Shown: positions 1-64,000 of the stretch, piece after piece
Layout: the number at the start of each line of letters is the position of its first letter
How positions within the stretch are numbered: the first letter of the stretch is position 1
Assembly: GCA_019638525.1 (NCBI GenBank)
Contig: JAHBTO010000008.1
Coordinates: forward strand, 21,535 to 85,534
Length of the DNA: 64,000 bases
Source: Ferruginibacter sp.
Lineage (GTDB): Bacteria; Bacteroidota; Bacteroidia; Chitinophagales; Chitinophagaceae
Direction: 5' to 3'
Notes under the pieces: generated by a model
What the model saw: the letters and a program-made list of their open reading frames with translations, nothing else
What the model was told of the DNA's origin: nothing
Databases searched by the model: none
Program-made: the position numbers and the translations under genes

Positions 1-742
1 TGCAAAACATCATCATTTTATAATGTTCTTCCATCAATCCAATCAATGCTTCAAAATTTTTTGCTGCGCTGCCTTCACGTATCAAAATCTTCATGCCATA
101 TTTTAATTTATCCAACGCTTCTTCTGCCGTAAAACATTCATGATCGGTACTAATGCCGGCATCAATATATTTTTTTGCATCGTTTCCCCTAAGGCCGGGG
201 GCATGTCCATCTACTGGCTTGTTGTATTTTTTTGCCGAAGCAATTTTTTTAAACACTTCTTCATCACCATTTAACACACCCGGAAAATTCATCATCTCAC
301 TCAGGTAATGTATTTCATCTTTTTGTAACAAAGCATCCACATCATCAGCATGTAATGCAGCGCCGGCTGTTTCAAACACAGTGGCAGGTACACAACTGGG
401 TGCGCCAAAATGAAATTTAAACGAAACTGTTTTTCCATTGGCAATCATAAATTCCACACCTTGCATGCCGCATACATTGGCAATTTCGTGGGGGTCGCTA
501 ATGGTGCCAACGGTGCCATGCACTACGGCAAGTTTTGCAAATTCGGATGGAACCAACATAGAACTTTCGATATGTACATGGCTATCAATAAATCCCGGAA
601 TGATATAAGGAGCATTTGCCTGCTGCCCGCCGGGCAAGTTTTTAATTGAAATGATTTTTCCATCCGAAACAGAAACCTCACCCCAAAATATTTTCCTGGC
701 CGGTATATCAACAATGTTTGCCTGTAATGTAAAACTGTTCAT
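1..742 (-). CDS. ade: adenine deaminase, N-terminal part (3' end off the window)
   Basis: Absent from the ORF track because it is open at the window edge. My minus-strand translation from the ATG at 742 reads [81 protein letters not shown]... This carries the amidohydrolase HxH metal motif and the [14 protein letters not shown] signature typical of adenine deaminases. Confidence 0.8.
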
Positions 743-843
743 CGTATAAAATTTTAAACGGAATATTTTACAAGATAAACGGAAAAACTAAATTAGGGTA
801 ACAGTAAAGTTTTATATTATATTTACGGCTTAAATAATTTAAC

Positions 844-1551
844 ATGAAAAATTTATTGGTATTTGCCATGATGGTAATGGCATTAGTGTTTGTACAATTT
901 GCACAGGCTCAAACTGTAGATGAAGTTATTGATAAACATATTACTGCTTTGGGCGGAAAAGAAAACCTTAACAAAATACAAAATGTTATTAGCGAGGGTA
1001 GCCTGAGTGTGCAGGGGATTGAGATTGGTGTTACTGTTACCCAGGTAAATAATAAACTTGCCCGCCAGGATATTTTTGTGAATGGTATGACAGGTTTTGA
1101 TATGCTTACTGACAAAGAAGGATGGACTTATATGCCTTTTAATGGCATGCAAAAACCCGAACCCAAAACGGCTGATGATGTAAAAGAAGGTTTGAGCGAT
1201 CTTGATATTGCCGGCCCTCTTGTTGACTATGCTGCAAAAGGAAACAAAGTAGAGCTATTGGGTAAGGAAGATGTTGATGGCACCGAATGTTATAAATTAA
1301 AAGTTACGCTTGCAAGCGGTAAAGATGAAACCTATTTTATAGACCCTACTACAAATATGATTATCCGAACAAAAAAAATGCAGAAAGCTAACGGGCAGGA
1401 AGTTGAAGTACAGTCTGATTTTTCGGATTACAGGGATGTAGAAGGCGTAAAGATGCCTTACAGTATTGGCCTGCCTTTTGGAACACTTTTAATATCGAGT
1501 ATAAAAGTTAACCAAACGATACCCGAAAGCGCCTATAAGCACGATATGTGA
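844..1551 (+). CDS. secreted hypothetical protein (possible LolA-like / outer-membrane lipoprotein-sorting fold)
   Basis: 235-aa ORF with a clear signal peptide (MKNLLVFAMMVMALVFVQFAQAQ). A strong hairpin terminator follows. The fold assignment is only a guess from composition. Confidence 0.65.
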   Translation: MKNLLVFAMMVMALVFVQFAQAQTVDEVIDKHITALGGKENLNKIQNVISEGSLSVQGIEIGVTVTQVNNKLARQDIFVNGMTGFDMLTDKEGWTYMPFNGMQKPEPKTADDVKEGLSDLDIAGPLVDYAAKGNKVELLGKEDVDGTECYKLKVTLASGKDETYFIDPTTNMIIRTKKMQKANGQEVEVQSDFSDYRDVEGVKMPYSIGLPFGTLLISSIKVNQTIPESAYKHDM

Positions 1552-1565
1552 TTTACTTACTAAGC

Positions 1566-1597
1566 AACCCGGTTCTAAAAAAACCGGGTTAATTTTA
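1566..1597 (+). terminator. rho-independent terminator
   Basis: AACCCGGTT (1566-1574) pairs perfectly with AACCGGGTT (1582-1590). A T-rich stretch (aattttat) follows. Confidence 0.6.
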
Positions 1598-1624
1598 TCA
1601 TAAGGTTTTAGCACTATTAAAAAC

Positions 1625-4600
1625 ATGTTTATGAAAAAGTTTTTTCCTATTGCTTGTTTGCTGTTTTTAACAAATACCACATCGGCACAAATTTCATCTG
1701 CCACATTTGGTATGATGGAAGCCCGGCATATAGGCCCGGCCACCATGGGTGGAAGGCTTACAGCCATTGAAGGTGTAAACAGCGAACCCCGTACCATTTA
1801 CATTGGTTCGGCAGGTGGTGGCGTATGGAAAACAACAAATGCCGGAGTAAGTTTTAAATCCATATTTGATAAATATTGCCAAAGTATCGGGGCATTGGCA
1901 ATCGATCAGCAAAACCCAAAAATAATTTTTGTTGGTACAGGCGAAAGCAATATGCGTAACAGTGTATCAATAGGCGACGGTTTGTACCGCTCAACTGATG
2001 AAGGCGAAAACTGGACTAAAATAAAAGGGCTCGATAGTACAGAACATATCAGCCGAATCATCATCGATCCTTTAAACTCAAAAAATATTTATGTAGCAGC
2101 ACCCGGCCCCTTGTGGAGCGATAGCAAACATCGTGGTTTATACAAATCAACCGATGGTGGAAATACATTTGAAAAAATACTTTACATCAATGAACAAACC
2201 GGTGTGGCTGACATTGCTGTAAACCCGGCAAATCCCTCCATTGTTTATGCAACCACCTGGCAGTTCAGGCGTACGCCTTATTCATTTAATTCGGGAGGTA
2301 AAGGAAGCGGCATTTATAAAAGTATCGATGGCGGAAAAACATGGAGAGAATTAAGCAAGGGATTACCACCCAAACCGTTTGGCCGTACTGCTATTGCTTT
2401 AGCGCCAAGTGCACCTGATAATTTACTTGCCATTGTAGAAGCGGAGAATACAGGTTTATATATTTCATCTGATGGCGGCGAAAACTGGAAACAGCAAAGT
2501 GCAACTGTGAATGTGGTTTCAAGGCCATTTTATTTTGCCTGCCTTGTTATAGATCCTAAAGATCCTAAAAGAGTTTACCGCCCCGGTTTTGGATTTAGTT
2601 ATAGCAGCGATGGCGGATATTCTTTTGCTGATGGCGGTGGCAATGTACATGCCGATCATCATGCACTTTGGATAAACCCCAATTATACCAACCAAATGTA
2701 CCTGGGCACCGATGGCGGATTGTATGTAAGCAATGACCGTGGCGCCAACTGGCTGATGCTTCCTATGTTGCCGGTATCGCAGTTTTATCATGTTACTTAC
2801 GATTTTAAACAACCCTACAATGTGTATGGCGGATTACAGGATAACCAAAGCTGGTATGCACCTACACAAAGCGCAGGCGGTATTGAAAACAACGATTGGA
2901 AAAATCTTGGCGGTGGCGATGGATTTTGGGTGCAGGTAGATGGGATAAACCCTGATATAGTTTATTCAGAATCGCAGGGCGGCGAAATAGTGCATAACGA
3001 TTTAAAACTTGGCAAGGCATACAGTATAAAACCTCAACAGGCATTAAATGATGAGAAACTTCGTTTTAACTGGAATACTCCAATCGTTATCGGGCAAAAA
3101 AACAAACGCAATCTTTACATTGCTTCGCAATATTTATATAAGTCGGTTGATGAAGGAAAGAACTGGATAAAAATTTCTCCCGACCTCACTACCAATAACA
3201 AGGATAAACAAAAGCAGGAAGAGTCAGGAGGGTTAAGTGCTGATGTAACTTCTGCCGAAAATCATTGTACCATTTTCACTATTGCCGAATCGCCTTTGGA
3301 TGAAAATCTTGTTTGGGCTGGCACCGATGACGGTAACCTGCAATATACAACCGATGGCGGAAAAAACTGGACCAATGTGGCTAAGAATTATACTGCAGCC
3401 GGTATTCCTGCACAAACATGGGTTAGCAGCATCGAGCCTTCAAGGTTCGACAGGAATGTTGTGTACGCAAGTTTTGATAACCACATGTATGGCGATCATA
3501 AAACCTACCTGGCAAAATCAATTGATATGGGTAAAACCTGGACATTGTTTAAAAGTGAAGAATTTACGGGCTTTGCACATAAGATAAAAGAAGATAACGT
3601 AAATAAAGACCTGCTTTTTGCCGGTACAGAGATGGGTTTGTTTGCTTCGCTTGATGGAGGCAGCAACTGGTTCCGCATGAAAAACAATATTCCCTGGATG
3701 GCATTGGTGAGAGATATTCAAATACATCCTGTTACCAACGATTTAATTTTGGCAACGCATGGCCGGGGCATCATCATTGTTGACAATATTACACCCATGC
3801 GTAACATGACTAAAGAAATGGCCGCAAAAGATGTGGTAGTCTTTAACTCAAAACCAATAAACATCACTATGGGTAAATATTATATTGGCTCGGGCAATGG
3901 TGATGGATATATAGGTACCAATTCATCGCAACAGGCGCCAATTGAATATTATTTTAAAGACAGGGTAAGCAGGGGCGAAGTAAAAGTGGAAATATATGAT
4001 AAGGATGGTAAGTTGGTGCAATCTATACCGGGTAGTAAACGCAAGGGCATCAATATAGTAAACTGGAACATGAGGGGCACACCACCCAAAGTAGCAAGTG
4101 GCGGTACTAAATTAGATGTAGGCGGTTTTATTGCACCCATGGTTTTGCCCGGCGAATACACCGTAAAATTAAAAGTTGCTGATAAGGTGTATGAAAACAA
4201 GTTAACCATGCAGCGTGACCCTGACAGTGATATGACGCTTGCCGATATGGAAGATCAATACAATACGGCTATGCAATTATACAACATGCACGTGCGGTTG
4301 GGTAAACTGGTTGACAGTATAAGTGCAAATCAAAAGATGCTGCAACAGGCTTTAGATAAATTAAAAAATAACAAAGTGAAGAAACTGGTGCAGGAGTACC
4401 ATGATAAACTGGAAGATTTACGCAGCAAATTATTAGCCACCAAACAAAAATCGCTTTTTGCCGATGAAAAAATGCTGCGGGAAGATATTTCCGATGTATA
4501 TGTGTCTGTATGTAACCAAGAAACCCGGCCATCAAACCTGCAAAAAGAAAGAACTGTTGTTTTGCTTAACCGTGTAGGCGATGCTGAAAAAGCAAATGCA

Positions 4601-4702
4601 TCCATCAACAAACAATACGAAGAAAAAGTAAAAGCACTTTTACTGAAAGAGAAAATTGATAAGATAGAAAACACCGAAATGAAAAAGAAAGAGAAACAAT
4701 AA
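1625..4702 (+). CDS. Asp-box (BNR) repeat beta-propeller protein, sortilin/VPS10- or GH74-like, with C-terminal coiled-coil region
   Basis: 1025-aa ORF with a signal peptide and about 10 SxDxGxTW-type Asp boxes (STDEGENWTKI, STDGGNTFEKI, SIDGGKTWREL, SSDGGENWKQQ, TTDGGKNWTNV, SLDGGSNWFRM...). The C-terminal tail is Lys/Glu-rich. Confidence 0.85.
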   Translation: MFMKKFFPIACLLFLTNTTSAQISSATFGMMEARHIGPATMGGRLTAIEGVNSEPRTIYIGSAGGGVWKTTNAGVSFKSIFDKYCQSIGALAIDQQNPKIIFVGTGESNMRNSVSIGDGLYRSTDEGENWTKIKGLDSTEHISRIIIDPLNSKNIYVAAPGPLWSDSKHRGLYKSTDGGNTFEKILYINEQTGVADIAVNPANPSIVYATTWQFRRTPYSFNSGGKGSGIYKSIDGGKTWRELSKGLPPKPFGRTAIALAPSAPDNLLAIVEAENTGLYISSDGGENWKQQSATVNVVSRPFYFACLVIDPKDPKRVYRPGFGFSYSSDGGYSFADGGGNVHADHHALWINPNYTNQMYLGTDGGLYVSNDRGANWLMLPMLPVSQFYHVTYDFKQPYNVYGGLQDNQSWYAPTQSAGGIENNDWKNLGGGDGFWVQVDGINPDIVYSESQGGEIVHNDLKLGKAYSIKPQQALNDEKLRFNWNTPIVIGQKNKRNLYIASQYLYKSVDEGKNWIKISPDLTTNNKDKQKQEESGGLSADVTSAENHCTIFTIAESPLDENLVWAGTDDGNLQYTTDGGKNWTNVAKNYTAAGIPAQTWVSSIEPSRFDRNVVYASFDNHMYGDHKTYLAKSIDMGKTWTLFKSEEFTGFAHKIKEDNVNKDLLFAGTEMGLFASLDGGSNWFRMKNNIPWMALVRDIQIHPVTNDLILATHGRGIIIVDNITPMRNMTKEMAAKDVVVFNSKPINITMGKYYIGSGNGDGYIGTNSSQQAPIEYYFKDRVSRGEVKVEIYDKDGKLVQSIPGSKRKGINIVNWNMRGTPPKVASGGTKLDVGGFIAPMVLPGEYTVKLKVADKVYENKLTMQRDPDSDMTLADMEDQYNTAMQLYNMHVRLGKLVDSISANQKMLQQALDKLKNNKVKKLVQEYHDKLEDLRSKLLATKQKSLFADEKMLREDISDVYVSVCNQETRPSNLQKERTVVLLNRVGDAEKANASINKQYEEKVKALLLKEKIDKIENTEMKKKEKQ

Positions 4703-4748
4703 ACTGTTCAGTATTTTAAAATGCTGATATAAGATATTATTTTAAGTG

Positions 4749-4797
4749 CAGGTAAAACCAGTTTTTAAATTGTTGGTTTTACCTGTTCTTTTTTTAT
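4749..4797 (+). terminator. rho-independent terminator
   Basis: CAGGTAAAACCA (4749-4760) pairs with TGGTTTTACCTG (4774-4785) as a 12-bp perfect stem. It is followed by ttcttttttt. Confidence 0.75.
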
Positions 4798-4865
4798 TGC
4801 CACTGATAATTTCTTACTTCACAGTTACCTGTTCATTTTGTAACTTACCTTCTTAATTGTTTATT

Positions 4866-7800
4866 ATGAAAAAAAGAATACTGCTTTTATGCATTGTTGC
4901 CATTGCTGCAGGTGCAACTGCCCAAAAAAAATCAACAGCAAATAATAATGAGGATGATGTTTTACTAAGCAAGGTTAAATATCGCTTGGTGGGGCCTTAC
5001 CGTGGTGGCCGTAGCGGCGCTGTTGCCGGCGACCTACATCAAAAAAATACTTTTTACATGGGCGCTACCGGTGGTGGTGTTTGGAAAACTATTGATGGCG
5101 GCAGCAACTGGAAAAATATATCCGATAAATATTTTGGTGGCAGCATTGGTTGCGTAGCAGTAGCACCAAGCGACCCTACTATATTATATGTGGGCGAAGG
5201 CGAAAACACATTGAGGGGAAATGTTAGCGAAGGCTTTGGCATCTGGCGTTCAGATGATGGTGGCCGTAGCTGGCGCCACCTCGGTTTAAAAGATACAAGG
5301 CATATCATCCGCATCATCATTCACCCTAAAAACCCCGATATAGTTTGGGTGGCGGCAATAGGCCACTTGTTTGGCCCCAATACCGAACGGGGAGTTTTTA
5401 AAACCACCGATGGCGGAAAAACATGGAAAAAAGTTTTGTATGTAAATGAAAAAACCGCTTGCAGCGATTTGGTGATGGAACCGGGCAACCCTTCGGTATT
5501 GTATGCAGGCACCTGGCGCATACAACGAACACCATATAGCCTGGAGAGTGGTGGCGATGGTGGCGGGTTGTGGAAGAGTGTGGATGGCGGCGAAACTTGG
5601 AAAAATATTTCAAGCGCAAAGGGATTGCCTAAAGGTATTTGGGGAATTGTAGGTGTGGCAGTAAGCGCTTCAAATACCGATAAGATTTATGCTTTAATTG
5701 AAAACCACGATGGCGGCATGTTTGTAAGCAACGATGGCGGCGATAGTTGGGCATTGCAAAGCAACAGCAACGATATAAGGCAGCGTGCATGGTACTATAC
5801 AAAAGTTTTTGTTGACCCCAAAAACGAAAATGTTGTTTATGTTTTGAATGTTGATTTTTTGAAAAGCACCGATGGCGGAAAAACATATAAAGGCATTAAT
5901 ACACCGCATGGCGATCACCACGATTTATGGATAGACCCCGAAAACGGCAACCGTATGATTGTGGCAGATGATGGCGGCGCACAAGTAAGTTTTGATGGCG
6001 GCGATAACTGGAGCACTTACGAAAATCAACCCACAGCACAGTTTTACAGGGTAAGTACCGATAATCATTTTCCTTATCGCATACTTGGTGCACAGCAGGA
6101 TAATTCAACCGTAAGAATTTTATCACGCAGCGATGGCGGGCAAATAACAACCGATGACTGGCAACCAACTGCAGGTTCCGAAAGTGGATACGTAGTAGCC
6201 GATCCATTAAATCCTGATATTGTGTATGGCGGCAATTACAGTGGTTATCTCTCAAGGCTCGATCATAAAACAGGAGAGAACCGTGCTGTAAGTGTTTGGC
6301 CCGATGACCCATTGGGTAGTGGCGCCGATGTGGCTAAATACCGATTTCAGTGGAACTTCCCTATTTTCTTTTCGCCTCACAATCCAAAAAGATTGTATGC
6401 TGCGGGCAATCATTTGTTTGTTACTGAAAACGAAGGTGCATCATGGACTGCATTGGGTGGCGATTTAACAACTAATGATAAATCACGGCAGGCTTCAAGC
6501 GGTGGGCCAATTACAAAAGACAATACCGGCGTAGAAGTGTATTGTACAATTTTTACAGCAGCAGAATCGGCATTGGAAAAAGATTTGTTATGGACCGGCA
6601 GCGATGATGGTTTGATACATTTAAGTAAAGACGGAGGTAAAAACTGGGAAAACGTTACCCCCAAAGAAGCGGGCCAATGGATGATGTGGAATTGTGTGGA
6701 GACTGATCCGTTTAAAAAAGGCAAAGCTTATTTTGTTGGTACAAAATATAAGAGCGACGATTTTACCCCTTATATTTTTAAAACAGAAGATTATGGTAAA
6801 ACATGGATAAAGATAACCAATGGTATTGCGCCCATGCATTTTACCCGTTGTTTAAGAGCCGACCGTAAAAGGCCCGGTCTTTTGTATTGCGGTACCGAGT
6901 ATGGCATGTACATCAGTTACGATGATGGCGCTAACTGGAAACCTTTTCAATTGAATTTACCCGTAGTGCCCATCACCGATTTAACCATCAAAGAAAATGA
7001 TTTAATTGTAGCTACGCAGGGCAGGGCTTTTTGGGTGATTGACGACCTTACGATGGTACAACAAAAAGATAATAGCATACTAAACAAAAACCTTTTTGTA
7101 TTTCCTGTTAATGATGCCTATCGTTATAACGGGTATCAAAATCCAAAACCTGTTAATGCCGGTATGAACCCGCCCAATGGCTCGGTTATAAATTATTACC
7201 TAAAAAGTTTTTCCGATTCGGCAAAGTTTAGCATTACCATAATGGATAAGAATAAAAAATTGATAAAAACTTTTAGTAACAAAGCAAAAGAAAAAGCAGA
7301 TAAGATAGATGATATAAGCAGCGGGATGAACCGTTTTGTTTGGAATATGTATTACCCGCCTGCCGAAAGATTAGACGGGCAAGTGTTATGGCATGGCAGT
7401 GTACCCGGCCCCAAAGCTGCACCGGGCCAGTATTATTATAAAATTGTAGTTGACAAAGATTCGGCTGAAGGAAGTTTTATTATTAAGGCAAACCCGGTGT
7501 ACAACCTTACGCAGCAGGATTATGATGCACAGTTAAATTTCCTGCTATCGGTAAGGGATAAATTTGATGAGATACAAAAAGCTGTAAAAAACATTCGTAA
7601 CATTCGCAAACAAATAAATGGGTTTATTGATTTACAAGGCAAAGATGTGCCTAAAGAAATAAAACAACAGGCCGATACCATCAATAAACAAATAACAACC
7701 ATTGAAGAAGCGCTGCACCAAACAAAAGCAAAAAGCAGCCAGGATGTTTTAAATTACCCGATACGGCTTGATGATAAGATTTCGGGCTTGTACGATTTTG

Positions 7801-7979
7801 CAGCAAGCGGCAATGCTGCGCCTGCCAAACAGGTAAAAGATGCTTTTGCCGAATTAGGCGGGCAGGCCGATGTGCAATTGAATAAACTAAAACAAATAAT
7901 TGGTGTGGAGTTGCCGAAGTTTAACGAATTGATTAGGCAGAAAGGATTACCGGTAATTGGAATAAAAAAAGATGATTAA
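4866..7979 (+). CDS. Asp-box (BNR) repeat beta-propeller protein, paralog of 1625-4702
   Basis: The ORF track starts at TTG 4857. The ATG at 4866 gives MKKRILLLCIVAIAAGATAQ, a signal peptide. It has the same repeated SxDGGxxW boxes (TIDGGSNWKNI, SDDGGRSWRHL, TTDGGKTWKKV, SVDGGETWKNI, STDGGKTYKGI, SKDGGKNWENV) and the same overall architecture as the upstream gene. Confidence 0.85.
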   Translation: MKKRILLLCIVAIAAGATAQKKSTANNNEDDVLLSKVKYRLVGPYRGGRSGAVAGDLHQKNTFYMGATGGGVWKTIDGGSNWKNISDKYFGGSIGCVAVAPSDPTILYVGEGENTLRGNVSEGFGIWRSDDGGRSWRHLGLKDTRHIIRIIIHPKNPDIVWVAAIGHLFGPNTERGVFKTTDGGKTWKKVLYVNEKTACSDLVMEPGNPSVLYAGTWRIQRTPYSLESGGDGGGLWKSVDGGETWKNISSAKGLPKGIWGIVGVAVSASNTDKIYALIENHDGGMFVSNDGGDSWALQSNSNDIRQRAWYYTKVFVDPKNENVVYVLNVDFLKSTDGGKTYKGINTPHGDHHDLWIDPENGNRMIVADDGGAQVSFDGGDNWSTYENQPTAQFYRVSTDNHFPYRILGAQQDNSTVRILSRSDGGQITTDDWQPTAGSESGYVVADPLNPDIVYGGNYSGYLSRLDHKTGENRAVSVWPDDPLGSGADVAKYRFQWNFPIFFSPHNPKRLYAAGNHLFVTENEGASWTALGGDLTTNDKSRQASSGGPITKDNTGVEVYCTIFTAAESALEKDLLWTGSDDGLIHLSKDGGKNWENVTPKEAGQWMMWNCVETDPFKKGKAYFVGTKYKSDDFTPYIFKTEDYGKTWIKITNGIAPMHFTRCLRADRKRPGLLYCGTEYGMYISYDDGANWKPFQLNLPVVPITDLTIKENDLIVATQGRAFWVIDDLTMVQQKDNSILNKNLFVFPVNDAYRYNGYQNPKPVNAGMNPPNGSVINYYLKSFSDSAKFSITIMDKNKKLIKTFSNKAKEKADKIDDISSGMNRFVWNMYYPPAERLDGQVLWHGSVPGPKAAPGQYYYKIVVDKDSAEGSFIIKANPVYNLTQQDYDAQLNFLLSVRDKFDEIQKAVKNIRNIRKQINGFIDLQGKDVPKEIKQQADTINKQITTIEEALHQTKAKSSQDVLNYPIRLDDKISGLYDFAASGNAAPAKQVKDAFAELGGQADVQLNKLKQIIGVELPKFNELIRQKGLPVIGIKKDD

Positions 7980-7995
7980 CGCCGCCATATTTATA

Positions 7996-8025
7996 GCAAC
8001 AGGTGCAGGCTACTGTACCTGTTGC
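7996..8025 (+). terminator. hairpin downstream of the second Asp-box gene (weak terminator candidate)
   Basis: GCAACAGGT (7996-8004) pairs with ACCTGTTGC (8017-8025) as a 9-bp stem. There is no convincing T-run. Confidence 0.35.
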
Positions 8026-8057
8026 CAGGTATTGATTGTTCCCTATATCTTTGCCGC

Positions 8058-8714
8058 ATGAATGTAAAAGCTTTCTCGTCTTCCTTTATAAATAAGTTCA
8101 TTTATTTAAAACGGGCATTTGGCAATAAGCCATTTCGCCTGCTTGATATTGGTGCAGGAAACCATTCGGCTACCAAGGCAAAAACTGTTTTTAAAAATTG
8201 TGAATACCACGGAGTTGATAGGGAGAAAGATTACAATAACACCGGCGACGACTTTAAACAGATGGATGCTTTTTATGAAATGGATTTAACCAGGCTCGAT
8301 TTTTCATCCATACCCAATAATTATTTTGATGCACTATTGATGGTACATGTTATTGAGCATTTATATAATGGCGATGAAGTGATAAAAAGCTTATTATCTA
8401 AACTTAAAAGCGGCAGTTATATTTACATTGAATACCCAGGCCAAAAAAGTACACGATTGCCAAGCATGCCCGGAACCCTTAATTTTAAAGATGATGATAC
8501 CCATGTAAGAGTGTACTCTGTAAAAGAATTATCTGCCTTGTTGGAAACAAACGGATGCAAGGTTTTAAAAGGAGGCGTACGCCGTAATATTTGGTTTATG
8601 ATGGCAATGCCATTTAAAATAATAAAATGCTGGGTTACAGGTAAAAAATTGCAAGGCAATATTTTTTGGGATGTGTTAGGCTTTGCAGAATATGTATGGG
8701 CACGGAAAAATTGA
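8058..8714 (+). CDS. class I SAM-dependent methyltransferase
   Basis: The ORF track starts at TTG 8022. The first ATG at 8058 gives MNVKAF... The glycine-rich SAM motif is LLDIGAGNHS, and a motif-II-like MVHVIEHL is present. Confidence 0.75.
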   Translation: MNVKAFSSSFINKFIYLKRAFGNKPFRLLDIGAGNHSATKAKTVFKNCEYHGVDREKDYNNTGDDFKQMDAFYEMDLTRLDFSSIPNNYFDALLMVHVIEHLYNGDEVIKSLLSKLKSGSYIYIEYPGQKSTRLPSMPGTLNFKDDDTHVRVYSVKELSALLETNGCKVLKGGVRRNIWFMMAMPFKIIKCWVTGKKLQGNIFWDVLGFAEYVWARKN

Positions 8715-8776
8715 TTGTCATTTAATATTTACGATTGTTTGTTTATTATTTTTTCTTTTAGGCATAAGATGGTAAT

Positions 8777-9451
8777 TTAATCAAGAATATCGGGCCTTCT
8801 TTCTTCTGTTCTTTTTATGGCCTGTTGCTGTCGCCATTCTTCTATCAGTTTATGATTGCCACTCATCAACACGTCAGGTACTTTCCACCCACGAAAAACT
8901 TCGGGCCTTGTATAAACCGGCGGCGCCAGTAAATTATCCTGGAACGAATCTGTTAGTGCCGAAGTTTCATCATTCAGTACGCCGGGTATCAGCCGGCCTA
9001 TTGCGTCAACCATTACGGCAGCGCCTAGTTCGCCACCGCTTAAAACATAATCGCCAATAGATATTTCTTTGGTTATAAAATGATCTCTAAATCTTTGATC
9101 AACTCCTTTGTAATGGCCGCAAATTAACAACAGGTTATTTTTTAATGATAACCTATTTGCCATTTGCTGGTTAAAAGTTTCTCCATCAGGTGTTAAAAAA
9201 ATAATCTCATCATAAGATGTTTCTTTCTGCAAACTTTCAATAGCATTCACCAAAGGTTCAATCATTATTACCATACCGGCGCCACCGCCAAATGCATAAT
9301 CATCTACCTGTGCACGAGCATACGTGGTGTAGTTACGCAAATTAATTACGTTTACCTGCAGCAAACCCTTATCGGCAGCCCTTTTCAATATAGAATGAGC
9401 AAATGGGCTATCTAAAAGCCCGGGAACCACAGTAAGTATATCAATTTTCAT
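8777..9451 (-). CDS. trmD: tRNA (guanine37-N1)-methyltransferase
   Basis: 224 aa. MKIDILTVVPGLLDSPF..SILKRA and GHYKGVDQRF..ISIGDYVLSGGELGAAVMVDAIGRLIPGVL are hallmark TrmD segments. Confidence 0.95.
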   Translation of the reverse strand: MKIDILTVVPGLLDSPFAHSILKRAADKGLLQVNVINLRNYTTYARAQVDDYAFGGGAGMVIMIEPLVNAIESLQKETSYDEIIFLTPDGETFNQQMANRLSLKNNLLLICGHYKGVDQRFRDHFITKEISIGDYVLSGGELGAAVMVDAIGRLIPGVLNDETSALTDSFQDNLLAPPVYTRPEVFRGWKVPDVLMSGNHKLIEEWRQQQAIKRTEERRPDILD

Positions 9452-9483
9452 TTGTGTAAAGAAAAGTCTGTTACAATATGTTT

Positions 9484-9867
9484 TTAAAAATTCATAAAAT
9501 CTTCCAGGTTGCGTTTGTCTTTTTTAGTTGGCCTTCCTTTTTTACTCAACCGTTTACCGGTATGAAAAACAGCCGCCTGGAATTGGATACGGTTTAACTC
9601 TTCAGCAGGAGTAATGTCTTCATAAAACTTTATTGCCTCGCTATATTGCATTCTTTTATATAATAGAGCTGTTACTTTTATCACCCATCGCTTAGCTTCT
9701 GTCTTCACTTCATATTCATCAGCAATATGAACAGTTTTTGATGCTTTGACAATACTGCCATTAAATTTCACTTTGCCTTTATCACAGGCATCGGCTGCCT
9801 GGCTTCTTGTTTTAAATAAACGAATAGCCCATAAATATTTATCGAGCCGTAGTTTTTCCATTTCCAT
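9484..9867 (-). CDS. S4-domain RNA-binding protein (Hsp15/HslR-like)
   Basis: LRLDKYLWAIRLFKTRSQAADACDKGKVKFNG is an S4 alpha-L motif. The protein is small (127 aa) with a basic C-terminus. Confidence 0.85.
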   Translation of the reverse strand: MEMEKLRLDKYLWAIRLFKTRSQAADACDKGKVKFNGSIVKASKTVHIADEYEVKTEAKRWVIKVTALLYKRMQYSEAIKFYEDITPAEELNRIQFQAAVFHTGKRLSKKGRPTKKDKRNLEDFMNF

Positions 9868-9950
9868 GGTACAAAAATAAATGCTTTTACATCAATGGCA
9901 GGTAAAGCTTGCAGTAATTTCGTATTTTTAAAATCCTAAAACAGATAATA

Positions 9951-12185
9951 ATGCGGTTCAATAAATTCTATTTCATTTTCTATTTATTGTTGATTTGCCA
10001 GTTAGTAGTTGCCCAAAGCAACAGTAAAATTAACTGGTCGGCAGATGGAAATACTTACACTTTATTAAAAGATGGAAATATTGTACAGGTAGATCCGGTA
10101 ACAGAAACTGAATCTGTTATTATAAGTAAAGCATTGCTTACCGAGCCCGAATCAAAGCAATACCTTAAGCCGCAATCGTATTCATTTAATAATAACTATA
10201 CCAGGTTATTAATTTTTACAAACACTGCAAAAGTTTGGCGTTACAAAACCCGTGGCGACTACTGGATACTTGATATCATCAGTGGTAAATTAAGAAAGCT
10301 TGGTAAAAGCTTGCCCGAACAGTCATTAATGTTTGCCAAGTTTTCGCCCGATGGAAAACGAGTTGCTTATGTTAGCGGCCATAATATTTATGCAGAAGAA
10401 ATTAGTAGTGGATCCATAACAAAATTAACCGATGATGGAACTCGTAAACTTATTAACGGCACTTTTGACTGGGTATACGAAGAAGAGTTTGGCTGCCGGG
10501 ATGGATTTAGATGGAGCCCCGATGGTACTAAAATTGCTTTTTGGCAGGTAGATGCAAGAAAGATAAGGGACTATTATATGCTGAACACTACCGATAGTAT
10601 TTACTCAAGAATAATACCTGTTGAATATCCAAAAGTGGGAGAGGCGCCATCGCCGGTAAGGATAGGTGTGGTAAACCTGGCCAACAGGTACACTACATGG
10701 ATGAATATTGAAGGCGATCCGCAACAACATTACCTGCCACGCATGGAATGGGCAAGTAAAAACGAACTGGTGGTACAGCAACTCGATCGTAAGCAACAAG
10801 AAAGTAAATTAATTTATTGCAATGCCGGTAATGGCAGCAGCCACACATTTTGGGCAGAAAGCAGTAATACTTGGGTTGATTTAAATACAGATAACCCGGT
10901 AGGATGGAATTGGGTAAACGGTGGAAAGGATTTTATATGGATCAGTGAAAAAGATGGTTGGCGGCATATTTACAGAATTAGCCGCGATGGTAAAACAGAA
11001 ACTTTATTAACCAAAGGCAATTATGATATTGGCGAAATAAAATGTATTGACGAAACCAGGAACAGAATTTATTTTACCGCATCGCCCGATAATGCAACAC
11101 AATTATACTTGTACAGTGTACCGGTAGATAAAGGTAATTTTTTACAAAAAGTTGGAAACGTTTTTCAAAAAGTAAAAGAAGTTGTTACTAATACTAAAGA
11201 TGAACCTGAATTAATAAGTTCAAAAGAATTAAAAGGAACAAATGAATACAACATATCTCCCAACGGAAAACTTGCTATTCATTCATTCTCTAACCATAAT
11301 ACTCCCAATGTTAGTGAATGGATTTCATTACCCGACAACAAACCATTACATGCAGACAAAAGTATTGCTGCAAATATAAAAACAGACAACCGGGTTAATA
11401 TTGAATTTTTAAAACTGGTAACGGCTGATAACATTACATTGGATGCCTGGATTAATAAACCAGAAAATTTTGATTCTACCAAAAAATACCCGGTAGTGTT
11501 TTATGTGTATGGAGAGCCTGCCGCATCAACCGTGCAGGATACGTATGGATCGCAGGATAATTTTTTATACAATGGCGATATGAGGGCCGATGGTTACATA
11601 CAGGTGGCAATTGATAACCGTGGCACACCCATGTTAAAAGGCGCTGCCTGGCGAAAATCTATTTATCGTAAAATTGGAAACATAAATGTGATTGACATGG
11701 CCGAAGGATTTAAAAAAATGCTGAACACACATCCATACATGGATAAAGAACGTACTGCGGTTTGGGGATGGAGCGGCGGCGGTTCCTCTACACTTAATCT
11801 GCTGTTTCGTTACCCCGATTTGTTTAAAACAGGAATTGCCATTGCAGCTGTAGCTAACCAGTTGTTTTACGATAATATATACCAGGAGCGTTACATGGGG
11901 CTACCGCAGGAAAACAGGGAAGATTTTATCAATGGCTCACCGGTTACTTATGCAAAAAACTTAAAAGGGAATTTATTGTACATACATGGCACCGGCGATG
12001 ATAATGTGCATTTCAGTAATGCAGAAGTGCTGGTGAATGAATTAATAAAATACGGTAAACAGTTTCAGTATATGCCTTATCCCAACAGGTCGCACAGCAT
12101 TTCAGAAGGGGCTGGCACTTTTCAACATTTATCAACCCTGTATACAAATTATTTAAAAGCACATTGCCCACCGGGAGCAAAGTGA
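9951..12185 (+). CDS. dipeptidyl-peptidase IV family serine peptidase (S9B)
   Basis: 744 aa with a signal peptide. The N-terminal DPPIV propeller carries the FDWVYEEEF motif. The catalytic Ser motif is WGWSGGGS, and the C-terminal part contains the GTGDDNVH Asp/His region. Confidence 0.9.
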   Translation: MRFNKFYFIFYLLLICQLVVAQSNSKINWSADGNTYTLLKDGNIVQVDPVTETESVIISKALLTEPESKQYLKPQSYSFNNNYTRLLIFTNTAKVWRYKTRGDYWILDIISGKLRKLGKSLPEQSLMFAKFSPDGKRVAYVSGHNIYAEEISSGSITKLTDDGTRKLINGTFDWVYEEEFGCRDGFRWSPDGTKIAFWQVDARKIRDYYMLNTTDSIYSRIIPVEYPKVGEAPSPVRIGVVNLANRYTTWMNIEGDPQQHYLPRMEWASKNELVVQQLDRKQQESKLIYCNAGNGSSHTFWAESSNTWVDLNTDNPVGWNWVNGGKDFIWISEKDGWRHIYRISRDGKTETLLTKGNYDIGEIKCIDETRNRIYFTASPDNATQLYLYSVPVDKGNFLQKVGNVFQKVKEVVTNTKDEPELISSKELKGTNEYNISPNGKLAIHSFSNHNTPNVSEWISLPDNKPLHADKSIAANIKTDNRVNIEFLKLVTADNITLDAWINKPENFDSTKKYPVVFYVYGEPAASTVQDTYGSQDNFLYNGDMRADGYIQVAIDNRGTPMLKGAAWRKSIYRKIGNINVIDMAEGFKKMLNTHPYMDKERTAVWGWSGGGSSTLNLLFRYPDLFKTGIAIAAVANQLFYDNIYQERYMGLPQENREDFINGSPVTYAKNLKGNLLYIHGTGDDNVHFSNAEVLVNELIKYGKQFQYMPYPNRSHSISEGAGTFQHLSTLYTNYLKAHCPPGAK

Positions 12186-12389
12186 GATCAGTATATGGTA
12201 TTATTCTCACTGGCTCTTTTTAAATCTACCCCGATTGTAACGGGAACACTTGCACCAGTGAATAATTTATCATTATTTCGGCGTATTACTTTTTGGAAAC
12301 TAATGTAAGTTTTGGCATGCAAACATTCACAACTAAAAATGATTTGCCTTTTGCATCTTAGTATTTCCACCAATTATATCAACTCATCA

Positions 12390-13586
12390 TCAATTCATTC
12401 TTCCCGGGTACTCTTTCAATGCTTTTTCCAAACAATCCATTGCGGCATTAATGGCTTCCACATTTATTACATAAGCTAGACGCACTTCCTGTTTGCCTAA
12501 ACCGGCTGTACTATAAAACCCTGTTGCCGGGGCAAGCATCACCGTTTGGTTATTATAATTAAAAGATTCTAACAGCCACTGGCAAAACTTATCCGAATCA
12601 TCAATAGGTAATTTGGCCATTGCATAAAAAGCACCACCGGGGTTAGGGCAAAAAACACCCTGCATGGCATTCAACCTTTTTACAATTGTATCCCTCCGAA
12701 GTTTATATTCGGCCTTGGTAGTATTAAAATAATCATCGGGCAAATCAACAGCCGCTTCACCAAGTATTTGCGCAAACGATGGCGGACTTAACCTTGCCTG
12801 TGCAAATTTCATGGCTGCATCCAACAGATCTTTATTTTTAGTAACAAAAGCACCAATACGGCCACCACAAGCGCTGTAGCGTTTGCTAATGGTATCCATC
12901 AATACCACATGTTCATCCACCCCGGTTAAATGCATGGCGCTTGTATGAGTACCTTCGTAACAAAATTCACGGTAAGCTTCATCAGCAAAAAGATAAAGAT
13001 TGTGTTTCTTAATCAGCTGCTTTAATATTTCCATTTCGGCAGCGCTGTATAAATAACCCGTTGGGTTATTGGGATTACAAATAACTATTGCTTTTGTTTT
13101 TGAGGTAATCACTTTTTCAAAATCTTCAATTGGCGGTAAAGCAAAACCACTTTCAATTGATGATGAAATTGGTTTTACAACAACACCGGCTTCCACGGCA
13201 AAGCCATTGTAGTTGGCATAAAATGGTTCGGGTATTATCACTTCATCGCCAGCATCCATACAGGCCATAAAACCAAACAGTATGGCTTCGCTGCCGCCAG
13301 TGGTGATGATAATCTGTTCTGAAGTTATATCAATACCCACCCGTTTATAATATTCAACTAATTTTTTACGATAGCTTTCATTGCCGGCGCTGTGGCTGTA
13401 TTCCAGTATTTTAAAATCCGAATGCCGCACTGCATCTAAACATTTTGCCGGCGTTTCAATATCGGGCTGACCGATATTCAAATGAAATACTTTGGTTCCT
13501 CTTTTTTTTGCAGCTTCCGCAAAGGGAACCAGTTTACGAATGGGAGATGCAGGCATTTGGTTGCCTCGGTTACTGATTGTTGGCAT
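12390..13586 (-). CDS. pyridoxal-phosphate-dependent aminotransferase, class I/II (aspartate/aromatic type)
   Basis: 398 aa. It has the NPNNPTG motif and the PLP-lysine region SKRYSACGGRIG. Confidence 0.9.
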   Translation of the reverse strand: MPTISNRGNQMPASPIRKLVPFAEAAKKRGTKVFHLNIGQPDIETPAKCLDAVRHSDFKILEYSHSAGNESYRKKLVEYYKRVGIDITSEQIIITTGGSEAILFGFMACMDAGDEVIIPEPFYANYNGFAVEAGVVVKPISSSIESGFALPPIEDFEKVITSKTKAIVICNPNNPTGYLYSAAEMEILKQLIKKHNLYLFADEAYREFCYEGTHTSAMHLTGVDEHVVLMDTISKRYSACGGRIGAFVTKNKDLLDAAMKFAQARLSPPSFAQILGEAAVDLPDDYFNTTKAEYKLRRDTIVKRLNAMQGVFCPNPGGAFYAMAKLPIDDSDKFCQWLLESFNYNNQTVMLAPATGFYSTAGLGKQEVRLAYVINVEAINAAMDCLEKALKEYPGRMN

Positions 13587-13591
13587 GCGGC

Positions 13592-13626
13592 AAAGTTAAA
13601 AGTTATTGGCTATAAGTTATAAGTTT
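13592..13626. repeat. short heptanucleotide-period array (AAAGTTA/TAAGTTA type)
   Basis: aaagtta|aaagtta|ttggcta|taagtta|taagttt, in the divergent spacer between the aminotransferase and the THUMP methyltransferase. Confidence 0.5.
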
Positions 13627-13630
13627 GCTG

Positions 13631-14803
13631 ATGCAAATTTTTAAAGTTCACAGCCGTATCATCATCACCTGCAGCAACAGGCTATCGCCATACCTGCAAA
13701 TAGAAGTGGCCCAACTTGGCTATAAACCCCGCCGAGTTTTTAAAACCGGTGTTGAACTGCAAGGTACATTGCAGGATTGCATTTGCCTGAATGTAAACCT
13801 GCGCTGTGCCAGCCAGGTATTATTTTCTTTAAAAGAATTTACAGCAAATAATGCAGATGAACTATATAAAAACCTGGTTAATTTTTCGTGGGAGGATGTG
13901 ATTACTGCCGATGGTTATTTTTCTATCAGCAGCAATGTTAGCAACGATTCCATCAACAATTCATTATTTGCCAATGTAAAAGTTAAAGATGCTATTGTTG
14001 ATAGGTTCAGGAATAAAACTGGCCAACGGCCAAACTCGGGCCCCGAACTTGATAAAGCTGTTATACATTTATACTGGAAAGAATCGCTTGCCGAAATTTT
14101 TATTGATACCTCCGGCGAAACTTTGTCAAAACATGGCTATAGAAAAATACCCGGCCGGGCACCTATGCTGGAATCATTGGCTGCAGCCACTTTGCTGGCA
14201 ACAAAATGGGATAAGCAATCTGTATTTATAAATCCCATGTGTGGCTCGGGTACAGTGGCCATTGAAGCTGCGTTGCTAGCAACAAACAGGAAACCCGGGC
14301 TGCTGCGTTTTAATTATGCCTTCATGCATTTGGTTGGATACAATGATGAAATGTATCAAACCGAATTAAGAAAATTAGAGCAGCAGGTTATTGATATGCC
14401 GGGATTGAAAATCATTGCAACCGATATCAGTGAAGATGCCATTGAGATTTCGAAAGTAAATGCAGGCATTGCAGGTGTTGAAGAAATGATTGAATTTGCT
14501 GTTTGCGATTTTGAACAAACTAATGTACACGATGGCGAAAATGGTGTTGTTTATTTTAATCCAGAATACGGCGATAGGTTAGGCGTAGAAGCCGAACTGG
14601 AATTTACATACAAACGCATGGGCGATTTTTTAAAAAAGAAATGCAAGGGTTATTTTGGGTATGTTTTTACCGGCAACCTGGAGTTGGCAAAAAAGATAGG
14701 CCTTAAGCCAAACAGGCGAATAGAATTTTTTACCAGTAAAATTGATTGCCGTTTACTGGAATATGAATTGTACAGTGGCACAAAACGAATAGATAAAAAA
14801 TAA
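13631..14803 (+). CDS. THUMP-domain RNA methyltransferase (RlmL/RlmK-like, N6-adenine/guanine-N2 MTase fold)
   Basis: The track starts at TTG 13625. The ATG at 13631 gives MQIFKVH. Motifs are NPMCGSGT (SAM motif I) and FNPEYGDRLG (NPPY-like motif IV), after an N-terminal THUMP-like region. Confidence 0.85.
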   Translation: MQIFKVHSRIIITCSNRLSPYLQIEVAQLGYKPRRVFKTGVELQGTLQDCICLNVNLRCASQVLFSLKEFTANNADELYKNLVNFSWEDVITADGYFSISSNVSNDSINNSLFANVKVKDAIVDRFRNKTGQRPNSGPELDKAVIHLYWKESLAEIFIDTSGETLSKHGYRKIPGRAPMLESLAAATLLATKWDKQSVFINPMCGSGTVAIEAALLATNRKPGLLRFNYAFMHLVGYNDEMYQTELRKLEQQVIDMPGLKIIATDISEDAIEISKVNAGIAGVEEMIEFAVCDFEQTNVHDGENGVVYFNPEYGDRLGVEAELEFTYKRMGDFLKKKCKGYFGYVFTGNLELAKKIGLKPNRRIEFFTSKIDCRLLEYELYSGTKRIDKK

Positions 14804-14808
14804 AACCA

Positions 14809-15120
14809 TTAATCAATCATCCTGTACACCGTCCATTTTTGTGATGCCGGAACAATATATGGCGCAATGGCATCGCTGTACTGTTTAAACTGAGGCAGCC
14901 CCATATCAGCAAGAGCTTTTTCAAAATCGGCCAGCGATTCAAATAGGTATTCATCCACAATATGTGATGCCGATTTACCGATATGCCCAACACTTAACCG
15001 GTTTACAGAATTTTTAAAATGAGATGATCTGAATTTTTCTGCACCCCATGCTTTTATAATCTCAAGGGCTTCTTTTTGTTTGCCAAAAACAATGTCAATG
15101 GTCCATACACAATTGTACAT
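14809..15120 (-). CDS. hypothetical small protein (possibly NIPSNAP/dimeric alpha-beta-barrel-like)
   Basis: 103-aa ORF tightly packed between neighbouring genes. I recognised no diagnostic motif. Confidence 0.5.
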   Translation of the reverse strand: MYNCVWTIDIVFGKQKEALEIIKAWGAEKFRSSHFKNSVNRLSVGHIGKSASHIVDEYLFESLADFEKALADMGLPQFKQYSDAIAPYIVPASQKWTVYRMID

Positions 15121-15144
15121 CTGAATATATTTTTTGTTGAAAAA

Positions 15145-15909
15145 TTATGTCCTTTGTTTATTGCGGATATATACTAACCTGATACCCGATTTATCTGTTT
15201 CTCTTTTATCAATTTCAAATTGAGCTACCGATTGAATCAATGGCGTTAATTTTTGAAAGCCATAATTCCTTGGATCAAAATCGGGTTGTTTTTTTAAGAT
15301 GAGGTTTCCAACATCACCTAAAAATGCCCATCCGTTTTCATCGGCAAGGTCATCAATAGTGGCAGTAATTAATTTTATTGATTCCTTGTTAAGTTTATCA
15401 ACCAGTTTTTTTTGAACAGGCTTGCCCTTTTTAGTTTTTGTTGTAAGCGAAGTTTCTTCTTCATCGTCACTTTCTGCAATTATTTCTAAATAAATAAATT
15501 TATCACAAGCTACAATAAAAGGATTGGGTGTTTTCTTTTGTCCCATGCCAATTACTTTCATTCCGGCCTCTCTAAGCCGCAAAGCCAATCTTGTAAAATC
15601 ACTGTCGCTACTTACAATGCAAAAGCCATCCACTTTGCCCGAGTATAAAATATCCATCGCATCAATAATCAATGCACTATCGCTGCTGTTTTTGCCACTT
15701 GTATAACTGTACTGCTGAATGGGTGTGATGGCATTTTCCAATAAAACATTTTTCCAGCCGCTTACAGTTGGTTTGGTCCAGTCGCCATAAATGCGGCGAA
15801 ATGTAGGTGTGCCATATTTGGCTATCTCTTCCATCATGCCTCGTACATTGCTGTATGGCACATTATCGGCATCTATTAAAACCGCCAGGCGGGTATCTTG
15901 TATTTCCAT
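15145..15909 (-). CDS. NYN-domain (LabA/DUF88) protein with C-terminal OST-HTH/LOTUS-like domain
   Basis: The track start at 15927 is GTG. The ATG at 15909 gives MEIQDTRLAVLIDADNVPY.., then YGDW and IVSSDSDFTRLALRLREAG, the NYN nuclease-fold signature. The C-terminal ~80 aa resemble the LOTUS/OST-HTH domain. Confidence 0.85.
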   Translation of the reverse strand: MEIQDTRLAVLIDADNVPYSNVRGMMEEIAKYGTPTFRRIYGDWTKPTVSGWKNVLLENAITPIQQYSYTSGKNSSDSALIIDAMDILYSGKVDGFCIVSSDSDFTRLALRLREAGMKVIGMGQKKTPNPFIVACDKFIYLEIIAESDDEEETSLTTKTKKGKPVQKKLVDKLNKESIKLITATIDDLADENGWAFLGDVGNLILKKQPDFDPRNYGFQKLTPLIQSVAQFEIDKRETDKSGIRLVYIRNKQRT

Positions 15910-16011
15910 AATAGTAGTTGTTGGCACAAGGTAAATAATTTCTTTTCATTGCCAGTTACTGACGTAAAGCCAACACCTGTTTTACAAACCGGGGGCAACA
16001 GCTACTAAAAT

Positions 16012-16027
16012 TTAACCAATTGGTTAA
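16012..16027. promoter_or_regulatory. perfect 16-bp palindrome TTAACCAATTGGTTAA, candidate TetR operator 1
   Basis: Read directly from the sequence, upstream of the TetR gene. A second near-identical copy lies 58 bp downstream. Confidence 0.55.
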
Positions 16028-16056
16028 AAATATTTGGAAGATAAAATTTGACAGCA

Positions 16057-16064
16057 TAGATTTG
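16057..16064 (+). promoter_or_regulatory. Bacteroidota-type -7 promoter box (TAGATTTG = TAnnTTTG)
   Basis: It matches the TAnnTTTG consensus, lies 25 nt upstream of the tetR-family ATG, and sits immediately 5' of operator 2. Confidence 0.4.
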
Positions 16065-16069
16065 CATAA

Positions 16070-16085
16070 TTAACCAAATGGTTAA
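16070..16085. promoter_or_regulatory. TTAACCAAATGGTTAA, candidate TetR operator 2 (one central mismatch)
   Basis: It has the same half-sites as 16012-16027 and ends 3 nt before the ATG at 16089, so it would overlap the transcription start and leader. Confidence 0.55.
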
Positions 16086-16088
16086 AAA

Positions 16089-16700
16089 ATGAAAAAGAAA
16101 GATAAAAACACTGAACAGGTGATATTACTGGCGGCCAGGAAAGTATTTATAGAAAAAGGGCTGGCAGGTTCACGCATGCAGGATATAGCCAACCAGGCAG
16201 GGCACAATAAGGCGTTGTTGCATTATTACTTCACATCAAAAAACAAACTGTTTGATATAGTTTTTGAGCAGGAAATTGGAAGTTTTTTCTCTCACCTGGC
16301 CGGTATATTAGCAGAAGAGTTGCCTTTGTTTGAAAAGATCGAAAAAATTGTATCGTTGGATATTGACAGGCTTACACAATTACCCGGTATGCCCAATTTT
16401 ATTATAAACGAGATGAACCAAAATCCCGATGTTATCTTAAAACGCCTTAAAAAAATACCTGTAGAAATGATATTGGGTAATTTTCAGAAACAGGTAAATG
16501 CTGAAATAAAAATGGGCGCCATCAGGAAAATAACAGCTCAGCAATTACTTATCAATATACAGTCGTTATGCATTTTCCCATTTATAGCCCGCCCAATGGT
16601 AAGGGGTATTTTTCAAATGGATGAAAAGGCTTACCTGGCCATGATGCAAAAAAGAAAAACTGAAGTGGCTGCATTCATTATTAATGCTATCAAAGTTTAA
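16089..16700 (+). CDS. TetR/AcrR family transcriptional regulator
   Basis: N-terminal HTH: ILLAARKVFIEKGLAGSRMQDIANQAGHNKALLHYYF. 203 aa, and first gene of the efflux operon. Confidence 0.9.
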   Translation: MKKKDKNTEQVILLAARKVFIEKGLAGSRMQDIANQAGHNKALLHYYFTSKNKLFDIVFEQEIGSFFSHLAGILAEELPLFEKIEKIVSLDIDRLTQLPGMPNFIINEMNQNPDVILKRLKKIPVEMILGNFQKQVNAEIKMGAIRKITAQQLLINIQSLCIFPFIARPMVRGIFQMDEKAYLAMMQKRKTEVAAFIINAIKV

Positions 16701-16712
16701 AAAAGTAAATCT

Positions 16713-17984
16713 ATGAAAAGTACAAGCTTTATAATTGCCGGTTTACTCTTAGCCGTAAATGGTTTATTTGCACAAAATAACCCAACACTTACGCTTGAAC
16801 AATGTTATCATTTTGCAACAACAAATACACCACTTGCACAGCAAAAGGCTTTAACAGTTACGGCAGGCAGCTTGCTTGAAAAAAACCAGGGCCTTAACTG
16901 GTTGCCACAGGTGAATGTGAACGCACAGGTAACTTACCAGTCAGAAGTAACTTCATTTCCTGTAAAACTGCCGGGCATTAATGTGGAAGAACTTAGTAAA
17001 GACCAATACAAGGGAACGCTTGAGATAACACAACCCATTTATGATGGTGGAATCATCAGTAGCCAAAAGAAACTTCAAAGCATAGCAGCAGGCATTGAAT
17101 CACAAAAAGTAGAAATTGATTTGTACCAGCTTAAATCTAAAGTGAATGCTTGTTTTTTTACAGCACTATTAATGGATGAAAATCTAAGGCTTATGCAATT
17201 TGTAATAAATGACCTCGACAATAATATTAAAAAAGTATCGGCACAGGCAAAAAACGGCATTGCCACAAACAGCAATGTGGATGTATTGAAAGCTGAGCAA
17301 TTAAAAGCATTGCAGCAGGTGATAGGTTTTAAAGCCACAAAAAATGCGGCCGTAGAAATGCTGGAAATACTTACAGCTACATCAATTGATAGCAATACGG
17401 TTTTTGAAAAGCCTGCACAAATAACTGTTTCTGCAGACACAATTATGCAACGGCCCGAATTGAAGTTATTTGATTTTCAAAAACAACAATTTCGGCAGCA
17501 AACCAAACTTATTAATGCTAAAGCAAATCCTAAGTTTTCGTTTTTTACAACCGGTGGTTATGGCAGGCCGGGTTTAAATATGCTTAAGAATGAATTTCAG
17601 TGGTATTATTTGGGCGGGGTAAAGCTTACCATCCCCATCATATCGCAGTTTACAAAGCATAAAGAAAAAGATGTAATTAAAATACAAGAGCAGATTGTGG
17701 ATAGGCAGAGAGAAAATTTTTTAAATAACAACCGCCAGGTGCTATCGCAACAAAAAAACGAAATAGAGAAATATAAAGCGCTTGTTAACTCGGATGAAGC
17801 CATCGTACAACTGCGAAAAAAAATAAAAGACAATGCATCATTCAAATTAGCCAATGGCATTATCACTTCTACTGATTACATCACCGAAATGAATGCCGAA
17901 AACCAGGCTATGTTAAATCAAAAACTGCATGAGATACAATGGTTACAGGCTCAATATAATTATCAACTGATTCTTGGAAAATAA
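16713..17984 (+). CDS. TolC-family outer-membrane efflux protein
   Basis: 423 aa with a signal peptide, a two-repeat coiled-coil/beta-barrel composition, and an operon context with HlyD and ABC-2 genes. Confidence 0.85.
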   Translation: MKSTSFIIAGLLLAVNGLFAQNNPTLTLEQCYHFATTNTPLAQQKALTVTAGSLLEKNQGLNWLPQVNVNAQVTYQSEVTSFPVKLPGINVEELSKDQYKGTLEITQPIYDGGIISSQKKLQSIAAGIESQKVEIDLYQLKSKVNACFFTALLMDENLRLMQFVINDLDNNIKKVSAQAKNGIATNSNVDVLKAEQLKALQQVIGFKATKNAAVEMLEILTATSIDSNTVFEKPAQITVSADTIMQRPELKLFDFQKQQFRQQTKLINAKANPKFSFFTTGGYGRPGLNMLKNEFQWYYLGGVKLTIPIISQFTKHKEKDVIKIQEQIVDRQRENFLNNNRQVLSQQKNEIEKYKALVNSDEAIVQLRKKIKDNASFKLANGIITSTDYITEMNAENQAMLNQKLHEIQWLQAQYNYQLILGK

Positions 17985-18010
17985 ATTGAATTATCTAACA
18001 AATAAAAAAT

Positions 18011-18994
18011 ATGAAACATCTTTTTAAAAAAATATTGCTGCCATCCGTAATAACTGTTTTGGTTTCATGTGGTAGCAGTAAAACAAAATACGATGCCACC
18101 GGTACATTTGAAGCAGATGAAGTAATTGTATCTGCTGAAGCAAACGGCCAGCTTTTGCAGTTGAATGTTGAAGAAGGTGCTACGCTTGCTAAAGATGCTG
18201 TAATTGGTAAGATTGATCCTATTGCCATTGAGTTGCAGAAAGAACAGGCTTCATCAACGATAGAAGCATTACAACAAAAAACAAATGATGCAGCACCACA
18301 GGTAAGTATATTGGAATCGCAGATGCAGTTGCAAAAAAAGCAAATAGATGTGGATGAAACACAGTTAAAGGTTTTGGAAAAAGAACAGGCACGGTTTCAT
18401 AAATTAGTAGCAGCCGATGCAGTACCTGCAAAACAATTGGATGATATAACCGGCCAGGTAAATGTGTTAAAAGAAAAAATTATTGCGGCAAAAACACAAT
18501 TAAAAGTATTGCAGAGCCAGGTAAATGCACAAAGGCAATTGGTTGCCATACAAAATCGGGGCATATTAAGCGAAAAAATACCGATGCAAAAGAAAGTAGC
18601 ACAACTGCAGGAACAAATTAATAAAACAAATATCATTAACCCGGTTGCAGGTACCGTATTAAGTAAGTATGCCGATGCTGGCGAATTTACCAGTATTGGA
18701 AAACCTTTATACAAAATAGCAAATCTTAGCGTGATGAAACTTAGGGCTTACATAACCGGTAACCAGCTTGCACAAGTAAAATTAAACCAGCAGGTGAAAG
18801 TGATGGTTGATGATGGTAATGGAAAGATGAGGGAGCTGAAAGGTAATATCAGTTGGATTTCGGATAAGGCAGAATTTACACCTAAAACGATACAAACAAA
18901 AGATGAACGGGCCAACCTGGTGTATGCTATAAAAGTAAATGTGGTTAACGACGGTTTATTAAAGATTGGGATGTACGGAGAAGTAGATTTTTAA
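18011..18994 (+). CDS. HlyD-family membrane-fusion (periplasmic adaptor) protein
   Basis: It has a lipoprotein-like N-terminus (VLVSCGSS), a long Q/K-rich coiled-coil hairpin, and a C-terminal beta-barrel. It resembles YbhG. Confidence 0.85.
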   Translation: MKHLFKKILLPSVITVLVSCGSSKTKYDATGTFEADEVIVSAEANGQLLQLNVEEGATLAKDAVIGKIDPIAIELQKEQASSTIEALQQKTNDAAPQVSILESQMQLQKKQIDVDETQLKVLEKEQARFHKLVAADAVPAKQLDDITGQVNVLKEKIIAAKTQLKVLQSQVNAQRQLVAIQNRGILSEKIPMQKKVAQLQEQINKTNIINPVAGTVLSKYADAGEFTSIGKPLYKIANLSVMKLRAYITGNQLAQVKLNQQVKVMVDDGNGKMRELKGNISWISDKAEFTPKTIQTKDERANLVYAIKVNVVNDGLLKIGMYGEVDF

Positions 18995-19001
18995 TATCAA
19001 C

Positions 19002-19925
19002 ATGATGATTGCAATTACTGTAAAAAATATTGTAAAAACATACGGCACAAAAAAAGAAACGATTACAGCGCTTGATGATATTTCTTTTGAAGTGAACGGG
19101 GGAGAACTTTTTGGCATCATTGGACCAGATGGCGCAGGTAAAACTTCTTTGTTCAGGATACTTACCACATTGTTGCTGCCTAAGGGCGGCACTGCATCTG
19201 TTGATGGGTTTGATGTGGTGAAAGATTATAAACAGGTTAGAAACCGTGTGGGATATATGCCGGGCAGGTTTTCGCTATACCAGGATTTGAGCGTGGAAGA
19301 GAACCTTGAGTTTTTTGCAACCATTTTTAATACAAGTATCCAGGAGAATTACAACCTCATTAAAGAAATTTATGTACAAATAGAGCCTTTTAAAAAACGC
19401 CGTGCAGGAAAATTATCGGGCGGCATGAAACAAAAGCTGGCACTGTGTTGTGCACTCATACATAAACCTTCGGTATTATTTTTAGATGAACCAACAACAG
19501 GTGTGGATGCAGTTTCGAGAAAAGAATTTTGGGATATGTTGCAAAATTTAAAAAAACAGGGAATAACCATTTTAGTTTCTACACCTTATATGGATGAAGC
19601 CGCATTGTGCGACCGGGTGGCATTGATTCAATTGGGTAAAATTATGAGCATTGATACGCCGCAGGAAATTGTGAAATCATTTAAAGGACAATTGTGGGCA
19701 ATACGATCAACAAAAATGTATGCTTTGTTAAAAGACTTAAAACAATATGAAGGCACAATCAGTTGCAACAGTTTTGGAGAGTTTCATCACCTGTTATTAA
19801 AAGATGATGCAAATGAAAAAGAATTATTGACCTACCTGAACCAACAACAGCATACCGGTATTGAATTAAAAAAAACAGCACCTGTAATTGAAGATTGCTT
19901 TATGCAATTGATGAATAAAAATTAA
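19002..19925 (+). CDS. ABC transporter ATP-binding protein (YbhF-like, first ATPase)
   Basis: Walker A GPDGAGKTS, signature LSGGMKQK, Walker B VLFLDEPTTGVD. Confidence 0.9.
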   Translation: MMIAITVKNIVKTYGTKKETITALDDISFEVNGGELFGIIGPDGAGKTSLFRILTTLLLPKGGTASVDGFDVVKDYKQVRNRVGYMPGRFSLYQDLSVEENLEFFATIFNTSIQENYNLIKEIYVQIEPFKKRRAGKLSGGMKQKLALCCALIHKPSVLFLDEPTTGVDAVSRKEFWDMLQNLKKQGITILVSTPYMDEAALCDRVALIQLGKIMSIDTPQEIVKSFKGQLWAIRSTKMYALLKDLKQYEGTISCNSFGEFHHLLLKDDANEKELLTYLNQQQHTGIELKKTAPVIEDCFMQLMNKN

Positions 19926-19933
19926 AATCACAA

Positions 19934-20680
19934 ATGATAAAGGAGATTGTGATAAAAGCAGAAGGGCTAACAAAAAGGTTTGGCGATTTTATTGCCGTAA
20001 ATAAAATTTCTTTTAATGTAGAAAAAGGAGAAATATTCGGCTTCCTGGGCGCTAACGGTGCCGGTAAAACTACAGCCATGCGTATGTTGTGTGGTTTATC
20101 CATACCATCTTCGGGTAAAGCGGCGGTGGCCGGATTTGATGTATATAAGCAAACTGAAAATATTAAGCAAAACATTGGCTACATGAGCCAAAAATTTTCT
20201 TTGTACGAAGACCTGACCGTAAAAGAAAATATCCGTTTTTATGCAGGCATTTATGGTATGGGCAGAGCATCTGCCAAAGAAAAAATGAACAACCTGCTTG
20301 TGCAGTTGAAAATGAGTAACGAAGAAAACAACCTGGTAAAATCGCTGCCGCTTGGCTGGAAACAAAAACTGGCATTTTCTGTTGCCATATTGCATCAGCC
20401 AAAAATTGTATTCCTGGATGAACCAACCGGCGGGGTGGATCCTGTAACAAGGCGAGAATTCTGGAACCTTATTTATGATGCTGCCGAAAAAGGTATTACT
20501 GTTTTTGTAACAACCCATTATATGGATGAGGCAGAATATTGCAACCGGGTATCTATCATGGTGGATGGCGTGATTGAAGCATTAGATACACCATCAAACC
20601 TTAAAAAAAATTATAAGGCAGCATCCATGGATGAAGTGTTTTTACAATTGGCAAGAGGCGCTAAAAGATCATCGGATTAA
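19934..20680 (+). CDS. ABC transporter ATP-binding protein (second ATPase)
   Basis: Walker A GANGAGKTT and Walker B IVFLDEPTGGVD. Confidence 0.9.
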   Translation: MIKEIVIKAEGLTKRFGDFIAVNKISFNVEKGEIFGFLGANGAGKTTAMRMLCGLSIPSSGKAAVAGFDVYKQTENIKQNIGYMSQKFSLYEDLTVKENIRFYAGIYGMGRASAKEKMNNLLVQLKMSNEENNLVKSLPLGWKQKLAFSVAILHQPKIVFLDEPTGGVDPVTRREFWNLIYDAAEKGITVFVTTHYMDEAEYCNRVSIMVDGVIEALDTPSNLKKNYKAASMDEVFLQLARGAKRSSD

Positions 20681-20688
20681 TTATAAGC

Positions 20689-21795
20689 ATGAAGCAGTTT
20701 ATCATTTTTGTTAAAAAAGAATTTTATCACATTTTCCGTGACAGGAAATCGCTGCTTATCATTTTCCTGATGCCCATTGTGCAAATCATTCTTTTTGGTT
20801 TTGCCTTAACCAATGAAATAAAAAACAGCAATATTGCAGTTTTGGATAATTCAAAAGACGAAGCCACTGTAAAAATCATACAAAGATTAGATGCAAGCCG
20901 TTATTTTGAAGTAAATACTTATTTGCATTCGCAGGCTGATATTGAAAACATATTTAAATCGGGCAAAGTAAGGATGGTAGTGGTTTTCCCGCCAAACTTT
21001 TATCAATCATTATTGCATAGTAATAAAGCTCAAATTCAATTACTGGCCGATGCATCTGACCCCAATACTGCCACTACTATTACTCAATACGCTACAAATA
21101 TCATTAACGATTACCAACAGGAACTAAACGGGCAAACTAATATCCCGTACCAAATACAACCTCAATTGCGGATGTTATATAATCCGCAGTTAAAAGGCAC
21201 GTACAATTTTGTGCCGGGTGTTATGACCATGATTTTAGTTTTGATAGCCGCTATGATGACTTCGGTTGCTATTGTGAGAGAAAAAGAAATCAATACCATG
21301 GAAGTGATTTTGGTTTCGCCGCTAAAGCCATTGTTGTTTATTGTAAGCAAAGCCATTCCGTATATATTTTTATCGCTGGTTAATTTAATCACCATTTTAA
21401 TTGTAAGCGTTAGCATTTTAGATGTGCCGGTAAACGGGAATCTTTTTCTGCTGATGGCCGAGTCGTTGTTGTTTATTATTACATCGGTATCATTGGGTTT
21501 AATGATTTCGAATTTTACAAAAACACAGCAGGAGGCACAAATGTTTTCGTTGATGTCTTTATTGTTGCCCACACTGTTGCTGGGTGGTTTTATGTTTCCT
21601 ATCGAAAGTATGCCCTGGCCATTACAGGCAGTATCAAATATTGTTCCTTCAAAATGGTTTTATTTAATTGTAAAAGATGTGATGATAAAAGGGCTTGGTT
21701 TTTCGCAGGTGTGGAAAGAATCGCTGGTGCTGGTTGCCATGTCATTGGTATTACTTTTCATCAGCTTTAAAAAATTTAAAACAAGGCTTGCATGA
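20689..21795 (+). CDS. ABC-2 type transporter permease (YbhS/YbhR-like)
   Basis: 368 aa with an N-terminal TM helix, a large extracytoplasmic loop, then 5 TM helices. Its stop overlaps the start of the next permease (ATGA). Confidence 0.88.
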   Translation: MKQFIIFVKKEFYHIFRDRKSLLIIFLMPIVQIILFGFALTNEIKNSNIAVLDNSKDEATVKIIQRLDASRYFEVNTYLHSQADIENIFKSGKVRMVVVFPPNFYQSLLHSNKAQIQLLADASDPNTATTITQYATNIINDYQQELNGQTNIPYQIQPQLRMLYNPQLKGTYNFVPGVMTMILVLIAAMMTSVAIVREKEINTMEVILVSPLKPLLFIVSKAIPYIFLSLVNLITILIVSVSILDVPVNGNLFLLMAESLLFIITSVSLGLMISNFTKTQQEAQMFSLMSLLLPTLLLGGFMFPIESMPWPLQAVSNIVPSKWFYLIVKDVMIKGLGFSQVWKESLVLVAMSLVLLFISFKKFKTRLA

Positions 21796-22910
21796 AAAAA
21801 CTGCTGGTGATACTGGAAAAAGAGTTCAGGCAGGTTTTCAGAAACCCGTCTATCTACAGGATGGTACTTATTATGCCGGTGATACAGTTGCTTGTGTTTC
21901 CATTTGCAGCCAATTACGAAGTGAAGAATGTAAAGCTTTCTATTGTAGATCATGATCATTCTTCCTATTCTCAAAAATTCATCAGTAAAATTTCAGGTTC
22001 GGGATATTTTAAACTTACCAGTTACCAACCTTCTTACATGCAGGCGATGAAGTCAATAGAGTCGGGCGCTGCAGATCTTATTATAGAAATTCCTAAAGGT
22101 TTTGAAAAAGATCTTGTAAAAAATAATGCAGCTTCCATGCTGATAGCGGTAAACGCAGTAAATGGCGTGCAGGCCAACCTGGGCGGCGCTTATGCAGCAT
22201 CCATCATCAGGGATTTTAATGCAGGCATAAGAGCCAACTGGATTCAACCTCCTGCCTTTAATGCACAACCGGCCATTGAGGTTACATCATCTAATTGGTA
22301 TAACCCAACAATGGATTATAAGATTTTTATGGTGCCGGCAATTTTGGTTACACTGCTCACCATGATTGGCAGCATCATGGCTGCATTAAATATTGTGCAC
22401 GAAAAAGAAATAGGCACCATTGAACAAATCAATGTATCACCCATCAGCAAACTGCAGTTTATTTTAGGTAAACTAATTCCATTTTGGATATTGGGTTTGG
22501 TTACACTTACCCTGGGATTACTGGTATCGTGGCTGGTATATGGTATTGTTCCGGTTGGCAGCCTGGGTTTAATTTATGTGTTTGGTATGGTGTTCCTGTT
22601 TACATTGTTGGGAGTTGGCTTACTCATTTCTACATTTGCCGAAACGCAAACGCAGGCCACATTTGTAAGTTTTTTTGTTATTATGCTGTTTATGTTGCTG
22701 GGTGGTTTATATACACCAATAGAAAGTATGCCCGGTTGGGCCAAACTCATCACAAAAGTAAACCCAGTGGCTTATTTTATTGAAGTGATACGGATGATTA
22801 TTTTAAAAGGAAGTGGTTTTGCAGATGTGAAAGTTCAGTTTTTTTCGGTGCTGGCGCTAGGTGTTTTTTTTAATGCATGGGCTGTGTTTAATTATCGCAA
22901 ACGTTCATAA
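21792..22910 (+). CDS. ABC-2 type transporter permease (second subunit)
   Basis: Paralog of the preceding gene with the same topology and a 4-nt overlap, indicating translational coupling. Confidence 0.88.
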   Translation: MKKLLVILEKEFRQVFRNPSIYRMVLIMPVIQLLVFPFAANYEVKNVKLSIVDHDHSSYSQKFISKISGSGYFKLTSYQPSYMQAMKSIESGAADLIIEIPKGFEKDLVKNNAASMLIAVNAVNGVQANLGGAYAASIIRDFNAGIRANWIQPPAFNAQPAIEVTSSNWYNPTMDYKIFMVPAILVTLLTMIGSIMAALNIVHEKEIGTIEQINVSPISKLQFILGKLIPFWILGLVTLTLGLLVSWLVYGIVPVGSLGLIYVFGMVFLFTLLGVGLLISTFAETQTQATFVSFFVIMLFMLLGGLYTPIESMPGWAKLITKVNPVAYFIEVIRMIILKGSGFADVKVQFFSVLALGVFFNAWAVFNYRKRS

Positions 22911-22914
22911 GCCT

Positions 22915-23127
22915 TCAGCCATCAATATACAATTCTTCCACTTTCTTTCTTGCCCAGGCTGTTTTTCTTAAAAATTTAAGGGTTGAACTTATGCTGGGGT
23001 TTTCCCTGAAACAATTGATACGGATTCGTTTCCCCAATTCTTCCCAGCCATACATTTCTACCAAGTGTGTTACAATCATCTCAAGTGTTTTGCCATGAAG
23101 TGGATTGTTTGGTTGCTGTTGTATCAT
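22915..23127 (-). CDS. VF530/DUF2132-family small DNA-binding protein
   Basis: 70 aa. [57 protein letters not shown] matches my memory of the DUF2132 family pattern. Confidence 0.7.
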
Positions 23128-23148
23128 TTTTTTATTTTTACGATTGCC

Positions 23149-25293
23149 TCATTTTTTAAAAATGTTTGCAATGCCCTTGCTGATTTTTTGAATAGTTTCA
23201 ATGCTCTTGTTTATCGGCTCTGCAGAGATATCATCATAACCTTCGGTGATGATATAATCCTGGTCGTATTGCTGCGGATAAACCACGATATGGCTGTTAG
23301 CAGTAAAATGTTTTTCAATTTTTGTAGGCAGGTTCTCCAGCAAACCCATAAACGAAGTGGATCCTTTGCGGGCCGATATCAGGATAAAGAGGTCATCGTT
23401 TTGTATGTTTCTTGATATGATGAGGAAGTCTTCCCAACTGTCGAACATTTCAAAATGAACCGATACCGATGACTTTGATTTTTTTATAAATTTTTCAATT
23501 GCATTTTTAGTTGATGTATTGCTGTACAATATCAGTGGGATACTTAACTCCTGTGTTAACTTTATAATTTTCATCAACCATATCTGAAAGCCGTATTCCC
23601 TTTCGGCTAAAGGAGGCGCTACAAGAAAGATACGCTTGTGCAGTATGAGTGGTTTTTTAATACTGCAGATGAACAGGGTTTTATCGGTATTGTTTAAAAT
23701 GCTGTCCATCTTATCGCCAATGAGTTTATCCAAAATGCCAATCCGTTGCGGCCATCCCAGTATGATAATGTTCGACATGATTTCCCTGGATATACGGCTG
23801 ATACCGCTTGCTGCATTGTGGTCGATGGTGGTTATCACATTTACTTTTGTTTCGGATGCCGATGCCTGTTGTACAAATTCCTGCAGTTTATTTTTTGCTT
23901 TTAGTATGTTCACTTCCGCTTCTTCGTTATTTGATACCACCGATAATATAGATAAAGGATTGGCCGAGTTTTTATCTTTCATATAGATCGACAGGTCGAG
24001 CAGTTTTTCAATATTGCCGATATCAATTGTTGGTAATAATATATGTTCGTTGTTAAAGCCGTTTATTTTTTTAAGGTCGGTTTCATCTTCTGTCTCCAGC
24101 ACAATTTTTTTTCCGGCTTTTTCTGTTACAAACGATGCTACAATACAAGTAATCAGTATCAGGATGATGGTTCCGTTTAGGATGTTTTCATCCAGTATGC
24201 CGGCATTAAAGCCTACCAGTATAACGGCAAGCGTAGCGGCAGCATGCGAACTGCTAAGCCCAAAAATAAGTTGCCTTTGCGAAGATGAATACCTGAAAAT
24301 AACCTGCGTAAAAAATGCTGCCAGCCACTTTCCAAACAGCGATACAATGGTTAATGTGGCTGCCACCACCAAAGCAGTGGGGCCATTAAGTATTACATTT
24401 ACATTTACCAGCATTCCTACGCTGATTAAGAAAAATGGTATAAACAACGAATTGCCAATAAATTCAATCCTGTTCATTAACGCCGATGAATGCGGTATAA
24501 GTTTGTTTAGTGCAAGGCCGGCAACGAATGCGCCAATGATTGATTCTACACCGGCAGCTTCGGCTAAAAATGCAGCAAAGAATACAACTGCCAGCACAAA
24601 AATATAGTGCGAATGTTTTTCACTTTCAAGCTTACGGAAAAACCATTTCGCTATCCTTGGTATCACCAAAAACATAATTAAGGAAAATGCAGTTAGCGAT
24701 AAGCCAAGCCTTATCCAGAAAAAATGATTGAGGCTGCCCTGGCTATTGCCCATTATCACTGCCAGGATGATAAGCACGGCGGTATCGGTTAGTATAGTGC
24801 CGCCTACTGTAATGGCTACTGCCTGGTTTTTTGAAATACCCAACTTGCTTACTATCGGGTAGGCAACCAGCGTATGTGTGGCAAACATGCTGGCAGTTAA
24901 AAAACTTGCATTAAAATCGTACTGTAGTAAATAATAACATGCAGGAAAACCAACGCCTAATGGTAATATAAAAGTGAAGAAGCCAAAAACAAGGCTCTTA
25001 AAACGGTTTGATTTAAATTCGTTTAAATCAAGTTCAAGCCCCGCAATAAACATAATGTATAAAAGGCCGATGGTAGAAAAAAGATCGATAGCCGAATTTT
25101 TTGCAAGGATATTAAGCCCGTGTGGGCCGATGATAACACCGGATATGATTAGGCCGATGATACCGGGGATGTTAAGCTTTTTTAACAGGATGGGTGAAAG
25201 CAGTATGATGAATAGTATAAGCGAAAATATTAAAACCGGGTTTTTCAATGGGGTTTCAAATTCTTGCAGTAAATGTGAAAAATATTCTAACAT
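23149..25293 (-). CDS. cation:proton antiporter (CPA family) with C-terminal cytoplasmic (USP-like) regulatory region
   Basis: 714 aa. About 12 N-terminal TM helices are typical of Na+/H+ or K+/H+ exchangers, followed by a ~300-aa soluble C-terminal half. Confidence 0.85.
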   Translation of the reverse strand: MLEYFSHLLQEFETPLKNPVLIFSLILFIILLSPILLKKLNIPGIIGLIISGVIIGPHGLNILAKNSAIDLFSTIGLLYIMFIAGLELDLNEFKSNRFKSLVFGFFTFILPLGVGFPACYYLLQYDFNASFLTASMFATHTLVAYPIVSKLGISKNQAVAITVGGTILTDTAVLIILAVIMGNSQGSLNHFFWIRLGLSLTAFSLIMFLVIPRIAKWFFRKLESEKHSHYIFVLAVVFFAAFLAEAAGVESIIGAFVAGLALNKLIPHSSALMNRIEFIGNSLFIPFFLISVGMLVNVNVILNGPTALVVAATLTIVSLFGKWLAAFFTQVIFRYSSSQRQLIFGLSSSHAAATLAVILVGFNAGILDENILNGTIILILITCIVASFVTEKAGKKIVLETEDETDLKKINGFNNEHILLPTIDIGNIEKLLDLSIYMKDKNSANPLSILSVVSNNEEAEVNILKAKNKLQEFVQQASASETKVNVITTIDHNAASGISRISREIMSNIIILGWPQRIGILDKLIGDKMDSILNNTDKTLFICSIKKPLILHKRIFLVAPPLAEREYGFQIWLMKIIKLTQELSIPLILYSNTSTKNAIEKFIKKSKSSVSVHFEMFDSWEDFLIISRNIQNDDLFILISARKGSTSFMGLLENLPTKIEKHFTANSHIVVYPQQYDQDYIITEGYDDISAEPINKSIETIQKISKGIANIFKK

Positions 25294-25466
25294 CAGCTAA
25301 TCTTTTTTTAGTTCTTAAAAAGGGATGATTTACAGTTATCAAAACAACAATGAAAATTATTGCAGATGCTGTTTAATTGTTGAAGGCCTAATACAATTTT
25401 TTTAATGCATGCCTGTTGGGATTAGTTTTTTTAAACAATTCCCGTTTTAATTAAAGATAAAGAAAA

Positions 25467-25490
25467 ACGCCCTATTTTTATTTAGGGCGC
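25467..25490 (-). terminator. rho-independent terminator of the type-II IDH gene (usable in both directions)
   Basis: CGCCCTA (25468-25474) pairs with TAGGGCG (25483-25489). On the minus strand the stem is followed by tttttc. Confidence 0.65.
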
Positions 25491-25514
25491 TTTTATAAAA
25501 CAGTTAATTTGATT

Positions 25515-26747
25515 CTACATACCCATTTTCTTTTTCAAATTGGCATCAATAGCATCTAAAAATTCTTCGGTATATAAATAATGTTCGCCGTGGTTTACTT
25601 TATTACCATGTATGCAAACAGCCAGGTCTTTTGTCATCTTGCCGCTTTCTACCGTTTCAACGCAAACAGTTTCCAGTGCGTGGCAAAATTCAATTAATGG
25701 TTGGTTGTTATCTAATTTACCTCTAAAGGCCAGGCCCCTCGTCCATGCAAAAATTGAAGCAATAGGATTGGTAGATGTTGGCCGCCCCTGCTGATGCTCC
25801 CTGTAGTGGCGTGTTACAGTACCGTGTGCTGCTTCGGCTTCCATGGTTTTACCATCGGGTGTAACCAAAACAGAAGTCATTAAACCCAGCGATCCAAATC
25901 CCTGGGCTACTGTATCGCTCTGTACATCGCCATCATAATTTTTACAGGCCCAAACAAAATTGCCGTTCCATTTTAAGGCGCTTGCTACCATATCATCAAT
26001 CAGGCGGTGTTCGTACACAATACCTGCCTCGGTAAATTTTTGTTTAAATTCTGTTTGATAAATGTTTTCAAAAATATCTTTAAAACGACCGTCGTATTTT
26101 TTAAGAATAGTGTTTTTGGTAGATAGGTACAAAGGCCATCCTTTGCTTAAAGCCATATTAAAGCAACTGCGTGCAAAACCAATGATGCTTTCGTCGGTAT
26201 TGTACATGCTCATGGCTACACCATCGCCTTTAAAATTATACACTTCAAAAACCTGTGGCTCACCACCGCCTTCGGGTGTAAAAGTCATGGTTAATTTTCC
26301 TTTGCCTTTTATCACCGTATCAGTAGCCCGGTATTGATCGCCAAAAGCATGGCGGCCAACAATGATTGGCGCTGTCCAGTTATTTACTAACCGGGGCACA
26401 TTTTGCATAACTATGGGTTCACGAAAAACAGTGCCGTCTAAAATATTACGTATGGTGCCGTTTGGCGATTTCCACATTTGTTTAAGGTTAAATTCTTTCA
26501 CCCTTGCTTCATCAGGCGTAATGGTAGCGCACTTAATGCCTACGCCACAAGCTTTAATTGCATTGGCCGCATCAATAGTTACCTGGTCGTTGGTTGCATC
26601 CCTGTGTTCAATACCCAAATCAAAATACTGGATATTCACATCCAAGTACGGAAGTATCAGTTTGTCTTTAATAAATTTCCAGATGATACGTGTCATCTCA
26701 TCGCCATCTAATTCAACTACGGGGTTTGTTACTTTAATCTTTGCCAT
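25515..26747 (-). CDS. NADP-dependent isocitrate dehydrogenase, eukaryote-like homodimeric subfamily II
   Basis: 410 aa. [36 protein letters not shown]...[43 protein letters not shown] is the characteristic IDH1/IDH2-type sequence. Confidence 0.92.
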
Positions 26748-26769
26748 ACTTTTTTTTTATGTACAATTT

Positions 26770-26888
26770 AAAATCAAAAATCAAAAATCAAAAGTCAAAA
26801 GTCAAAAATCAACATTCATAATTCACAATTCACAATTCACCATTCATAATTCAAAATTCAACATTCATCACCCAACATTCAAAATTCA
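26770..26888. repeat. 17-unit degenerate heptanucleotide tandem array (nnAnTCA)
   Basis: aaaatca x3, aaagtca x2, aaaatca, acattca, taattca, caattca x2, ccattca, taattca, aaattca, acattca, tcaccca, acattca, aaattca. It fills the whole icd-idh spacer. The last TCA is the complement of the icd TGA stop. Confidence 0.9.
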
Positions 26889-28196
26889 AAGACTACTGCT
26901 TTTCTTCAACTGCACTTCTCCGGTTACCAGGCCCATGTTTTCGATAAGGGTATTGCCAAACTCCGAAGTTTTGAGTAGGGTGGCTCCGCTCATGAGATTA
27001 TAAAAATCTATGGTTACGGTTTTTCGCATAATGGTAGCTTGTAATGCAGATGTTATCAAATCAGCCGCTTCTTTCCAGCCAATATATTCCAACATCATGC
27101 ATCCGCTTAAAATTACCGAAGAAGGATTCATACTATCGGTACCGGCAAATTTTGGCGCTGTGCCATGGGTAGCTTCAAACACGGCATAACCTGTTTTGTA
27201 ATTGATGTTGGCGCCGGGGGCTATGCCAATACCGCCCACTTCGGCAGCAAGTGCATCCGAAATATAATCGCCATTAAGGTTAAGGGTGGCCACCACCGAA
27301 AAATCTTTTGGGGCAATCAGTATCTGCTGTAAAAAATTATCGGCAATAATATCTTTTACTAAAAGTTTTCCTTCGTGTAATGCTTTGCGTTGTATTTCGT
27401 TGGCGTGGGCTTCGCCCTGTTCTTTTTTCAGTTCATCCCATTCGTCCCAGGTAAAAGTTTTACCGGCAAATTCCTGTCGTGCCACTTCGTATCCCCATTT
27501 TTTAAAACCACCTTCGGTGTATTTCATAATATTGCCCTTATGCACCAATGTTACCGAGGGCAGGTTGTTTTTTAATGCATGTTCAATAGCCGCTCTCACA
27601 AGCCTTTTACTGCCTTCCGACGAAACAGGTTTTACCCCATAACTTGAGCTGCCCGGGAAACGAATATTTTTTACACCCATTTCCTCCACCAAAAATTTTT
27701 CAAACTTATTTGCTTCTGCCGAACCGGCCTGCCATTCAATACCTGCATAAATATCTTCGGTGTTTTCCCTAAAAATTATCATGTCCACATTTTCGGGATG
27801 AGTTACCGGCGATGGTACACCTTTAAACCATTTTACCGGCCTTACGCAGGCAAACAAATCAAGATCTTGCCGCAAAGCCACATTTAAAGAGCGTATGCCG
27901 CCTCCAATAGGTGTAGTTAACGGGCCTTTAATAGAAACAATAAATTCTTTGGCTGTTTGTAAGGTTTCGGCCGGTAGCCAATTGCCGGTAAGTTTAAATG
28001 CTTTTTCGCCTGCCAGCATTTCTCTCCATTCAATTTTACGGGTGCCGTTGTAAGCCTTTTCCACTGCAGCATCAAATACTTTTTGAGCCACCTGCCATAT
28101 TTCGGGGCCAATACCATCGCCTTCAATAAAAGGTATAATAGGATTACCAGGTACACTCAGCACACCGTTGCTACCCATAGTAATTTTTTCTGCCAT
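26886..28196 (-). CDS. icd: NADP-dependent isocitrate dehydrogenase, prokaryotic subfamily I (E. coli Icd type)
   Basis: 436 aa. Matching segments are [62 protein letters not shown], and an end of ..[10 protein letters not shown] plus 15 extra residues. Confidence 0.92.
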
Positions 28197-28240
28197 AATA
28201 TTTTTTATTTTGGAGCCGGGCTTTTTGAATCATTATTGAA

Positions 28241-28267
28241 CTTCATTGGCGTCGCACTCTTGTACAT
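28241..28267 (-). promoter_or_regulatory. conserved leader motif copy 1 (gene sense: ATGTACAAGAGTGCGACGCCAATGAAG) in the icd 5' leader
   Basis: This 25-nt core is identical at 60066-90 and differs by one base at 48194-218. All copies have the same orientation relative to the downstream gene. GCCCGG follows 19 nt later, then an A-run. Confidence 0.6.
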
Positions 28268-28296
28268 CTATATCAATACTCAGCTTAATGAAGCCG

Positions 28297-28304
28297 CAAA
28301 TTTA
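28297..28304 (-). promoter_or_regulatory. -7 promoter box TAAATTTG for icd
   Basis: It matches TAnnTTTG on the minus strand, about 100 nt upstream of the icd ATG. The conserved motif therefore falls inside the transcribed leader. Confidence 0.4.
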
Positions 28305-28357
28305 CATAAACTAAGGCGTAGTTTAAAGTGAAGAACAGGGTAAATTTGTATTTACAT

Positions 28358-28813
28358 TTAATCAAAATTAATAGAGCCATTCAGCCACCCGTCATCAATA
28401 TTTACTTCGGGATATTTCTTATAAAAATTTATGGCTGCCTCGTTCCAGTCCAGTACCTGCCACATCATACCGCTGTAATTCTTTTCTTTGCATTCCTCAA
28501 TCAACCTGTCGAACAATAATTTGCCAATACCATGCCCACGCATTTTTTCTGTAACCAGCAGGTCTTCCAGGTACAGGCGGGTGCCTTTCCAGGTGCTGTA
28601 GCGAATATACCATAGTGCAAAGCCCTGCACTTTGCCATCCAATTCGGCTACAAAGGCCCACCAAATGGGTTTTGGCCCAAAACCCTGCTCCACAAAATGA
28701 GCAAAACTTACTGTTACTGCATCGGGCTCTTTTTCATATACGGCTAATTCCTTTATCAGTTCCATCATCCTTTTGCAGTCTTCTTTTATGGCCCTCCTGA
28801 TTGTTACCGGCAT
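28358..28813 (-). CDS. GNAT-family N-acetyltransferase (diamine/spermidine acetyltransferase-like)
   Basis: 151 aa with the acetyl-CoA motif VTEKMRGHGIGKLLF. Confidence 0.85.
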   Translation of the reverse strand: MPVTIRRAIKEDCKRMMELIKELAVYEKEPDAVTVSFAHFVEQGFGPKPIWWAFVAELDGKVQGFALWYIRYSTWKGTRLYLEDLLVTEKMRGHGIGKLLFDRLIEECKEKNYSGMMWQVLDWNEAAINFYKKYPEVNIDDGWLNGSINFD

Positions 28814-28816
28814 ACT

Positions 28817-29176
28817 TTAAAATTTTATTACGTTAAAAACAATGGTAAGCTGCAAAGTTATGGCAATTGCCAGGCTGCCTATCCAACCCCAAAACCATTT
28901 TAGCGGCACCAATAATTTAGTTACGCTATAAAAATATAAAACTATCATTACTGCAACTGCCACCAATAATGAACCAATAAAAAAAGCTGCATTATCTAAT
29001 TTAAAAAATATTGCAGCAACCGGGTAGGGCAACAGTATTATTGAACCGGCCAAACAGGTTAAACCTATATTTTTTATAAAACGCCATCTTTTTCCTGCAA
29101 GAAAAAAATATGCAGCGGCTATTTGTAAACACCATTTTGCACCGGCAATACCTGTTGATAATAATTTTTGCTGCAA
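28817..29176 (-). CDS. hypothetical integral membrane protein (4 predicted TM helices)
   Basis: 119-aa hydrophobic ORF with a TTG start in the ORF track. I recognised no family. Confidence 0.55.
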   Translation of the reverse strand: MQQKLLSTGIAGAKWCLQIAAAYFFLAGKRWRFIKNIGLTCLAGSIILLPYPVAAIFFKLDNAAFFIGSLLVAVAVMIVLYFYSVTKLLVPLKWFWGWIGSLAIAITLQLTIVFNVIKF

Positions 29177-29190
29177 ACGTCCGGGGCTTG

Positions 29191-29351
29191 GCCGCAGGGC
29201 TGGAATTGTTGCTGTGTCAGCTCGGCAACTGAAGCCAATTGAAAAACTGAAGTTGAAGTTAACAACTAAAAGCCAAAGAATTCGGTCAAGCCCGATATTA
29301 GCTGATAGTAGTACAATTGCCGATTGTTACTACGTCCGCCAGCCTTGCGGC
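29191..29351 (+). other. GC-rich structured element (candidate ncRNA, leader or recombination-site remnant) closed by a 13-bp helix
   Basis: GCCGCAGGGCTGG (29191-29203) pairs with CCAGCCTTGCGGC (29339-29351) as 12 Watson-Crick pairs plus one G-U, the G-U holding only on the + strand. Internal hairpins are GTTGC/GCAAC (29208-12/29224-28), TCGG/CCGA (29282-85/29292-95) and GTAGTA/TACTAC (29308-13/29328-33). Confidence 0.35.
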
Positions 29352-29360
29352 AAACCTGTT

Positions 29361-29375
29361 GTTGTACGTGGTAAA
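29361..29375. repeat. left inverted repeat GTTGTACGTGGTAAA flanking the TA-chaperone cassette
   Basis: The reverse complement of 30882-30896 is GTTGTACGTGATAAA, a 14/15 match. Confidence 0.5.
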
Positions 29376-29424
29376 TTGTCGTAATCTGTTAATTTTTCTG
29401 TTTATTTGCACTCAAAATCAATAT

Positions 29425-29432
29425 TAAATTTG
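29425..29432 (+). promoter_or_regulatory. -7 promoter box TAAATTTG for the three-gene cassette
   Basis: It matches TAnnTTTG, lies 30 nt upstream of the first candidate start (TTG 29462), and is inside the inverted-repeat-bounded segment. Confidence 0.35.
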
Positions 29433-29461
29433 TTTTTATTAACCTATAGCTTAATTTCGTC

Positions 29462-29851
29462 TTGAAAAGAAAAGGTGTCATAATTGATAAAAGCTTGCAT
29501 GAAACAACTATAATAGTAGTTGATTTGTTAAATGCAGAAGAGATTTTGACATATATATTTAGGGAAAATGTTGAAGGGGAATTTCGTGAAATCCGTGATA
29601 TTTTAAAACAGAATTTAAGAATAAAAGATAAATATTGTAAAGCAGACGTTTCTAACAAAGCAAAAAATGTTTATGAAATGCGGTTTACAAAATCTGGAAA
29701 AAATGATCGAATATACTGTCAAGAACTACATACAAATAGAAAACGGTTTATTATAATGAGTGAACTGTTTGAAGGTAAAAAATCTCAAGACATACCTAAA
29801 AAAATTAAATCACGCATAGAAACAATTGGTTCATATGAGTACGAACTATAA
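29462..29851 (+). CDS. RelE-superfamily toxin, phage Gp49/HigB-like (addiction-module killer)
   Basis: The C-terminal two thirds, ..KAKNVYEMRFTKSGKNDRIYCQELHTNRKRFIIMSELFEGKKSQDIPKKIKSRIETI.., fit the Gp49-type pattern (xYE[LM]R..G.N.RI...(n)..I.. F.KK(T/S)QK(T)PKKEI). There is no in-frame ATG before codon 73. Candidate starts are TTG at 29462 or 29495. Confidence 0.7.
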   Translation: MKRKGVIIDKSLHETTIIVVDLLNAEEILTYIFRENVEGEFREIRDILKQNLRIKDKYCKADVSNKAKNVYEMRFTKSGKNDRIYCQELHTNRKRFIIMSELFEGKKSQDIPKKIKSRIETIGSYEYEL

Positions 29852-30353
29852 CAATCCTGACGAAATAAAGAGCCTTTACAGTAGTAACTTTTTCAGTAAC
29901 AAAAAGACTCATAGTGAAGTTAAACATCTTGCTCAAATGCTTATGTATAGATTTCTTAGTGAAATTGAAAAAATTACAGATGAGCGTAAAATTGTTAGAA
30001 AAGAATTAGCTAAACAGATTGGTGTTTCTGCAAGTTATTTGACACAATTATACAGAGGAGTCAAGCCTTTGAATATTGAAACTTTGGCAAAAATCGAACT
30101 TGTATTGGATTTTAGGTTTGATATTAAAGCAATTGAAAAATCATTATTAGAGGTAAATGATGCAACTGAATTTAATTGGAATGAAGAACAAATAAATAAT
30201 TTTATTCAAAAATTTAGTTGTAAAAATGGGTTTTGGATTTACAAAAATCATTCAAAATCAAATGGAAGTAAGGAATTTGATAAAATGAAAGAAGTGGATT
30301 ATTCAACTTTTGTTAAAACTTCCACTCCACAAAATAAATTACGGATTGCATAA
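29835..30353 (+). CDS. XRE-family HTH antitoxin (HigA-like) with ~75-aa C-terminal extension
   Basis: The ATG at 29835 (MSTNYNNPDE) overlaps the toxin 3' end by 17 nt. The HTH is RKELAKQIGVSASYLTQLYRGVKPLNIETLAKIELVL. The C-terminal extension contains the aromatic patch NGFWIYKNH. Confidence 0.8.
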   Translation: MSTNYNNPDEIKSLYSSNFFSNKKTHSEVKHLAQMLMYRFLSEIEKITDERKIVRKELAKQIGVSASYLTQLYRGVKPLNIETLAKIELVLDFRFDIKAIEKSLLEVNDATEFNWNEEQINNFIQKFSCKNGFWIYKNHSKSNGSKEFDKMKEVDYSTFVKTSTPQNKLRIA

Positions 30354-30880
30354 TGGAAATAATGAAATCACCTTTAGAACTTTTAGATTTTAATATTTTA
30401 AGATCTGAATATTCATTTGAACATCCTGTAGGTCAAGAAGAAATCAATGTCAGACAGATGGTTACGGATTACGTACTTGATTTTGATTACATGATTAAAA
30501 CAAGTGGAGAAAATCTATATGCAATTTTCACTAAGGTTATTGTAAATGATGGCGAAAATAAACTGCCAGGCCATTCAATCTTTGCTGAAGCTGTGAGTGT
30601 ATTTAGAATTAATCCAGAATTTCCTGATAAACTTGAAACTGACGATATAAAGTCTTTAATCAATTTTTCCGCAGTAACTATCGCATTTAGCAATATTCGT
30701 GGCTTCATATCAGATATTACTGCTTATACTCCGCCGGGAAAATATTTAGTTCCAATATTTGATTTGCAGTCTCTTATTAAGAAGAAGCAAGAAAAAATGT
30801 TACTCTTAAAAAAGGCTAATACTTCGCTTAAAGCAAAAGCTAACAAAAAAAAGATTGTCGCGAAAACGAAAAGAGGCTAA
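30353..30880 (+). CDS. SecB-like chaperone (TAC-type), Lys-rich C-terminal tail
   Basis: Its start overlaps the antitoxin stop (TAATG). The segment order parallels E. coli SecB:
- LLDFNILRSEYSFE vs FQIQRIYTKDISFE
- YAIFTKVIVND vs YEVVLRVTVTA
- IFAEAVSVFRIN vs FLCEVQQGGIFSI
- AVTIAFSNIRGFISDITAYTPPGKYLVPIFDL vs [32 protein letters not shown]. Confidence 0.7.
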   Translation: MEIMKSPLELLDFNILRSEYSFEHPVGQEEINVRQMVTDYVLDFDYMIKTSGENLYAIFTKVIVNDGENKLPGHSIFAEAVSVFRINPEFPDKLETDDIKSLINFSAVTIAFSNIRGFISDITAYTPPGKYLVPIFDLQSLIKKKQEKMLLLKKANTSLKAKANKKKIVAKTKRG

Positions 30881-30881
30881 T

Positions 30882-30896
30882 TTTATCACGTACAAC
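30882..30896. repeat. right inverted repeat TTTATCACGTACAAC flanking the TA-chaperone cassette
   Basis: It starts 2 nt after the chaperone stop codon and pairs with 29361-29375. Confidence 0.5.
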
Positions 30897-30996
30897 TTTT
30901 ATATAAAGGGCAGCTATCAACAAACCACCAGGTAATAACGGTAGATAGAAAGAAACAAACAAAGGCAACAAGAATATCTTTATTACTGTTCATACA

Positions 30997-32223
30997 TTAT
31001 TCAAGCGCCTGTTTTACATCTTCAATAATATCCTGTATGTTTTCTATTCCCACACTCATGCGTATCAACCCATCGGTAATGCCATACTGTTCCCGTTTTT
31101 GTTTGGGTACACTATAATGCGTCATGCTTGCCGGGTGGCATAATAAAGTATCGCAGGTGCCAAGCGAAACAGCCCGTATGCACATCTTTAATTTATCTAT
31201 AAAATTTTTGGCGGCAGTAAGTCCTGCTTTCATTTCAAAACTAAGCATGGCGCCGGGGTGCTTCATTTGTTTTGCAGCCGTTTTATAGTCGGGGTGCGAT
31301 GGAAGGCCTAAGTAATTTACTTTACCAATGGCAGGATGCTGCTGTAAAAATTCAGCTACCAGCATGGCATTGCTGCAATGCCGTTCCATCCTTACTTCAA
31401 GTGTTTTTATGCCCTGCGTTAATAAAAAAGCATCAAAGGCATTGCTGTTAGCGCCAAGCAAGCGATGCACTTTTAAAATTTGCCCGTTCATGTGTTCTGT
31501 ATTTTTACCTACTAAAGCCCCGCCAATTGCTGTACCATGACCGTTTAAAAATTTTGTGGTGCTGTGTATTACAAAATCGGCCCCATATTTAAAAGGCTGT
31601 TGCAGGTAAGGAGTGGCAAATGTGTTATCAACAGCCACTATTAAATTTTTTGTTTTTGCAATGGCAGCAAGCGCTTCTATATCTACACATTGAATGGTAG
31701 GATTGGCAGGTGTTTCAAGGTAAAGCATTTTAATATTTTCATCTGCCTGTAAAGCTGCTAATGCTTTTTCAGGTTCTCTTAAATCGGCAATCACAGTACC
31801 AATGCCTAAAGGTGGCAATACTTTATCAAGCAGTTCCTGCGTGCCGCCATATAAAGAGTAATGCGTTAAAACCTTATCACCTGCTTTTAAAGTTGCAATC
31901 ATTAAAGTGCTGATGGCTGCCATACCGCTGCTGTGCAGTATCGCTTTAGCATCTTGTGGTTTTCCTGTGGCATCCTGTAATCCAAAACATTCAAGGGCAG
32001 CAATTTTTTCTTCTGCTTCGGTAATGGTTGGGTTGCCCCACCGGCTGTAGATATAACCTTTTTCCTGTCCGCTAAACCTTTTCATGCCTTGCTCGGCATC
32101 ATCAAAAGTATAAGTGCTGCTTGCATACACGGGTGTAAGGTGTGCATAGTTGGGGTCGTTAGTATGGCCGCCGTGTATGGCCACCGAGCCAAAACCACTG
32201 TATGATTTTTTTTTACCTGCCAT
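30997..32223 (-). CDS. Cys/Met-metabolism PLP-dependent enzyme (methionine gamma-lyase / cystathionine gamma-synthase / O-acetylhomoserine sulfhydrylase family)
   Basis: 408 aa with the PLP-lysine motif HSTTKFLNGHG and an N-terminal ...HGGH..DP...LTPVYASSTY. Confidence 0.88.
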   Translation of the reverse strand: MAGKKKSYSGFGSVAIHGGHTNDPNYAHLTPVYASSTYTFDDAEQGMKRFSGQEKGYIYSRWGNPTITEAEEKIAALECFGLQDATGKPQDAKAILHSSGMAAISTLMIATLKAGDKVLTHYSLYGGTQELLDKVLPPLGIGTVIADLREPEKALAALQADENIKMLYLETPANPTIQCVDIEALAAIAKTKNLIVAVDNTFATPYLQQPFKYGADFVIHSTTKFLNGHGTAIGGALVGKNTEHMNGQILKVHRLLGANSNAFDAFLLTQGIKTLEVRMERHCSNAMLVAEFLQQHPAIGKVNYLGLPSHPDYKTAAKQMKHPGAMLSFEMKAGLTAAKNFIDKLKMCIRAVSLGTCDTLLCHPASMTHYSVPKQKREQYGITDGLIRMSVGIENIQDIIEDVKQALE

Positions 32224-32305
32224 GGTTGTTTGATGATTGTATAATTATTTAATGATAATTTTATGCACTAATTTTTTGCGAATAAAATCAAATGTACACA
32301 AAAGC

Positions 32306-32794
32306 ATGAAGGAATTATTACAGCAATACGCCGCTTATCATGTTTGGGCTACAAAACAATTGGCTGATGTGATGATTAAGTTAAGTGAGGAAGAAGTAAA
32401 CAGGGAAATTAACAGCAGTTTTCCTTCGGTATATAAAACCGTACAGCATTTGTGGAAGGCAGAAGAGATTTGGTGGCAGCGGCTTAAGCTGGTAGAGCAT
32501 GTTGAATTGCAAAGTGAAAAATTTACCGGAACTTTTTCCGAAATGACTGTACAGCTTGCAAAACAAAACAAACAATGGGCCGATTGGGTACATGCAGCTA
32601 CCGAAAACCAGCTTACGCATGTGTTTGCATATATACGTAATAAGGAACAGGTAAAAATGCCGGTTTACCAAATGCTGCAGCATTTATTTAACCATGCTAC
32701 TTATCACCGTGGGCAATTGGTTACCATGCTTAGGCAATTGGGTGTAGATAAGATTCCATCAACAGATTTTGCCGCCTTTTGCCGAAAAAAATAA
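32306..32794 (+). CDS. DinB-family (four-helix metal-binding) protein
   Basis: The track starts at TTG 32237. The ATG at 32306 gives MKELLQQYAAYHVWATKQL. The C-terminal motif LFNHATYHRGQLVTMLRQLG is typical of the DinB/YfiT family. Confidence 0.85.
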   Translation: MKELLQQYAAYHVWATKQLADVMIKLSEEEVNREINSSFPSVYKTVQHLWKAEEIWWQRLKLVEHVELQSEKFTGTFSEMTVQLAKQNKQWADWVHAATENQLTHVFAYIRNKEQVKMPVYQMLQHLFNHATYHRGQLVTMLRQLGVDKIPSTDFAAFCRKK

Positions 32795-32893
32795 AATATA
32801 TTTTAAATCGAAAAATGCAATCCTGGAAACGGAAATTTCAAAAAAGTTTCAATACAATAAAATGTTGTTGAAAAAAACTGTGCCTGCCCCAAT

Positions 32894-33622
32894 TTAATTA
32901 TGATCAATCATGGTTAGCCTTACGCCATAACCTATGCGGTATGCACCACGGCCCGGTGTTGGTGGCTGGTATTCTACATGTAAAAAATCACGGTAAACCA
33001 AACCAATGCCTTTGGCATATTTTTCATTGCTCCTGTTTATTTCAGAATAACTGTTTGGGTCGGTAGGTATACCAATCACTTCATCACGCTGATCTACTTT
33101 TAAAGTACTGTCTAATGTAAATGAACCAATGGTTGCACTCACATTTACGCTATCGTAAGTATAATCCCAATCTTCCAGGTACCTGTAATCGGTTCCTAAA
33201 TCAATATAGCTGTTGCCTTTCCAGGTATAACCGTTTCTTACCGGCGCTTTTAATTTTATAAAACGCATGTTGTTTTCAATAAACTCCATGGTAAATTCGG
33301 TGCCTACAGCCATAAAAGTATTATCGGGCACCCATGCATTGGCCGGTGAACTGCGTATGTACCTTATAATGCGGTAAGCCGGCCTGCCAAGGTTATCGGT
33401 TATCTCTGCATCTACCACATGCTTTACCTGGTAGTTCATCACGGTATCCTTTGTACCAAAATTTATAAATACAGTACTATCTAAATTATAAGTAATGTAT
33501 TTGCCAACCTGAAGCGGAAAATATTCGCTTACGGGAATGGTATCAAGCACTTCGGTAGATTTTTTACAGGCGGTAAAAATAACAGTAGTTACAACCAGCA
33601 GTAAAAGCAATTGCTTTCTCAT
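32894..33622 (-). CDS. hypothetical lipoprotein
   Basis: 242 aa with a lipobox-like N-terminus, LLLVVTTVIFTAC. Confidence 0.65.
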   Translation of the reverse strand: MRKQLLLLLVVTTVIFTACKKSTEVLDTIPVSEYFPLQVGKYITYNLDSTVFINFGTKDTVMNYQVKHVVDAEITDNLGRPAYRIIRYIRSSPANAWVPDNTFMAVGTEFTMEFIENNMRFIKLKAPVRNGYTWKGNSYIDLGTDYRYLEDWDYTYDSVNVSATIGSFTLDSTLKVDQRDEVIGIPTDPNSYSEINRSNEKYAKGIGLVYRDFLHVEYQPPTPGRGAYRIGYGVRLTMIDHN

Positions 33623-33651
33623 AATAACTTTTAATACAAATAAAGATACAA

Positions 33652-34770
33652 TTATATGCTAAAAGGCTGCCCATTGCGTTGAATAATTCCTCCGCCAATC
33701 ACATCATCACCTTCATAAAAAACCGCACTTTGGCCTGGAGCAACACCTTTTACATCTTCGTAAAAACGAACATTTATACCGTTTTCGTATGTGTACAGGT
33801 TACTTAATGCACCCTTATCCTTGTATCTTATTTTAGTTACGGCTTCCATACCTTCGGTAATGCCATCATATTTTATCCAGTTTAGCCCCTTTACTTTCAT
33901 TTCGCTACGGTTTAAATCTTCTTCATTGCCCAATACAACCGTATTAGTTTCGGGTACAATTTGGGTTACAAAGGCAGGTTTGCCAAGTGCAATATCCAAT
34001 CCTTTACGCTGCCCTACTGTATAAAATGGGTAGCCTTTATGTTTGCCAAGCACTTTGCCGGTTTTATCAATAAAATTTCCACCGGCAACCTTTTCTTCAA
34101 GCCCGGGTACTTTTCTTTTTAAAAAACCACGGTAATCATTATCGGGTACAAAACATATTTCGTAGCTCTCATTTTTTTTTGCAAGTTCGGGATATCCAAA
34201 ATCATGCGCCATTTGGCGTATTTCTTTTTTATGATATGTGCCTAATGGTAAAATTGTGCGGCTTAGCAAATCTTGCTGTAGTCCCCACAGGGCATAACTT
34301 TGGTCTTTAGTGTCATCAATACCTTTGCGTATAAAATATCGCCCGTTTGTATGCTGATGCACCTGTGCATAATGGCCGGTGGCAATGTACTGGCAGTCCA
34401 TGGCATCGGCTCTTTTTAAAAGAGCCCTCCATTTAATATGGGTATTACACATAACGCAAGGATTGGGTGTGCGGCCGGCAATATATTCTTCCACAAAATT
34501 TTCAATAACAAAATCGCCAAACTCTTCTCTAATATCCAAAATAAAGTGTGGAAAACCATGTTGCACAGCAGCTTGCCGGGCATCGTTAAAACTATCAAGA
34601 TTGCAGCAGCCGGTTTCTTTTTTGCCTGTACTGCCTGTACTTGTGGCGTAATCCCATGTTTTCATAGTAATGCCCACTACTTCATATCCTTGCTTATGAA
34701 GCATTAAAGCGGCTACGGTACTGTCAATACCGCCGCTCATGGCCATTAAAACTTTTCCTTTAGTACTCAT
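33652..34770 (-). CDS. mnmA: tRNA 2-thiouridine(34) synthase
   Basis: The likely start is the internal ATG giving MSTKGKVLMAMSGGIDSTV, the PP-loop SGGxDS. Also present are CCNLDSFNDAR and the NPCVMCN cysteine motifs. Confidence 0.93.
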   Translation of the reverse strand: MSTKGKVLMAMSGGIDSTVAALMLHKQGYEVVGITMKTWDYATSTGSTGKKETGCCNLDSFNDARQAAVQHGFPHFILDIREEFGDFVIENFVEEYIAGRTPNPCVMCNTHIKWRALLKRADAMDCQYIATGHYAQVHQHTNGRYFIRKGIDDTKDQSYALWGLQQDLLSRTILPLGTYHKKEIRQMAHDFGYPELAKKNESYEICFVPDNDYRGFLKRKVPGLEEKVAGGNFIDKTGKVLGKHKGYPFYTVGQRKGLDIALGKPAFVTQIVPETNTVVLGNEEDLNRSEMKVKGLNWIKYDGITEGMEAVTKIRYKDKGALSNLYTYENGINVRFYEDVKGVAPGQSAVFYEGDDVIGGGIIQRNGQPFSI

Positions 34771-34874
34771 TGTAAATTCTCCGCTGCAAAGATACAAAGT
34801 TCATTTTTGGGGTAGTGGAAGGCTATTTATGGTTTTAGGAATTTCTTTGGCTTACCACCTGCCATGTCTTAATA

Positions 34875-34909
34875 ACTTTTGAGTTTCAACTTTTCACTTT
34901 TAACTTAAT
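34875..34909. repeat. short heptanucleotide-period array (ACTTTTn type)
   Basis: acttttg|agtttca|acttttc|actttta|acttaat, directly upstream of thyA. Confidence 0.4.
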
Positions 34910-34917
34910 TTGCAGCC

Positions 34918-35739
34918 ATGCAGCAATATTTACAATTAGTTAAGCATATTATTGAAACCGGCGCCGATAAGAGCGACCGCACCGGTACAGGCACCCGCAG
35001 TGTTTTTGGTTACCAAATGCGTTTTAACCTGGCTGATGGTTTTCCGTTGGTAACAACTAAAAAATGCCATCTTAAAAGTATTATTTACGAATTGCTTTGG
35101 TTTTTGCATGGCGATACCAATATCAATTATTTAAAACAGCACAATGTAAAAATATGGGATGAGTGGGCTGATGAAAATGGCGACCTTGGCCCGGTGTACG
35201 GTAAACAATGGCGCAGTTGGGCAGGTGCAGGTGGCGTAGAGGTTGACCAGGTTAAGGAACTGGTTGATACTTTACAAACAAACCCTGATAGCAGGCGCAT
35301 GATTATAAGTGCATGGAATGTGGCCGATTTGCCAAAGATGAAACTGATGCCATGCCATTGCCTGTTTCAGTTTTATGTAACACCACCCGATACTCAAAAA
35401 AACGAAACCAAAAGCCGGTTGAGTTGCCAGTTGTACCAACGGTCGGCCGATGTGTTTTTGGGTGTGCCTTTCAATATTGCATCATACGCATTGCTTACCA
35501 TGATGATTGCACAGGTTTGTGATATGCTGCCGGGCGAGTTTGTTCATTCATTTGGCGATGTGCATTTGTATAAAAACCATTTTGAACAGGCCCAATTGCA
35601 ATTAACAAGAACACCATTTCCGCTACCGCAAATGAAAATTAATCCTGCTGTTAAGGATATTTTCAATTTTAAATATGAAGATTTTGAATTGGTAAATTAC
35701 CAGTGCCATCCTACCATAAAGGCACCTGTGGCGGTTTAA
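34918..35739 (+). CDS. thyA: thymidylate synthase
   Basis: [36 protein letters not shown] and [12 protein letters not shown] (catalytic Cys) are canonical ThyA segments. Confidence 0.95.
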
Positions 35740-35797
35740 TTAAAATACTACATATTAATTATTCAAATTTTTACGTTTTACATAAGATACCCGTCTT

Positions 35798-37429
35798 ATG
35801 AAAACATTTATTACTACCTGCACATTTATTTTTTACTTTTTGTGTGTTGCCGCACAGCCTACACAACACCTGCTTTCCGATACACTTTTAAGAGAGCAAA
35901 AAGAAAATGTAATTACGGCATCCACCATCATACAGGTTGAAAACCTGGGCGAAGATATCAATACCTTTCACCCCGAAATGCGGCCTACCATTTCAGCCGA
36001 TGGCAACCTGTTATTTTTTATCCGCCAAAACGACCCGGCAAATATCCAGTATGCTACAGTTCCTAATTCGCAGGATATATGGTATTCTACCAGGGATAGT
36101 TTAGGAAATTGGAGCAAAGCAAAACACCTTAGTGCAAAAGTAAATGCATCGCAATACAATGCCGTGTACTGGATATCGCCTGATTTGAATACAATTTTAT
36201 TGAAAGGCGCTTTTATTGACGGCCAGTACTTGGGAATGGGTGTTAGCATGATAAAAAAAAGAAAAGACAATAGCTGGACAAATGCAGAGATGCTGAAAAT
36301 AAGGAAACTGGAAAAATTTAGCACCACACCTCAGTTTGGGGCAAGCATGGGGCATAATGGTAAAGTGCTTTTGTTTTACATGACCGATAAGAAGGGAAGT
36401 TTTGATAATGATATTTATGTTTCTTTTTTAGAAGGCAATGATATATGGACAGCGCCTAAAAGCCTGGGTAAAAAAATAAACCTGCCCGATTATAACGAAA
36501 TGAGTCCTTTTATTGCAGCCGATGGAGTTACACTTTATTTTGCAAGCGACAGGCCCGGTGGCATTGGCGAAATGGATATCTGGATGAGTAAAAGGCTTGA
36601 TGATAGCTGGACAAAATGGAGCGACCCTGTGAATGTGGGCAAACCTATCAATACCGAAGGTTCCGAAGCTTTTTTTACATTGGATGCCGGTGGCGAATAT
36701 GCTTACCTCACAACGAGCAATGGAGCTTATGGTGCAAGCGATATTGTTAGAGTAAAGCTGCTGGAGAAAGTAATGCCCAACCCGGTGGTGCTTGTTACCG
36801 GCAATGTGTATAATGCAAAAACAAAAGAGCCTTTATCTGCATCTTTAGTTTACGAAACATTGCCCGATGGAACCGAAGTGGGCACAGGCGTATCTAGCCC
36901 GGTTGACGGCTCTTTTAAGATTGTACTTCCTTACGATAAAAATTACAGTATTAGGGCGGCAGCCGATAAATTTTTTGCCATTTCTGAAAACCTGAATTTA
37001 GATTCGTTGATTAAAGCAGGTTATAAAGTAATTCATAAGGATTTGTATTTAGCGCCTATTGAAATAGGACAGGTATTCAGGTTGAACAATGTGTTTTTTG
37101 ATTTTGATAAATACAGCCTGCGGCCCGAGTCGTTTGTGGAATTAGACAGGGTGGTTAATTTCCTGAACGAATATCCCAATATTGAGATTGAAATGAGCGC
37201 ACATACTGATAGTAAAGGCGCCGATGAATATAATATGGTATTGAGTGATAACCGGGCAAGATCGGTGATGGAATATATTTTATCGAAAGGGATTGCCGCA
37301 TCAAGAATTGTATCGCATGGCTATGGCGAAACCAAACCTGTGGCCCCCAATACCAATCCCGATGGATCTGATAACCCCGATGGAAGGCAGTTGAACAGGA
37401 GGGTTGAGTTTAAGATTTTGAAAAATTAA
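35798..37429 (+). CDS. OmpA-family protein with TolB-like WD40 repeats and CarboxypepD_reg-like domain
   Basis: It has a signal peptide and repeated PxxSxDG..LYF motifs. The C-terminal OmpA domain reads FDFDKYSLRPES...LSDNRARSVMEYILSKGI..SRIVSHGYGETKP. Confidence 0.85.
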   Translation: MKTFITTCTFIFYFLCVAAQPTQHLLSDTLLREQKENVITASTIIQVENLGEDINTFHPEMRPTISADGNLLFFIRQNDPANIQYATVPNSQDIWYSTRDSLGNWSKAKHLSAKVNASQYNAVYWISPDLNTILLKGAFIDGQYLGMGVSMIKKRKDNSWTNAEMLKIRKLEKFSTTPQFGASMGHNGKVLLFYMTDKKGSFDNDIYVSFLEGNDIWTAPKSLGKKINLPDYNEMSPFIAADGVTLYFASDRPGGIGEMDIWMSKRLDDSWTKWSDPVNVGKPINTEGSEAFFTLDAGGEYAYLTTSNGAYGASDIVRVKLLEKVMPNPVVLVTGNVYNAKTKEPLSASLVYETLPDGTEVGTGVSSPVDGSFKIVLPYDKNYSIRAAADKFFAISENLNLDSLIKAGYKVIHKDLYLAPIEIGQVFRLNNVFFDFDKYSLRPESFVELDRVVNFLNEYPNIEIEMSAHTDSKGADEYNMVLSDNRARSVMEYILSKGIAASRIVSHGYGETKPVAPNTNPDGSDNPDGRQLNRRVEFKILKN

Positions 37430-37513
37430 AAAGATAAAAGACAAAATTCAAAAAGCGGAGCAAGTGTACAAGTTTTTTATTTTTACTTTTGTTTTTTTAC
37501 TTTTAACTTAAAT

Positions 37514-38017
37514 ATGCTCTCCCTCATTGTTGCCGCCGCCGAAAATAATGTGATTGGTAAAAACAACCAGCTATTATGGCATTTACCTAACGACCTTAAA
37601 TTTTTTAAGAACACTACCTGGGGCATGCCCGTCATTATGGGCCGTAAAACTTTTGAATCGGTTAATAAGCCATTGCCCGGCAGGTTTAATTTTGTGATAA
37701 CCCGGCAACCCGGCTGGAAGGTAGAAGGGGTAACGGTTGCAGCAAACCTGCAGGATGCTTTAGCAAAAGCTGCAGCAACAAATTGCAAAGAAATTTTCAT
37801 TATTGGAGGCGGCGAAATTTACAAACAAGCAATAGAGATTGCCGATAAAATTATTATGACAAGGGTACATACTACACTAGACGGCGATACTTTTTTTCCT
37901 GAAATTGATGAAAAAAAATGGCAACTAATAACTAACCAGGATTTTGCTATAGATGATAAACATCAATATGCATATTCATTTCAAATATGGGAAAGGAGAG
38001 AGAAAGGCAAGAGGTAA
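37514..38017 (+). CDS. folA: dihydrofolate reductase
   Basis: LSLIVAAAENNVIGKNNQLLWHLPNDLKFFKNTTWGMPVIMGRKTFES is canonical DHFR. The thyA...folA neighbourhood supports the call. Confidence 0.93.
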   Translation: MLSLIVAAAENNVIGKNNQLLWHLPNDLKFFKNTTWGMPVIMGRKTFESVNKPLPGRFNFVITRQPGWKVEGVTVAANLQDALAKAAATNCKEIFIIGGGEIYKQAIEIADKIIMTRVHTTLDGDTFFPEIDEKKWQLITNQDFAIDDKHQYAYSFQIWERREKGKR

Positions 38018-38023
38018 AAATAA

Positions 38024-38114
38024 AAAGTCAAAAGTCAAAAATCAAAAATCAACATTCATCATCCAACATTCAACATTCATCATTCATCATTCAAAATTCA
38101 TAATTCAACATTCG
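38024..38114. repeat. 13-unit degenerate heptanucleotide array, same family and same strand as 26770-26888
   Basis: aaagtca x2, aaaatca x2, acattca, tcatcca, acattca x2, tcattca x2, aaattca, taattca, acattcg. It begins 6 nt after the folA stop and ends 10 nt before the next start. Confidence 0.9.
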
Positions 38115-38124
38115 CCATTAAAAA

Positions 38125-38922
38125 TTGTATTCCCGTTTTAAAATAGCAAAAAAATACATTCATTATTGGCTTACAGCATCCAATGGAAAAGGCCATGGCA
38201 TTCATTCACCTTTTGTATTTGATTTTATTAAGAATGTGCTAAACGATTCAACAAATTATCCCTGCTATCAATCTATTGAAGGCATACGAAAAAAAATGCT
38301 CGGCAATAAAAACATTATTGAAGTGGAAGATTTTGGCGCCGGTTCTTCTGTTATCAAAACAAAAAAACGCATGGTGAAAGATATTGCGGCGTCATCGCTC
38401 AAACCAAAAAAATATGCACAGCTTTTATATCGCATGGTAAAATACTATAAGCCCCAATCTGTAATTGAACTTGGTACTTCGTTTGGTATCAGCAGCGCTT
38501 ACCTTGCATCGGCAAATGAAAGTGCCGAAGTAAACACCTGCGAGGGCGATTCATCTATTGCATCAATAGCAAATAAAAATTTTGAAACGTTACATTTAAA
38601 AAATATCCAATTAATACAAGGCGATTTTGCAAAAACATTACCCCAACTCTTATCAAAATTAAAAGCTGTTGACTTTGCTTTCATTGATGGCAATCACCGC
38701 AAACTGCCAACTCTTGCGTACTTTAATCAACTTCTTGCATCATCAATTGCTACTACCATATTTGTTTTTGATGATGTACACTGGAGTAGCGAAATGGAAG
38801 ATGCCTGGGAACAAATCAAGAAGCATACTGCAACCACTTTAACCATCGACCTGTTTTTTATCGGCATCGTTTTTATCAACCCCAATTTTAAGATTCCTCA
38901 ACATTTTACAATACGGTTTTAA
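38125..38922 (+). CDS. class I SAM-dependent (O-)methyltransferase
   Basis: TTG start in the track. The SAM motif is VIELGTSFGISSAYLA, and FAFIDGNH follows, typical of family-3 O-methyltransferases. Confidence 0.75.
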   Translation: MYSRFKIAKKYIHYWLTASNGKGHGIHSPFVFDFIKNVLNDSTNYPCYQSIEGIRKKMLGNKNIIEVEDFGAGSSVIKTKKRMVKDIAASSLKPKKYAQLLYRMVKYYKPQSVIELGTSFGISSAYLASANESAEVNTCEGDSSIASIANKNFETLHLKNIQLIQGDFAKTLPQLLSKLKAVDFAFIDGNHRKLPTLAYFNQLLASSIATTIFVFDDVHWSSEMEDAWEQIKKHTATTLTIDLFFIGIVFINPNFKIPQHFTIRF

Positions 38923-39022
38923 TATCAATGTAAAACCAATATGTCCTCATTTAACCTTATCTATTTTTAATCATCATACTGCCATCCTTATTTTTTCCTA
39001 TCTTAGTTGCAATAATTGCATT

Positions 39023-40144
39023 ATGATAATTGGCGTTTTAAAAGAACCATCACCCGAAACAAGGGTTTCCTTACTTCCCGAACACATCAGCACTTTAAAA
39101 AAATGGAATGTTGAAGTTTTTATTGAAAGCGGCGCCGGCACCCGTGCATTTGCCAATGATGAAAAATATACTGAAGCCGGCGGCATTATTAAATCCCGTA
39201 TTGAAGTAATACAAAACAGTGATATTATATTGCTGATAAATACTCCACAGCAAACCGATATTGAAAATTTACAATCAAAAATTATGCTTGGTGTTTACCA
39301 ACCATTATACTATGCTGCGTTGATGAATGAATTTGCAAAAAAAGGGATAACTGTTTTTAGTATGGATATGCTGCCACGTACTACCCGTGCACAAAGTATG
39401 GATATCCTTAGCAGCCAGGCAAACATTGCCGGTTATAAAGCTGTGTTAACTGCGGCTAATCTTTTTCCAAAATATTTTCCCATGTTTATGACGGCTGCAG
39501 GAAGCATACCACCTGCAAAACTGTTGATATTGGGCGCCGGTGTGGCAGGCCTGCAAGCTATTGCAACAGGCAGAAGACTTGGCGCCGTAGTGGAAGTATT
39601 TGACACACGCCCTGCGGTAAAAGAAGAAGTGATGAGCCTTGGTGCTAAATTTATTGAAGTGGAAGGCGCCGCCGATGCAAGCCAGGCCGGTGGTTATGCG
39701 GTAGAACAAAGCGATGATTTTAAGCAACGGCAAAAAGCAAAAATTGCAGAGCGTATTGCACAAGTCGATATTGTTATCACTACTGCTCAAATACCCGGCA
39801 AAAAAGCACCCATACTGGTTACCACATCAATGATTGAAGCCATGAAAAACGGATCGGTGATTATTGATCTTGCCGCTGCCACAGGAGGTAATACCGAACT
39901 TACAAAAAATGATGAAACAGTTTTTCATAACGGGGTAAGCATTGTTGGTAATTCAAACCTTGCATCAACCATGCCAGGCGATGCAAGTAAGATGTATGGA
40001 AAAAATATCCTCAACTTTTTACAATTGGTGATAAGCAAAGAAGGTGTTTTTAATTTGAATTTTGAAGATGACCTTGTTGCAGGAACCTGCATAGTACATG
40101 ATGGAGCAATTAAAAATGAAAGAATAAAAGAATTGATAAAATAA
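39023..40144 (+). CDS. pntA: NAD(P) transhydrogenase subunit alpha, part 1 (dI)
   Basis: 373 aa. MIIGVLKEPSPETRVSLLPEH.. and the Rossmann motif LILGAGVAGLQAIATGRRLGA. Confidence 0.92.
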   Translation: MIIGVLKEPSPETRVSLLPEHISTLKKWNVEVFIESGAGTRAFANDEKYTEAGGIIKSRIEVIQNSDIILLINTPQQTDIENLQSKIMLGVYQPLYYAALMNEFAKKGITVFSMDMLPRTTRAQSMDILSSQANIAGYKAVLTAANLFPKYFPMFMTAAGSIPPAKLLILGAGVAGLQAIATGRRLGAVVEVFDTRPAVKEEVMSLGAKFIEVEGAADASQAGGYAVEQSDDFKQRQKAKIAERIAQVDIVITTAQIPGKKAPILVTTSMIEAMKNGSVIIDLAAATGGNTELTKNDETVFHNGVSIVGNSNLASTMPGDASKMYGKNILNFLQLVISKEGVFNLNFEDDLVAGTCIVHDGAIKNERIKELIK

Positions 40145-40149
40145 ATCTT

Positions 40150-40458
40150 ATGCAAAATTTATTAAACTGGGTGTCTGCCAATCAGCAAATCATTTACATA
40201 GTTATATTGATGATATTTGTTGGTATTGAAGTGATAGGCCGTGTGCCAAGCGTATTGCATACGCCGTTGATGAGCGGCGCTAATGCTATACACGGCGTGG
40301 TAATCATTGGCGCTATCATTGTAATGGGCAGGGCCGAAGCCGATAATTACCTGGCATTGATATTGGGTTTTGTGGCAGTGATTGTAGGCACTTTAAATGT
40401 GGTAGGTGGCTTTGTGGTTACCGACCGTATGCTGGAAATGTTCAGGAAGAAAAAATAA
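40150..40458 (+). CDS. NAD(P) transhydrogenase subunit alpha, part 2 (membrane dII-alpha)
   Basis: 102 aa with 3 TM helices. TPLMSGANAIHGVVIIGAI is typical PntAB. Confidence 0.9.
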   Translation: MQNLLNWVSANQQIIYIVILMIFVGIEVIGRVPSVLHTPLMSGANAIHGVVIIGAIIVMGRAEADNYLALILGFVAVIVGTLNVVGGFVVTDRMLEMFRKKK

Positions 40459-40532
40459 AAACACAAAATAAAATCCTGCAAGAACAAACAGGTATCTGCA
40501 TTTTTATATGTAGTACCAAATAAAAATTAAAG

Positions 40533-41951
40533 ATGGAACTGAACTTACTTACTATATGTTACCTCATCGGTAGTATTACTTTTATTATCGGGCTTAAGAT
40601 GCTATCTAACCCTGCCACTGCACGCAGGGGTAACCTTATTGCAGCCGCAGGTATGGCCATTGCTATCATTGGTACCATATTTTTATACCAAAGCGAAGGG
40701 CAAAAATTACATAATTACGGATGGATTTTTGGCGGCCTGCTCATTGGCGCTATCATTGGCACCCTTGCAGCAAAAAAAGTTAAGATGACTGCTATGCCCG
40801 AAATGGTAAGTATGTTTAATGGAATGGGTGGCGCCTGTGCTGCTTTAATTTCGCTGGTAGAGTTTAATCATTTATCAAAAGAAATGGCAAATGGCATAGT
40901 TACAACAGGCGCCGAACAGCCAACCGTATTGATCATTGTTTTAGGTTTAATCATCGGCTCGGTTTCATTTGCAGGCAGCATGATTGCATGGGGCAAACTA
41001 AACGGCACGATAAAAGATTTTAGTTTTGCCGGGCAAAATATTATTAACCTGCTCATACTTGCAGTTACATTGGCAGCAGGCGCTTATCTTGTATACAGTC
41101 CCATACATCCACAACTGCTGTATATTATTTTAGTACTTGCTTTACTGTACGGGGTACTTTTTGTAATGCCTATTGGTGGCGCCGATATGCCGGTTGTTAT
41201 ATCGCTGCTTAATTCATTTACCGGTGTGGCTGCTGCCTGCGGCGGATTTTTATACGATAACAAAGTGATGCTTACCGGCGGTATTTTAGTTGGAGCTGCG
41301 GGTACATTGCTTACCATTTTAATGTGCAAAGCCATGAATCGTTCTTTGATGAATGTGCTCATTGGCTCATTTGGTGCAAGCAAAAATACTGCTACACATG
41401 GCGGCAGCGGCGAGCAAGGGCAGGTAAAAGAGATAAGCATAAGCGATGCTGCTATGGTAATGAACTATGCAAACAAAGTGATGGTGGTGCCGGGCTATGG
41501 TTTGGCTGTGGCGCAGGCGCAGCATGTATGCCACGAGCTTGAAAAGATACTTGAAGAAAAAGGAGTGGAAGTAAAATATGCCATTCACCCGGTAGCAGGC
41601 CGTATGCCGGGCCACATGAATGTACTGTTAGCCGAAGCAGATGTGCCTTACGAAAAACTACTCGAAATGGAAGATGCAAACGAAGAATTTAAAACCTGCG
41701 ATGTAGTACTTATACTTGGCGCCAATGATGTGGTTAACCCGGCCGCAAAAAACGATCCTTCGTCGCCCATTTACGGAATGCCCATACTGGAAGTGGAACT
41801 TGCAAAAACTGTTATTGTAAATAAGCGAAGTATGAAACCCGGTTATGCCGGTATCGAAAATTCACTTTTCTTTCAGCCCAAAACATCAATGCTTTTTGGC
41901 GATGCAAAAAAAGTATTGCAGGATTTATGTGCCGAAGTAAAGATGCTGTGA
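40533..41951 (+). CDS. pntB: NAD(P) transhydrogenase subunit beta
   Basis: 472 aa. An N-terminal TM domain is followed by a dIII domain with VPGYGLAVAQAQH and HPVAGRMPGHMNVLLAEA. Confidence 0.92.
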   Translation: MELNLLTICYLIGSITFIIGLKMLSNPATARRGNLIAAAGMAIAIIGTIFLYQSEGQKLHNYGWIFGGLLIGAIIGTLAAKKVKMTAMPEMVSMFNGMGGACAALISLVEFNHLSKEMANGIVTTGAEQPTVLIIVLGLIIGSVSFAGSMIAWGKLNGTIKDFSFAGQNIINLLILAVTLAAGAYLVYSPIHPQLLYIILVLALLYGVLFVMPIGGADMPVVISLLNSFTGVAAACGGFLYDNKVMLTGGILVGAAGTLLTILMCKAMNRSLMNVLIGSFGASKNTATHGGSGEQGQVKEISISDAAMVMNYANKVMVVPGYGLAVAQAQHVCHELEKILEEKGVEVKYAIHPVAGRMPGHMNVLLAEADVPYEKLLEMEDANEEFKTCDVVLILGANDVVNPAAKNDPSSPIYGMPILEVELAKTVIVNKRSMKPGYAGIENSLFFQPKTSMLFGDAKKVLQDLCAEVKML

Positions 41952-42008
41952 TAAATGGCTTCCATTATTTTTCTCAATCCACTAACTTTATTGGTATAAA
42001 TTTTACTA

Positions 42009-43412
42009 TTGGATTTACCACCTGCACTGTTACAATCTTTACAAAATGTAAAAGGCTTTAATCAAGAAGCTTTTATACAAGTACATCAATCGGGCCAACA
42101 AATTACTTCCATAAGGCTCAACCCGGAAAAATTAAAAATTCAAAATTTAAAATTCAAAACAGAGGGACATGTTTTGTGGAGTTCACTTGGCTATTATTTA
42201 CCGTCAAGGCCATCTTTTACCCTCGATCCGCTTTTTCATGCAGGCGCCTATTATGTACAGGAAGCAAGCAGTATGTTTTTAGAAGAAGTCATTAAACAAA
42301 AAGTTGACCTTTCAAAACCCTTAAAAATATTAGACCTCTGTGCTGCGCCGGGCGGCAAATCTACTTTAATTCAATCCATCATTTCTAAAGAAAGTTTGCT
42401 GGTAAGTAACGAAGTGATAAAAACAAGGGTGAATATCTTATCAGAAAATATTACCAAATGGGGAGCTGCAAACGTAATTGTTACCAATAACGACCCGAAA
42501 GATTTTGAAAAACTAAAAAATTATTTTGATGTAATTGTGGTAGATGCTCCCTGCAGCGGCAGCGGGCTTTTTAGGAAAGACCCCAACGCTATTGGTGAAT
42601 GGAGCCAAGCCAATGTTGCATTGTGTGCACAGCGGCAGCAAAGAATTCTGGCTGATATACTTCCTTCACTAAAAGCAGGCGGCTGTTTGTTTTATTCTAC
42701 CTGTTCTTTTTCGCCGCAGGAAGATGAAGATGTGCTTGATTGGTTAATACATGAATTTTATACAGATGATAAAATTGCCACAATGGAGAGCTTGAGATTT
42801 ATGCTTGAAGATGATTGGGGAATTGTGGAAACGGTTTCTGATAAAACCAATGCGTATGGATACCGGTTTTACCCCGGTAAAGTTAAAGGGGAAGGTTTTT
42901 TTATTGCAGGGTTTAAAAAAGCGGATGTTGAAGATGGAGGCAGCCAAACTGCTCATCGCAACAAAAAAATTAAAAAAACATTTGAAAAACTCAGTAATAC
43001 TCAAATACTAATTGTACAACCATATCTTTTACATGCAAATGATTTTTTCTTCATTAAACAAAATGAAGATGTGCTGGCCATACCTATGCAGCTTGAAAAG
43101 GAACTGGAAACCTTACAACATATTTTATATATTAAAAAAGCCGGTATTAAACTGGGCACCATCATACGCAACGAACTGGTGCCGGCACACGAACTTGCAG
43201 TAAGCAATATCATTAACACAAATGTAAACCGATGTGAGGTTGATTTAGAAAATGCTTTGCAATATTTACGCAAACAGGAGTTAAAAATTGAATGTCCTTA
43301 CAATGGTTGGGTAATACTTACTTATAAAAATTTACCGTTAGGATGGATTAAAGTAATTGGCAATCGTATTAATAACTATTATCCATCTGCATGGCGTATC
43401 CTTAACAAATGA
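42009..43412 (+). CDS. rRNA cytosine-C5 methyltransferase, NOL1/NOP2/Sun (RsmF/RsmB-like)
   Basis: TTG start in the track. Motifs are FHAGAYYVQEASSM, LDLCAAPGGKST, VVDAPCSGSGLFRKDP (motif IV Cys) and LFYSTCSFSPQEDE (motif VI Cys). Confidence 0.85.
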   Translation: MDLPPALLQSLQNVKGFNQEAFIQVHQSGQQITSIRLNPEKLKIQNLKFKTEGHVLWSSLGYYLPSRPSFTLDPLFHAGAYYVQEASSMFLEEVIKQKVDLSKPLKILDLCAAPGGKSTLIQSIISKESLLVSNEVIKTRVNILSENITKWGAANVIVTNNDPKDFEKLKNYFDVIVVDAPCSGSGLFRKDPNAIGEWSQANVALCAQRQQRILADILPSLKAGGCLFYSTCSFSPQEDEDVLDWLIHEFYTDDKIATMESLRFMLEDDWGIVETVSDKTNAYGYRFYPGKVKGEGFFIAGFKKADVEDGGSQTAHRNKKIKKTFEKLSNTQILIVQPYLLHANDFFFIKQNEDVLAIPMQLEKELETLQHILYIKKAGIKLGTIIRNELVPAHELAVSNIINTNVNRCEVDLENALQYLRKQELKIECPYNGWVILTYKNLPLGWIKVIGNRINNYYPSAWRILNK

Positions 43413-43466
43413 TATAGAAAATAGCAAACAATTATTTCGTTTCTTTGCAACGATAAATTATACAGC

Positions 43467-44492
43467 ATGTATAAACTAATATTTTTATTCTTTTTAATTC
43501 CTGTATTTACAACTGCACAGGATAAAAAACTTTTTGTAGAAGGTGTATCGCCTCATCTTTATATAAATCATAAAGTACAGCCCAAAGAAAACTATTACAG
43601 TATTGGCAGGATTTACAACATTAGTCCAAGGGAAATTGCGCCATTTAATAAATTACAACTCGAAAACGGTTTATCGTTGGGGCAAATATTGAAGATACCT
43701 GTTGCCACAGCTTTTTTTCAAAGCGGTAGTGCCGATGCCGATGAAACTTTCATACCCGTTTATCATACATTGAAAGATAAGGAAACACTTTCACGGGTGG
43801 CAAAAGATTACAACAACCTGCCATTACAATCTTTAAAACAATGGAATAATATAAAAGGTGAGTCAGTTAAAAAAGGCAGCAACCTTATTATTGGTTATTT
43901 AAAAGTAAAGAAAGAATTATCGGCGCTTGCTAAAAACGGTATTGGGGCAACCATACCGGGAAATGAATTGGCCTCAACTCAAACACAGGTTAAAGATGTA
44001 CATGCTGATAAAATTCCAGAAAAGAATACAGAAAATGCAACAGCAACTGTAAAAACGCAGCAGCAACCCAATAAGGAAGAAACAACCCCTGCAAAAAAAG
44101 AAACTACAAAAAAACAAACTGAATCTGTACAAACAGTTGAGGCAAACAACAAACCTGCAAAACAAATAAAAGGCGGTACATTTAAACCTATGTACGAAAG
44201 CCAGGAAAAAACAGGTGAAATGGTGAAAGAAGAAGCTACTGCAGGTATTTTTAAAAGCACCAGTGGCTGGACCGATAAGAAATATTATTGCCTGCATAAT
44301 ACCGCAGCACCCGGTACCATCATAAAAATAACCAACCCTGCCAACAAAAAATTTGTTTTTGCTAAAGTATTAGATTTGATACCTGATATACAGCAAAACA
44401 ACAACCTATCAATAATTATAAGCAATGCTGCTGCCGATGAACTTGGCGCCACTGAAAACAACTTTAATTGTTTACTTAATTACTCAAAATAA
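43467..44492 (+). CDS. LysM-domain peptidoglycan-binding protein with C-terminal RlpA-like double-psi beta-barrel
   Basis: It has a signal peptide and two LysM-like segments (HKVQPKENYYSIGRIYNIS; YHTLKDKETLSRVAKDYN). A T/K/Q-rich linker follows. The C-terminus, CLHNTAAPGTIIKITNPANKKFVFAKVLDLIPD...ISNAAADELG, resembles RlpA DPBB. Confidence 0.72.
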   Translation: MYKLIFLFFLIPVFTTAQDKKLFVEGVSPHLYINHKVQPKENYYSIGRIYNISPREIAPFNKLQLENGLSLGQILKIPVATAFFQSGSADADETFIPVYHTLKDKETLSRVAKDYNNLPLQSLKQWNNIKGESVKKGSNLIIGYLKVKKELSALAKNGIGATIPGNELASTQTQVKDVHADKIPEKNTENATATVKTQQQPNKEETTPAKKETTKKQTESVQTVEANNKPAKQIKGGTFKPMYESQEKTGEMVKEEATAGIFKSTSGWTDKKYYCLHNTAAPGTIIKITNPANKKFVFAKVLDLIPDIQQNNNLSIIISNAAADELGATENNFNCLLNYSK

Positions 44493-44497
44493 CTTGT

Positions 44498-45754
44498 ATG
44501 AAAAAAAACTTTTTGTTTCTTGTACCTGCCAGCCTTTTTATGTTATCTGCATCGGCACAGGATAATGCCACTACCGCAAACAAGAATAAGGAAATGCCTG
44601 GATTTATTGTAGTAAAGCAGGCAGCAGCCACCCCGGTAAAAAATCAATCGGCTACCGGCACCTGTTGGAGTTTTTCAACAACGTCATTGGTAGAAAGCCA
44701 GGCTTTAAAAAGTAATCTTGGTGAATTTGATATCAGTGAGATGTTTACTGTACGCAATATTTACAAAGAAAAAGCAAGAAACTATATTTTAAGGCAGGGC
44801 CATGCGCAGTTTAGTGAAGGCGGGCTGGGGCATGATGTTATACGAGCAATTGCAACTTATGGCGCTATGCCAGAATCTGTTTATAGTGGATTAAAAGAAG
44901 GACAGTTTTTGCATAATCACAAAGAACTTATTGCAAATTTAAAAAAATACCTTGACGGTATGTTGCATCAAACACCTTTACCATTAAACTGGATGGATGG
45001 CTTTACACAAATTCTGGATGATGCACTGGGCAAGCCTCCCGCCGAGTTTGAATATAAAGGAGTAAAATATACGCCATTGAGTTTTGCAAAAAATGTATTG
45101 CAGTTTAATGCAAATGATTATGTAAATATCACTTCGTTTACTGACCATCCGTATTACGAACCCTTCATTATTCAGGTACCCGACAATTTTAGTAATGGCG
45201 CTTATATTAATTTACCGCTTGACGAAATGATACAGGTAACTAAAGATGCTTTAACTAAAGGTTACACCGTTTTATGGGATGCAGATGTTAGCAATAGCGG
45301 TTTCAAACAAAATAAAGGTGTTGCCTTGCTGGATGATACAAGTATCAACGCTTTTAAAAAAGTTACGTTGCATGGTATGAGGGATGCAAACAATGCTAAA
45401 AATAAAACCATGGATCCCGGAATTAAAAAGCAGATGGAACAGGCGGGTAATGTTGACGAAAATTCAATATTTGCCAATGGAGGACCAAAAGAAGTTAGCT
45501 GGGATGCAGATTTGCGACAGACCTTGTATGAAAAATTGATAACACAGGATGATCACCTTATGCATATCACCGGACTTGAAAAAGGAATGAATGGCGAAAA
45601 CTTTTTTAAAGTGAAAAATTCATGGGGCAATGTTGGCCCCGATAAAGGTTATATTCATGTATCGGAACCATATTTTGCAATTAACACCATTAGCCTGATA
45701 ATACCAAAGGCTGCCATCAGCGCTGCTATGCTGGAAAAGATGAAAGTGAGATAG
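44498..45754 (+). CDS. C1-family cysteine peptidase (aminopeptidase C / bleomycin-hydrolase-like)
   Basis: It has a signal peptide, the catalytic Cys context VKNQSATGTCWSFSTTS, and a later HLMHITG / KVKNSWG (His/Asn-Trp) region. Confidence 0.85.
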   Translation: MKKNFLFLVPASLFMLSASAQDNATTANKNKEMPGFIVVKQAAATPVKNQSATGTCWSFSTTSLVESQALKSNLGEFDISEMFTVRNIYKEKARNYILRQGHAQFSEGGLGHDVIRAIATYGAMPESVYSGLKEGQFLHNHKELIANLKKYLDGMLHQTPLPLNWMDGFTQILDDALGKPPAEFEYKGVKYTPLSFAKNVLQFNANDYVNITSFTDHPYYEPFIIQVPDNFSNGAYINLPLDEMIQVTKDALTKGYTVLWDADVSNSGFKQNKGVALLDDTSINAFKKVTLHGMRDANNAKNKTMDPGIKKQMEQAGNVDENSIFANGGPKEVSWDADLRQTLYEKLITQDDHLMHITGLEKGMNGENFFKVKNSWGNVGPDKGYIHVSEPYFAINTISLIIPKAAISAAMLEKMKVR

Positions 45755-45756
45755 TT

Positions 45757-45885
45757 TATTTTATAACCGCAGAGACGCAGAGACGCTGAGGCGCTAAGGT
45801 TTTGTTTTATAACCGCAGAGGCGGAAAGGCGCAGAGGTTTTGTTATATAACCGCTGAGGCGCAGAGACGCTAAGGTGCGGAGATA
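45757..45885. repeat. GC-rich nested direct repeat: three ~38-46-bp units, each TATAACCGC plus 3-4 octamers (WGAGRCGC)
   Basis: TATAACCGC occurs at 45762, 45808 and 45846. The octamers read agagacgc|agagacgc|tgaggcgc|taagg.. The repeat fills the convergent spacer between the C1 peptidase and fmt. Confidence 0.8.
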
Positions 45886-46854
45886 TTATTGTGCTGTAAA
45901 ACGATAGCCTCTTAAAAATTCATCAATAGCCATTTTCTTTTTTCCTTCCAGTTGAAGTTCTTTTATAGATACATAGCCATTGCTGCAGGCAAAATGTAAA
46001 AATGATTTATAGTCGGTTTCATATTGGCCGGCAGCAACCGCAGGTTTCATAAATTTTTTTTCGGTGGTAAAAATTTTTAATTTTTTACCATTTAAAAATG
46101 TAAAAGCAGTTGGATATGGAGAAAGCCCTCTAATTAAATTATGAACTTCATCAACCGTTTTACTCCAATCAATTTTACAGGTTTGGGTAAATATTTTGGG
46201 GGCATGTTTTAAAGAATTATGTTGAATGTTGGAGGTAAAATGCTGTGGGGTTTCACTAAGGCTGCCATCAGCTATACCTTTAATTGTTTTTACTAAAAGG
46301 TTAGCGCCAATTTCTTTCATGGTATCATGTACCGTGCCTGCAGTATCATTTTCGCCAATGGCAAAACTTTCCTGCATTAAAATATCGCCGGTATCTATTT
46401 CATGTTTTAGTTTAAAAGTGGTTACGCCGGTTTCTTTTTCGCCGTTAATAACTGCCCAGTTAATGGGTGCAGCGCCACGGTATTGCGGTAATAAACTTCC
46501 ATGAAGGTTTACCGACCCCATCGGTGGCATATTCCAAACAGCTTCGGGCAACATTCGAAATGCAACCACTACCTGCAAATCGGCTTTTAATAATTTTAAT
46601 TGTTCAATAAATTCGGGGTTCTTTAATTTTTCGGGTTGCAGCACAGGCAGGTTATTTTCAACCGCATATTTTTTTACGGCGCTTTGTTGTAATTGCATGC
46701 CACGGCCGGCGGGCTTATCTGCCGCAGTTATTACGGCAACAATTTTGCATCCTGCTTTTACCAATGCATCTAACGATGCAACGGCAAATTCAGGCGTACC
46801 CATAAACACTATCCTTAGGTCTGTATATTTCTTTAATCCGGTAGTGGGCATCAA
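45886..46854 (-). CDS. fmt: methionyl-tRNA formyltransferase
   Basis: RIVFMGTPEFAVASLDAL, NLHGSLLPQYRGAAPINWAVINGEKETGVTT. Confidence 0.93.
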   Translation of the reverse strand: MMPTTGLKKYTDLRIVFMGTPEFAVASLDALVKAGCKIVAVITAADKPAGRGMQLQQSAVKKYAVENNLPVLQPEKLKNPEFIEQLKLLKADLQVVVAFRMLPEAVWNMPPMGSVNLHGSLLPQYRGAAPINWAVINGEKETGVTTFKLKHEIDTGDILMQESFAIGENDTAGTVHDTMKEIGANLLVKTIKGIADGSLSETPQHFTSNIQHNSLKHAPKIFTQTCKIDWSKTVDEVHNLIRGLSPYPTAFTFLNGKKLKIFTTEKKFMKPAVAAGQYETDYKSFLHFACSNGYVSIKELQLEGKKKMAIDEFLRGYRFTAQ

Positions 46855-46857
46855 GCA

Positions 46858-48087
46858 TCAATTAAAATCGGCGTACAATAAATATTTTTTTCGTTTTTCT
46901 TTAAACTCCGTTAAACCGGGCTGCCAGCTTTCTCTTATCTCTGCTTCCGATTTACCATCTTTAATTTGTTGCATCAGCATATCGGTACCGGCAAGTTTGT
47001 TGATGAAATTATTTTTTAAAAAGAAACTGTCTTTACCGGGGAATAACCTGTACGCTTCTATTAAATATTTTAGCTGAATTTTATTATCAACCATTTTCAA
47101 TACTTGTTCATCTGTACCATCCAGTTTCCACCCGTAACAGGTTTGGTAAAAGCATTTGCTTTTTTTAGCGCCGGCATTGGGTTTGGGAACAAAACTGAAC
47201 AGGTTGTGCGGCAATGTTGGGTGGCCAAAAACCTGGAACGGCATATCGGTTCCCCTTCCTTCGCTCATAACGGTGCCTTCAAAAAAACAGGTGGACGGGT
47301 ACAGGTAAATGCTTTGCATGGTTTTTAAATTGGGCGATGGCATTACGGGCAAAACATATTTTGTGTTGTGATTGTAATTTTTGCATTTGATGACCTGTAC
47401 ATGAAAAGGCGTGTCGGCAGTGGGTTTGGTGGTTATATTATATGCATTAATGGCATTGGCTTCTTTTGATAAAAGGTTTTCGCCGGCAAGGTAAAGTGCA
47501 TATTCACCAATCGTCATTCCATACACGATGGGTATGGGTTGCATACCTACAAAACTTTTATATTTCATATCAAGCACGGGGCCATCTACATAAAATCCAT
47601 TGGGGTTGGGCCTGTCTAATATCAGCAGGGGTTTGTGGTTTTCGAGTGCTGCTTCCAAATAATATTGCAGCGATGAAATGTAAGTATAAAACCTTACACC
47701 TACATCCTGTATATCAAAAATCAACACATCTACATCTTTTAAATCTTCGGCCGTGGCTTTTTTATGGTTACCATAAAGGCTTATTACCGGCAAACCGGTT
47801 TTTTTATCTTTTGCATCATTTACATGTTCGCCGGCATCGGCATCGCCACGAAAACCATGCTCGGGCCCAAAAATTTTTACAACATTTATACCACTGCTGA
47901 GCAAGGTGTCAACCAGGTGGGTGTGTTTAACCATGCTTGTTTGGTTAGCAAAAACCGCTACGGCCTTGCCTTTTAACAAGGGCAGGTACACATTCATGCG
48001 CTCGGCGCCGGGTATTACAGTTGATTGGGCAAAGCTGCCAATGCCGCTAATAAGCAAGGCAATGCTGCAAACGATAATTTTTTTCAT
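46858..48087 (-). CDS. namZ: DUF1343-family exo-beta-N-acetylmuramidase (NamZ-like)
   Basis: The track start is 48114. The ATG at 48087 gives a cleaner signal peptide, MKKIIVCSIALLISGIGSFAQS. Family segments are FGPEHGFRGDADAGE, GLPVISLYG, DVLIFDIQDVGVRFYTYISSL, LDRPNPNGFYVDGPVLD. It lies 3 nt upstream of fmt. Confidence 0.82.
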   Translation of the reverse strand: MKKIIVCSIALLISGIGSFAQSTVIPGAERMNVYLPLLKGKAVAVFANQTSMVKHTHLVDTLLSSGINVVKIFGPEHGFRGDADAGEHVNDAKDKKTGLPVISLYGNHKKATAEDLKDVDVLIFDIQDVGVRFYTYISSLQYYLEAALENHKPLLILDRPNPNGFYVDGPVLDMKYKSFVGMQPIPIVYGMTIGEYALYLAGENLLSKEANAINAYNITTKPTADTPFHVQVIKCKNYNHNTKYVLPVMPSPNLKTMQSIYLYPSTCFFEGTVMSEGRGTDMPFQVFGHPTLPHNLFSFVPKPNAGAKKSKCFYQTCYGWKLDGTDEQVLKMVDNKIQLKYLIEAYRLFPGKDSFFLKNNFINKLAGTDMLMQQIKDGKSEAEIRESWQPGLTEFKEKRKKYLLYADFN

Positions 48088-48132
48088 ATTGCTAATTTCA
48101 TAAAAACTTTTCATTCGGTGGCTATTTAATGG

Positions 48133-48139
48133 TAATTTG
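48133..48139 (+). promoter_or_regulatory. approximate -7 box (TAATTTG) for the FKBP gene
   Basis: GGTAATTTGCGC resembles the TAAATTTGCGG and TATATTTGCGG boxes of the other two motif-bearing leaders. It is an imperfect match to TAnnTTTG. Confidence 0.3.
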
Positions 48140-48191
48140 CGCCCGCTTTAACGAATTGCACTTTTTTTATTAATGGCTCAATAGCGATATA

Positions 48192-48218
48192 ATGTACAAG
48201 AGTGCGACGCCACTGAAG
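48192..48218 (+). promoter_or_regulatory. conserved leader motif copy 2 (ATGTACAAGAGTGCGACGCCACTGAAG) in the FKBP-isomerase leader
   Basis: It has one substitution (A to C) relative to the other two copies. GCCGGG (48237-42) follows after 18 nt, then an A-run. Confidence 0.6.
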
Positions 48219-48296
48219 CTACATGGCAGTGATGCTGCCGGGTTAAAAAATATTTTAAATCGCCAACCCTTTAGGGTTTGGCAAACAAAAAAAATT

Positions 48297-48725
48297 ATGA
48301 AACAGGTAAAAGCAGGAGATGTAGTGAAAGTGCATTACACAGGTAAATTAGTTAATGGCGAACAATTTGATTCATCGGTAGGAAGGGAACCACTTGAATT
48401 TACTGTTGGCGCCGGGCAAATGATAAAAGGATTTGATGCAGCATTGCCGGGAATGATTATTGGCGATAAAAAAACCATTAACATTGCGCCCGAAGATGCT
48501 TATGGCCCAAGAAGCGAAGAAGCCATCATTGATTTTCCGAAAGCAAACGTGCCTGCCGATATGAAGCTGGAGCCGGGCATGCCATTAACTTTAAGCAACC
48601 AGGCCGGGCAACCGGTACCGGTAGTAGTGGTTGAAGTGAAGGATGATGTGATTGTATTGGATGCTAATCATTTTTTAGCAGGGCAAGAGTTGGTGTTTGA
48701 TATTGAATTGGTGGAGATAGCCTAA
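48297..48725 (+). CDS. FKBP-type peptidyl-prolyl cis-trans isomerase (SlyD-like, with IF insertion)
   Basis: MKQVKAGDVVKVHYTGKLVNGEQFDSS..PLEFTVGAGQMIKGFDAALPGM is a canonical FKBP N-terminus. The 35 upstream codons in the track ORF (from 48192) are leader sequence containing the conserved motif. Confidence 0.88.
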   Translation: MKQVKAGDVVKVHYTGKLVNGEQFDSSVGREPLEFTVGAGQMIKGFDAALPGMIIGDKKTINIAPEDAYGPRSEEAIIDFPKANVPADMKLEPGMPLTLSNQAGQPVPVVVVEVKDDVIVLDANHFLAGQELVFDIELVEIA

Positions 48726-48751
48726 ACTAAAATAACTATTTAATCATCATT

Positions 48752-48784
48752 AGCAGTTTGTAAAAGCAAGCTGCTTTTTTTTTT
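48752..48784 (+). terminator. rho-independent terminator after the FKBP gene
   Basis: AGCAGTTTG..CAAGCTGCT forms a stem with one mismatch, followed by a run of 10 T. Confidence 0.6.
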
Positions 48785-48822
48785 GGAAGCTGCGTTAAAT
48801 TTTTTACCTGCATTTTTAATTA

Positions 48823-48864
48823 TCCATTATCAATTATACATTCTACATTATCAATTATACATTA
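48823..48864. repeat. 6-unit heptanucleotide array (TnnATTA type), near-identical to 58784-58825
   Basis: tccatta|tcaatta|tacattc|tacatta|tcaatta|tacatta. 39 of 42 positions are identical to the copy downstream of acd, on the same strand. Confidence 0.85.
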
Positions 48865-48874
48865 TATTTATAGT

Positions 48875-50125
48875 ATGATACAGATAAGCCCCGACAGCAT
48901 TGCCGAACGTTTTATGCGTTATGTAAAGATTGATACGCAAAGCGACCCCACAAGCAGTTTACACCCAACAACAGAAAAGCAAAAAGATTTAAGCAAACTT
49001 TTGCTTAAAGAATTATATGGTATGGGTATCACCGATGCATCTACCGATGAATTTGGTTATGTGTATGCCACTATCGCCGGCAATAGCGATAAAAAAAATA
49101 TACCGGCCATTTGTTTTTGCGCCCATGTAGATACAGCGCCTGATTGCAGTGGCACTAATGTAAAACCTATACTGCACCGCTATTACGATGGCAACGATAT
49201 TGTGCTGCCCGATGATACAACGCAGGTGTTGCGTATTAGCGATTCGCCCTATCTTAAAAATCATATCAACCACGGCATTATTACCACAAGCGGCACCACT
49301 TTGCTGGGCGCCGATGATAAAAGCGGTGTGGCAGCTATTATGGAAGCGGCTTTATTTTTTATACAAAACCCTGCCATAAAACACGGCGATATTAAAATAT
49401 TATTTACACCCGATGAAGAAGTAGGAAAGGGTACGGCCAAAGTAGATATGAATAAACTGGGTGCAAAATATGGTTATACTTTGGATGGCGGCGAAGCAGG
49501 CAGCCTGGAAGATGAAACCTTTAGCGCCGATGGCGCCGAGATAACCATAAATGGTGTGATTGTGCACCCGGGATATGCAAAAGGTAAACTGGTGAATGCT
49601 TTAAAAGTGGCAGGCGCTGTTTTAGATGCCTTGCCAAAAAATGAATGGAGCCCCGAAACAACGGAAAAACGGGAAGGCTTTGTGCATCCCACTGCCGTAA
49701 ACGGCATTGCAGAAAAAGCAACCATACAATTTATAGTAAGAGATTTTACAGTAAGCGGTTTGCAGCAGCATCATGAGCGGTTGAAAAAAATTGCTGCAGA
49801 TACGGTTGCACAATTTCCGGGCGCCACAATGGAATATACAGCACAGGAGCAATACAGGAACATGAAAGAAGTATTAAACACTTGTCCGCAGGTGGCCGCT
49901 TATGCAGCAGAAGCTATACAAAGAGCCGGGCTTACGGTGAAAAATGAAAGCATACGTGGCGGTACCGATGGAAGCCGCTTTAGTTATATGGGCATGCCCT
50001 GTCCCAATATTTTTACCGGCATGCAAAACATACACAGCAAGCTGGAATGGATTGGCATAAACGATATGGCCAAAGCAGCTGAAACAATAGTGCATGTAGC
50101 CATGATTTGGGAGGAGCGTAGTTAA
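48875..50125 (+). CDS. pepT: peptidase T (tripeptide aminopeptidase, M20B)
   Basis: ERFMRYVKIDTQSD, CFCAHVDTAPD, LGADDKSGVAAIMEA, FTPDEEVGKG. Confidence 0.92.
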   Translation: MIQISPDSIAERFMRYVKIDTQSDPTSSLHPTTEKQKDLSKLLLKELYGMGITDASTDEFGYVYATIAGNSDKKNIPAICFCAHVDTAPDCSGTNVKPILHRYYDGNDIVLPDDTTQVLRISDSPYLKNHINHGIITTSGTTLLGADDKSGVAAIMEAALFFIQNPAIKHGDIKILFTPDEEVGKGTAKVDMNKLGAKYGYTLDGGEAGSLEDETFSADGAEITINGVIVHPGYAKGKLVNALKVAGAVLDALPKNEWSPETTEKREGFVHPTAVNGIAEKATIQFIVRDFTVSGLQQHHERLKKIAADTVAQFPGATMEYTAQEQYRNMKEVLNTCPQVAAYAAEAIQRAGLTVKNESIRGGTDGSRFSYMGMPCPNIFTGMQNIHSKLEWIGINDMAKAAETIVHVAMIWEERS

Positions 50126-50637
50126 TATTGTAATATCATGTGGTGATTAGGGTTTGAATGTGTAGGGGAGATGACGAAATCATGATTGCCAATTATTGTA
50201 AACCCGTTTTTAAGATAAAACTTTATCGCTCTGGGGTTTTCTTTCCATACAAATAGCCACATTGCCTGTTGGTTGTTTGATTTAGATAACTGTAGGTTAA
50301 ATTCAAAAAGAGGTTTACCCAATTTACAATCATAAAATTTTTTTAGCACATACAGCCTTTCTAGTTTTGTTACGTGTGATATATTGATATTGCTGTGAGG
50401 GTAATTGAAAATTATTTTTGAATAACCGGCAGGTTCTTTATCATAATACATAATATGATAGATATTAGCCGGGTTGCTAATTTCGGTTTTAAAAAAATCG
50501 GCACAATAATATTTGTTTACATAAGCATCCATATCGGCTTTAGGTGCGCTATGGCCATGCGATTCAAGTAAAGCCTGTTTACCAATTATTTCAAGTAGTT
50601 GAGCATCATTGGTGCCCGCCCTTACAATTTCAATCAT
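50122..50637 (-). CDS. GNAT-family N-acetyltransferase
   Basis: 171 aa. LYVLKKFYDCKLGKPLF is a Q/RxxGxG/A-like region, and the C-terminal ..FYLKNGF is a typical GNAT end. It overlaps pepT convergently by 4 nt. Confidence 0.78.
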   Translation of the reverse strand: MIEIVRAGTNDAQLLEIIGKQALLESHGHSAPKADMDAYVNKYYCADFFKTEISNPANIYHIMYYDKEPAGYSKIIFNYPHSNINISHVTKLERLYVLKKFYDCKLGKPLFEFNLQLSKSNNQQAMWLFVWKENPRAIKFYLKNGFTIIGNHDFVISPTHSNPNHHMILQY

Positions 50638-50739
50638 TTTATGAATTATATATTAATATAAAGAAAGCGTTGTTGTTTTTAAAAGTTTTTATCTGTGTAA
50701 TATTAAAAAACTATATCTTCAATTACAAAAAATACAACT

Positions 50740-51666
50740 ATGCAATTTATACAAGATTATTGGTGGCTCATTGTACTTGTCCTGGCATTCCTGGGATGTT
50801 TTGTAACTATTAACCAGGGATATATTGGTGTGGTAACTATGTTCGGTAAATATCGTCGCATATTGCGCCCGGGACTTAATTTAAAAATACCTTTTTTAGA
50901 GCAGATACATAAGAAAGTAAGTATCCAAAATCGCTCGGTTGAGCTGGAGTTCCAGGCGGTAACTATTGATCAGGCCAATGTATATTTTAAATCGATGTTG
51001 CTTTATTCGGTGCAGAACGAACATCCCGAAACCATACAAAAAGTGGCTTTTAAATTTATTAGCGATAAAGATTTGATGCAGGCTCTTGTACGTACCATTG
51101 AAGGTAACATAAGGGCTTTTGTGGCTACCAGGCGGCAGTCGGAAATTTTAGGATTAAGAAGGGATATTGTGGAGTTTGTGAAAGAGCATGTAGATATGTC
51201 GTTAGAAGAGTGGGGGTACCACTTGCAGGATTTGCAAATAAATGATATAACATTTGACCAGGCAATTATTGAAAGTATGAGCAAAGTGGTGGCCAGCAAC
51301 AACCTGAAAGCAGCCGCAGAAAACGAAGGACAGGCATTACTGATTACAAAAACTAAAGCTGCCGAAGCAGAGGGTAACTCAATAAAAATTGCTGCAGAAG
51401 CAGAGAGGCTTGCCGCACAATTGCGTGGCCAGGGTGTTGCTTTGTTTAGAGAAGAAGTGGCAAAAGGTATGAGCCAGGCCGCAGCCGAAATGAAACAAGC
51501 CAATTTAGATACCAATGTAATTTTATTTAGTATGTGGACCGAAGCCATCAAAAATTTTGCAGAGTATGGCAAGGGCAATGTTATTTTCCTTGATGGCAGC
51601 AGCGATGGAATGGAAAAAACCATGCGGCAGATAATGGCCATGCAACAGATGGATGTAGATAAATAA
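50740..51666 (+). CDS. SPFH/band-7 (stomatin/prohibitin-like) membrane protein
   Basis: An N-terminal TM helix is followed by INQGYIGVVTMFGKYRRILRPGLNLKIPFLE (SPFH start) and an Ala/Glu-rich coiled coil. Confidence 0.88.
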   Translation: MQFIQDYWWLIVLVLAFLGCFVTINQGYIGVVTMFGKYRRILRPGLNLKIPFLEQIHKKVSIQNRSVELEFQAVTIDQANVYFKSMLLYSVQNEHPETIQKVAFKFISDKDLMQALVRTIEGNIRAFVATRRQSEILGLRRDIVEFVKEHVDMSLEEWGYHLQDLQINDITFDQAIIESMSKVVASNNLKAAAENEGQALLITKTKAAEAEGNSIKIAAEAERLAAQLRGQGVALFREEVAKGMSQAAAEMKQANLDTNVILFSMWTEAIKNFAEYGKGNVIFLDGSSDGMEKTMRQIMAMQQMDVDK

Positions 51667-51685
51667 TTTTTTGGGGGTTGGTAAG

Positions 51686-51751
51686 CCGGGCAGCATTAGA
51701 TGTAACCTTTACAGGGTACAACATTGATGCTTGTCCGGTTTTTTATTTTTT
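51686..51751 (+). terminator. terminator candidate after the SPFH gene
   Basis: CCGGGCAGCAT (51686-96) pairs with ATGCTTGTCCGG (51727-38) with one bulge and G-U pairs. It is followed by ttttttatttttt. The loop is long and has an inner hairpin. Confidence 0.5.
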
Positions 51752-51876
51752 GCCATTTATAAATAAGATTAACATTTTGTTATGCAGCTATTGTAAATTT
51801 GTTTCGTTTCATTGCATAATTGAATAGCTTTGGCACAATTATAGAAAGGCAAAAGATAATCTAAAAACCGGCATAC

Positions 51877-52551
51877 ATGTTTAATATCTTGTTACAGATC
51901 GACAGTACAGCTGTTGTAAATTCATCCTCAGGTAAAGAATCTCTTTTTTCATTATTGGTAAAAGGCGGCGTATTGATGATACCGCTTGCCATTTTTATGG
52001 CTATGGCCATTTTCTTTTTTATAGAGCGGCTTATTGCCATCCGCAAAGCAAGCAGGATAGATGATAATTTCATGAACATTATTCGTGATAATATCATCAG
52101 CGGTAATGTATCTGCTGCAAGGAGTCTTGCAAAAAATACACCCAACCCTGTGGCTAAGATGATTGACAAAGGCATTCAACGTATAGGTAAACCCATTGAT
52201 GCTATTGAGCGTAACATGGATAATATTGGTAAACTGGAGATTTATAAAATGGAAAAAAACCTGCCGGTACTTTCCGTTATTGCCCGTATTGCGCCATTGT
52301 TTGGTTTTGTGGGTACCATCATCGGGTTGGTAATGTTGCTGAGAGATTTTGCTGCGGCTGCCAATCCATCCATCACCGATATTGCCGATGCTATGTATGT
52401 AAAAATGATTACTTCTGCCACCGGGCTTATCATCGGTATCTTATCTTATTTAGGATACAGTTATTTAAATACACAAATTGATAAAACGGTTCACAAGATG
52501 GAAACATCAAAGGCGGATTTTATAGATATATTACAGGAGCCGACGAAGTAG
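51877..52551 (+). CDS. exbB: MotA/TolQ/ExbB proton-channel protein
   Basis: 224 aa with 3 TM helices. The region LSVIARIAPLFGFVGTIIGLV is typical of ExbB/TolQ. Confidence 0.88.
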   Translation: MFNILLQIDSTAVVNSSSGKESLFSLLVKGGVLMIPLAIFMAMAIFFFIERLIAIRKASRIDDNFMNIIRDNIISGNVSAARSLAKNTPNPVAKMIDKGIQRIGKPIDAIERNMDNIGKLEIYKMEKNLPVLSVIARIAPLFGFVGTIIGLVMLLRDFAAAANPSITDIADAMYVKMITSATGLIIGILSYLGYSYLNTQIDKTVHKMETSKADFIDILQEPTK

Positions 52552-52603
52552 GGAGTAGCAGGTAGCAGGTAGTAAGTAGCAGGTAGTAAGTAGCAGGTTG
52601 TTA
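52548..52603. repeat. 8-unit heptanucleotide array (GTAGCAG/GTAGTAA)
   Basis: gtaggga|gtagcag|gtagcag|gtagtaa|gtagcag|gtagtaa|gtagcag|gttgtta. The first unit contains the exbB TAG stop. Confidence 0.88.
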
Positions 52604-52613
52604 GATTTAAGGA

Positions 52614-52676
52614 AAGTTAAATTCAAAATTCAAAAGTAAAAAGTAAAAAATTCAACATTCAATATTCATAATTCAA
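52614..52676. repeat. 9-unit A/T-rich heptanucleotide array (ATTCAAA/AGTAAAA)
   Basis: aagttaa|attcaaa|attcaaa|agtaaaa|agtaaaa|aattcaa|cattcaa|tattcat|aattcaa. It ends 4 nt before the exbD ATG. Confidence 0.8.
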
Positions 52677-52680
52677 TAGC

Positions 52681-53085
52681 ATGAGTTTAAGAAGTCGTTT
52701 AAGGGATAATCACAACGAAGTGGATGCAGGGCCGCTGAATGATGTATTGTTTATTTTGCTGATGTTCTTTTTATTGGTATCAACACTTGCCAACCCAAAC
52801 GTGGTTAAGGTGAATAACCCAAAAGGTAAAAGCGATACAAGGGTGAGCCAGAATATTGTAGTAACGGTTACAAAAGATCAAAAAGTTTTTATTGGCACAC
52901 AGCAAATAGACATGCTGTATATAGATTCATTACTTAAAAAAGAAGTGGAAGGCCAACGAAAATATGTAGATACACCAACAGTAATTTTAAATGTGGATAC
53001 GGCTGCTTATTACGGCCAGGCCTTCAAAATTATGGAAGCGGCTAAAAGAGCTAAAGCCAGGCTGGCTGCAAATATCAAGCAGTAG
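52681..53085 (+). CDS. exbD: ExbD/TolR biopolymer-transport protein
   Basis: 134 aa. The N-terminal segment PLNDVLFILLMFFLL (TM with conserved Asp) is followed by a periplasmic domain. Confidence 0.85.
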   Translation: MSLRSRLRDNHNEVDAGPLNDVLFILLMFFLLVSTLANPNVVKVNNPKGKSDTRVSQNIVVTVTKDQKVFIGTQQIDMLYIDSLLKKEVEGQRKYVDTPTVILNVDTAAYYGQAFKIMEAAKRAKARLAANIKQ

Positions 53086-53929
53086 CAATTACCATCCTTT
53101 CTTTTCCATACATATCTTTTTTTACCATTACCGAATGGTAATTAGCCCGCCTGAAAATATCGGCCACTTCATTGGCAAGGTTTTCATGTGTTTCAAGATA
53201 AATTTTTCCGTCGTGCTGCATTTTATCTTTACCAAAAGCTGCAATCTTATGGTAAAATATCAATGGCGAATCATCGGGTACAAATAAAGCAACATGCGGT
53301 TCATAATCCTTTACATTTTTATCAACCTTGTCTTTTTGTGATAGAGGAATGTATGGTGGATTACTAATTATGATATTGCAAACAGGAAGAAGATGCCAGT
53401 TTTTTTCATCTAAAAAATCAAGTTGAGAAAATTTTATATCGGTATGATGGAAAGTCGCATTTTCTTTTGCCAGCAAAAGTGCTTCTTCGCTTATATCTAT
53501 ACTATTAACAACAGCAGCCGGTAATTTTTTTTTTATGATGATGGGTATACAGCCACTGCCTGTTCCAATATCTAAAATAACGGGGTCGGTAATTTTCGAT
53601 TTCCTGTCGTTGATAAGTTGTTCAACCAATTCTTCTGTTTCGGGCCGGGGAATGAGTACATGTTCATTCACTTTAAATTTGGCGCTATAAAACCAGGCTT
53701 CTCCTAAAACATATTGTACAGGCTTGTGTTGCATCAGTTCCAGTAAACTGTCTTTAATAAGTTTTTCTATTGATGCAAGAACTTCCTTTTTGGGATTTTT
53801 TATGATATCAGTTTTTTTAAGTGAACCCAATTTTTCAAATACCCAATCGGTAATGAATGTAGCTTCACTTAAATCATAAATTTTTTGAAGCTCTACCAAA
53901 AAATTCCGGTAAAGGGTTTTATTATTCAT
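53075..53929 (-). CDS. prmC: peptide-chain-release-factor N5-glutamine methyltransferase
   Basis: The likely start is the ATG giving MNNKTLYRNF. Motifs are ILDIGTGSGCI (SAM) and IIISNPPYIP (NPPY). Confidence 0.9.
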   Translation of the reverse strand: MNNKTLYRNFLVELQKIYDLSEATFITDWVFEKLGSLKKTDIIKNPKKEVLASIEKLIKDSLLELMQHKPVQYVLGEAWFYSAKFKVNEHVLIPRPETEELVEQLINDRKSKITDPVILDIGTGSGCIPIIIKKKLPAAVVNSIDISEEALLLAKENATFHHTDIKFSQLDFLDEKNWHLLPVCNIIISNPPYIPLSQKDKVDKNVKDYEPHVALFVPDDSPLIFYHKIAAFGKDKMQHDGKIYLETHENLANEVADIFRRANYHSVMVKKDMYGKERMVIATA

Positions 53930-54035
53930 AATTACAAAGCAAACATACAATATAGCAACCTTATATTTATATATCTATTAATAAAACCTGTATTTGAATA
54001 CTTATTTTTGCAACCTGCAAACACATGATACATAT

Positions 54036-55082
54036 ATGAGCCGTTGCCTTCAACTGGCAGCGTTAGGCGCAGGCTATACTGCACCCAACCCTTTAGTTGG
54101 TGCGGTATTGGTGTATAATAACCAAATCATTGGCGAAGGTTTTCATCAGCAATATGGCGGGCCTCATGCCGAAGTGAATTGTATTAACAGTGTTACCCAG
54201 GAAAATAAAAAATATATTGCAGCTAGTACCCTTTATGTAAGTCTTGAGCCTTGTGTTCATTTTGGTAAAACGCCTCCCTGCACCAACCTGATTTTGAAAA
54301 GCAAAATACCAACAGTGGTTATCGGTTGCAGAGACAGCTTTGCTGCTGTTGATGGCAAAGGAATTGAAAAACTGGAAAATGCAGGTGTACATGTTGTGTT
54401 AGGTATAATGGAAACCGAATGCATGCACATGAACAGGCGTTTTTTTACTTTTCATAAAAAACACCGACCTTATATTATTTTAAAATGGGCGCAAAGCAAT
54501 GATGGGTTTATTGCTGCATCTAATATTCACAAAAAAAATACTGAAATAAAAAGACTTTTAATTAGCAATGAAATTACAAACAGGTTAGTACATAAATGGC
54601 GCAGCCACGAAGCGGCAATAATGGTAGGTACACAAACAGCTTTGCTAGATAACCCATCATTAACCACAAGGCTTTGGCCGGGCAATAACCCATTGCGGTT
54701 GGTGATTGATAAAGAATTGATATTGCCGCCATCATTAAAAATGTTTAAAGGCAGTGCAAAAACAATTGTGTTTAATTATACAAAGCAATCAGAAAGTAAA
54801 AATCTTGTTTACCAACTTTTAAATGAGAAAGAAAATGTTCTTACACAAATTCTATCTTTTTTGTTTCAACAGCAAATACAATCATTGATTGTAGAAGGTG
54901 GAACTAAACTTATACAAAGTTTTATTGATGAAGGTTTGTGGGATGAAGCAAGGGTAATTACCAATAAAGAGATGAAAATTGAAAATGGGTTAGCTGCACC
55001 GGTTTTAAAAAATAACTTACTGCTTTGCCAAAACAATTATTCAACTGATACGGTTTCATATTTTAAAAGAATACAAAATTGA
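54036..55082 (+). CDS. ribD: bifunctional riboflavin-biosynthesis deaminase/reductase
   Basis: The ATG at 54036 gives MSRCLQLAALGAGYTAPNPLVGAVLV. The zinc motifs are HAEV and PCVHFGKTPPC. The C-terminal reductase domain contains SLIVEGGTKL. Confidence 0.92.
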   Translation: MSRCLQLAALGAGYTAPNPLVGAVLVYNNQIIGEGFHQQYGGPHAEVNCINSVTQENKKYIAASTLYVSLEPCVHFGKTPPCTNLILKSKIPTVVIGCRDSFAAVDGKGIEKLENAGVHVVLGIMETECMHMNRRFFTFHKKHRPYIILKWAQSNDGFIAASNIHKKNTEIKRLLISNEITNRLVHKWRSHEAAIMVGTQTALLDNPSLTTRLWPGNNPLRLVIDKELILPPSLKMFKGSAKTIVFNYTKQSESKNLVYQLLNEKENVLTQILSFLFQQQIQSLIVEGGTKLIQSFIDEGLWDEARVITNKEMKIENGLAAPVLKNNLLLCQNNYSTDTVSYFKRIQN

Positions 55083-55095
55083 TGCAGGGTTTACT

Positions 55096-55704
55096 ATGAG
55101 TACAGAAGATTTTTATACAACTATTGAAAAACCATGCAGTGCCGAATTTAAAGACAGAGGCAGTAAATTTATTGCTTATGCTTTTCCAATTACTGAAACC
55201 GATGATTTTAAAAAACAAATTCAAATTTTAAAAAAAGAACATCCTAAAGCAGTGCATCACTGTTTTGCTTATCGTATTGGTACAGATGGAAATAATTTTC
55301 GGTCGAGCGATGATGGAGAGCCTGCCGGCACTGCAGGCAAACCTATTTTGGGACAAATAGACAGCAAGGGAATTACCAATGTAGCCGTGGTGGTGGTTCG
55401 TTATTGGGGCGGTACACTGCTTGGTGTGCCGGGGCTCATCAATGCATATAAAACAGCCACAGCGCTGGCTTTGCAGGTAACACCGTTGGTTGAAAAACAG
55501 ATTGAAATAAATTATACAATTGAGTTTGATTACACAAATATGAATGATGTGATGATGGTAATGAAACAATACAATTGTACCATTCACTCCAATGAAATGC
55601 AATTGTTTTGCGTTTTAAATACAGGAATTCCCAAAAACAGACTAACAGAAGTTTTGTATAAGTTGAATGACTTACCAAATGTTTCAGTAAAAAAAGTATT
55701 GTAA
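55096..55704 (+). CDS. yigZ: YigZ/IMPACT-family protein (UPF0029)
   Basis: DRGSKFIAYAFP, HHCFAYRIG, SDDGEPAGTAGKPIL. Confidence 0.85.
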   Translation: MSTEDFYTTIEKPCSAEFKDRGSKFIAYAFPITETDDFKKQIQILKKEHPKAVHHCFAYRIGTDGNNFRSSDDGEPAGTAGKPILGQIDSKGITNVAVVVVRYWGGTLLGVPGLINAYKTATALALQVTPLVEKQIEINYTIEFDYTNMNDVMMVMKQYNCTIHSNEMQLFCVLNTGIPKNRLTEVLYKLNDLPNVSVKKVL

Positions 55705-55741
55705 ACAAAAGGTATTTTGTAATTTTCTTAAAAAACTATTT

Positions 55742-56086
55742 ATGGCATCAGAAAAAAAGTATAAAACCTTTTGGAGTTTTTATCCTTATTATTTAACCGA
55801 ACATGGAGATATAACCAACCGCACCCTTCATTTTATAGGGACAGCCGGCTTAATTGTAATATTGGTGATAGCTATTGTTTTGCAAAAATGGTGGATGCTG
55901 GCGTTGATACCTGTTTGTGGTTATGGTTTTGCCTGGGTGGGGCATTATTTTATCGAAAAAAATAAACCGGCCACATTTACTTATCCATTGTACAGCCTTG
56001 GCAGCGATTTTGTAATGTTCTGGCATATACTTACCGGGCAAATAAATAAAAAACTGGCAGAAGCAAAAAAGACAATTGAAAGTTAA
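55742..56086 (+). CDS. DUF962 (Mpo1-like) membrane protein
   Basis: FWSFYPYYLTEHGDITNRTLHFIGT, two TM helices, and GHYFIEKNKPATF. Confidence 0.7.
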   Translation: MASEKKYKTFWSFYPYYLTEHGDITNRTLHFIGTAGLIVILVIAIVLQKWWMLALIPVCGYGFAWVGHYFIEKNKPATFTYPLYSLGSDFVMFWHILTGQINKKLAEAKKTIES

Positions 56087-56413
56087 ATGAATATTGAACT
56101 GATAAGGGATTACATTTTACAAAAGCCTTTTGTTACTGAAGGTTTTCCGTTTGGCGAAGATACCCTAGTATTTAAAGTGAAGGAAAAAATTTTCTTTTTA
56201 GCAGGGTTGGATAGCGCTCCGTTACAGTTTAATGTAAAATGTAATCCTGATAAGGCACTTGAATTAAGAGAAGAATATCCCGAAACTGTTTTACCCGGAT
56301 ACCACATGAACAAGAAACACTGGATCACCGTTGTTGTTGATGGTAGGCTTACTGCTAAACAGTTGAAAGAAATGATTGATGATTCGTATGACCTTGTTGC
56401 AAAAAAGAAATAA
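56087..56413 (+). CDS. MmcQ/YjbR-family DNA-binding protein
   Basis: 108 aa. PGYHMNKKHWITVVVDG is the family's conserved segment. The ATG immediately follows the upstream stop. Confidence 0.75.
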   Translation: MNIELIRDYILQKPFVTEGFPFGEDTLVFKVKEKIFFLAGLDSAPLQFNVKCNPDKALELREEYPETVLPGYHMNKKHWITVVVDGRLTAKQLKEMIDDSYDLVAKKK

Positions 56414-56478
56414 GCATTTACTATTTACTCAAATTTTAATTAGTTTAATTTCTTCAGTTACTCAATACAAATAGTAAT

Positions 56479-57228
56479 TTAAGTTTTTTTCCGGGCAGTA
56501 CACATCCAGTCCCAGGGGTACGGGCCTTTAAGCCATTTGGGTGGTTTATGAAATTCGGTGAGCCAACTGTAATTTATTTTTTTGATGAGGTTTATTTCAA
56601 ATCCTTCCAGTGTTAACAGCAGTTCAAGCTCTTCTTTTAAATAATGTTTGGTAGGTACATTATCAATATTGGTTACGCCTTGTTTAATATTGCTTACCTG
56701 TTGTATAGCATCTTTAAGAGTTGGTGTTTCGTCGTTTTCGGCATCATCCATATTCCACCTGTCGGCAATAATATTGGTATATAGTTTCGATTCCAGCGAA
56801 GGAACCACCAAAACCAATTCGCCGCCGGCATGTAAACAAAGCGATAACGACTGAAAAAAATTGATTCTTTTCTCCAACGAATCGGTAAGGATAGCATTGA
56901 TGCAGATGGCGCTATCGCATGGTGTTACAGTAAGTTCATCTGCCGAAAAATCCATGCGATGGTATTCTACATTATCATACCCGGTATTTTTTTCTTTAGC
57001 TATATCAAGATTTTTTGCAGAAATATCAGCAGCCAGTACAGTTTTAAATTTTGGAGCCAATATGGGTATCCATTTGCCAATAGCACATCCAATATCTATT
57101 ACTGATTTTTCTGGCGAAGCCATTTCATCTATAGCTGCCACAATACTTCCTGATGTATCGTTTTGCAACACATCAAAAATTTCAGTATCGTAATTGGGGG
57201 CAATGGTTTCCCAGTATTTCCTGTCCAT
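56479..57228 (-). CDS. class I SAM-dependent methyltransferase
   Basis: The likely start is the internal ATG giving MDRKYWETIAPNYD. The SAM motif is VIDIGCAIGKW. Confidence 0.75.
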   Translation of the reverse strand: MDRKYWETIAPNYDTEIFDVLQNDTSGSIVAAIDEMASPEKSVIDIGCAIGKWIPILAPKFKTVLAADISAKNLDIAKEKNTGYDNVEYHRMDFSADELTVTPCDSAICINAILTDSLEKRINFFQSLSLCLHAGGELVLVVPSLESKLYTNIIADRWNMDDAENDETPTLKDAIQQVSNIKQGVTNIDNVPTKHYLKEELELLLTLEGFEINLIKKINYSWLTEFHKPPKWLKGPYPWDWMCTARKKT

Positions 57229-57470
57229 TTTTATCCGGTTATAAAAAAATAAAGACAGAAGGTACAAAAAAAATACTTTTTGAAAAATTTTCATTCATGC
57301 TATACAGGCATTATGCAATAGCTACCCGGTAAAAAATGTTTAAAACTATTGCAACAGGATAAAAAATATTTTCAAGAAGCTCAACTTGGAATAATCAATG
57401 CAATGCCATTGTACTAATTACCTAAATATTTTTTCAGGATCAACTTGTATACAAAACTGATGTATAAAAA

Positions 57471-58358
57471 TTATTTAAATCGCTCACTCACTACAAGCTC
57501 TTTGCTGCCGGCAGTATAAGTATAAAAACCTTCGCCGCTTTTTACGCCTAGTTTTCCGGCCAATACCATATTTACTAACAACGGGCAGGCTGCATATTTA
57601 GGATTGCCAAAACCATCCTGCAAAACTTTTAATATGCTTAAACAAACATCAAGGCCAATAAAATCAGCCAGTTGCAGGGGGCCCATCGGGTGTGCCATTC
57701 CAAGTTTCATTACTGTATCAATTTCTTCTACTCCGGCTACGCCTTCGTACAAACTGTAAATGGCTTCATTAATCATGGGCATTAAAATACGGTTGGCAAT
57801 AAAGCCGGGGTAATCATTTACGGCGCAGGGTATTTTACCAAGCTGCTTGCTTAATTCAACAATTGTTGCGGTAACTTCTTTTTTTGTTGCATAGCCATTT
57901 ATTATTTCCACCAGTTTCATAACAGGCACCGGGTTCATAAAATGCATGCCAATAACTAACCCCGGCCTTTTGGTTACCGCTGCTATTTTTGTAATGGAAA
58001 TTGATGAAGTGTTGGTTGCCAGTATGCATCCCGCCGGTGCATACATATCCATTTGTTCAAAGATGGATAATTTAAGATCTACATTTTCGGAAGCAGCTTC
58101 TACAACAAGTTCTGCATTTTTTACACCTTCGGCAATGATTGATGTAACGGTAATATTAGCCAGTGTTGCTTTTTTCTGCTCTTCGGTAATTGTTCCTTTT
58201 AAAAGTTGCCTGTCTAAATTTTTATTAATTGTATCCATAGCCCTTTGCAACTGCGATGGATTTACATCAACTAAATTAACTGTAAAACCGTTTTGTGCAA
58301 ATACGTGAGCTATTCCATTTCCCATGGTGCCGGCGCCTATAACTGAAATATTTTTCAT
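57471..58358 (-). CDS. hbd: 3-hydroxybutyryl-CoA / 3-hydroxyacyl-CoA dehydrogenase
   Basis: ISVIGAGTMGNGIAHVFAQNGFTVNLVD (Rossmann), HFMNPVPVMKLVEI, GFIANRILMPMINEA. Confidence 0.92.
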   Translation of the reverse strand: MKNISVIGAGTMGNGIAHVFAQNGFTVNLVDVNPSQLQRAMDTINKNLDRQLLKGTITEEQKKATLANITVTSIIAEGVKNAELVVEAASENVDLKLSIFEQMDMYAPAGCILATNTSSISITKIAAVTKRPGLVIGMHFMNPVPVMKLVEIINGYATKKEVTATIVELSKQLGKIPCAVNDYPGFIANRILMPMINEAIYSLYEGVAGVEEIDTVMKLGMAHPMGPLQLADFIGLDVCLSILKVLQDGFGNPKYAACPLLVNMVLAGKLGVKSGEGFYTYTAGSKELVVSERFK

Positions 58359-58410
58359 AATGTAAAATGTATAATATATAAAGTAAAATGTATAATGTAA
58401 AATGTATAAT
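58359..58410. repeat. 7-unit heptanucleotide array (AATGTAW), inverted relative to 58784-58825
   Basis: aatgtaa|aatgtat|aatatat|aaagtaa|aatgtat|aatgtaa|aatgtat. It contains three copies of AATGTATAAT, the reverse complement of the ATTATACATT core repeated in 58784-58825. Confidence 0.8.
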
Positions 58411-58781
58411 TAGTTTTGGTTTGGGATTAAGTTATTCCTACTTGTTTTTAAAATTGATGTTAGAATTTTTATAATCTCAATCAATGTTAAATGAATACTG
58501 TTAAATTCATCTTCTGTTATATAATCTGTTTCTTTCAATAACCTTAACCAATAACTTGTTTCTTGTGCCTCCTTCAGTGAAATTGACAACTTTGCAACAA
58601 AATCTTTCTTTGAAAATCCCTGTAACCCTTCATTAACATTAGCTCCAATTGAAGTACCTGAACGAAGTAGTTGTTTGCTTAAAACAAATTCCCTTTTGTT
58701 TTAAGCCAGTTGTTTGTAAAGCCTCACTATCCTTGCAGCAAACTCAAAACTCTTTACCTCTATTATATTATTGATTTTCAT
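58410..58781 (-). pseudogene. four-helix-bundle protein gene (23S rRNA intervening-sequence protein / Avd family) with in-frame TAA at codon 27
   Basis: My codon-by-codon minus-strand translation gives MKINNIIEVKSFEFAARIVRLYKQLA*NKREFVLSKQLLRSGTSIGANVNEGLQGFSKKDFVAKLSISLKEAQETSYWLRLLKETDYITEDEFNSIHLTLIEIIKILTSILKTSRNNLIPNQN*. The family signature is LLRSGTSIGAN..E......F..KL.I..KEA.ET.YWL.LL. The stop lies at 58701-58703. The ORF track misses this gene because the nonsense codon splits it. Confidence 0.78.
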
Positions 58782-58783
58782 AC

Positions 58784-58825
58784 CCAATTATCAATTATAC
58801 ATTATACATTATCAATTATACATTA
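58784..58825. repeat. 6-unit heptanucleotide array (TnnATTA)
   Basis: ccaatta|tcaatta|tacatta|tacatta|tcaatta|tacatta. The last unit contains the complement of the acd TAA stop (58823-25). Confidence 0.85.
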
Positions 58826-60007
58826 TTTAAACGCATTCATCCCCGTAACATCCATCCCAGTAATTAATAAATGTATATCATGCGTTCCTTCGTATGTAAT
58901 TACACTCTCCAGGTTCATCATGTGGCGCATCACGGGGTATTCGCCTGTAATGCCCATGCCGCCAAGCATTTGACGGGCAGCCCTGCAAATATTGGTAGCT
59001 GTTTCGCAGGCATTTCTTTTAGCCATGCTTACCTGTTGAGGCGTTACCTTTCCTTCGTTCATCAAAACACCCAGCCGCCAGTTTAATAATTGCGCCTTGG
59101 TTATTTCGGTAACCATCTCGGCCAATTTTTTTTGTTGCAACTGGAAAGCGCCAATTGGTTTTCCAAACTGTATTCTTTCTTTGCTGTATTGTAAAGCTGT
59201 ATCATAACAATCCATGGCAGCGCCAATAGCGCCCCAGGCAATACCATATCTTGCTTTTGTTAAACATCCCAGCGGCCCTTTCAATCCTTTAATGTTTGGA
59301 AAAATATTTTCTTTAGGCACTTTTACATTATCAAACACCAGCTCACCGGTGGCGCTTGCACGCAGGCTCCATTTGCCATGCGTAGTTGGTGTGCTAAAAC
59401 CTTCCATGCCTCTTTCTACAATCATTCCTTTTATTTCGCCGGCTTCGTCTTTAGCCCATACTACAGCCAGCTGGCTATATGGTGCGTTGCTAATCCACAT
59501 TTTAGCCCCGTTTAAAATAACATGGTCGCCGGCATCTTTAATATTGCTGAGCATACTGCTGGGGTCGCTGCCATGATTAGGTTCTGTTAATCCAAAACAA
59601 CCCAACCACTCGCCACTTGCAAGCTTGGGCAAATATTTTTTTCGTTGCTCTTCGCTACCGTACTGGTAAATAGGATACATCACCAGGCTGCCCTGCACGC
59701 TGGCTGTTGACCGTACACCACTATCGCCACGTTCCAGTTCCTGCATCATCAAACCATAACTAATGTAATCCAACCCGCCGCCGCCATATTGCTCAGGAAT
59801 GGTAGGGCCAAAGCAACCAAGTTCGCCCATTTGCTTTACAATCTGTTGAGGAAATTCGGCACGCTGTGCATAGTCTTCTATGATTGGTGAAATTTCTCTC
59901 TTTACATAATTCCTCACACTCTCTCTTATAAGTTTATGTTCATCGGTAAGCAATTCATCAACATTAAAATAATCGGGCGATTGAAAATTATCCGTTTTAG
60001 CAGCCAT
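58823..60007 (-). CDS. acyl-CoA dehydrogenase, glutaryl-CoA-dehydrogenase-like
   Basis: 394 aa. GCFGLTEPNHGSDPSSM closely resembles the GCDH active-site region. The C-terminus has YEGTHDIH. Confidence 0.92.
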   Translation of the reverse strand: MAAKTDNFQSPDYFNVDELLTDEHKLIRESVRNYVKREISPIIEDYAQRAEFPQQIVKQMGELGCFGPTIPEQYGGGGLDYISYGLMMQELERGDSGVRSTASVQGSLVMYPIYQYGSEEQRKKYLPKLASGEWLGCFGLTEPNHGSDPSSMLSNIKDAGDHVILNGAKMWISNAPYSQLAVVWAKDEAGEIKGMIVERGMEGFSTPTTHGKWSLRASATGELVFDNVKVPKENIFPNIKGLKGPLGCLTKARYGIAWGAIGAAMDCYDTALQYSKERIQFGKPIGAFQLQQKKLAEMVTEITKAQLLNWRLGVLMNEGKVTPQQVSMAKRNACETATNICRAARQMLGGMGITGEYPVMRHMMNLESVITYEGTHDIHLLITGMDVTGMNAFK

Positions 60008-60065
60008 CGTAATTTATTTTTTTAATTTTTATTTTTTGTTGCCCGGCAGTTGTGCAATTATTTAG

Positions 60066-60090
60066 CTTCATTGGCGTCGCACTCTTGTAC
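60066..60090 (-). promoter_or_regulatory. conserved leader motif copy 3 (gene sense GTACAAGAGTGCGACGCCAATGAAG) in the acd-hbd leader
   Basis: It is identical to the icd copy over 25 nt. GCCGGG follows after 18 nt, then an A-run. It lies 59-83 nt upstream of the acd ATG. Confidence 0.6.
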
Positions 60091-60142
60091 CGGTAATCTT
60101 TATTCAGCATTACTTAAGCCACTTAGGTGGCAATCTTAACCG

Positions 60143-60150
60143 CAAATATA
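60143..60150 (-). promoter_or_regulatory. -7 promoter box TATATTTG for acd
   Basis: It matches TAnnTTTG on the minus strand, followed by CGG as in the icd promoter (TAAATTTGCGG vs TATATTTGCGG). Confidence 0.4.
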
Positions 60151-60274
60151 AATACACTAAGGCAGATGATGATTTTTTGTTTTTTTTATTAATAATATTT
60201 CTTTTTTACCAATGGGGAACAACTCTTTTGGTTTTATTAAAACCCAATTAAAAATCAAAAAAGATTCCTTTGGA

Positions 60275-60302
60275 TGCAACATTGAAGAAAAAGCCATGTC
60301 TC
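60275..60302 (+). promoter_or_regulatory. possible ECF-type autoregulated promoter (TGCAAC-N17-GTCTC)
   Basis: An AAC-containing -35-like element and a GTC-containing -10-like element lie about 25 nt upstream of the sigma-factor start. This is pattern resemblance only. Confidence 0.25.
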
Positions 60303-60324
60303 TTAATTATAAAACATACAAATT

Positions 60325-60876
60325 TTGGAATTAACAGTATTGCCACACAAAGATGAGTTGATTGAACGATGCCTGCGTGGCGATACACTGGGTTATAAGG
60401 AATTATATAACCGGTACTCAAAATCTATGTACAACACCTGCCTGCGCATACTTAATAATATTTCAGAAGCAGAAGATGTATTGCAGGAAAGTTTTATTGA
60501 AGCATTTAAAAACCTTGAGCGTTTTGAGTATCGTACAAGTTTTGGTGGTTGGTTGAAACAAATTTGTATCTATCGTTCTATTAACCAGCTAAAAAAACGA
60601 AAGATAAACTGGGTAGATATAGACCAGGCCACTAATTATGATGTGGCAGATGAACAACCTATAGATGAAAGGGAAATACATTTACAAGTGGATAAGGTTA
60701 AAAATGCAATTATGAAGTTGCCGGATGGTTACCGTACCGTATTGAACCTGTACTTACTGGAAGGATATGATCATGAAGAGATATCAGAAATTTTACAGGT
60801 AGCGCCATCTACCACCCGAACACAATACATACGTGCCAGGCAAAAATTATTACACCATCTAAAAGAAGAATCATGA
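60325..60876 (+). CDS. RNA polymerase sigma-70 factor, ECF subfamily
   Basis: Region 2: LYNRYSKSMYNTCLRILNNISEAEDVLQESFIEAF. Region 4: YRTVLNLYLLEGYDHEEISEILQVAPSTTRTQYIRARQKL. There is no in-frame ATG near the N-terminus, so the start is TTG at 60325 or 60340. Confidence 0.88.
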   Translation: MELTVLPHKDELIERCLRGDTLGYKELYNRYSKSMYNTCLRILNNISEAEDVLQESFIEAFKNLERFEYRTSFGGWLKQICIYRSINQLKKRKINWVDIDQATNYDVADEQPIDEREIHLQVDKVKNAIMKLPDGYRTVLNLYLLEGYDHEEISEILQVAPSTTRTQYIRARQKLLHHLKEES

Positions 60877-61445
60877 ACAGTAGATTAAAAAAATTTATTT
60901 GGGATAACCGTAAGGAATTCGACAGAGATTCACCTTCGGGTAAAGTGTGGGAAAATATTGAAGCTACATTAAAACAACCACTAAAAAAGAAACCTGTTCT
61001 AATATCATTTTACAAATGGGGTATGGCGGCTGCTGCAGTTTTATTAGTTGCAGCATCATTGTATTTTATTTTAGAAAAAAAACCTGTAACAGGCACTACG
61101 GTAGCCACTGTAGATTCTGTAATTATAAACCTTGCACCGGAGTATGCTCCACAGGTAAGCCAGTTTGTAAAAATGATTGACACTAAACAGCAGGAATTGA
61201 AATTAATGACAAAGGAACAGCCTGAGCTGTATAAAAAATTCACCACCGCAATAAGCCAATTGGATAGTTCATATAGCCTATTAAAAAATCAACTTAGTGC
61301 TTCGCCCAACCGGGAGATGTTGCTGCAAGCCATGATTCAAAACCTGCAGCTGCAGCTCAGTGTATTGAATCAGCAATTAAACATAATTCAACAAATTAAA
61401 CAATCAAAAAAATACAGCCATGAAAAGATTGAGCAAAATATTTAG
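60873..61445 (+). CDS. putative anti-sigma factor (single-pass membrane protein)
   Basis: It overlaps the sigma gene by 4 nt (ATGA), has one central TM helix (GMAAAAVLLVAASLYFIL), and has a Q/L-rich C-terminal coiled coil. The function is inferred from context. Confidence 0.6.
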   Translation: MNSRLKKFIWDNRKEFDRDSPSGKVWENIEATLKQPLKKKPVLISFYKWGMAAAAVLLVAASLYFILEKKPVTGTTVATVDSVIINLAPEYAPQVSQFVKMIDTKQQELKLMTKEQPELYKKFTTAISQLDSSYSLLKNQLSASPNREMLLQAMIQNLQLQLSVLNQQLNIIQQIKQSKKYSHEKIEQNI

Positions 61446-62412
61446 TGTTATATTACCATTGGTGTTACTGCTGCAAACAAGCTTATTTGCACAAAATAAC
61501 GATGAATTCAACAATAAAAAGAAGTATGAATTTGTAAAAAATAAGTCAGTTAATAAAACCTATAATGTTTCTTCGTCCGACAAATTGAATATTCAAAATT
61601 CATTTGGAAATGTTGATATAAAAACATGGAGCAAAAACGAAATAAAGGTGGATATTGAAATTGAAGTATCTGCTAATTCGGATGCCTTAGCACAAAAAAT
61701 ACTTGATAAGATAACCATTACTGACACCAAAAGCACTAATGAAATTTCATTTAAAACAAAGGTCAGCGATGTTAATAATTCAAAAGGTGATAAAAGCTCT
61801 ATGTCGATAAACTATACGGTTTTTATGCCAGCAGTTAACCCGTTAACAGTAAAAAATGAGTTTGGAGCCACCAATATCCCTGATTTAACCGGCGCAGTAG
61901 ATCTCACCAGTAAGTTTGGATCATTAACAACCGGTAACCTGGCTAACATAAAAAATATACATGTAGAATTTGGAAAAGCAAACCTGGCAAATATTAACAA
62001 TGCTCCTGTAAATATCAAATTTTCAAAAGCAGTGATATCAAAATTATCCGGAGCCGTTAAAATGAATCTTGAATTTTGCAACAACGTAAGGTTAAATATA
62101 GATAACAACCTTAGCAGCCTTGATTTAAAAACATCCTATTCTACCGTTAACCTAAAGCCAAATGGTGCCCTGCCTGCATTATATACTATATCCACCAGTT
62201 TTGGTTCTTTTAAAAATACAAGTGATATTAAGTTTAGCAGCGATGATGATAATGATAACGACAGCCCTAGATTTAATCACCAATACAACGGAAAAAATGG
62301 TAATGGCACTATACCTGTAAAAGTAAAAAGCAGTTTTAGTAAAATTATTATTGGTGAAGCATCTGAAAATGATATGAAAGATAAAAACAAATCAGAAGAC
62401 AGAACATCTTAA
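61420..62412 (+). CDS. secreted beta-strand-repeat protein (DUF4097/DUF2807 putative-adhesin-like)
   Basis: It has a signal peptide and repeated short beta-strand motifs (VDIKTWSKNEIKVDIEIEV...). It is the third gene of the ECF module. Confidence 0.62.
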   Translation: MKRLSKIFSVILPLVLLLQTSLFAQNNDEFNNKKKYEFVKNKSVNKTYNVSSSDKLNIQNSFGNVDIKTWSKNEIKVDIEIEVSANSDALAQKILDKITITDTKSTNEISFKTKVSDVNNSKGDKSSMSINYTVFMPAVNPLTVKNEFGATNIPDLTGAVDLTSKFGSLTTGNLANIKNIHVEFGKANLANINNAPVNIKFSKAVISKLSGAVKMNLEFCNNVRLNIDNNLSSLDLKTSYSTVNLKPNGALPALYTISTSFGSFKNTSDIKFSSDDDNDNDSPRFNHQYNGKNGNGTIPVKVKSSFSKIIIGEASENDMKDKNKSEDRTS

Positions 62413-62437
62413 AAAAACAGTATAGCCATGTAAAAAA

Positions 62438-62475
62438 GGGCCGTAATTTTTTTTACGGCTCTTTTATTTTTTATA
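62438..62475 (+). terminator. rho-independent terminator
   Basis: GCCGTAA (62440-46) pairs with TTACGGC (62453-59), followed by tcttttatttttt. Confidence 0.68.
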
Positions 62476-62488
62476 ACTTTAAAGAAGA

Positions 62489-62956
62489 ATGAAGTTGATT
62501 TCAAAAATACGCTTACTTGTACTGTTTTTTATGGCGGCATTGGTGATTAGTGGCCTTACAGCCATGCCCGCCGAAACAGAACTGCGCTGGCTGATGCAAT
62601 ACAAAGAAATTTTTCCTGAACGGTTAGGCAACTGGTTGCAACTTTGTTACTCAGCGCTGGCTGATACCAACGCAAAATATCCATTCCTGGCTTATGGGTA
62701 CGACTGGCTGGCCTTTGCACATTTTGTTATTGCCATATCTTTTATCGGTGTATATCGTAACCCCGTTCGCAATATTTGGATCATCGACTGGCAAATTATC
62801 ACCTGCATACTTGTGGTGCCTTTGGCATTTATTGCAGGCTCTGTAAGGCAAATACCAATCTTTCATATCCTAATCGACTGCTGCTTTGGTATTTTTGGGC
62901 TAATACCATTAATTATTTGTAAAAAATGGATAAATAAATTAGCAGCAACATCATGA
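62489..62956 (+). CDS. hypothetical integral membrane protein
   Basis: 155 aa with about 4 TM helices. It overlaps the following SGNH hydrolase gene by 4 nt. Confidence 0.6.
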   Translation: MKLISKIRLLVLFFMAALVISGLTAMPAETELRWLMQYKEIFPERLGNWLQLCYSALADTNAKYPFLAYGYDWLAFAHFVIAISFIGVYRNPVRNIWIIDWQIITCILVVPLAFIAGSVRQIPIFHILIDCCFGIFGLIPLIICKKWINKLAATS

Positions 62957-63555
62957 GTACATTTTCTTACCTCGCTTTAGGCGATAGCTACAGCATTGGC
63001 GAGCAGGTTCCTTTTGCAGAAAATTTTCCCAACCATCTTGTTCAAATTTTGCGTAAAAAAGGTTTTGCTTTTTATGCAGCAGAAATTATTGCCAAAACCG
63101 GCTTTACAACCGATGAGCTATTGCATGCAATTGAAAATACCATCACTTTAAAAACTTACGACTTTGTTACTTTACTCATTGGTGTAAACAATCAATACAG
63201 GGGCAGGGCTGTAGTTGATTTTGAAATTGAATTAAAGCAATTGTTGCAAAAAGCCATTCAATTTGCAGGTGATAAGCCATCAAGGGTTTTTGTTGTAAGC
63301 ATTCCCGATTGGGGAGTTACGCCTTTTGCTGAAGGCAGAGATAGAAAAAAAATTGCTGAAGAGATTGATGTTTACAACTATGCCTGTGAAGCTATTGCAA
63401 AAAAGTACCGGTGCAATTATATCAACATCACAGCATCTCAAAGAGAAGATGGTAATAAAGAAATTTTTTTAGTATCGGATGGTTTGCATCCTTCGGGCAA
63501 AGAATATTTAAAGTGGGCGCAAAAATTAGCCGATGCATTCATAAAACAACTTTAA
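62953..63555 (+). CDS. SGNH/GDSL-family hydrolase
   Basis: Block I YLALGDSYSIG (GDS), block III LIGVNN, block V DGLHPS. Confidence 0.85.
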   Translation: MSTFSYLALGDSYSIGEQVPFAENFPNHLVQILRKKGFAFYAAEIIAKTGFTTDELLHAIENTITLKTYDFVTLLIGVNNQYRGRAVVDFEIELKQLLQKAIQFAGDKPSRVFVVSIPDWGVTPFAEGRDRKKIAEEIDVYNYACEAIAKKYRCNYINITASQREDGNKEIFLVSDGLHPSGKEYLKWAQKLADAFIKQL

Positions 63556-63559
63556 AAAG

Positions 63560-64000
63560 ATGGCGGCTATTCGTTTTAAAGAAGTACAGCGGTTTACAAC
63601 ATGGTGGGCCTGGCTGGCAGTTACAGCACTTAACGGGCTTTTCATATTTGCCATAGTACAACAAATAATTTTAAATATACCGTTTGGCAATAAACCTGCA
63701 CCTGATTATATTTTAATGTTGATTGAATGTTTTATGTTATTGCTTTTGTTATTTCTATTTTCCATCAGGTTACAAACAAGCATTGATGAAACCGGTATCT
63801 GTTACCGCTTTTATCCTTATCAATTTAAAGAAACAACAATTGCCTGGCATGAGCTGAGAGATGCATATATGAGAGATTACAATTCTTTTCACGAATACGG
63901 TGGTTACGGAATAAGGTATGGTTCGGCAAAAACCGGCCGGGCAATCAATACTTCTGCTTCTTGTAACAGGGGTTTACAATTACAGTTTAACGATGGTAAA
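63560..64000 (+). CDS. hypothetical membrane protein, N-terminal part (runs off the window)
   Basis: Not in the ORF track because it is open-ended. The ATG at 63560 gives MAAIRFKEVQRFTTWWAWLAVTALNGLFIFAIVQQI..., with two TM helices. It stays in frame to position 64000. Confidence 0.55.
   Translation, partial: MAAIRFKEVQRFTTWWAWLAVTALNGLFIFAIVQQIILNIPFGNKPAPDYILMLIECFMLLLLLFLFSIRLQTSIDETGICYRFYPYQFKETTIAWHELRDAYMRDYNSFHEYGGYGIRYGSAKTGRAINTSASCNRGLQLQFNDGK

What the first reader, a model, noticed from the sequence alone, without database searches (positions are those of the whole stretch)
26770..26888. Family of degenerate heptanucleotide-period tandem arrays occupying intergenic spacers (STRR-like)
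At least ten spacers in this window are built from imperfect 7-nt tandem units:
- 13592-626 (AAAGTTA)
- 26770-888 (nnAnTCA, 17 units)
- 34875-909 (ACTTTTn)
- 38024-114 (nnAnTCA, 13 units)
- 48823-64 and 58784-825 (TnnATTA)
- 52548-603 (GTAGCAG/GTAGTAA)
- 52614-76 (ATTCAAA/AGTAAAA)
- 58359-410 (AATGTAW)
- a weaker tract at about 37481-508

The period is strictly 7, so the arrays cannot be coding. When mistranslated they produce the 7-aa-periodic junk peptides seen in track ORFs 26362-27003 and 37953-38141 (..KSQKSTFIIHNSQFTIHNSKFNIHH..). Different arrays use different unit sequences, but the architecture is the same.

Tandem heptanucleotide intergenic repeats are known as STRR sequences in heterocystous cyanobacteria. 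I am not aware of an equivalent description for Bacteroidota. Function is open: slippage-driven spacer-length variation, DNA structure, protein binding and 3'-UTR elements are all possible.
Basis: partly seen in the sequence, partly recalled or inferred. Interest (0 to 1): 0.58.

Follow-up and report, generated by a model that had tools for sequence, protein, structure and literature searches.

The report
Heptamer repeat arrays between genes
The tract between two isocitrate dehydrogenase genes is a real run of 7-base repeats, one of about a hundred in this Ferruginibacter-like genome. It belongs to a known but unexplained repeat class; here the arrays change length by whole units, and many form hairpin arms around a small 'intervening-sequence protein' gene.

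Summary
Tandem Repeats Finder finds period-7 arrays at all ten listed sites. Genome-wide there are 85-91 intergenic period-7 arrays, against about 2 in dinucleotide shuffles and 3-11 for periods 6, 8, 9 and 10.

The arrays are strand-asymmetric: one strand lacks C and the other lacks G. Between this genome and a sister species (about 92% identical) they sit at the same sites but differ by 21, 42, 42 and about 64 nt, as slippage by whole units would give. More distant congeners lack them or carry other units at the same junction.

Where two arrays share a spacer the order is always G-type then C-type (10/10), and about half are complementary. Five of seven S23p (PF05635) genes here, and 21 of 26 in congeners, are flanked by such arrays. 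One S23p pseudogene lies in this window (58458-58757).

The focal array is a solo array, unstructured as RNA, and solo arrays show no orientation bias. I read it as slippage-prone spacer DNA of the STRR / long-SSR kind, not a dedicated signal.

Heptamer arrays are already published for cyanobacteria, Xanthomonas, Beggiatoaceae and five Bacteroidetes. This scan has also noted them on over 100 other genomes. The S23p link is the part I did not find in papers.

The parts
26765..26890 (.). Focal heptamer array, 18 units. On the + strand: about 6 AAAARTC units, then about 11 NNATTCA units. It fills the spacer between icd (26886-28196, -) and the second IDH gene (25515-26747, -). On the gene-sense (-) strand it reads TGAATNN / TGAYTTT, starting with the icd stop codon TGA.
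   Evidence: 138-nt spacer against 98 nt in the sister species
38016..38113 (.). [quoted passage not shown] It lies between folA (37514-38017, +) and a methyltransferase gene (38125-38922, +).
   Evidence: RNA MFE 0 kcal/mol; spacer 107 against 65 nt in the sister species, a difference of 6 units
48819..48866 (.). C-type array (ATTATAC, 6.9 units) ending 8 nt before the M20 peptidase start codon. It lies downstream of a classic hairpin plus U-run terminator of the FKBP gene.
   Evidence: spacer 149 against 128 nt in the sister species, a difference of 3 units
52546..52598 (.). G-type array (TAGCAGG/TAGTAAG) that starts at, and is in register with, the exbB stop codon TAG.
52619..52676 (.). C-type array (AAATTCA-like) ending 4 nt before the exbD start codon. 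It is not complementary to the G-type array in the same spacer.
   Evidence: (z +0.9)
58785..58826 (-). 5' arm (G-type TAATGTA/TAATTGA on the - strand) of the S23p cassette. It starts at, and is in register with, the acyl-CoA dehydrogenase stop codon TAA.
58458..58757 (-). S23p / 23S_rRNA_IVP (PF05635) gene with one in-frame TAA. It is a pseudogene here and is intact in the sister species.
   Evidence: (E 8.6e-29), 57, 28/59
58357..58410 (-). 3' arm (C-type ACATTAT-like on the - strand) of the S23p cassette. It ends at the hbd start codon and pairs with the 5' arm in the predicted RNA fold.
13593..13625 (.). Weak 7-nt tract (4.7 units, 73% matches) in a divergent spacer. It is identical in the sister species.
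34874..34906 (.). Weak period-7/14 tract (ACTTTTC-like) 11 nt before a start codon. The spacer has the same length in the sister species.
37474..37509 (+). U-rich arm of an A-arm/U-arm hairpin after gene 35798-37429. It looks like a terminator, and the spacer has the same length in the sister species.
42127..42159 (.). AAAAATT array (4.7 units) that the finding did not list. It lies inside a crude ORF that starts at TTG 42009, and this segment differs from the sister species.

Best explanation
The focal tract and its companions are long simple-sequence repeats with a 7-nt unit, of the STRR / 'LSSR' kind, in a Ferruginibacter-like Chitinophagaceae genome.

Shown:
- They are far more frequent than chance allows.
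- They are confined to spacers.
- They gain and lose whole units between sister species.
- They are replaced by other units, or absent, in more distant congeners.

Inferred:
- They arise and change by replication slippage.
- They nucleate at sequences that can be duplicated harmlessly. One such place is the stop-codon heptad at a gene's 3' end. Another is the two sides of an intergenic inverted repeat; independent expansion of the two sides would by itself give complementary arms with locus-specific units.
- The stems around S23p (IVS-protein) genes are one frequent nucleus of this kind.
- Arrays then grow until they press against the coding sequence or the promoter.

Solo arrays such as 26765-26890 have no partner, no RNA structure and no preferred orientation. 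They most likely act only as expandable spacer DNA. This one separates the icd stop codon from the likely promoter of the second IDH gene. It is not a dedicated signal.

Paired arrays form long stems in the operon transcript, or cruciform-prone DNA. Such a stem would bring the upstream stop codon next to the downstream start codon.
For: - Enrichment: 85-91 intergenic period-7 arrays against 1.9 in shuffles and 3-11 for neighbouring periods.
- Unit-wise change at conserved sites: spacers of 107 against 65, 149 against 128, 138 against 98 and 464 against 528 nt in G000 against sister species G041. The flanking genes are 88-99% identical.
- Turnover at the IDH-upstream spacer: 29-730 nt in 24 congeners, mostly without arrays.
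- Turnover at the exbB-exbD junction: 2-164 nt, with about ten species carrying different 7-9-nt arrays.
- Stop-codon register: of 18 informative arrays that abut a stop codon, 8 have their stop-triplet register on the real stop codon, where 1/7 is expected (p 0.002).
- No structure: the focal + strand folds at -1.3 kcal/mol, the - strand has z -0.2, and 38010-38130 folds at 0 kcal/mol.
- No orientation bias for solo arrays: 9 G against 6 C at stops and 6 G against 8 C at starts (p 0.47).
- Complementary, cassette-specific arms: in 13 of 15 cassettes the true partner is the best pairing arm (p 2e-7).
- Arm lengths vary independently: about 6 against 15 units in the 5' arm and 7.7 against 5.7 in the 3' arm.
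- The literature proposes polymerase slippage as the cause of the heptamer excess.
Against: - Slippage alone does not explain why the order is G-type then C-type in 18 of 19 informative pairs.
- It does not explain why one block order (AAAARTC, then ATTTACY, then NATTCAN) recurs at ten or more loci. That recurrence looks like dispersal of a common element.
- Arrays are tightly linked to S23p genes in cis. They are nearly absent from the two S23p-free congeners sampled. Both points fit a dependence on the cassette.
- No expression data, strain-level polymorphism data or mutation-rate data were available.
- Gene starts come from a crude ORF map.
Confidence: 0.55

Rival explanations
1. The arrays are the arms and footprints of an IVS-like selfish cassette with the layout G-arm, S23p gene, C-arm. 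The cassette settles exactly between a stop codon and the next start codon of co-directional genes. After the ORF decays or is lost, paired arms remain, and later solo arms such as the focal array.
For: - 5 of 7 own S23p genes have arrays on both sides, against 19 of 2872 genes overall (Fisher p 1.5e-10).
- 21 of 26 congener cassettes have an array on at least one side, against 7 arrays in 66.7 kb of background.
- Cassettes fill the spacer from stop codon to start codon, for example between the ATP synthase beta-type and epsilon genes and between acd and hbd.
- 3 of 7 copies carry independent TAA nonsense codons.
- Congener G017 has a full cassette directly upstream of its IDH gene (L023).
- Solo arrays share units with cassette arms: TGAATTA/ATTCATA, ATAATGT/ATTATAC, AACATTC.
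- S23p-free congeners G003 and G018 have 0.5 arrays per 100 kb, against 2.5-15 in most S23p-rich ones.
Against: - About 90% of arrays have no S23p gene nearby.
- No S23p remnant is seen in the focal spacer, and hairpin spacers of 95 nt are too short to hold one.
- G024 and G002, with one S23p hit each, have 6-9 arrays per 100 kb.
- The correlation of array density with S23p density is weak (rho 0.50, p 0.08, n 13, not independent).
- The commonest units (AAAATTC, AAAAGTC) are not S23p arms in this genome.
- The same data fit S23p genes settling into pre-existing hairpins.
Confidence: 0.25
2. The arrays are functional cis elements, selected for what they do. C-type (G-free, start-codon-free, unstructured) arrays would be landing pads for Shine-Dalgarno-independent translation in Bacteroidota, or binding sites for S1, Csp or Rho. 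G-type arrays would supply stop codons in all three frames. Unit number would tune expression.
For: - C-type arrays end a median of 8.5 nt before start codons and G-type arrays begin a median of 4 nt after stop codons.
- C-type RNA has essentially no structure.
- Arrays sit inside operons that need balanced expression, such as exbB-exbD.
- MacGregor 2015 proposed translational regulation for TAACTGA repeats upstream of start codons.
Against: - The position rule comes from the paired spacers only; solo arrays show no orientation preference.
- The G-then-C order is unchanged when the other strand is read, so it carries no information about the direction of transcription.
- The same composite lies sense to its genes at 38016-38113 and antisense at 26765-26890.
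- Most congeners lack arrays at the same junctions.
- Unit number differs by 3-6 units between sister species with no sign of constraint.
- The focal array lies upstream of the likely -7 promoter box of the IDH gene (inference).
Confidence: 0.15
3. The arrays are chance low-complexity sequence of an AT-rich genome, or an assembly artefact.
For: The genome has 37% G+C and the units are AT-rich. Draft assemblies often break at repeats.
Against: - There is a 45-fold excess over dinucleotide shuffles, and it is specific to period 7.
- The same arrays occur at the same sites in an independently assembled sister species.
- The arrays lie inside contigs, flanked by intact genes.
Confidence: 0.01

Closest known systems
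STRR (short tandemly repeated repetitive) heptanucleotides of heterocystous cyanobacteria. Calothrix PCC 7601 is cited in PMC4692102; the reference to Mazel et al. 1990 is from my own knowledge.
   Same: Tandem 7-nt units, many dispersed copies, intergenic location, several unit families per genome, function unknown.
   Different: The host is in Bacteroidota. The units are AT-rich and different. The STRR units as I recall them (CCCCAGT, TTGGTCA, CAACAGT) are never tandem here.
Heptanucleotide long simple-sequence repeats of prokaryotes (Mrazek et al. 2007, as summarised in PMC4679880 and PMC4692102)
   Same: Arrays of 5-11-nt units longer than chance, with heptamers the dominant class. They are mostly intergenic, and slippage is proposed as the cause.
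   Different: That work is a statistical survey. It does not describe hairpin pairing, the G-then-C order, stop-codon register or a link to S23p, as far as the summaries I read show.
GGGAATC repeats of Xanthomonas and GGGGAYT repeats of Nostoc (Rehm et al. 2015, PMC4692102)
   Same: 89-93% are intergenic. They occur mostly between co-oriented ORFs, close to the end of the 5' neighbouring ORF, on either strand. Length and sequence vary between close species at conserved sites.
   Different: Those units are G-rich and form quadruplexes. Here each unit has at most one or two G and no G-runs, and these units are not tandem in this genome.
TAACTGA direct repeats of Beggiatoaceae, cyanobacteria and five Bacteroidetes (MacGregor 2015, PMC4679880)
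   Same: Intergenic heptamer arrays, often just upstream of start codons. In Gramella, Aequorivita and Elizabethkingia they sit among 'other heptamer direct repeats', and close relatives lack them at the same junction.
   Different: TAACTGA itself occurs as a tandem pair only once here. No link to S23p or to paired arms is reported in the sections I read.
23S rRNA intervening sequences carrying an S23p ORF (Coxiella, Leptospira; Warrier et al. 2016, PMC4990558, abstract seen)
   Same: A PF05635 ORF enclosed by complementary arms that form a long stem in the host transcript. It is described as a selfish element and the ORF is often decayed.
   Different: Here the cassette sits between protein-coding genes of operons, not in helix 25 or 45 of 23S rRNA. 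The arms are tandem heptamers. Excision by RNase III is untested.

Membership tests
Heptanucleotide long SSR / STRR-like repeat class | Tandem head-to-tail copies of a 7-nt unit, longer than chance allows | tested here: met
   TRF gives 18.1 copies at 26765-26890. There are 85 intergenic arrays against 1.9 in shuffles.
Heptanucleotide long SSR / STRR-like repeat class | Predominantly intergenic and dispersed over the genome | tested here: met
   91 of 108 arrays with score >=40 lie mostly outside crude ORFs, on 17 contigs.
Heptanucleotide long SSR / STRR-like repeat class | Unit-number variation between close relatives | tested here: met
   Differences of 21 and 42 nt (twice), about 40 nt and about 64 nt at conserved sites against sister species G041. 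Same-species data were not available.
STRR in the strict sense (cyanobacterial STRR1-3) | Unit sequences CCCCAGT, TTGGTCA, CAACAGT (recalled from memory) in a heterocystous cyanobacterium | tested here: not met
   No tandem pairs of these units. The nearest named relatives are Ferruginibacter / Chitinophagaceae.
TAACTGA repeat family (MacGregor 2015) | Direct repeats of TAACTGA | tested here: not met
   433 single occurrences but only 1 tandem pair in 3.41 Mb.
S23p / IVS-type cassette (applies to 58357-58826 only) | ORF of family PF05635 (23S_rRNA_IVP) | tested here: met
   Window 58458-58757 (-) matches with E 8.6e-29 and has one in-frame TAA.
S23p / IVS-type cassette (applies to 58357-58826 only) | Complementary arms that close a stem around the ORF | tested here: met
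   The arms pair in the MFE and centroid folds. The true partner ranks first in 13 of 15 cassettes.
S23p / IVS-type cassette (applies to 58357-58826 only) | Insertion in 23S rRNA (helix 25 or 45) | tested here: not met
   The cassette lies between the acyl-CoA dehydrogenase and 3-hydroxyacyl-CoA dehydrogenase genes. Another lies between ATP synthase genes.
S23p / IVS-type cassette (applies to 58357-58826 only) | Excision of the stem-loop from the transcript by RNase III | not testable with these tools
   This needs RNA end mapping in wild type and an rnc mutant.
S23p / IVS-type cassette (focal array 26765-26890) | S23p ORF or a partner arm in the same spacer | tested here: not met
   The 138-nt spacer is the array plus about 28 nt. 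There is no PF05635 hit and no fold.
Known structured RNA families (Rfam 15) | Match at gathering score | tested here: not met
   No matches in the 64-kb window.

The most novel reading that the evidence does not exclude
Heptamer arrays of the STRR type are not independent slippage products. They are the arms and decay products of a widespread, undescribed selfish cassette (G-arm, S23p/Avd-like gene, C-arm). This cassette would live in operon transcripts the way S23p-bearing intervening sequences live in 23S rRNA. It would sit exactly between a stop codon and the next start codon and fold out of the way. If so, the arrays that have puzzled workers since 1990 in cyanobacteria, Xanthomonas and Bacteroidota would have one common origin, and S23p would have a role tied to these repeats.
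Probability: 0.25. Interest if true: 0.8.

Novelty: new member of a known kind. Interest (0 to 1): 0.45.

Why it matters
Heptanucleotide arrays are the dominant long simple-sequence repeat in many bacteria, and no function or origin has been established for them (PMC4692102 says no detailed literature exists). This genus offers a convenient natural experiment. Congeners range from 0 to 15 arrays per 100 kb. The same operon junction has been colonised independently by different units. A sister species shows unit-wise change.

Four regularities seen here give testable handles on origin:
- the fixed G-type then C-type order
- locus-specific complementary arms
- register with the stop codon
- the tight cis link to S23p genes

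Practically, the arrays create junk ORFs and contig breaks that annotators of Bacteroidota genomes should recognise.

Tried and rejected
- **Rfam.** There was no hit in the window at gathering score. There was also none on the array-rich C6/C9 repeat at E<=0.1.
- **Same-species polymorphism.** No same-species contig was found. An exact 27-mer had no hit in genome contigs, and the best metagenome IDH match was 95% aa. I used a sister species instead.
- **Gene-relative polarity.** I first read the polarity as 'G-type after stops, C-type before starts'. I rejected this as a gene-relative rule for two reasons. It vanishes for solo arrays. The G-then-C order is also the same on both strands, so it cannot report the direction of transcription.
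- **Within-spacer complementarity in this genome.** The same-spacer against cross-spacer control failed (p 0.63), because units are shared between loci. The test worked across congeners, where units differ.
- **RNA-level against DNA-level pairing.** Comparing sense and antisense duplex energies gave no bias (7 against 8), so the result is inconclusive.
- **Array density against S23p density.** Across 13 genomes the correlation was only weak (rho 0.50, p 0.08). Other periods correlated better (rho 0.81), so the link is not specific to period 7.
- **Promoter scan.** I did not use the sigma-70 promoter scan, because Bacteroidota promoters differ.

Full report
**Observation**

The sequence at 26770-26888 is a tandem array with a 7-nt period. 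TRF reports 26765-26890 with 18.1 copies, 81% matches and 1% indels. On the + strand it has two blocks: about six AAAARTC units, then about eleven NNATTCA units.

Pfam names the flanking genes:
- two isocitrate dehydrogenase genes around the focal array
- folA and a methyltransferase gene around 38016-38113
- an FKBP gene and an M20 peptidase gene around 48819-48866
- exbB and exbD around 52546-52676
- acyl-CoA dehydrogenase and 3-hydroxyacyl-CoA dehydrogenase genes around 58357-58826

**More than chance**

I laid the whole genome (3.41 Mb, 33 contigs, 37% G+C) in the script box and made a crude longest-ORF map (2872 ORFs, 90% coding). I then ran TRF.

In 335 kb of intergenic DNA, arrays with score >=40 number 91 for period 7, against 3, 6, 6 and 11 for periods 6, 8, 9 and 10. 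Ten dinucleotide-preserving shuffles of the intergenic segments give 1.9 period-7 arrays on average, with a maximum of 4, against 85 observed. In total 108 arrays cover 5.3 kb, with median length 39 nt and maximum 169 nt. The window is five times denser than the genome.

**Anatomy**

- *Strand asymmetry.* Each array has one strand with almost no C ('G-type': TGAATTA, TAATGTA, TAGCAGG, TTTTGAC) and the other with almost no G ('C-type': AATTCAN, CATTCAA, ATTATAC).
- *Recurrent block order.* One order of blocks recurs at ten or more loci: AAAARTC, then often ATTTACY, then NATTCAN. The focal array and 38016-38113 both have it, both on the + strand, although their genes are on opposite strands.
- *Register with the stop codon.* Arrays commonly begin at the stop codon itself. 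The icd stop TGA is the first triplet of the first TGAATTT unit. The exbB stop TAG opens a run of TAGCAGG units. The acd stop TAA opens TAATGTA units. Of 18 informative arrays that abut a stop codon, 8 have their stop-triplet register exactly on the real stop codon, against 1/7 expected (p 0.002).
- *No RNA structure in solo arrays.* The focal + strand folds at -1.3 kcal/mol. Its - strand folds at -16.9 kcal/mol, which is no better than shuffles (z -0.2). The stretch 38010-38130 folds at 0 kcal/mol.
- *Likely promoter position.* In congeners a TAnnTTTG-like box lies 20-30 nt upstream of the IDH start codon. That this is the Bacteroidota -7 promoter consensus is my own knowledge. By alignment, the focal array lies between the icd stop codon and this likely promoter. 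This step is inference.

**Evolution**

The nearest named relatives are Ferruginibacter and other Chitinophagaceae MAGs, with 92% aa identity in IDH.

In 24 congeners the orthologous IDH-upstream spacer is 29-730 nt long. Most have no array, some have arrays of other units, three carry small inserted genes, and one (G017) carries a full S23p cassette. Only 3 of 71 metagenomic IDH loci have a period-7 array upstream.

A sister species, G041, is about 92% identical in DNA and syntenic across the window. It has arrays at the same sites with different unit numbers:

| Spacer (window) | G000 (nt) | G041 (nt) | Difference |
|---|---|---|---|
| 26748-26885 (focal) | 138 | 98 | 40 nt |
| 38018-38124 | 107 | 65 | 42 nt = 6 units |
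| 48726-48874 | 149 | 128 | 21 nt = 3 units |
| 52552-52680 | 129 | 114 | 15 nt |
| 58359-58822 (S23p cassette) | 464 | 528 | 64 nt |

The three weak tracts (13593-13625, 34874-34906, 37474-37509) lie in spacers of identical length in both species. The last one is the U-rich arm of an A/U hairpin. I set these three apart from the dynamic arrays.

The exbB-exbD junction is 2-164 nt long in 29 congeners. About ten of them carry different 7-9-nt arrays or repeat-armed hairpins: TTATGAG/ACTTATA, TGAATTA, GATGAGW, CATTCGT and ACGAATTAC. The same operon junction has therefore been colonised repeatedly and independently.

Array density in 74-200-kb samples of 12 congeners ranges from 0 to 15 per 100 kb.

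**Pairs, hairpins and S23p**

In all ten co-directional spacers that hold both types, the order is G-type then C-type. Among congener S23p cassettes it is 8 of 9 informative cases. Together that is 18 of 19 (p 4e-5).

This order reads the same on either strand. It is therefore a property of the pair and says nothing about the direction of transcription. The apparent rule 'G-type after stops, C-type before starts' disappears for solo arrays.

About half of the pairs are complementary.

The genome has seven PF05635 (23S_rRNA_IVP, S23p) genes. Five have arrays on both sides, against 19 of 2872 genes overall (p 1.5e-10). All seven are co-oriented with their neighbours, and each cassette fills its spacer from stop codon to start codon. 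One sits between the ATP synthase beta-type and epsilon genes.

One of the seven lies in the window at 58458-58757 (-), between arrays 58785-58826 and 58357-58410. These arrays pair in the predicted fold. This copy has an in-frame TAA. Two other copies have TAA at different codons, so these are independent pseudogenes. The G041 ortholog is intact.

In 26 congener cassettes, 21 have an array on at least one side, against 7 arrays in 66.7 kb of background. The arm units differ from cassette to cassette, for example AGCTGTG/CAGCTCA, GTTGGAG/CCAACCT and GGGATTA/TCCTAAT. Yet in 13 of 15 cassettes the true 3' arm is the best partner of the 5' arm (p 2e-7).

Sense and antisense pairing are equally good, so pairing at the RNA level and at the DNA level cannot be told apart.

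**Interpretation**

The arrays belong to the known class of heptanucleotide long SSRs. I think the most economical account is slippage that starts from heptads that can be copied harmlessly. These are the stop-codon heptad and the two sides of an intergenic inverted repeat. Independent expansion of the two sides of a stem gives complementary, locus-specific arms without any further mechanism. It also fits the independent arm lengths seen between G000 and G041.

The focal array is a solo array without partner, structure or orientation preference, so I take it to be expandable spacer DNA.

This account leaves three things unexplained: the G-then-C order, the recurrent block order and the strength of the S23p link. 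These keep alive the rival that arrays are arms and relics of an IVS-like S23p cassette. I give that rival 0.25.

One speculative reason for the order follows from how the transcript emerges. In either transcript the G-arm emerges first and can capture the G-free, C-containing arm as that arm emerges. This could deny Rho an unstructured C-rich loading site. I could not test this.

**Comparison with what is known**

- Mrazek et al. 2007 found heptamers to be the most abundant long SSR class and proposed polymerase slippage (as summarised).
- Rehm et al. 2015 described intergenic GGGAATC (Xanthomonas) and GGGGAYT (Nostoc) arrays. They lie near the 5' neighbouring ORF, on either strand, and vary between close species.
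- MacGregor 2015 described TAACTGA arrays, including arrays in five Bacteroidetes that sit among 'other heptamer direct repeats'.
- None of these published units is tandem here.
- S23p-bearing intervening sequences are known in 23S rRNA (PMC4990558).
- I found no paper that ties S23p to heptamer arrays. The library is not complete.

Earlier notes of this scan report the same class, the G-then-C order and the S23p link on more than 100 other genomes. I tested these points here independently.

**Verdict**

This is a new, dense member of a known and unexplained repeat class, with an unpublished but recurrent link to S23p cassettes.

Noticed in passing
G000:C6:19700-21930 and G000:C9:10320-10745 (loci L267, L268), outside the window: A tandem composite repeat of about 345 bp. 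Each unit holds the heptamer module (AAAARTC blocks, then NATTCAN blocks) and a unique part with a terminator-like hairpin (CCCGAAAACG...CGTTTTCGGGG plus a T-run). There are four copies on C6, one interrupted by a stretch of about 0.9 kb whose content I did not examine, and one copy on C9. No Rfam match. It could be a small-RNA gene array.
   Followed up: partly
window 45776-45876: GC-rich nested direct repeat (38-nt period holding CGCAGAGG/CGCAAAGG octamers) in the convergent spacer 45755-45885. It is unlike the AT-rich heptamer arrays.
   Followed up: no
loci L019, L024, L027 (IDH-upstream spacer of congeners G011, G024, G020): The spacer that holds the focal array here carries 590-730-nt insertions with small ORFs in three congeners. 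By eye two look like a toxin-antitoxin pair with a PIN domain and one looks like a Uma2-type endonuclease. I did not test these. The junction seems to be an insertion hotspot.
   Followed up: no
G000:C32:90260-90568 (just beyond the window) and G041:C1:52587, G005:C271:13929, G023:C78:24468, G017:C10:63111: One S23p domain lies in an open frame of 283-292 aa in five congeners. This is more than twice the usual S23p length. It may be a fusion with, or read-through into, the neighbouring gene.
   Followed up: no
loci L386, L411, L412 (exbB-exbD junctions) and L011 (IDH upstream): A second dispersed repeat vocabulary in congeners: 8-9-nt units ACGAATTAC / AATTCGTGT that form hairpin arms. Arrays with periods 6, 8, 9 and 10 also track S23p density across genomes (rho 0.81).
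   Followed up: partly
window 37430-37513: Hairpin with an A-rich arm and a U-rich arm (-14.8 kcal/mol) after gene 35798-37429. It has the same length in the sister species, with changes on both arms. It is probably an AT-rich intrinsic terminator.
   Followed up: partly
window 42009-42200: The AAAAATT array at 42127-42159 lies inside the longest ORF, which starts at TTG 42009. The sister species has a different sequence there. Either the true start is downstream of the array or the array encodes a variable N-terminal segment.
   Followed up: no
window 26886-28196 and 25515-26747: Two isocitrate dehydrogenase genes of different subfamilies lie head to tail on the - strand. Both match Pfam Iso_dh, at 436 and 410 aa. 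In several congeners the upstream gene is only 67-68% identical or is replaced.
   Followed up: partly

Follow-up and report, generated by a model that had tools for sequence, protein, structure and literature searches.

The 25-base motif that recurs ahead of icd, acd-hbd and an FKBP-type isomerase gene in the window (the whole 64-kb stretch of DNA analyzed here) is the conserved core of a dispersed repeat, and not a dedicated leader signal for three genes. It is best read, with somewhat better than even confidence, as the constrained core of an undescribed interspersed repeat in the Ferruginibacter/Segetibacter/Lacibacter part of the Chitinophagaceae, among Ferruginibacter-like bacteria of soil and water. 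The element is non-coding, lacks a stable fold, occurs in many copies per genome and is gained or lost as one block, and its A-run end abuts a gene end whatever the direction of that gene. Proteobacteria and Firmicutes have well-known small interspersed repeats, which in Bacteroidota are, to our knowledge, hardly described. The traits of the present one are unusual, as it is polar and non-palindromic with an A-run end, and its position coincides exactly with the A-rich, unstructured region that Bacteroidota mRNAs need ahead of the start codon. The repeat is not described in Rfam or in the literature covered by a full-text search.

The motif reads GTACAAGAGTGCGACGCCA(A/C)TGAAG, and the pattern GTACAAGAGTGCGACGCCAMTGAAG has exactly three matches in the window (Table 1), with a single substitution among them, A or C at position 20. 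None of 100 dinucleotide-preserving shuffles of the window yields the 25-base motif. In all three copies the sense strand is that of the next gene, whose ATG lies downstream. The spacing from the core to GCCCGG or GCCGGG is 19, 18 and 18 nt, an A-run follows, and boxes of the TAnnTTTG type are found 5′ of the copies, the one before the FKBP copy being weaker. The first-pass annotation had described these near-identical copies together with their common orientation, box, spacing and A-run, and all of this is confirmed. It had also called the flanking sequence otherwise unrelated, which does not hold, since all three copies match one 84-position whole-element profile (E 1e-15 to 2e-17); this profile finds no fourth copy in the window. 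The string GATATAnATG, ascribed to two of the copies, also has to be corrected, as the icd copy has GATATAGATG at this point and the FKBP copy has GATATAATG. Each copy has orthologous counterparts elsewhere, in L042, L120 and further icd loci for icd, in L072 for FKBP and in L117 for acd. The window copies lie between a -7-type box and a start codon and, to judge from the sequence, are probably transcribed as leader.

Table 1. Positions of the three element copies, their parts and neighboring features in the window.
Feature	Position	Strand	Basis or remark
Element copy 1 (icd 5′ UTR)	28201..28284	-	profile match 28286-28206, E 1.2e-15
Copy 1, left arm	28284-28266	-	
Copy 1, core	28265-28241	-	pattern match
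Copy 1, variable right arm	28240-28222	-	
Copy 1, GCCCGGCTCC	28221-28212	-	
Copy 1, A-run	28211-28201	-	
-7-type promoter box TAAATTTG (icd)	28297..28304	-	sequence; 12 nt 5′ of element start
icd coding sequence	26886..28196	-	Pfam Iso_dh, E 2e-90; ATG 28196-28194
Element copy 2 (FKBP 5′ UTR)	48176..48250	+	profile match 48173-48253, E 2e-17
Copy 2, left arm	48176-48193	+	
Copy 2, core (C variant)	48194-48218	+	pattern match
Copy 2, right arm	48219-48236	+	
Copy 2, GCCGGG	48237-48242	+	
Copy 2, A-run	48245-48250	+	
Weaker box TAATTTG, 5′ of copy 2	48133-48139		
FKBP-type isomerase coding sequence	48297..48725	+	Pfam FKBP_C
Element copy 3 (acd 5′ UTR)	60025..60108	-	profile match 60111-60032, E 5e-17
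Copy 3, left arm	60108-60091	-	
Copy 3, core	60090-60066	-	pattern match
Copy 3, right arm	60065-60048	-	
Copy 3, GCCGGG	60047-60042	-	A-rich tail after
-7-type box TATATTTG, upstream of acd copy	60143..60150	-	sequence
Acyl-CoA dehydrogenase (acd) coding sequence	58823..60007	-	Pfam Acyl-CoA_dh_N, _M, _1
hbd, 3′ of acd	57471..58358	-	Pfam 3HCDH (3-hydroxyacyl-CoA dehydrogenase)
Empty site	21792..21795	+	ORFs 20689-21795 and 21792-22910 overlap by ATGA

The three loci have some features of their own. The true start of the FKBP gene is the ATG at 48297, and gene calls in L200-L209 give a protein of 142 aa. An in-frame ATG at 48192 opens a mechanical ORF that runs through the element into FKBP and gives 177 aa instead of 142; by such an internal in-frame ATG, which lengthens the FKBP ORF by 35 codons, the element can mislead annotation. 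The FKBP locus is identical in GCA_018268155.1 contig JAFDXC010000087.1 and in nine metagenome contigs, and among 10 contigs from the same strain as the window this copy shows zero polymorphism. Between the element A-run and the FKBP start codon there is a hairpin, GCCAACCCTTTAGGGTTTGGC, at 48262-48282 (+), with no T-run after it. At the icd locus, two Iso_dh family genes stand in tandem (25515-26747 and 26886-28196, both -), and the element is found only in the leader of the upstream icd (436 aa). The acd copy occupies the intergenic region between acd and a divergent ECF sigma factor gene (60427-60876, +).

The repeat extends well beyond this window. With each species represented by a single genome, a scan finds the 21 bases at the centre of the core at no fewer than 119 loci in at least 75 species genomes. 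Among the matches listed, all genomes belong to the Chitinophagaceae (Ferruginibacter, Segetibacter, Lacibacter and further relatives), and the isolate genomes of Ferruginibacter paludis CECT 8366 and Ferruginibacter sp. SUN002 carry the element. Copy number per genome reaches at least 8 among the matches listed, with 3 copies within this 64-kb window alone, and the 4 kb on either side of 80 icd loci yielded no further copy.

A common architecture of ~84 columns is shared by 121 aligned copies (among the matches listed), and the element is ~85 bp long, or ~100 bp in one subfamily. Its order along the strand is an A-rich junction, left arm, core, right arm, GCCNGG, usually CTC, and an A-run of 7–9. 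The left arm has the consensus GYTSAATAAAGATAtAnT, in alignment form G(C/T)T(C/G)AATAAAGATATAnT, and the core has the consensus GTACAAGAGTGCGACGCCAATGAAG. The right arm opens with (C/T)TnAATA(G/A)A, which repeats the left-arm unit (cTnAATAgA...), and a variable stretch then places GC(C/T)NGG 19–21 nt from the core in the aligned copies among the matches listed. The identity of this internal direct repeat is 0.52, compared to 0.28 in shuffled sequence, and no co-variation of its two units within a copy is found. One subfamily has an additional 5′ unit, TTCGCTTYGATAAAA. The diverged subfamilies A and C keep the layout with different cores, such as GTACAAGTGAGTGACACAACGATG and GAACGGAGCGTCGCCAATGAAG. 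Among the matches listed, the arms are 0.59 identical between copies within a genome and 0.51 between genomes. Copies that are old (arms 59% alike within a genome) and have kept their cores intact explain the pattern of three copies in the window.

Two further arrangements were observed in the collected loci. Back-to-back divergent element pairs occur in L012 (6040-6201), L043, L085 (3668-3921) and L092 (349-575); the L012 pair consists of a canonical copy and a subfamily-A copy, and in L085 and L092 each copy of the pair is directed at one gene of a divergent gene pair. A second repeat family, CCCC-TTTA-GGGG-AT(A/G)-GGGG(C)TTTT, combines one C-run with two alternative G-runs and looks like a terminator with two possible pairings. 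It has 24 instances at 20 loci, often beside the element (e.g., L047 ~5949 (-), L039 ~252 (-) and L099 ~1391 (-)), and none in the window.

The scan loci owe their selection to the exact core sequence, which makes the invariance of the core circular there, and the icd set alone is unbiased. This icd set consists of 80 icd orthologues from metagenomes that were gathered by protein similarity with the motif ignored. Among 17 copies at the icd locus, whose choice did not depend on the motif, pairwise identity averages 0.90 in the core, 0.61 in the left arm, 0.55 in the right arm and 0.46 in the upstream 60 nt, compared to 0.49 at icd third codon positions and 0.86 at first and second positions. 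The nucleotide-level constraint that had been proposed from three copies is thus upheld, and the core is conserved about as well as icd first and second codon positions, over a range of at least 75 species. Within the unbiased set, conservation is highest in the block made of G followed by TACAAGAGTGCGACGCC. Purely selfish old copies are expected to decay evenly, yet the core of resident copies evolves 5-fold more slowly, which points to a function at the level of the host.

Some copies (L121, L128, L129, L132/133, L140/141, L023 and L037) carry an 18–50-nt hairpin in place of the central CGAC, and these variants still keep GTACAAGAGTG and GCCAATGAA on either side. Half-cores kept around a hairpin are easier to reconcile with recognition of a single strand than of a duplex. 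Palindromes of the form TCCCGA-N-TCGGGA were noted within the core at L023 ~3404, at L037 ~1202 and in L121 (icd upstream), and the same sequence is also the anticodon arm of tRNA-Lys in L064.

The hairpin variants bear on the idea that the core is a double-stranded DNA site spread by a repeat, either as the site of a nucleoid or regulatory protein or as the target of an RNA-guided binder. A linear, non-palindromic, intergenic motif of 18–25 bp that works in either orientation would fit recognition by base pairing or by a large protein, and the block that is most conserved in the unbiased set would suit such a site. In a dCas12f-sigmaE version of this idea, the G of GTAC would serve as adjacent motif and the next 17 bases as target, and the start would lie ~46 bp downstream, at GCCGGG just before the A-run; counted in alignment columns, 46 bp from that G does land at GCCGGG. 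A matching guide of the dCas12f/TnpB kind would end in TACAAGAGTGCGACGC. It has been established that dCas12f-sigmaE systems use a 5′-G adjacent motif, a guide of 14–16 nt and a start site 46 bp downstream, and that they have at most ~7 targets per genome, mostly upstream of susCD and with no conserved flanks (PMC13472631). Unlike those systems, the present repeat has many copies with conserved arms. Moreover, in 45% of the listed copies such a start would send transcripts into the 3′ end of a gene running toward them, a guide RNA locus is not among the core matches listed, all of which carry arms, and the conservation of half-cores despite a 50-bp hairpin between them would hardly be tolerable for a duplex site. 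A duplex site of any kind is therefore doubtful, and a dCas12f-sigmaE target as such is not supported, given the lack of orientation bias and of any arm-less core among the matches listed.

Presence and absence at orthologous sites indicate how the element comes and goes. Among close icd lineages, that is, those with an icd at least 81% identical and a readable upstream region (n = 48), the element is present upstream of icd in ~21 and absent from 27. Filled sites (L134, L197, L130 and L155) and empty ones (L127, L135 and L142) have near-identical flanks within one clade, and what the empty sites are missing is precisely the segment that runs from GTTCAAT to GGCTCC, together with As. Empty sites read TAAATTTGCcaTTCCAAAAAAAtattATG, and filled sites read TAAATTTGCgtTTCCAAAAA, then the block GTTCAAT...GGCTC, then AAAAAAAAtaacacATG. 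The insertion site lies ~10 nt past the -7 box and before the ATG, so that the entire element falls within the icd 5′ UTR of filled genomes; the box is kept in icd loci with and without the element, and at filled sites the element's own tail rebuilds the A-rich stretch before the ATG. Left-arm variants track the phylogeny of the icd locus, which means that the icd copies descend vertically. Other loci are polymorphic as well. Between the orthologues of the two overlapping window genes at the empty site of Table 1, L096 has an antisense element copy, as found by flank search and alignment, and a subfamily-C copy in L047 is missing from its orthologue L016. With no target-site duplication above chance, precise deletion between the two A-runs would account equally well for the icd polymorphism.

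In L148 and L154, another palindromic insert, GGTCTGACGTCCTCGTCTGA...TCAGACGAGGGCGTCAGACC, stands in the 5′ UTR of icd where other lineages have the element, and small repeats seem to gather in this short leader. In L195 and L197, the upstream flank is 90–92% identical to a clade whose icd is 88% identical to that of the window, with their own icd just ~68–70% identical; this jump in flank identity suggests a breakpoint at the element, due either to recombination or to assembly, and the element may cause breakpoints of either kind. Metagenome assemblies may join contigs at repeats, and together with L195 and L197 this would be what speaks for chance, an assembly artefact or a plain decaying, unconstrained repeat as the source of the pattern. 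Such an explanation is hardly credible, however, in view of the shuffles, of the two isolates that carry the element and of a core 90% identical compared to 49% at synonymous sites.

The position of the copies relative to genes decides how the leader location is to be understood. A total of 133 copies were classified with mechanical ORF calls, with ORFs of at least 150 aa as the stricter call. Where the neighbor is callable, the gene on the A-run side is co-oriented with the element in 63 copies and opposed in 52 (among the matches listed). With the stricter call, these numbers are 52 and 44 (p = 0.48, among the matches listed). The flanks are arranged in tandem in 40 and 41 cases, divergently in 19 and convergently in 8 (among the matches listed), roughly as expected for random orientation in intergenic DNA, and the replication strand, judged by GC skew, shows merely the weak bias expected from gene orientation. 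Among the matches listed, the A-run end lies at a median of 33–44 nt from the neighboring gene, and the other end at ~100 nt. The A-run directly adjoins the stop codon of a convergent gene in no fewer than 14 opposed copies, and a strong terminator hairpin with the complement of the A-run as its U-tract accompanies 13% of opposed copies compared to 2% of co-oriented ones (among the matches listed).

These counts have to be set against the proposal of a dedicated cis-regulatory 5′ leader, in which the core within the mRNA would dock an sRNA or an RNA-binding protein and co-regulate icd, acd-hbd, FKBP and further housekeeping genes, with oppositely oriented copies as by-products. All three window copies and about half of the listed copies lie 0–60 nt before a co-oriented ATG, the genes downstream recur across species (icd, acd, thiolase, FKBP, LeuRS, EF-G-like, PSP1-like and upp), the core is constrained in the icd leader, and co-oriented copies are preceded by TAnnTT[TC]G boxes more often than opposed ones (15/62 compared to 3/54, among the matches listed), all of which would suit a leader. 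However, an orientation bias is absent, and the core is also intact in opposed copies, many of which follow closely on a terminator and have no promoter box ahead of them. In addition, about half of the close icd lineages lack the element, neither structure nor covariation is seen, and the downstream genes share no common pathway. A dedicated leader is accordingly unlikely, and a leader-specific element was rejected on the lack of consistent co-oriented placement in either count. The leader location given in the first-pass annotation thus stands for the three window copies and falls as a specificity, as there is no orientation bias among the copies listed. An absence of bias for 5′ leaders or orientation, named there as what would mark a plain dispersed repeat, is what the 52 co-oriented and 44 opposed copies show. 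Among the candidates offered there, a domesticated repeat comes closest to the result.

The same annotation had considered an RNA element, and neither secondary structure nor covariation bears this out; it had also judged a classical dimeric operator unlikely for this non-palindromic motif and recognized no described riboswitch or leader family in it, and both judgements were borne out. Rfam 15 gives 0 matches at the gathering threshold over the whole window and chance-level matches alone (E 3–7) in 28150-28350. The top mutual-information pairs are not Watson-Crick, and the hairpins GAAG/GCCNGG and GUAC/GUGC and a small post-core hairpin were each rejected for want of support. Folding energies have z scores of -0.4 forward and 0.07 reverse, with z ~0 in sub-regions and an empty consensus fold, and with no excess folding energy on either strand a palindromic repeat of the REP/ERIC/Correia type was rejected. 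An upstream ORF or leader peptide (MK... from ATGAAG) was rejected as well, because the ATG is CTG, GTG or TTG in 28/121 listed copies (23%) and the distance from the core to GCCNGG varies among 19, 20 and 21 nt in the listed copies, which breaks the frame.

It is very improbable that each copy is a small independent RNA gene of an sRNA family with a conserved seed. The fixed unit length and polarity would agree with this, as would a terminator-like hairpin and T-run after some copies (e.g., L047, L016 and L089). However, no terminator stands at a fixed distance and no stable structure is found, the element at the icd locus lies inside an mRNA leader, 3′ of the gene's own -7 box, and the boxes upstream of opposed copies (3/54, among the matches listed) are estimated to be at about chance frequency.

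The interspersed-repeat reading raises the question of how such an element would move, and several tests bear on this. The longest end-to-end inverted match averages 4.19 nt compared to 4.21 nt in shuffles, so terminal inverted repeats are not apparent. Target-site duplication reaches z 0.9, with 5 matches of at least 7 nt observed and 5.7 expected from shuffled pairings; individual flank duplications in L100 (9 nt) and L054 (8 nt) are suggestive, and old target duplications could have decayed. A classical MITE was rejected, as neither terminal inverted repeats nor target duplication exceed chance. In the 1.47 Mb examined, half-elements are never more than 50 nt apart and no gene lies between them, so no autonomous long version is seen, and no mobilizing gene or autonomous parent was found. 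Viral contigs give 0 matches, and a plasmid collection chance matches only. The sense strand of the core resembles a tRNA 3′ end, GUGCGAC-G-CCA, which suggests the idea of a primer-binding site; there is no tRNA in the window, and none of the 5 tRNAs compared has a matching acceptor stem.

Taken as an interspersed repeat, the element is or was probably non-autonomously mobile and would land in A/T tracts, namely the A-rich sequence ahead of start codons in Bacteroidota and the T-tract that follows stop codons and terminators. Landing in such tracts would explain why the window copies stand just ahead of ATGs. The icd, FKBP and acd copies may then be carried passively in 5′ UTRs, where they would supply A-rich pre-start sequence, and would be tolerated there because they rebuild the A-rich, unstructured region before the start. 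Selection would keep the core as a linear recognition site for a trans factor, putatively either the enzyme that mobilizes the element or a protein or RNA of the host that has taken over the site, and recognition of single-stranded nucleic acid is favored since both half-cores are conserved where an 18–50-nt hairpin has replaced CGAC. Two conceivable routes of insertion are an IS200/IS605-like single-strand mechanism and copying through RNA, and the element shows some, though not all, of the traits that define each group. Should the core dock a protein or RNA, the repeat would have spread that site into the UTRs of many genes of central metabolism and translation. A bolder version, and a long shot, is a portable module co-opted by the host whose core is base-paired in trans, either as an A-tailed element with SINE-like spread by way of an RNA copy or as a dispersed target array for an RNA-guided DNA binder or transcription factor of the dCas12f/TnpB kind. 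If true, dozens of housekeeping genes would be wired to one factor.

Among known systems, Correia/NEMIS elements of Neisseria and ERIC/IRU elements of enterobacteria are likewise non-coding, with lengths of 100–150 bp and tens to hundreds of copies. Like the present element, they are intergenic, lie in either orientation beside genes, are co-transcribed into UTRs, and show presence or absence at orthologous sites and conservation across species. They differ in being long imperfect palindromes with terminal inverted repeats, Correia also having a TA duplication, whereas the present element has no inverted repeats or hairpin potential, a fixed polarity and an A-run tail.

The IS200/IS605-derived PATEs and the REP/RAYT systems resemble the element in their lack of terminal inverted repeats and target duplication, in orientation-specific insertion beside a short target and in precise loss. 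Recognition of single-stranded DNA, as in these systems, would also tolerate hairpin insertions. However, PATEs and REPs have subterminal or REP hairpins that are bound by a Y1 (HUH) transposase, and canonical copies of the present element are hairpin-free, hairpins being confined to the core centre of variant copies.

The targets of dCas12f-sigmaE (Hoffmann et al. 2026, PMC13472631) share with the element their occurrence in Bacteroidota and a linear, conserved, G-initial site upstream of genes, and the start predicted 46 bp further downstream would immediately precede the A-rich leader. These targets are few per genome, without conserved flanks and gene-directed (PMC13472631), in contrast to the many copies, conserved arms and lack of orientation bias seen here. 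Rfam riboswitches and leader RNAs resemble the window copies in 5′ UTR position and high sequence conservation, and differ in that the element gives no match (at the gathering threshold or at E <= 10) and has no conserved helices or covariation.

Eukaryotic SINE-type retroposons are also short, non-coding and polar, with an A-run end, no inverted repeats, A-rich targets and As on both sides. Unlike them, the element has no detected target duplications, a fixed A-run length, and no known internal promoter or partner reverse transcriptase, and we know of no bacterial precedent for retroposons of this type. The lack of inverted repeats, target duplication and a long version sets the element apart from classical MITEs and from the palindromic repeats of the REP/ERIC/Correia type. 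What any account has to explain is therefore its polarity, its A-run tail and the As on both junctions, and these features fit insertion into A/T tracts.

Follow-up and report, generated by a model that had tools for sequence, protein, structure and literature searches.

The window analysed here, a 64,000-nt stretch of a Ferruginibacter sp. contig, carries three translationally coupled ORFs with the layout of a tripartite toxin-antitoxin-chaperone (TAC) operon, a class of system defined previously together with the concept of chaperone addiction (ChAD) (PMC5105189, PMC3581621). The features of the locus are as follows.

29352-30896, forward strand: whole cassette, a 1545-bp segment common to other genomes, 28.8% GC
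29361-29375, no strand assigned: left arm of an inverted repeat (15 nt, GTTGTACGTGGTAAA) at the cassette edge
29425-29432, forward strand: candidate promoter -7 element, TAAATTTG, matching TAnnTTTG
29439-29454, no strand assigned: putative operator, a 16-bp near-palindrome (TTAACCTATAGCTTAA) 23 nt 5' of the toxin start codon
29462-29851, forward strand: ORF1, predicted toxin, TTG start, 129 aa, Gp49/HigB2-like, RelE superfamily
29835-30353, forward strand: ORF2, predicted HigA-like XRE antitoxin, 172 aa (ATG, 29835) or 175 aa (TTG, 29826)
29988-30119, forward strand: antitoxin HTH DNA-binding domain, Pfam HTH_3 match
30132-30350, forward strand: antitoxin C-terminal extension, putative ChAD region, ~73 aa following the HTH domain
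30228-30242, forward strand: aromatic patch GFWIY (within GFWIYKNH) in the ORF2 tail
30294-30311, forward strand: VDYSTF in the ORF2 tail
30345-30350, forward strand: terminal Ile-Ala at the end of the ORF2 tail
30353-30880, forward strand: ORF3, predicted SecB-like chaperone, ATG start, 175 aa, core to about residue 140
30773-30877, forward strand: Lys-rich tail of ORF3, defined by residue composition

The three ORFs lie where the initial annotation had placed them, and the peptide motifs it quoted are all present. The gene junctions are also as it described, with ORF1 and ORF2 overlapping by 17 nt (ORF2 counted from the ATG at 29835), and the ORF2 stop and ORF3 start codons having one base in common within the sequence TAATG. 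The G+C content of the cassette (28.8% vs ~40% in the flanks) makes it the deepest GC trough of the window. By blastn, a Chitinophagales MAG (L003) has the same 1545 bp (nt 29352-30896) at 90.6% identity between unrelated flanks, and the segment is 81% identical in two loci (L001, L002) where it is set in a polysaccharide-utilisation locus. In the window the neighbours are housekeeping genes, encoding isocitrate dehydrogenase and a GNAT protein at one end and a Cys/Met PLP enzyme at the other, and no defence genes adjoin the cassette. The low G+C content and the unrelated contexts point to a horizontally acquired, mobile cassette. A 15-nt inverted repeat at its edges (nt 29361-29375 vs 30882-30896, 93% complementary) is found in the window and in L003 only and is absent from the other TAC loci; terminal inverted repeats were rejected as a general mobility signature, being restricted to this lineage. 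No ORF3 relatives were found on plasmid or phage records by tblastn, and the toxin family had no match among IMG/VR viral contigs. The diverse ORF3 alignment varied too much to be used for a locus scan. Neither an Rfam family nor a tRNA was detected within the 64 kb.

ORF1 had been described as a Gp49/HigB-like toxin. Searched alone, the protein has no significant match in Pfam, NCBIfam or the PDB sequences, and its family profile gave nothing beyond a chance match to PDB sequences. Pfam Gp49 (PF05973) is matched by 20 of 38 relatives of ORF1 at E<1, and just one of them (P0095, 42% identical to ORF1) exceeds the gathering score of the model, with 24.0 bits vs 23.9 over residues 40-117. The AF2 model of ORF1 (pLDDT 92) gave V. 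cholerae HigB2 as PDB fold matches 1-9 (prob 0.77-0.99) and Mtb HigB1 as the tenth, followed by a YoeB/ParE toxin, although the matches have modest E-values (5.6e-3) and a TM of ~0.5. The proposed likeness is carried by the relatives and the predicted fold and not by a Pfam match of the window protein, so that the tie of ORF1 to Gp49/HigB2 is one of family and fold only. The family alignment is conserved over its full length, N-terminus included, and shows invariant R53, K60, R74 and R83 and a near-invariant Tyr127; these basic residues and the tyrosine are compatible with ribosome-dependent mRNA cleavage. ORF1 has no match in PADLOC, and so lacks the signature of the CmdT ADP-ribosyltransferase, its predicted fold being HigB2-like instead.

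The XRE domain claimed for ORF2 was confirmed directly by Pfam HTH_3 (E=1.3e-6, 28.7 bits with the cut-off at 23; residues 55-98, counted on the 175-aa form), and HTH_26 also matched (E=4.7e-6). The MSTNY... N-terminus that begins at the ATG (nt 29835) is common to ORF2 orthologues, and the most conserved part of the protein across 70 orthologues is the recognition region, SASY[IL]TQL[FY]RG. Beyond the HTH domain the protein continues for ~73 aa, including GFWIY, close to the ~75 aa originally estimated.

Upstream of the toxin gene, the Bacteroidetes -7 promoter consensus, TAnnTTTG, is matched by TAAATTTG, and about 16 related loci have a match to it 28-41 nt 5' of the toxin start. The element is a promoter candidate only. 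The near-palindrome TTAACCTATAGCTTAA recurs in 72 of 81 loci, about -20 relative to the toxin start (with up to 3 mismatches, often exactly), compared with a background of 3 matches in 548 kb of flanking DNA, and is better conserved than the cassette proteins themselves. It is a putative operator to which the antitoxin would bind, in which case the operon would be autoregulated. A further copy of an operator-like palindrome at nt 16012 is unrelated and belongs to a TetR/efflux locus. A sigma-70 promoter scan (11 sites vs 8.4 expected) was uninformative for AT-rich Bacteroidota sequence, and none of the 3 sites found in a terminator scan (0.8 expected) is linked to the operon.

The assignment of ORF3 as SecB-like held for the family and the predicted fold, while the window protein gave no match to Pfam SecB (PF02556) at E<=10, short of the gathering score, and no meaningful match in NCBIfam or the PDB sequences. 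A profile of 10 ORF3 sequences likewise found nothing in the PDB. Profile searches of the three proteins, which the initial annotation had put forward, accordingly returned HTH_3 for ORF2 itself, and Gp49 and SecB only among relatives. The best library match of ORF3 was the PADLOC model of the chaperone CmdC (PD-T4-9_C, E=1.6e-4), which is also matched by 13 of 46 relatives (down to 2.7e-6), and Pfam SecB is matched by 22 of the same 46 (best 3e-5). The ORF3 family profile aligned collinearly with E. coli SecB in the PDB at E=0.04, and hhalign of the family against E. coli SecB was likewise collinear, at E=1.2e-4 over 127 columns. Just two residues are invariant in the family, an Arg of the first helix and a Pro after the helix, and both align with SecB. 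The AF2 model, with a moderate pLDDT of 64 (37-52 for the other four models), has a predicted beta-beta-beta-beta-alpha-alpha topology; with Foldseek, its PDB matches 1-16 are all SecB or Mtb Rv1957 (E ~2e-4 to 9e-4, TM ~0.5-0.64), and its best matches in BFVD are phage SecB proteins. A JGI cluster related to ORF3 is named 'preprotein translocase subunit SecB' by auto-annotation. PADLOC also lists a candidate system, PDC-M64, to which ORF2 and ORF3 have weak matches; it was set aside, and no paper mentioning PDC-M64 was found. The Lys-rich tail noted earlier is present, the last 35 residues of ORF3 having 14 K/R vs 1 D/E, compared with a net charge of -5 for the tail of E. coli SecB. On the profile and model evidence, four separate analyses (PADLOC, Pfam matches of relatives, hhalign and Foldseek) identify ORF3 as a remote and very divergent SecB homologue.

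The missing Pfam and PDB sequence match of ORF3 itself, the moderate confidence of its model and a basic tail where canonical SecB has an acidic one are what would be expected if the first two genes were an ordinary HigBA pair and ORF3 an unrelated neighbour that does not act on the antitoxin, its SecB likeness being coincidental or reflecting another function. Such a protein might have a hot-dog-like fold, or might bind nucleic acid through the Lys-rich tail, and thioesterase (hot-dog) folds do occur further down the fold list; these are, however, about 100-fold weaker than the SecB matches. The TAATG stop/start overlap with ORF2 and the four analyses that tie the family to SecB or CmdC also speak against an unrelated protein, as does the behaviour of the antitoxin tail described in the next paragraph, and this explanation is considered very improbable.

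To compare the family, the window and two loci from metagenomes were set beside 80 loci from a genome scan; almost all are from Bacteroidota. The three-gene order, for which the initial annotation had proposed a survey of the phylum, recurs in 45 analysed loci and so goes beyond chance, while 25 loci of the same Bacteroidota family are plain two-gene pairs. Comparison of the antitoxins of these two groups revealed a consistent difference. Where a chaperone gene is present, the antitoxin has a median length of 157 aa vs 135 without one (Mann-Whitney p=7e-11), a median tail of 59 aa vs 37 aa, and a median of 7 tail aromatic residues vs 2 (p=7.5e-11). A G[FYSL]W motif occurs in 24 of the 45 tails vs 1 of 25, and 39 of the 45 proteins end in Ala, compared with 0 of 25 (Fisher p=1e-13). 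The exceptions are six chaperone-linked antitoxins (of the 45) that end in another residue, and three loci (L036, L061 and L073) that have long antitoxin tails though no chaperone gene was detected. Across the family, the tail extension, its aromatic residues and the C-terminal Ala therefore appear essentially only together with the SecB-like gene. The chaperone's presence or absence has changed at least 15 times across the toxin tree, and the antitoxin tail, its aromatics and the terminal Ala follow ORF3 over at least 15 independent gains or losses, which would be hard to explain if ORF3 were unrelated to the antitoxin. The clearest single case is provided by two loci, L037 and L038, that are 98.7% identical; in L037 the tail-coding region and the chaperone gene have been replaced together, and the break lies just 3' of the HTH domain. 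The joint disappearance of the tail features and the chaperone gene amounts to a natural deletion series, and supports the chaperone-addiction model because the tail, the aromatic motifs and the terminal Ala go when the chaperone gene is lost.

The same distribution bears on whether ORF3 might be a housekeeping SecB export chaperone that lies beside a TA pair by chance. Some of its relatives carry the auto-annotation 'preprotein translocase subunit SecB', and TAC chaperones are able to replace SecB in E. coli (PMC3581621, PMC5105189). ORF3 is nonetheless part of a patchily distributed mobile cassette of 28.8% GC that occurs in varied contexts, the TA pair has many close relatives without the chaperone gene, and the ORF3 tail is strongly basic rather than acidic; in addition, Bacteroidetes account for only 9 of 3813 SecB sequences surveyed (PMC4361572). 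A housekeeping role is thus the least credible of the explanations considered, and hardly to be entertained. Canonical SecB of E. coli and H. influenzae (PF02556) shares with ORF3 the predicted topology and a collinear profile alignment over ~127 residues, but differs in that the sequence similarity of ORF3 lies under the Pfam threshold, in having an acidic SecA-binding tail where that of ORF3 is basic, and in that the gene for ORF3 is cassette-borne with a patchy distribution.

The cassette is probably a horizontally acquired tripartite TAC operon of the HigB/HigA/SecB-like type. The initial annotation had compared it with the TAC system of Mycobacterium tuberculosis, HigB1-HigA1-SecB(TA) (Rv1955-Rv1956-Rv1957), and every part of that comparison that could be examined was borne out. 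Both have the order toxin, antitoxin, chaperone in overlapping genes of one operon, a Gp49-like toxin of the RelE superfamily (predicted for ORF1), an XRE-HTH antitoxin with a C-terminal extension bearing Trp/Tyr motifs, and a third protein of SecB fold (predicted for ORF3), Rv1957 (5mtw) being among the best fold matches of ORF3; in both the antitoxin ends in an aliphatic residue and Ala (Val-Ala in HigA1, Ile-Ala in ORF2), and both show signs of horizontal acquisition. In the Mtb system, SecB(TA) binds aromatic residues of the ChAD region (PMC6377645). The two systems differ in that no pairwise sequence similarity is detectable for any of the three proteins, in a structural alignment of the chaperones at only ~13-14% identity, in the tail motif (WHRLSSYR in Mtb, GFWIY/DY here) and in the long Lys-rich tail of the chaperone described here, and the host is a member of the Bacteroidota.

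HigBAC of E. coli NT1F31, an anti-phage TAC, also has a HigB-type toxin and a SecB-like HigC (bioRxiv 10.1101/2024.02.24.581848; Cell Host Microbe 2024, cited through PMC11980606). The tail of its HigA is long (96 aa, compared with ~73 aa here), spaced aromatics serve as the recognition elements in HigA, and its trigger model, competition for the chaperone between a phage protein and the antitoxin tail, is plausible for the present system. It differs in being prophage-borne, whereas the system in the window is a bare chromosomal cassette, and in that inactivation of HigA is independent of ClpXP, whereas the near-universal terminal Ala of the family described here suggests a degron. CmdTAC (PD-T4-9; PMC9519451, PMC11618068) shares the three-gene TAC layout and the chaperone module, CmdC matching ORF3, and its antitoxin CmdA ends in Ala-Ala, which is recognised by ClpX. 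CmdT, however, is an mRNA ADP-ribosyltransferase that is not of RelE fold, and the antitoxin is unrelated, so that only the chaperone module is held in common. The two-gene systems HigBA2 of V. cholerae and gp49-gp48 of phage N15 resemble the present system in toxin fold, toxin-first order and an XRE antitoxin, but such Gp49/HigB2-HigA2 pairs are without a chaperone gene and without the antitoxin's C-terminal extension.

If the cassette works like Mtb HigBA1-SecB(TA) and E. coli HigBAC, the ORF1 toxin would cleave mRNA on the ribosome, and an antitoxin dimer would neutralise it and repress the operon via the palindrome. The ORF2 tail is proposed to make the antitoxin prone to aggregation, proteolysis or both, and therefore active only for as long as the tail's aromatic patches (GFWIY and DY) are bound by a SecB-like tetramer. 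Titration or removal of the chaperone would then free the toxin and stop translation. Defence by the known systems is abolished when their chaperones CmdC or MqsC are overproduced. The terminal Ile-Ala of ORF2 may be a ClpXP-type degron, in line with the Val-Ala and Ala-Ala degrons recognised by ClpX (bioRxiv 10.1101/2024.02.24.581848, PMC9519451). This reading may not apply, because the E. coli HigBAC system does not need ClpXP (bioRxiv 10.1101/2024.02.24.581848). Toxicity, chaperone addiction, tetramer formation and any anti-phage role are all ascribed to the cassette by this analogy.

The likeliest trigger would be a phage structural protein, unfolded-protein stress being less likely. The biological role would most likely be abortive-infection defence against phages, which is also the least secure step of the proposal. 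HigBAC and CmdTAC are both anti-phage systems (bioRxiv 10.1101/2024.02.24.581848, PMC9519451). In an uncontrolled survey of neighbours, the large genes immediately beside related cassettes include four pAgo genes, AbiD, AbiEi and mad2, as well as type I and type IIG restriction-modification genes. A genuine TAC module might instead serve in a stress response, with unfolded proteins titrating the chaperone, or act by genetic addiction, the cassette merely stabilising itself in the genome. The housekeeping genes that flank the cassette in the window, where defence neighbours are lacking, would fit such a role, as would the position of the L001 and L002 copies inside a polysaccharide-utilisation locus, the failure to find a copy among plasmid and phage records and IMG/VR viral contigs, and the description of the Mtb TAC as stress-responsive (PMC3581621). 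Against this, defence genes often adjoin the cassette elsewhere (pAgo, restriction-modification, AbiD, AbiE, MADS), and both TAC systems tried in E. coli are phage-protective (PMC9519451; bioRxiv 10.1101/2024.02.24.581848). A stress or addiction role in place of phage defence is a serious possibility but a somewhat unlikely one, and the two roles are not mutually exclusive.

The proposal that the cassette is an 'uncharacterised system' was not upheld as regards its type. The cassette is an uncharacterised TAC of the Bacteroidota and not a new kind of system, since TAC systems are known from published work, the anti-phage HigBAC among them, and automatic annotation already assigns some ORF3 relatives to SecB. 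The SecB-like proteins of Bacteroidota form a large, separate clade of 377 clusters at 50% identity, most of them under the Pfam SecB threshold, and their tail is typically basic and not acidic. A more speculative idea, and on balance an unlikely one, is that these chaperones act as phage sensors whose triggers and partner contacts differ from those of the TAC chaperones of proteobacteria and mycobacteria. The Lys-rich tail might, for instance, anchor the chaperone on ribosomes or nucleic acid, the near-universal terminal Ala of the antitoxins could make ClpXP-type degradation obligatory, and copies of the cassette might regulate one another through the almost invariant operator. The family would also be a natural system for the evolution of chaperone addiction, because chaperone and antitoxin tail have repeatedly been lost together.

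Studies of TAC systems have dealt with Mycobacterium and Proteobacteria, and the loci described here add a large, uncharacterised Bacteroidota family that extends over Chitinophagales, Flavobacteriales, Bacteroidales and Cytophagales, many of whose chaperones have diverged too far to be recognised by standard annotation. Its GFWIY and DY motifs, the Ile-Ala at the antitoxin terminus and the 16-bp operator offer experimental handles on it. Should its role turn out to be anti-phage, it would represent an additional defence system in a phylum where few defence genes have undergone functional tests.

The three genes of the cassette lie at exactly the positions given in the initial annotation, and both junctions described there, a 17-nt overlap between ORF1 and ORF2 and a TAATG in which the stop of ORF2 and the start of ORF3 share a single base, are present in the sequence. 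The ATG of ORF2 at 29835 agrees with the N-terminus of its orthologues. The features of the region are as follows.

Left of the cassette: isocitrate dehydrogenase, GNAT acetyltransferase and a small membrane ORF (housekeeping)
29361–29375: GTTGTACGTGGTAAA, left arm of a 15-nt inverted repeat
29425–29432: TAAATTTG, candidate promoter just upstream of the putative operator, a match to the -7 consensus of Bacteroidetes promoters
29439–29454: TTAACCTATAGCTTAA, putative operator, a 16-bp near-palindrome 23 nt upstream of the toxin start codon
29462–29851, + strand: ORF1, toxin (TTG start, 129 aa)
29835–30353, + strand: ORF2, antitoxin (from ATG, 172 aa; or 29826–30353 from TTG)
30353–30880, + strand: ORF3, chaperone (ATG start, 175 aa)
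30882–30896: TTTATCACGTACAAC, right arm of the inverted repeat
Right of the cassette: Cys/Met-metabolism PLP enzyme and a DinB-family protein (housekeeping)

The block at nt 29352–30896 is the lowest GC trough in the window (28.8%; the adjoining 5-kb stretches are at about 40%). A 56-aa ORF (29214–29384, + strand) that stops just within the left edge of the cassette has no Pfam match, shares only its last ~30 nt with the related locus L003, and is probably not a real gene. Across the whole window (1–64000) scans for tRNA and tmRNA genes found none, and no Rfam family scored at or above its gathering threshold.

In blastn comparisons the same block is 90.6% identical to L003, a Chitinophagales MAG contig, with the similarity ending sharply at both edges, and in two metagenome contigs (L001, L002) a second copy, 81% identical, is flanked by GH88 and SusC/D genes. 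This distribution suggests that the cassette moves as one unit. Protein identity to L003 (96% for ORF1, 91% for ORF3) is at least as high as DNA identity, indicating that the genes are under purifying selection. The inverted repeat (14/15 complementary) lies at either end of the 1545-bp segment that the window and L003 have in common and is present in L003 too, but nothing like it occurs in some 40 other TAC loci; it may be an insertion remnant of the window/L003 lineage, or else a chance occurrence.

ORF1 had been read as a Gp49/HigB-type toxin. On its own it has no meaningful match in Pfam, NCBIfam, PADLOC or PDB sequences, but its relatives and predicted fold uphold the assignment. Pfam Gp49 (PF05973) is matched by 20 of 38 aligned relatives, and a relative 42% identical to ORF1 (P0095, named RelE/ParE-family toxin by NCBI) scores 24.0 bits over residues 40–117, just past the gathering score of 23.9. 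Structure prediction with AF2 gave a confident model (pLDDT 92, pTM 0.85), and the top nine matches in a PDB fold search were V. cholerae HigB2 (prob 0.77–0.99, TM ~0.5), with M. tuberculosis HigB1 10th and a YoeB/ParE toxin 14th. Together, the Gp49 matches and the HigB2-type fold argue that ORF1 is a divergent Gp49/HigB2-type member of the RelE superfamily, and by analogy it would cleave mRNA. Its 86 close homologues are conserved across the full 129 aa, N-terminus included, which favours the TTG at 29462 as initiation codon.

The XRE helix-turn-helix and long, aromatic C-terminal extension ascribed to ORF2 were both recovered: residues 55–98 match Pfam HTH_3 over the cut-off (E=1.3e-6), and about 73 residues follow this domain, containing EFNW, GFWIYKNH and VDYSTF and ending in KLRIA. 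Among ORF2 orthologues the HTH recognition region is the best-conserved protein segment. Of 81 loci, 72 carry the near-palindrome TTAACCTATAGCTTAA at about -20 (up to 3 mismatches, often exact), compared with 3 matches in 548 kb of flanking DNA, and it is conserved better than the cassette proteins, whose identity falls to 35–40%. Both observations fit binding of the antitoxin to this putative operator, as known in other HigBA systems (PMC11980606). Elsewhere in the window, a perfect 16-bp palindrome, TTAACCAATTGGTTAA (16012–16027), whose half-site resembles the TAC operator, lies 62 nt before an ORF of 203 aa for a TetR-like regulator (16089–16700), followed by an outer-membrane efflux-like ORF (16713–17984); it is probably the operator of the adjoining regulator.

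For ORF3, neither Pfam nor NCBIfam gives a match to the protein itself, and a 10-sequence profile of its closest relatives found nothing in the PDB, but four analyses (PADLOC, Pfam of relatives, profile comparison and predicted fold) converge on a SecB-like protein, as first proposed. Its best PADLOC match (E=1.6e-4) is PD-T4-9_C, which models the SecB-like CmdTAC chaperone CmdC (PMC9519451); 13 of 46 relatives match it too (best E 2.7e-6). SecB is by far the most frequent Pfam family among these 46 diverse relatives recovered from genomes (22 matches, best 3e-5). The family profile is collinear with E. coli SecB in a PDB search (19–148 against 20–145, E=0.04), hhalign aligns the two over 127 columns (E=1.2e-4), and R116 and P134, the only two residues that never vary within the family, stand opposite an Arg and a Pro of SecB. 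In its AF2 model ORF3 shows the SecB topology (beta4-alpha-alpha), although confidence in the model is only moderate (pLDDT 64, and 37–52 for the remaining four models); its 16 closest PDB structures are without exception SecB from H. influenzae or E. coli, or Rv1957, the M. tuberculosis TAC chaperone (E ~2e-4 to 9e-4, TM up to 0.64), and its top viral matches are phage proteins named SecB. The tail is Lys-rich rather than acidic, as the initial annotation had it (14 K/R and 1 D/E in the last 35 residues); net charge over the last 25 residues has a median of +3 in the family (range -6 to +10), against -5 in E. coli SecB. A canonical export SecB was ruled out by the sub-threshold Pfam score, basic tail and cassette-borne, patchy distribution.

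The cassette carries all defining features of TAC systems that can be judged from sequence, which bears out the TAC reading; it would be a new member of this known kind and not, as also suggested, an uncharacterised type of system. CmdTAC was ruled out: its chaperone model matches ORF3, but its toxin is of a different type.

Scanning one genome per species for the toxin family gave 80 loci, nearly all from Bacteroidota (Chitinophagales, Flavobacteriales, Bacteroidales, Cytophagales), with a few from Ignavibacteriaceae, Balneolales and a Sericytochromatia MAG. Counting these together with the window and two metagenome loci, 45 have an ORF3-family gene immediately 3' of the antitoxin gene, the three-gene synteny for which a survey had been proposed, and 25 with enough downstream sequence to judge lack one. 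With the chaperone, the median antitoxin length is 157 aa (range 145–177), against 135 aa (110–157) without (Mann-Whitney p=7e-11); the median tail past the HTH domain is 59 against 37 aa, with a median of 7 against 2 aromatic residues (p=7.5e-11), G[FYSL]W occurs in 24/45 against 1/25 tails, and a C-terminal Ala (often VA, IA, TAA or LAAA) in 39/45 against 0/25 (Fisher p=1e-13). Chaperone presence and absence are interspersed on a neighbour-joining toxin tree (at least 15 changes by parsimony), so the association does not reflect a single phylogenetic split. In a comparison of two 98.7%-identical genomes (L037 4674–5901, L038 4674–5534), a single unrelated 306-aa ORF occupies in L037 the place where L038 has both the chaperone gene and the stretch coding for the antitoxin tail; the break falls just past the HTH domain and leaves L037 with a 110-aa antitoxin. 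Three loci (L036, L061, L073) have long-tailed antitoxins (147–157 aa) and no ORF3-family gene detected downstream; these tails might have a different or unlinked chaperone, or another origin.

Such co-variation matches the prediction of the chaperone-addiction model, under which the extension would be a liability, retained only together with its chaperone, and its removal yields a self-sufficient antitoxin (PMC5105189). The terminal Ala of the antitoxins resembles two degrons recognised by ClpX, the Val-Ala with which Mtb HigA1 ends and the Ala-Ala terminus of CmdA; it may act in the same way, although E. coli HigBAC is independent of ClpXP (bioRxiv 10.1101/2024.02.24.581848).

Protection against phages is known for three TAC systems of E. 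coli, CmdTAC, MqsRAC and HigBAC, and in HigBAC the chaperone is contested between the antitoxin tail and a phage tail protein (PMC9519451; bioRxiv 10.1101/2024.02.24.581848); by analogy, abortive-infection defence is the most likely role here. A function in stress response or addiction would suit the housekeeping neighbours in the window, but is less likely given this phage protection and the different surroundings of the cassette in other genomes. There, 72 immediate large neighbours in about 40 genomes, surveyed with no control set, include four pAgo, type I and type IIG restriction-modification genes, two AbiD, two AbiEi and two MADS mad2, and in L037 and L038 a type I restriction R subunit (HsdR) is encoded immediately 5' of the cassette.

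Our literature search turned up no account of Bacteroidota TAC systems; the accessible text of Sala et al. places TAC in seven phyla without mention of Bacteroidetes, and a SecB survey drew 9 of 3813 sequences from them (PMC4361572). The ORF3 family is sizeable, with 377 clusters at E<=1e-3 and 235 at E<=1e-10 in an HMMER scan of 1.84 billion representative proteins. At JGI one related cluster is named 'preprotein translocase subunit SecB' and the window's own 'hypothetical protein'. The finding is of value for bringing out this large family in Bacteroidota, which is poorly annotated, and for the comparative evidence it offers on chaperone addiction.
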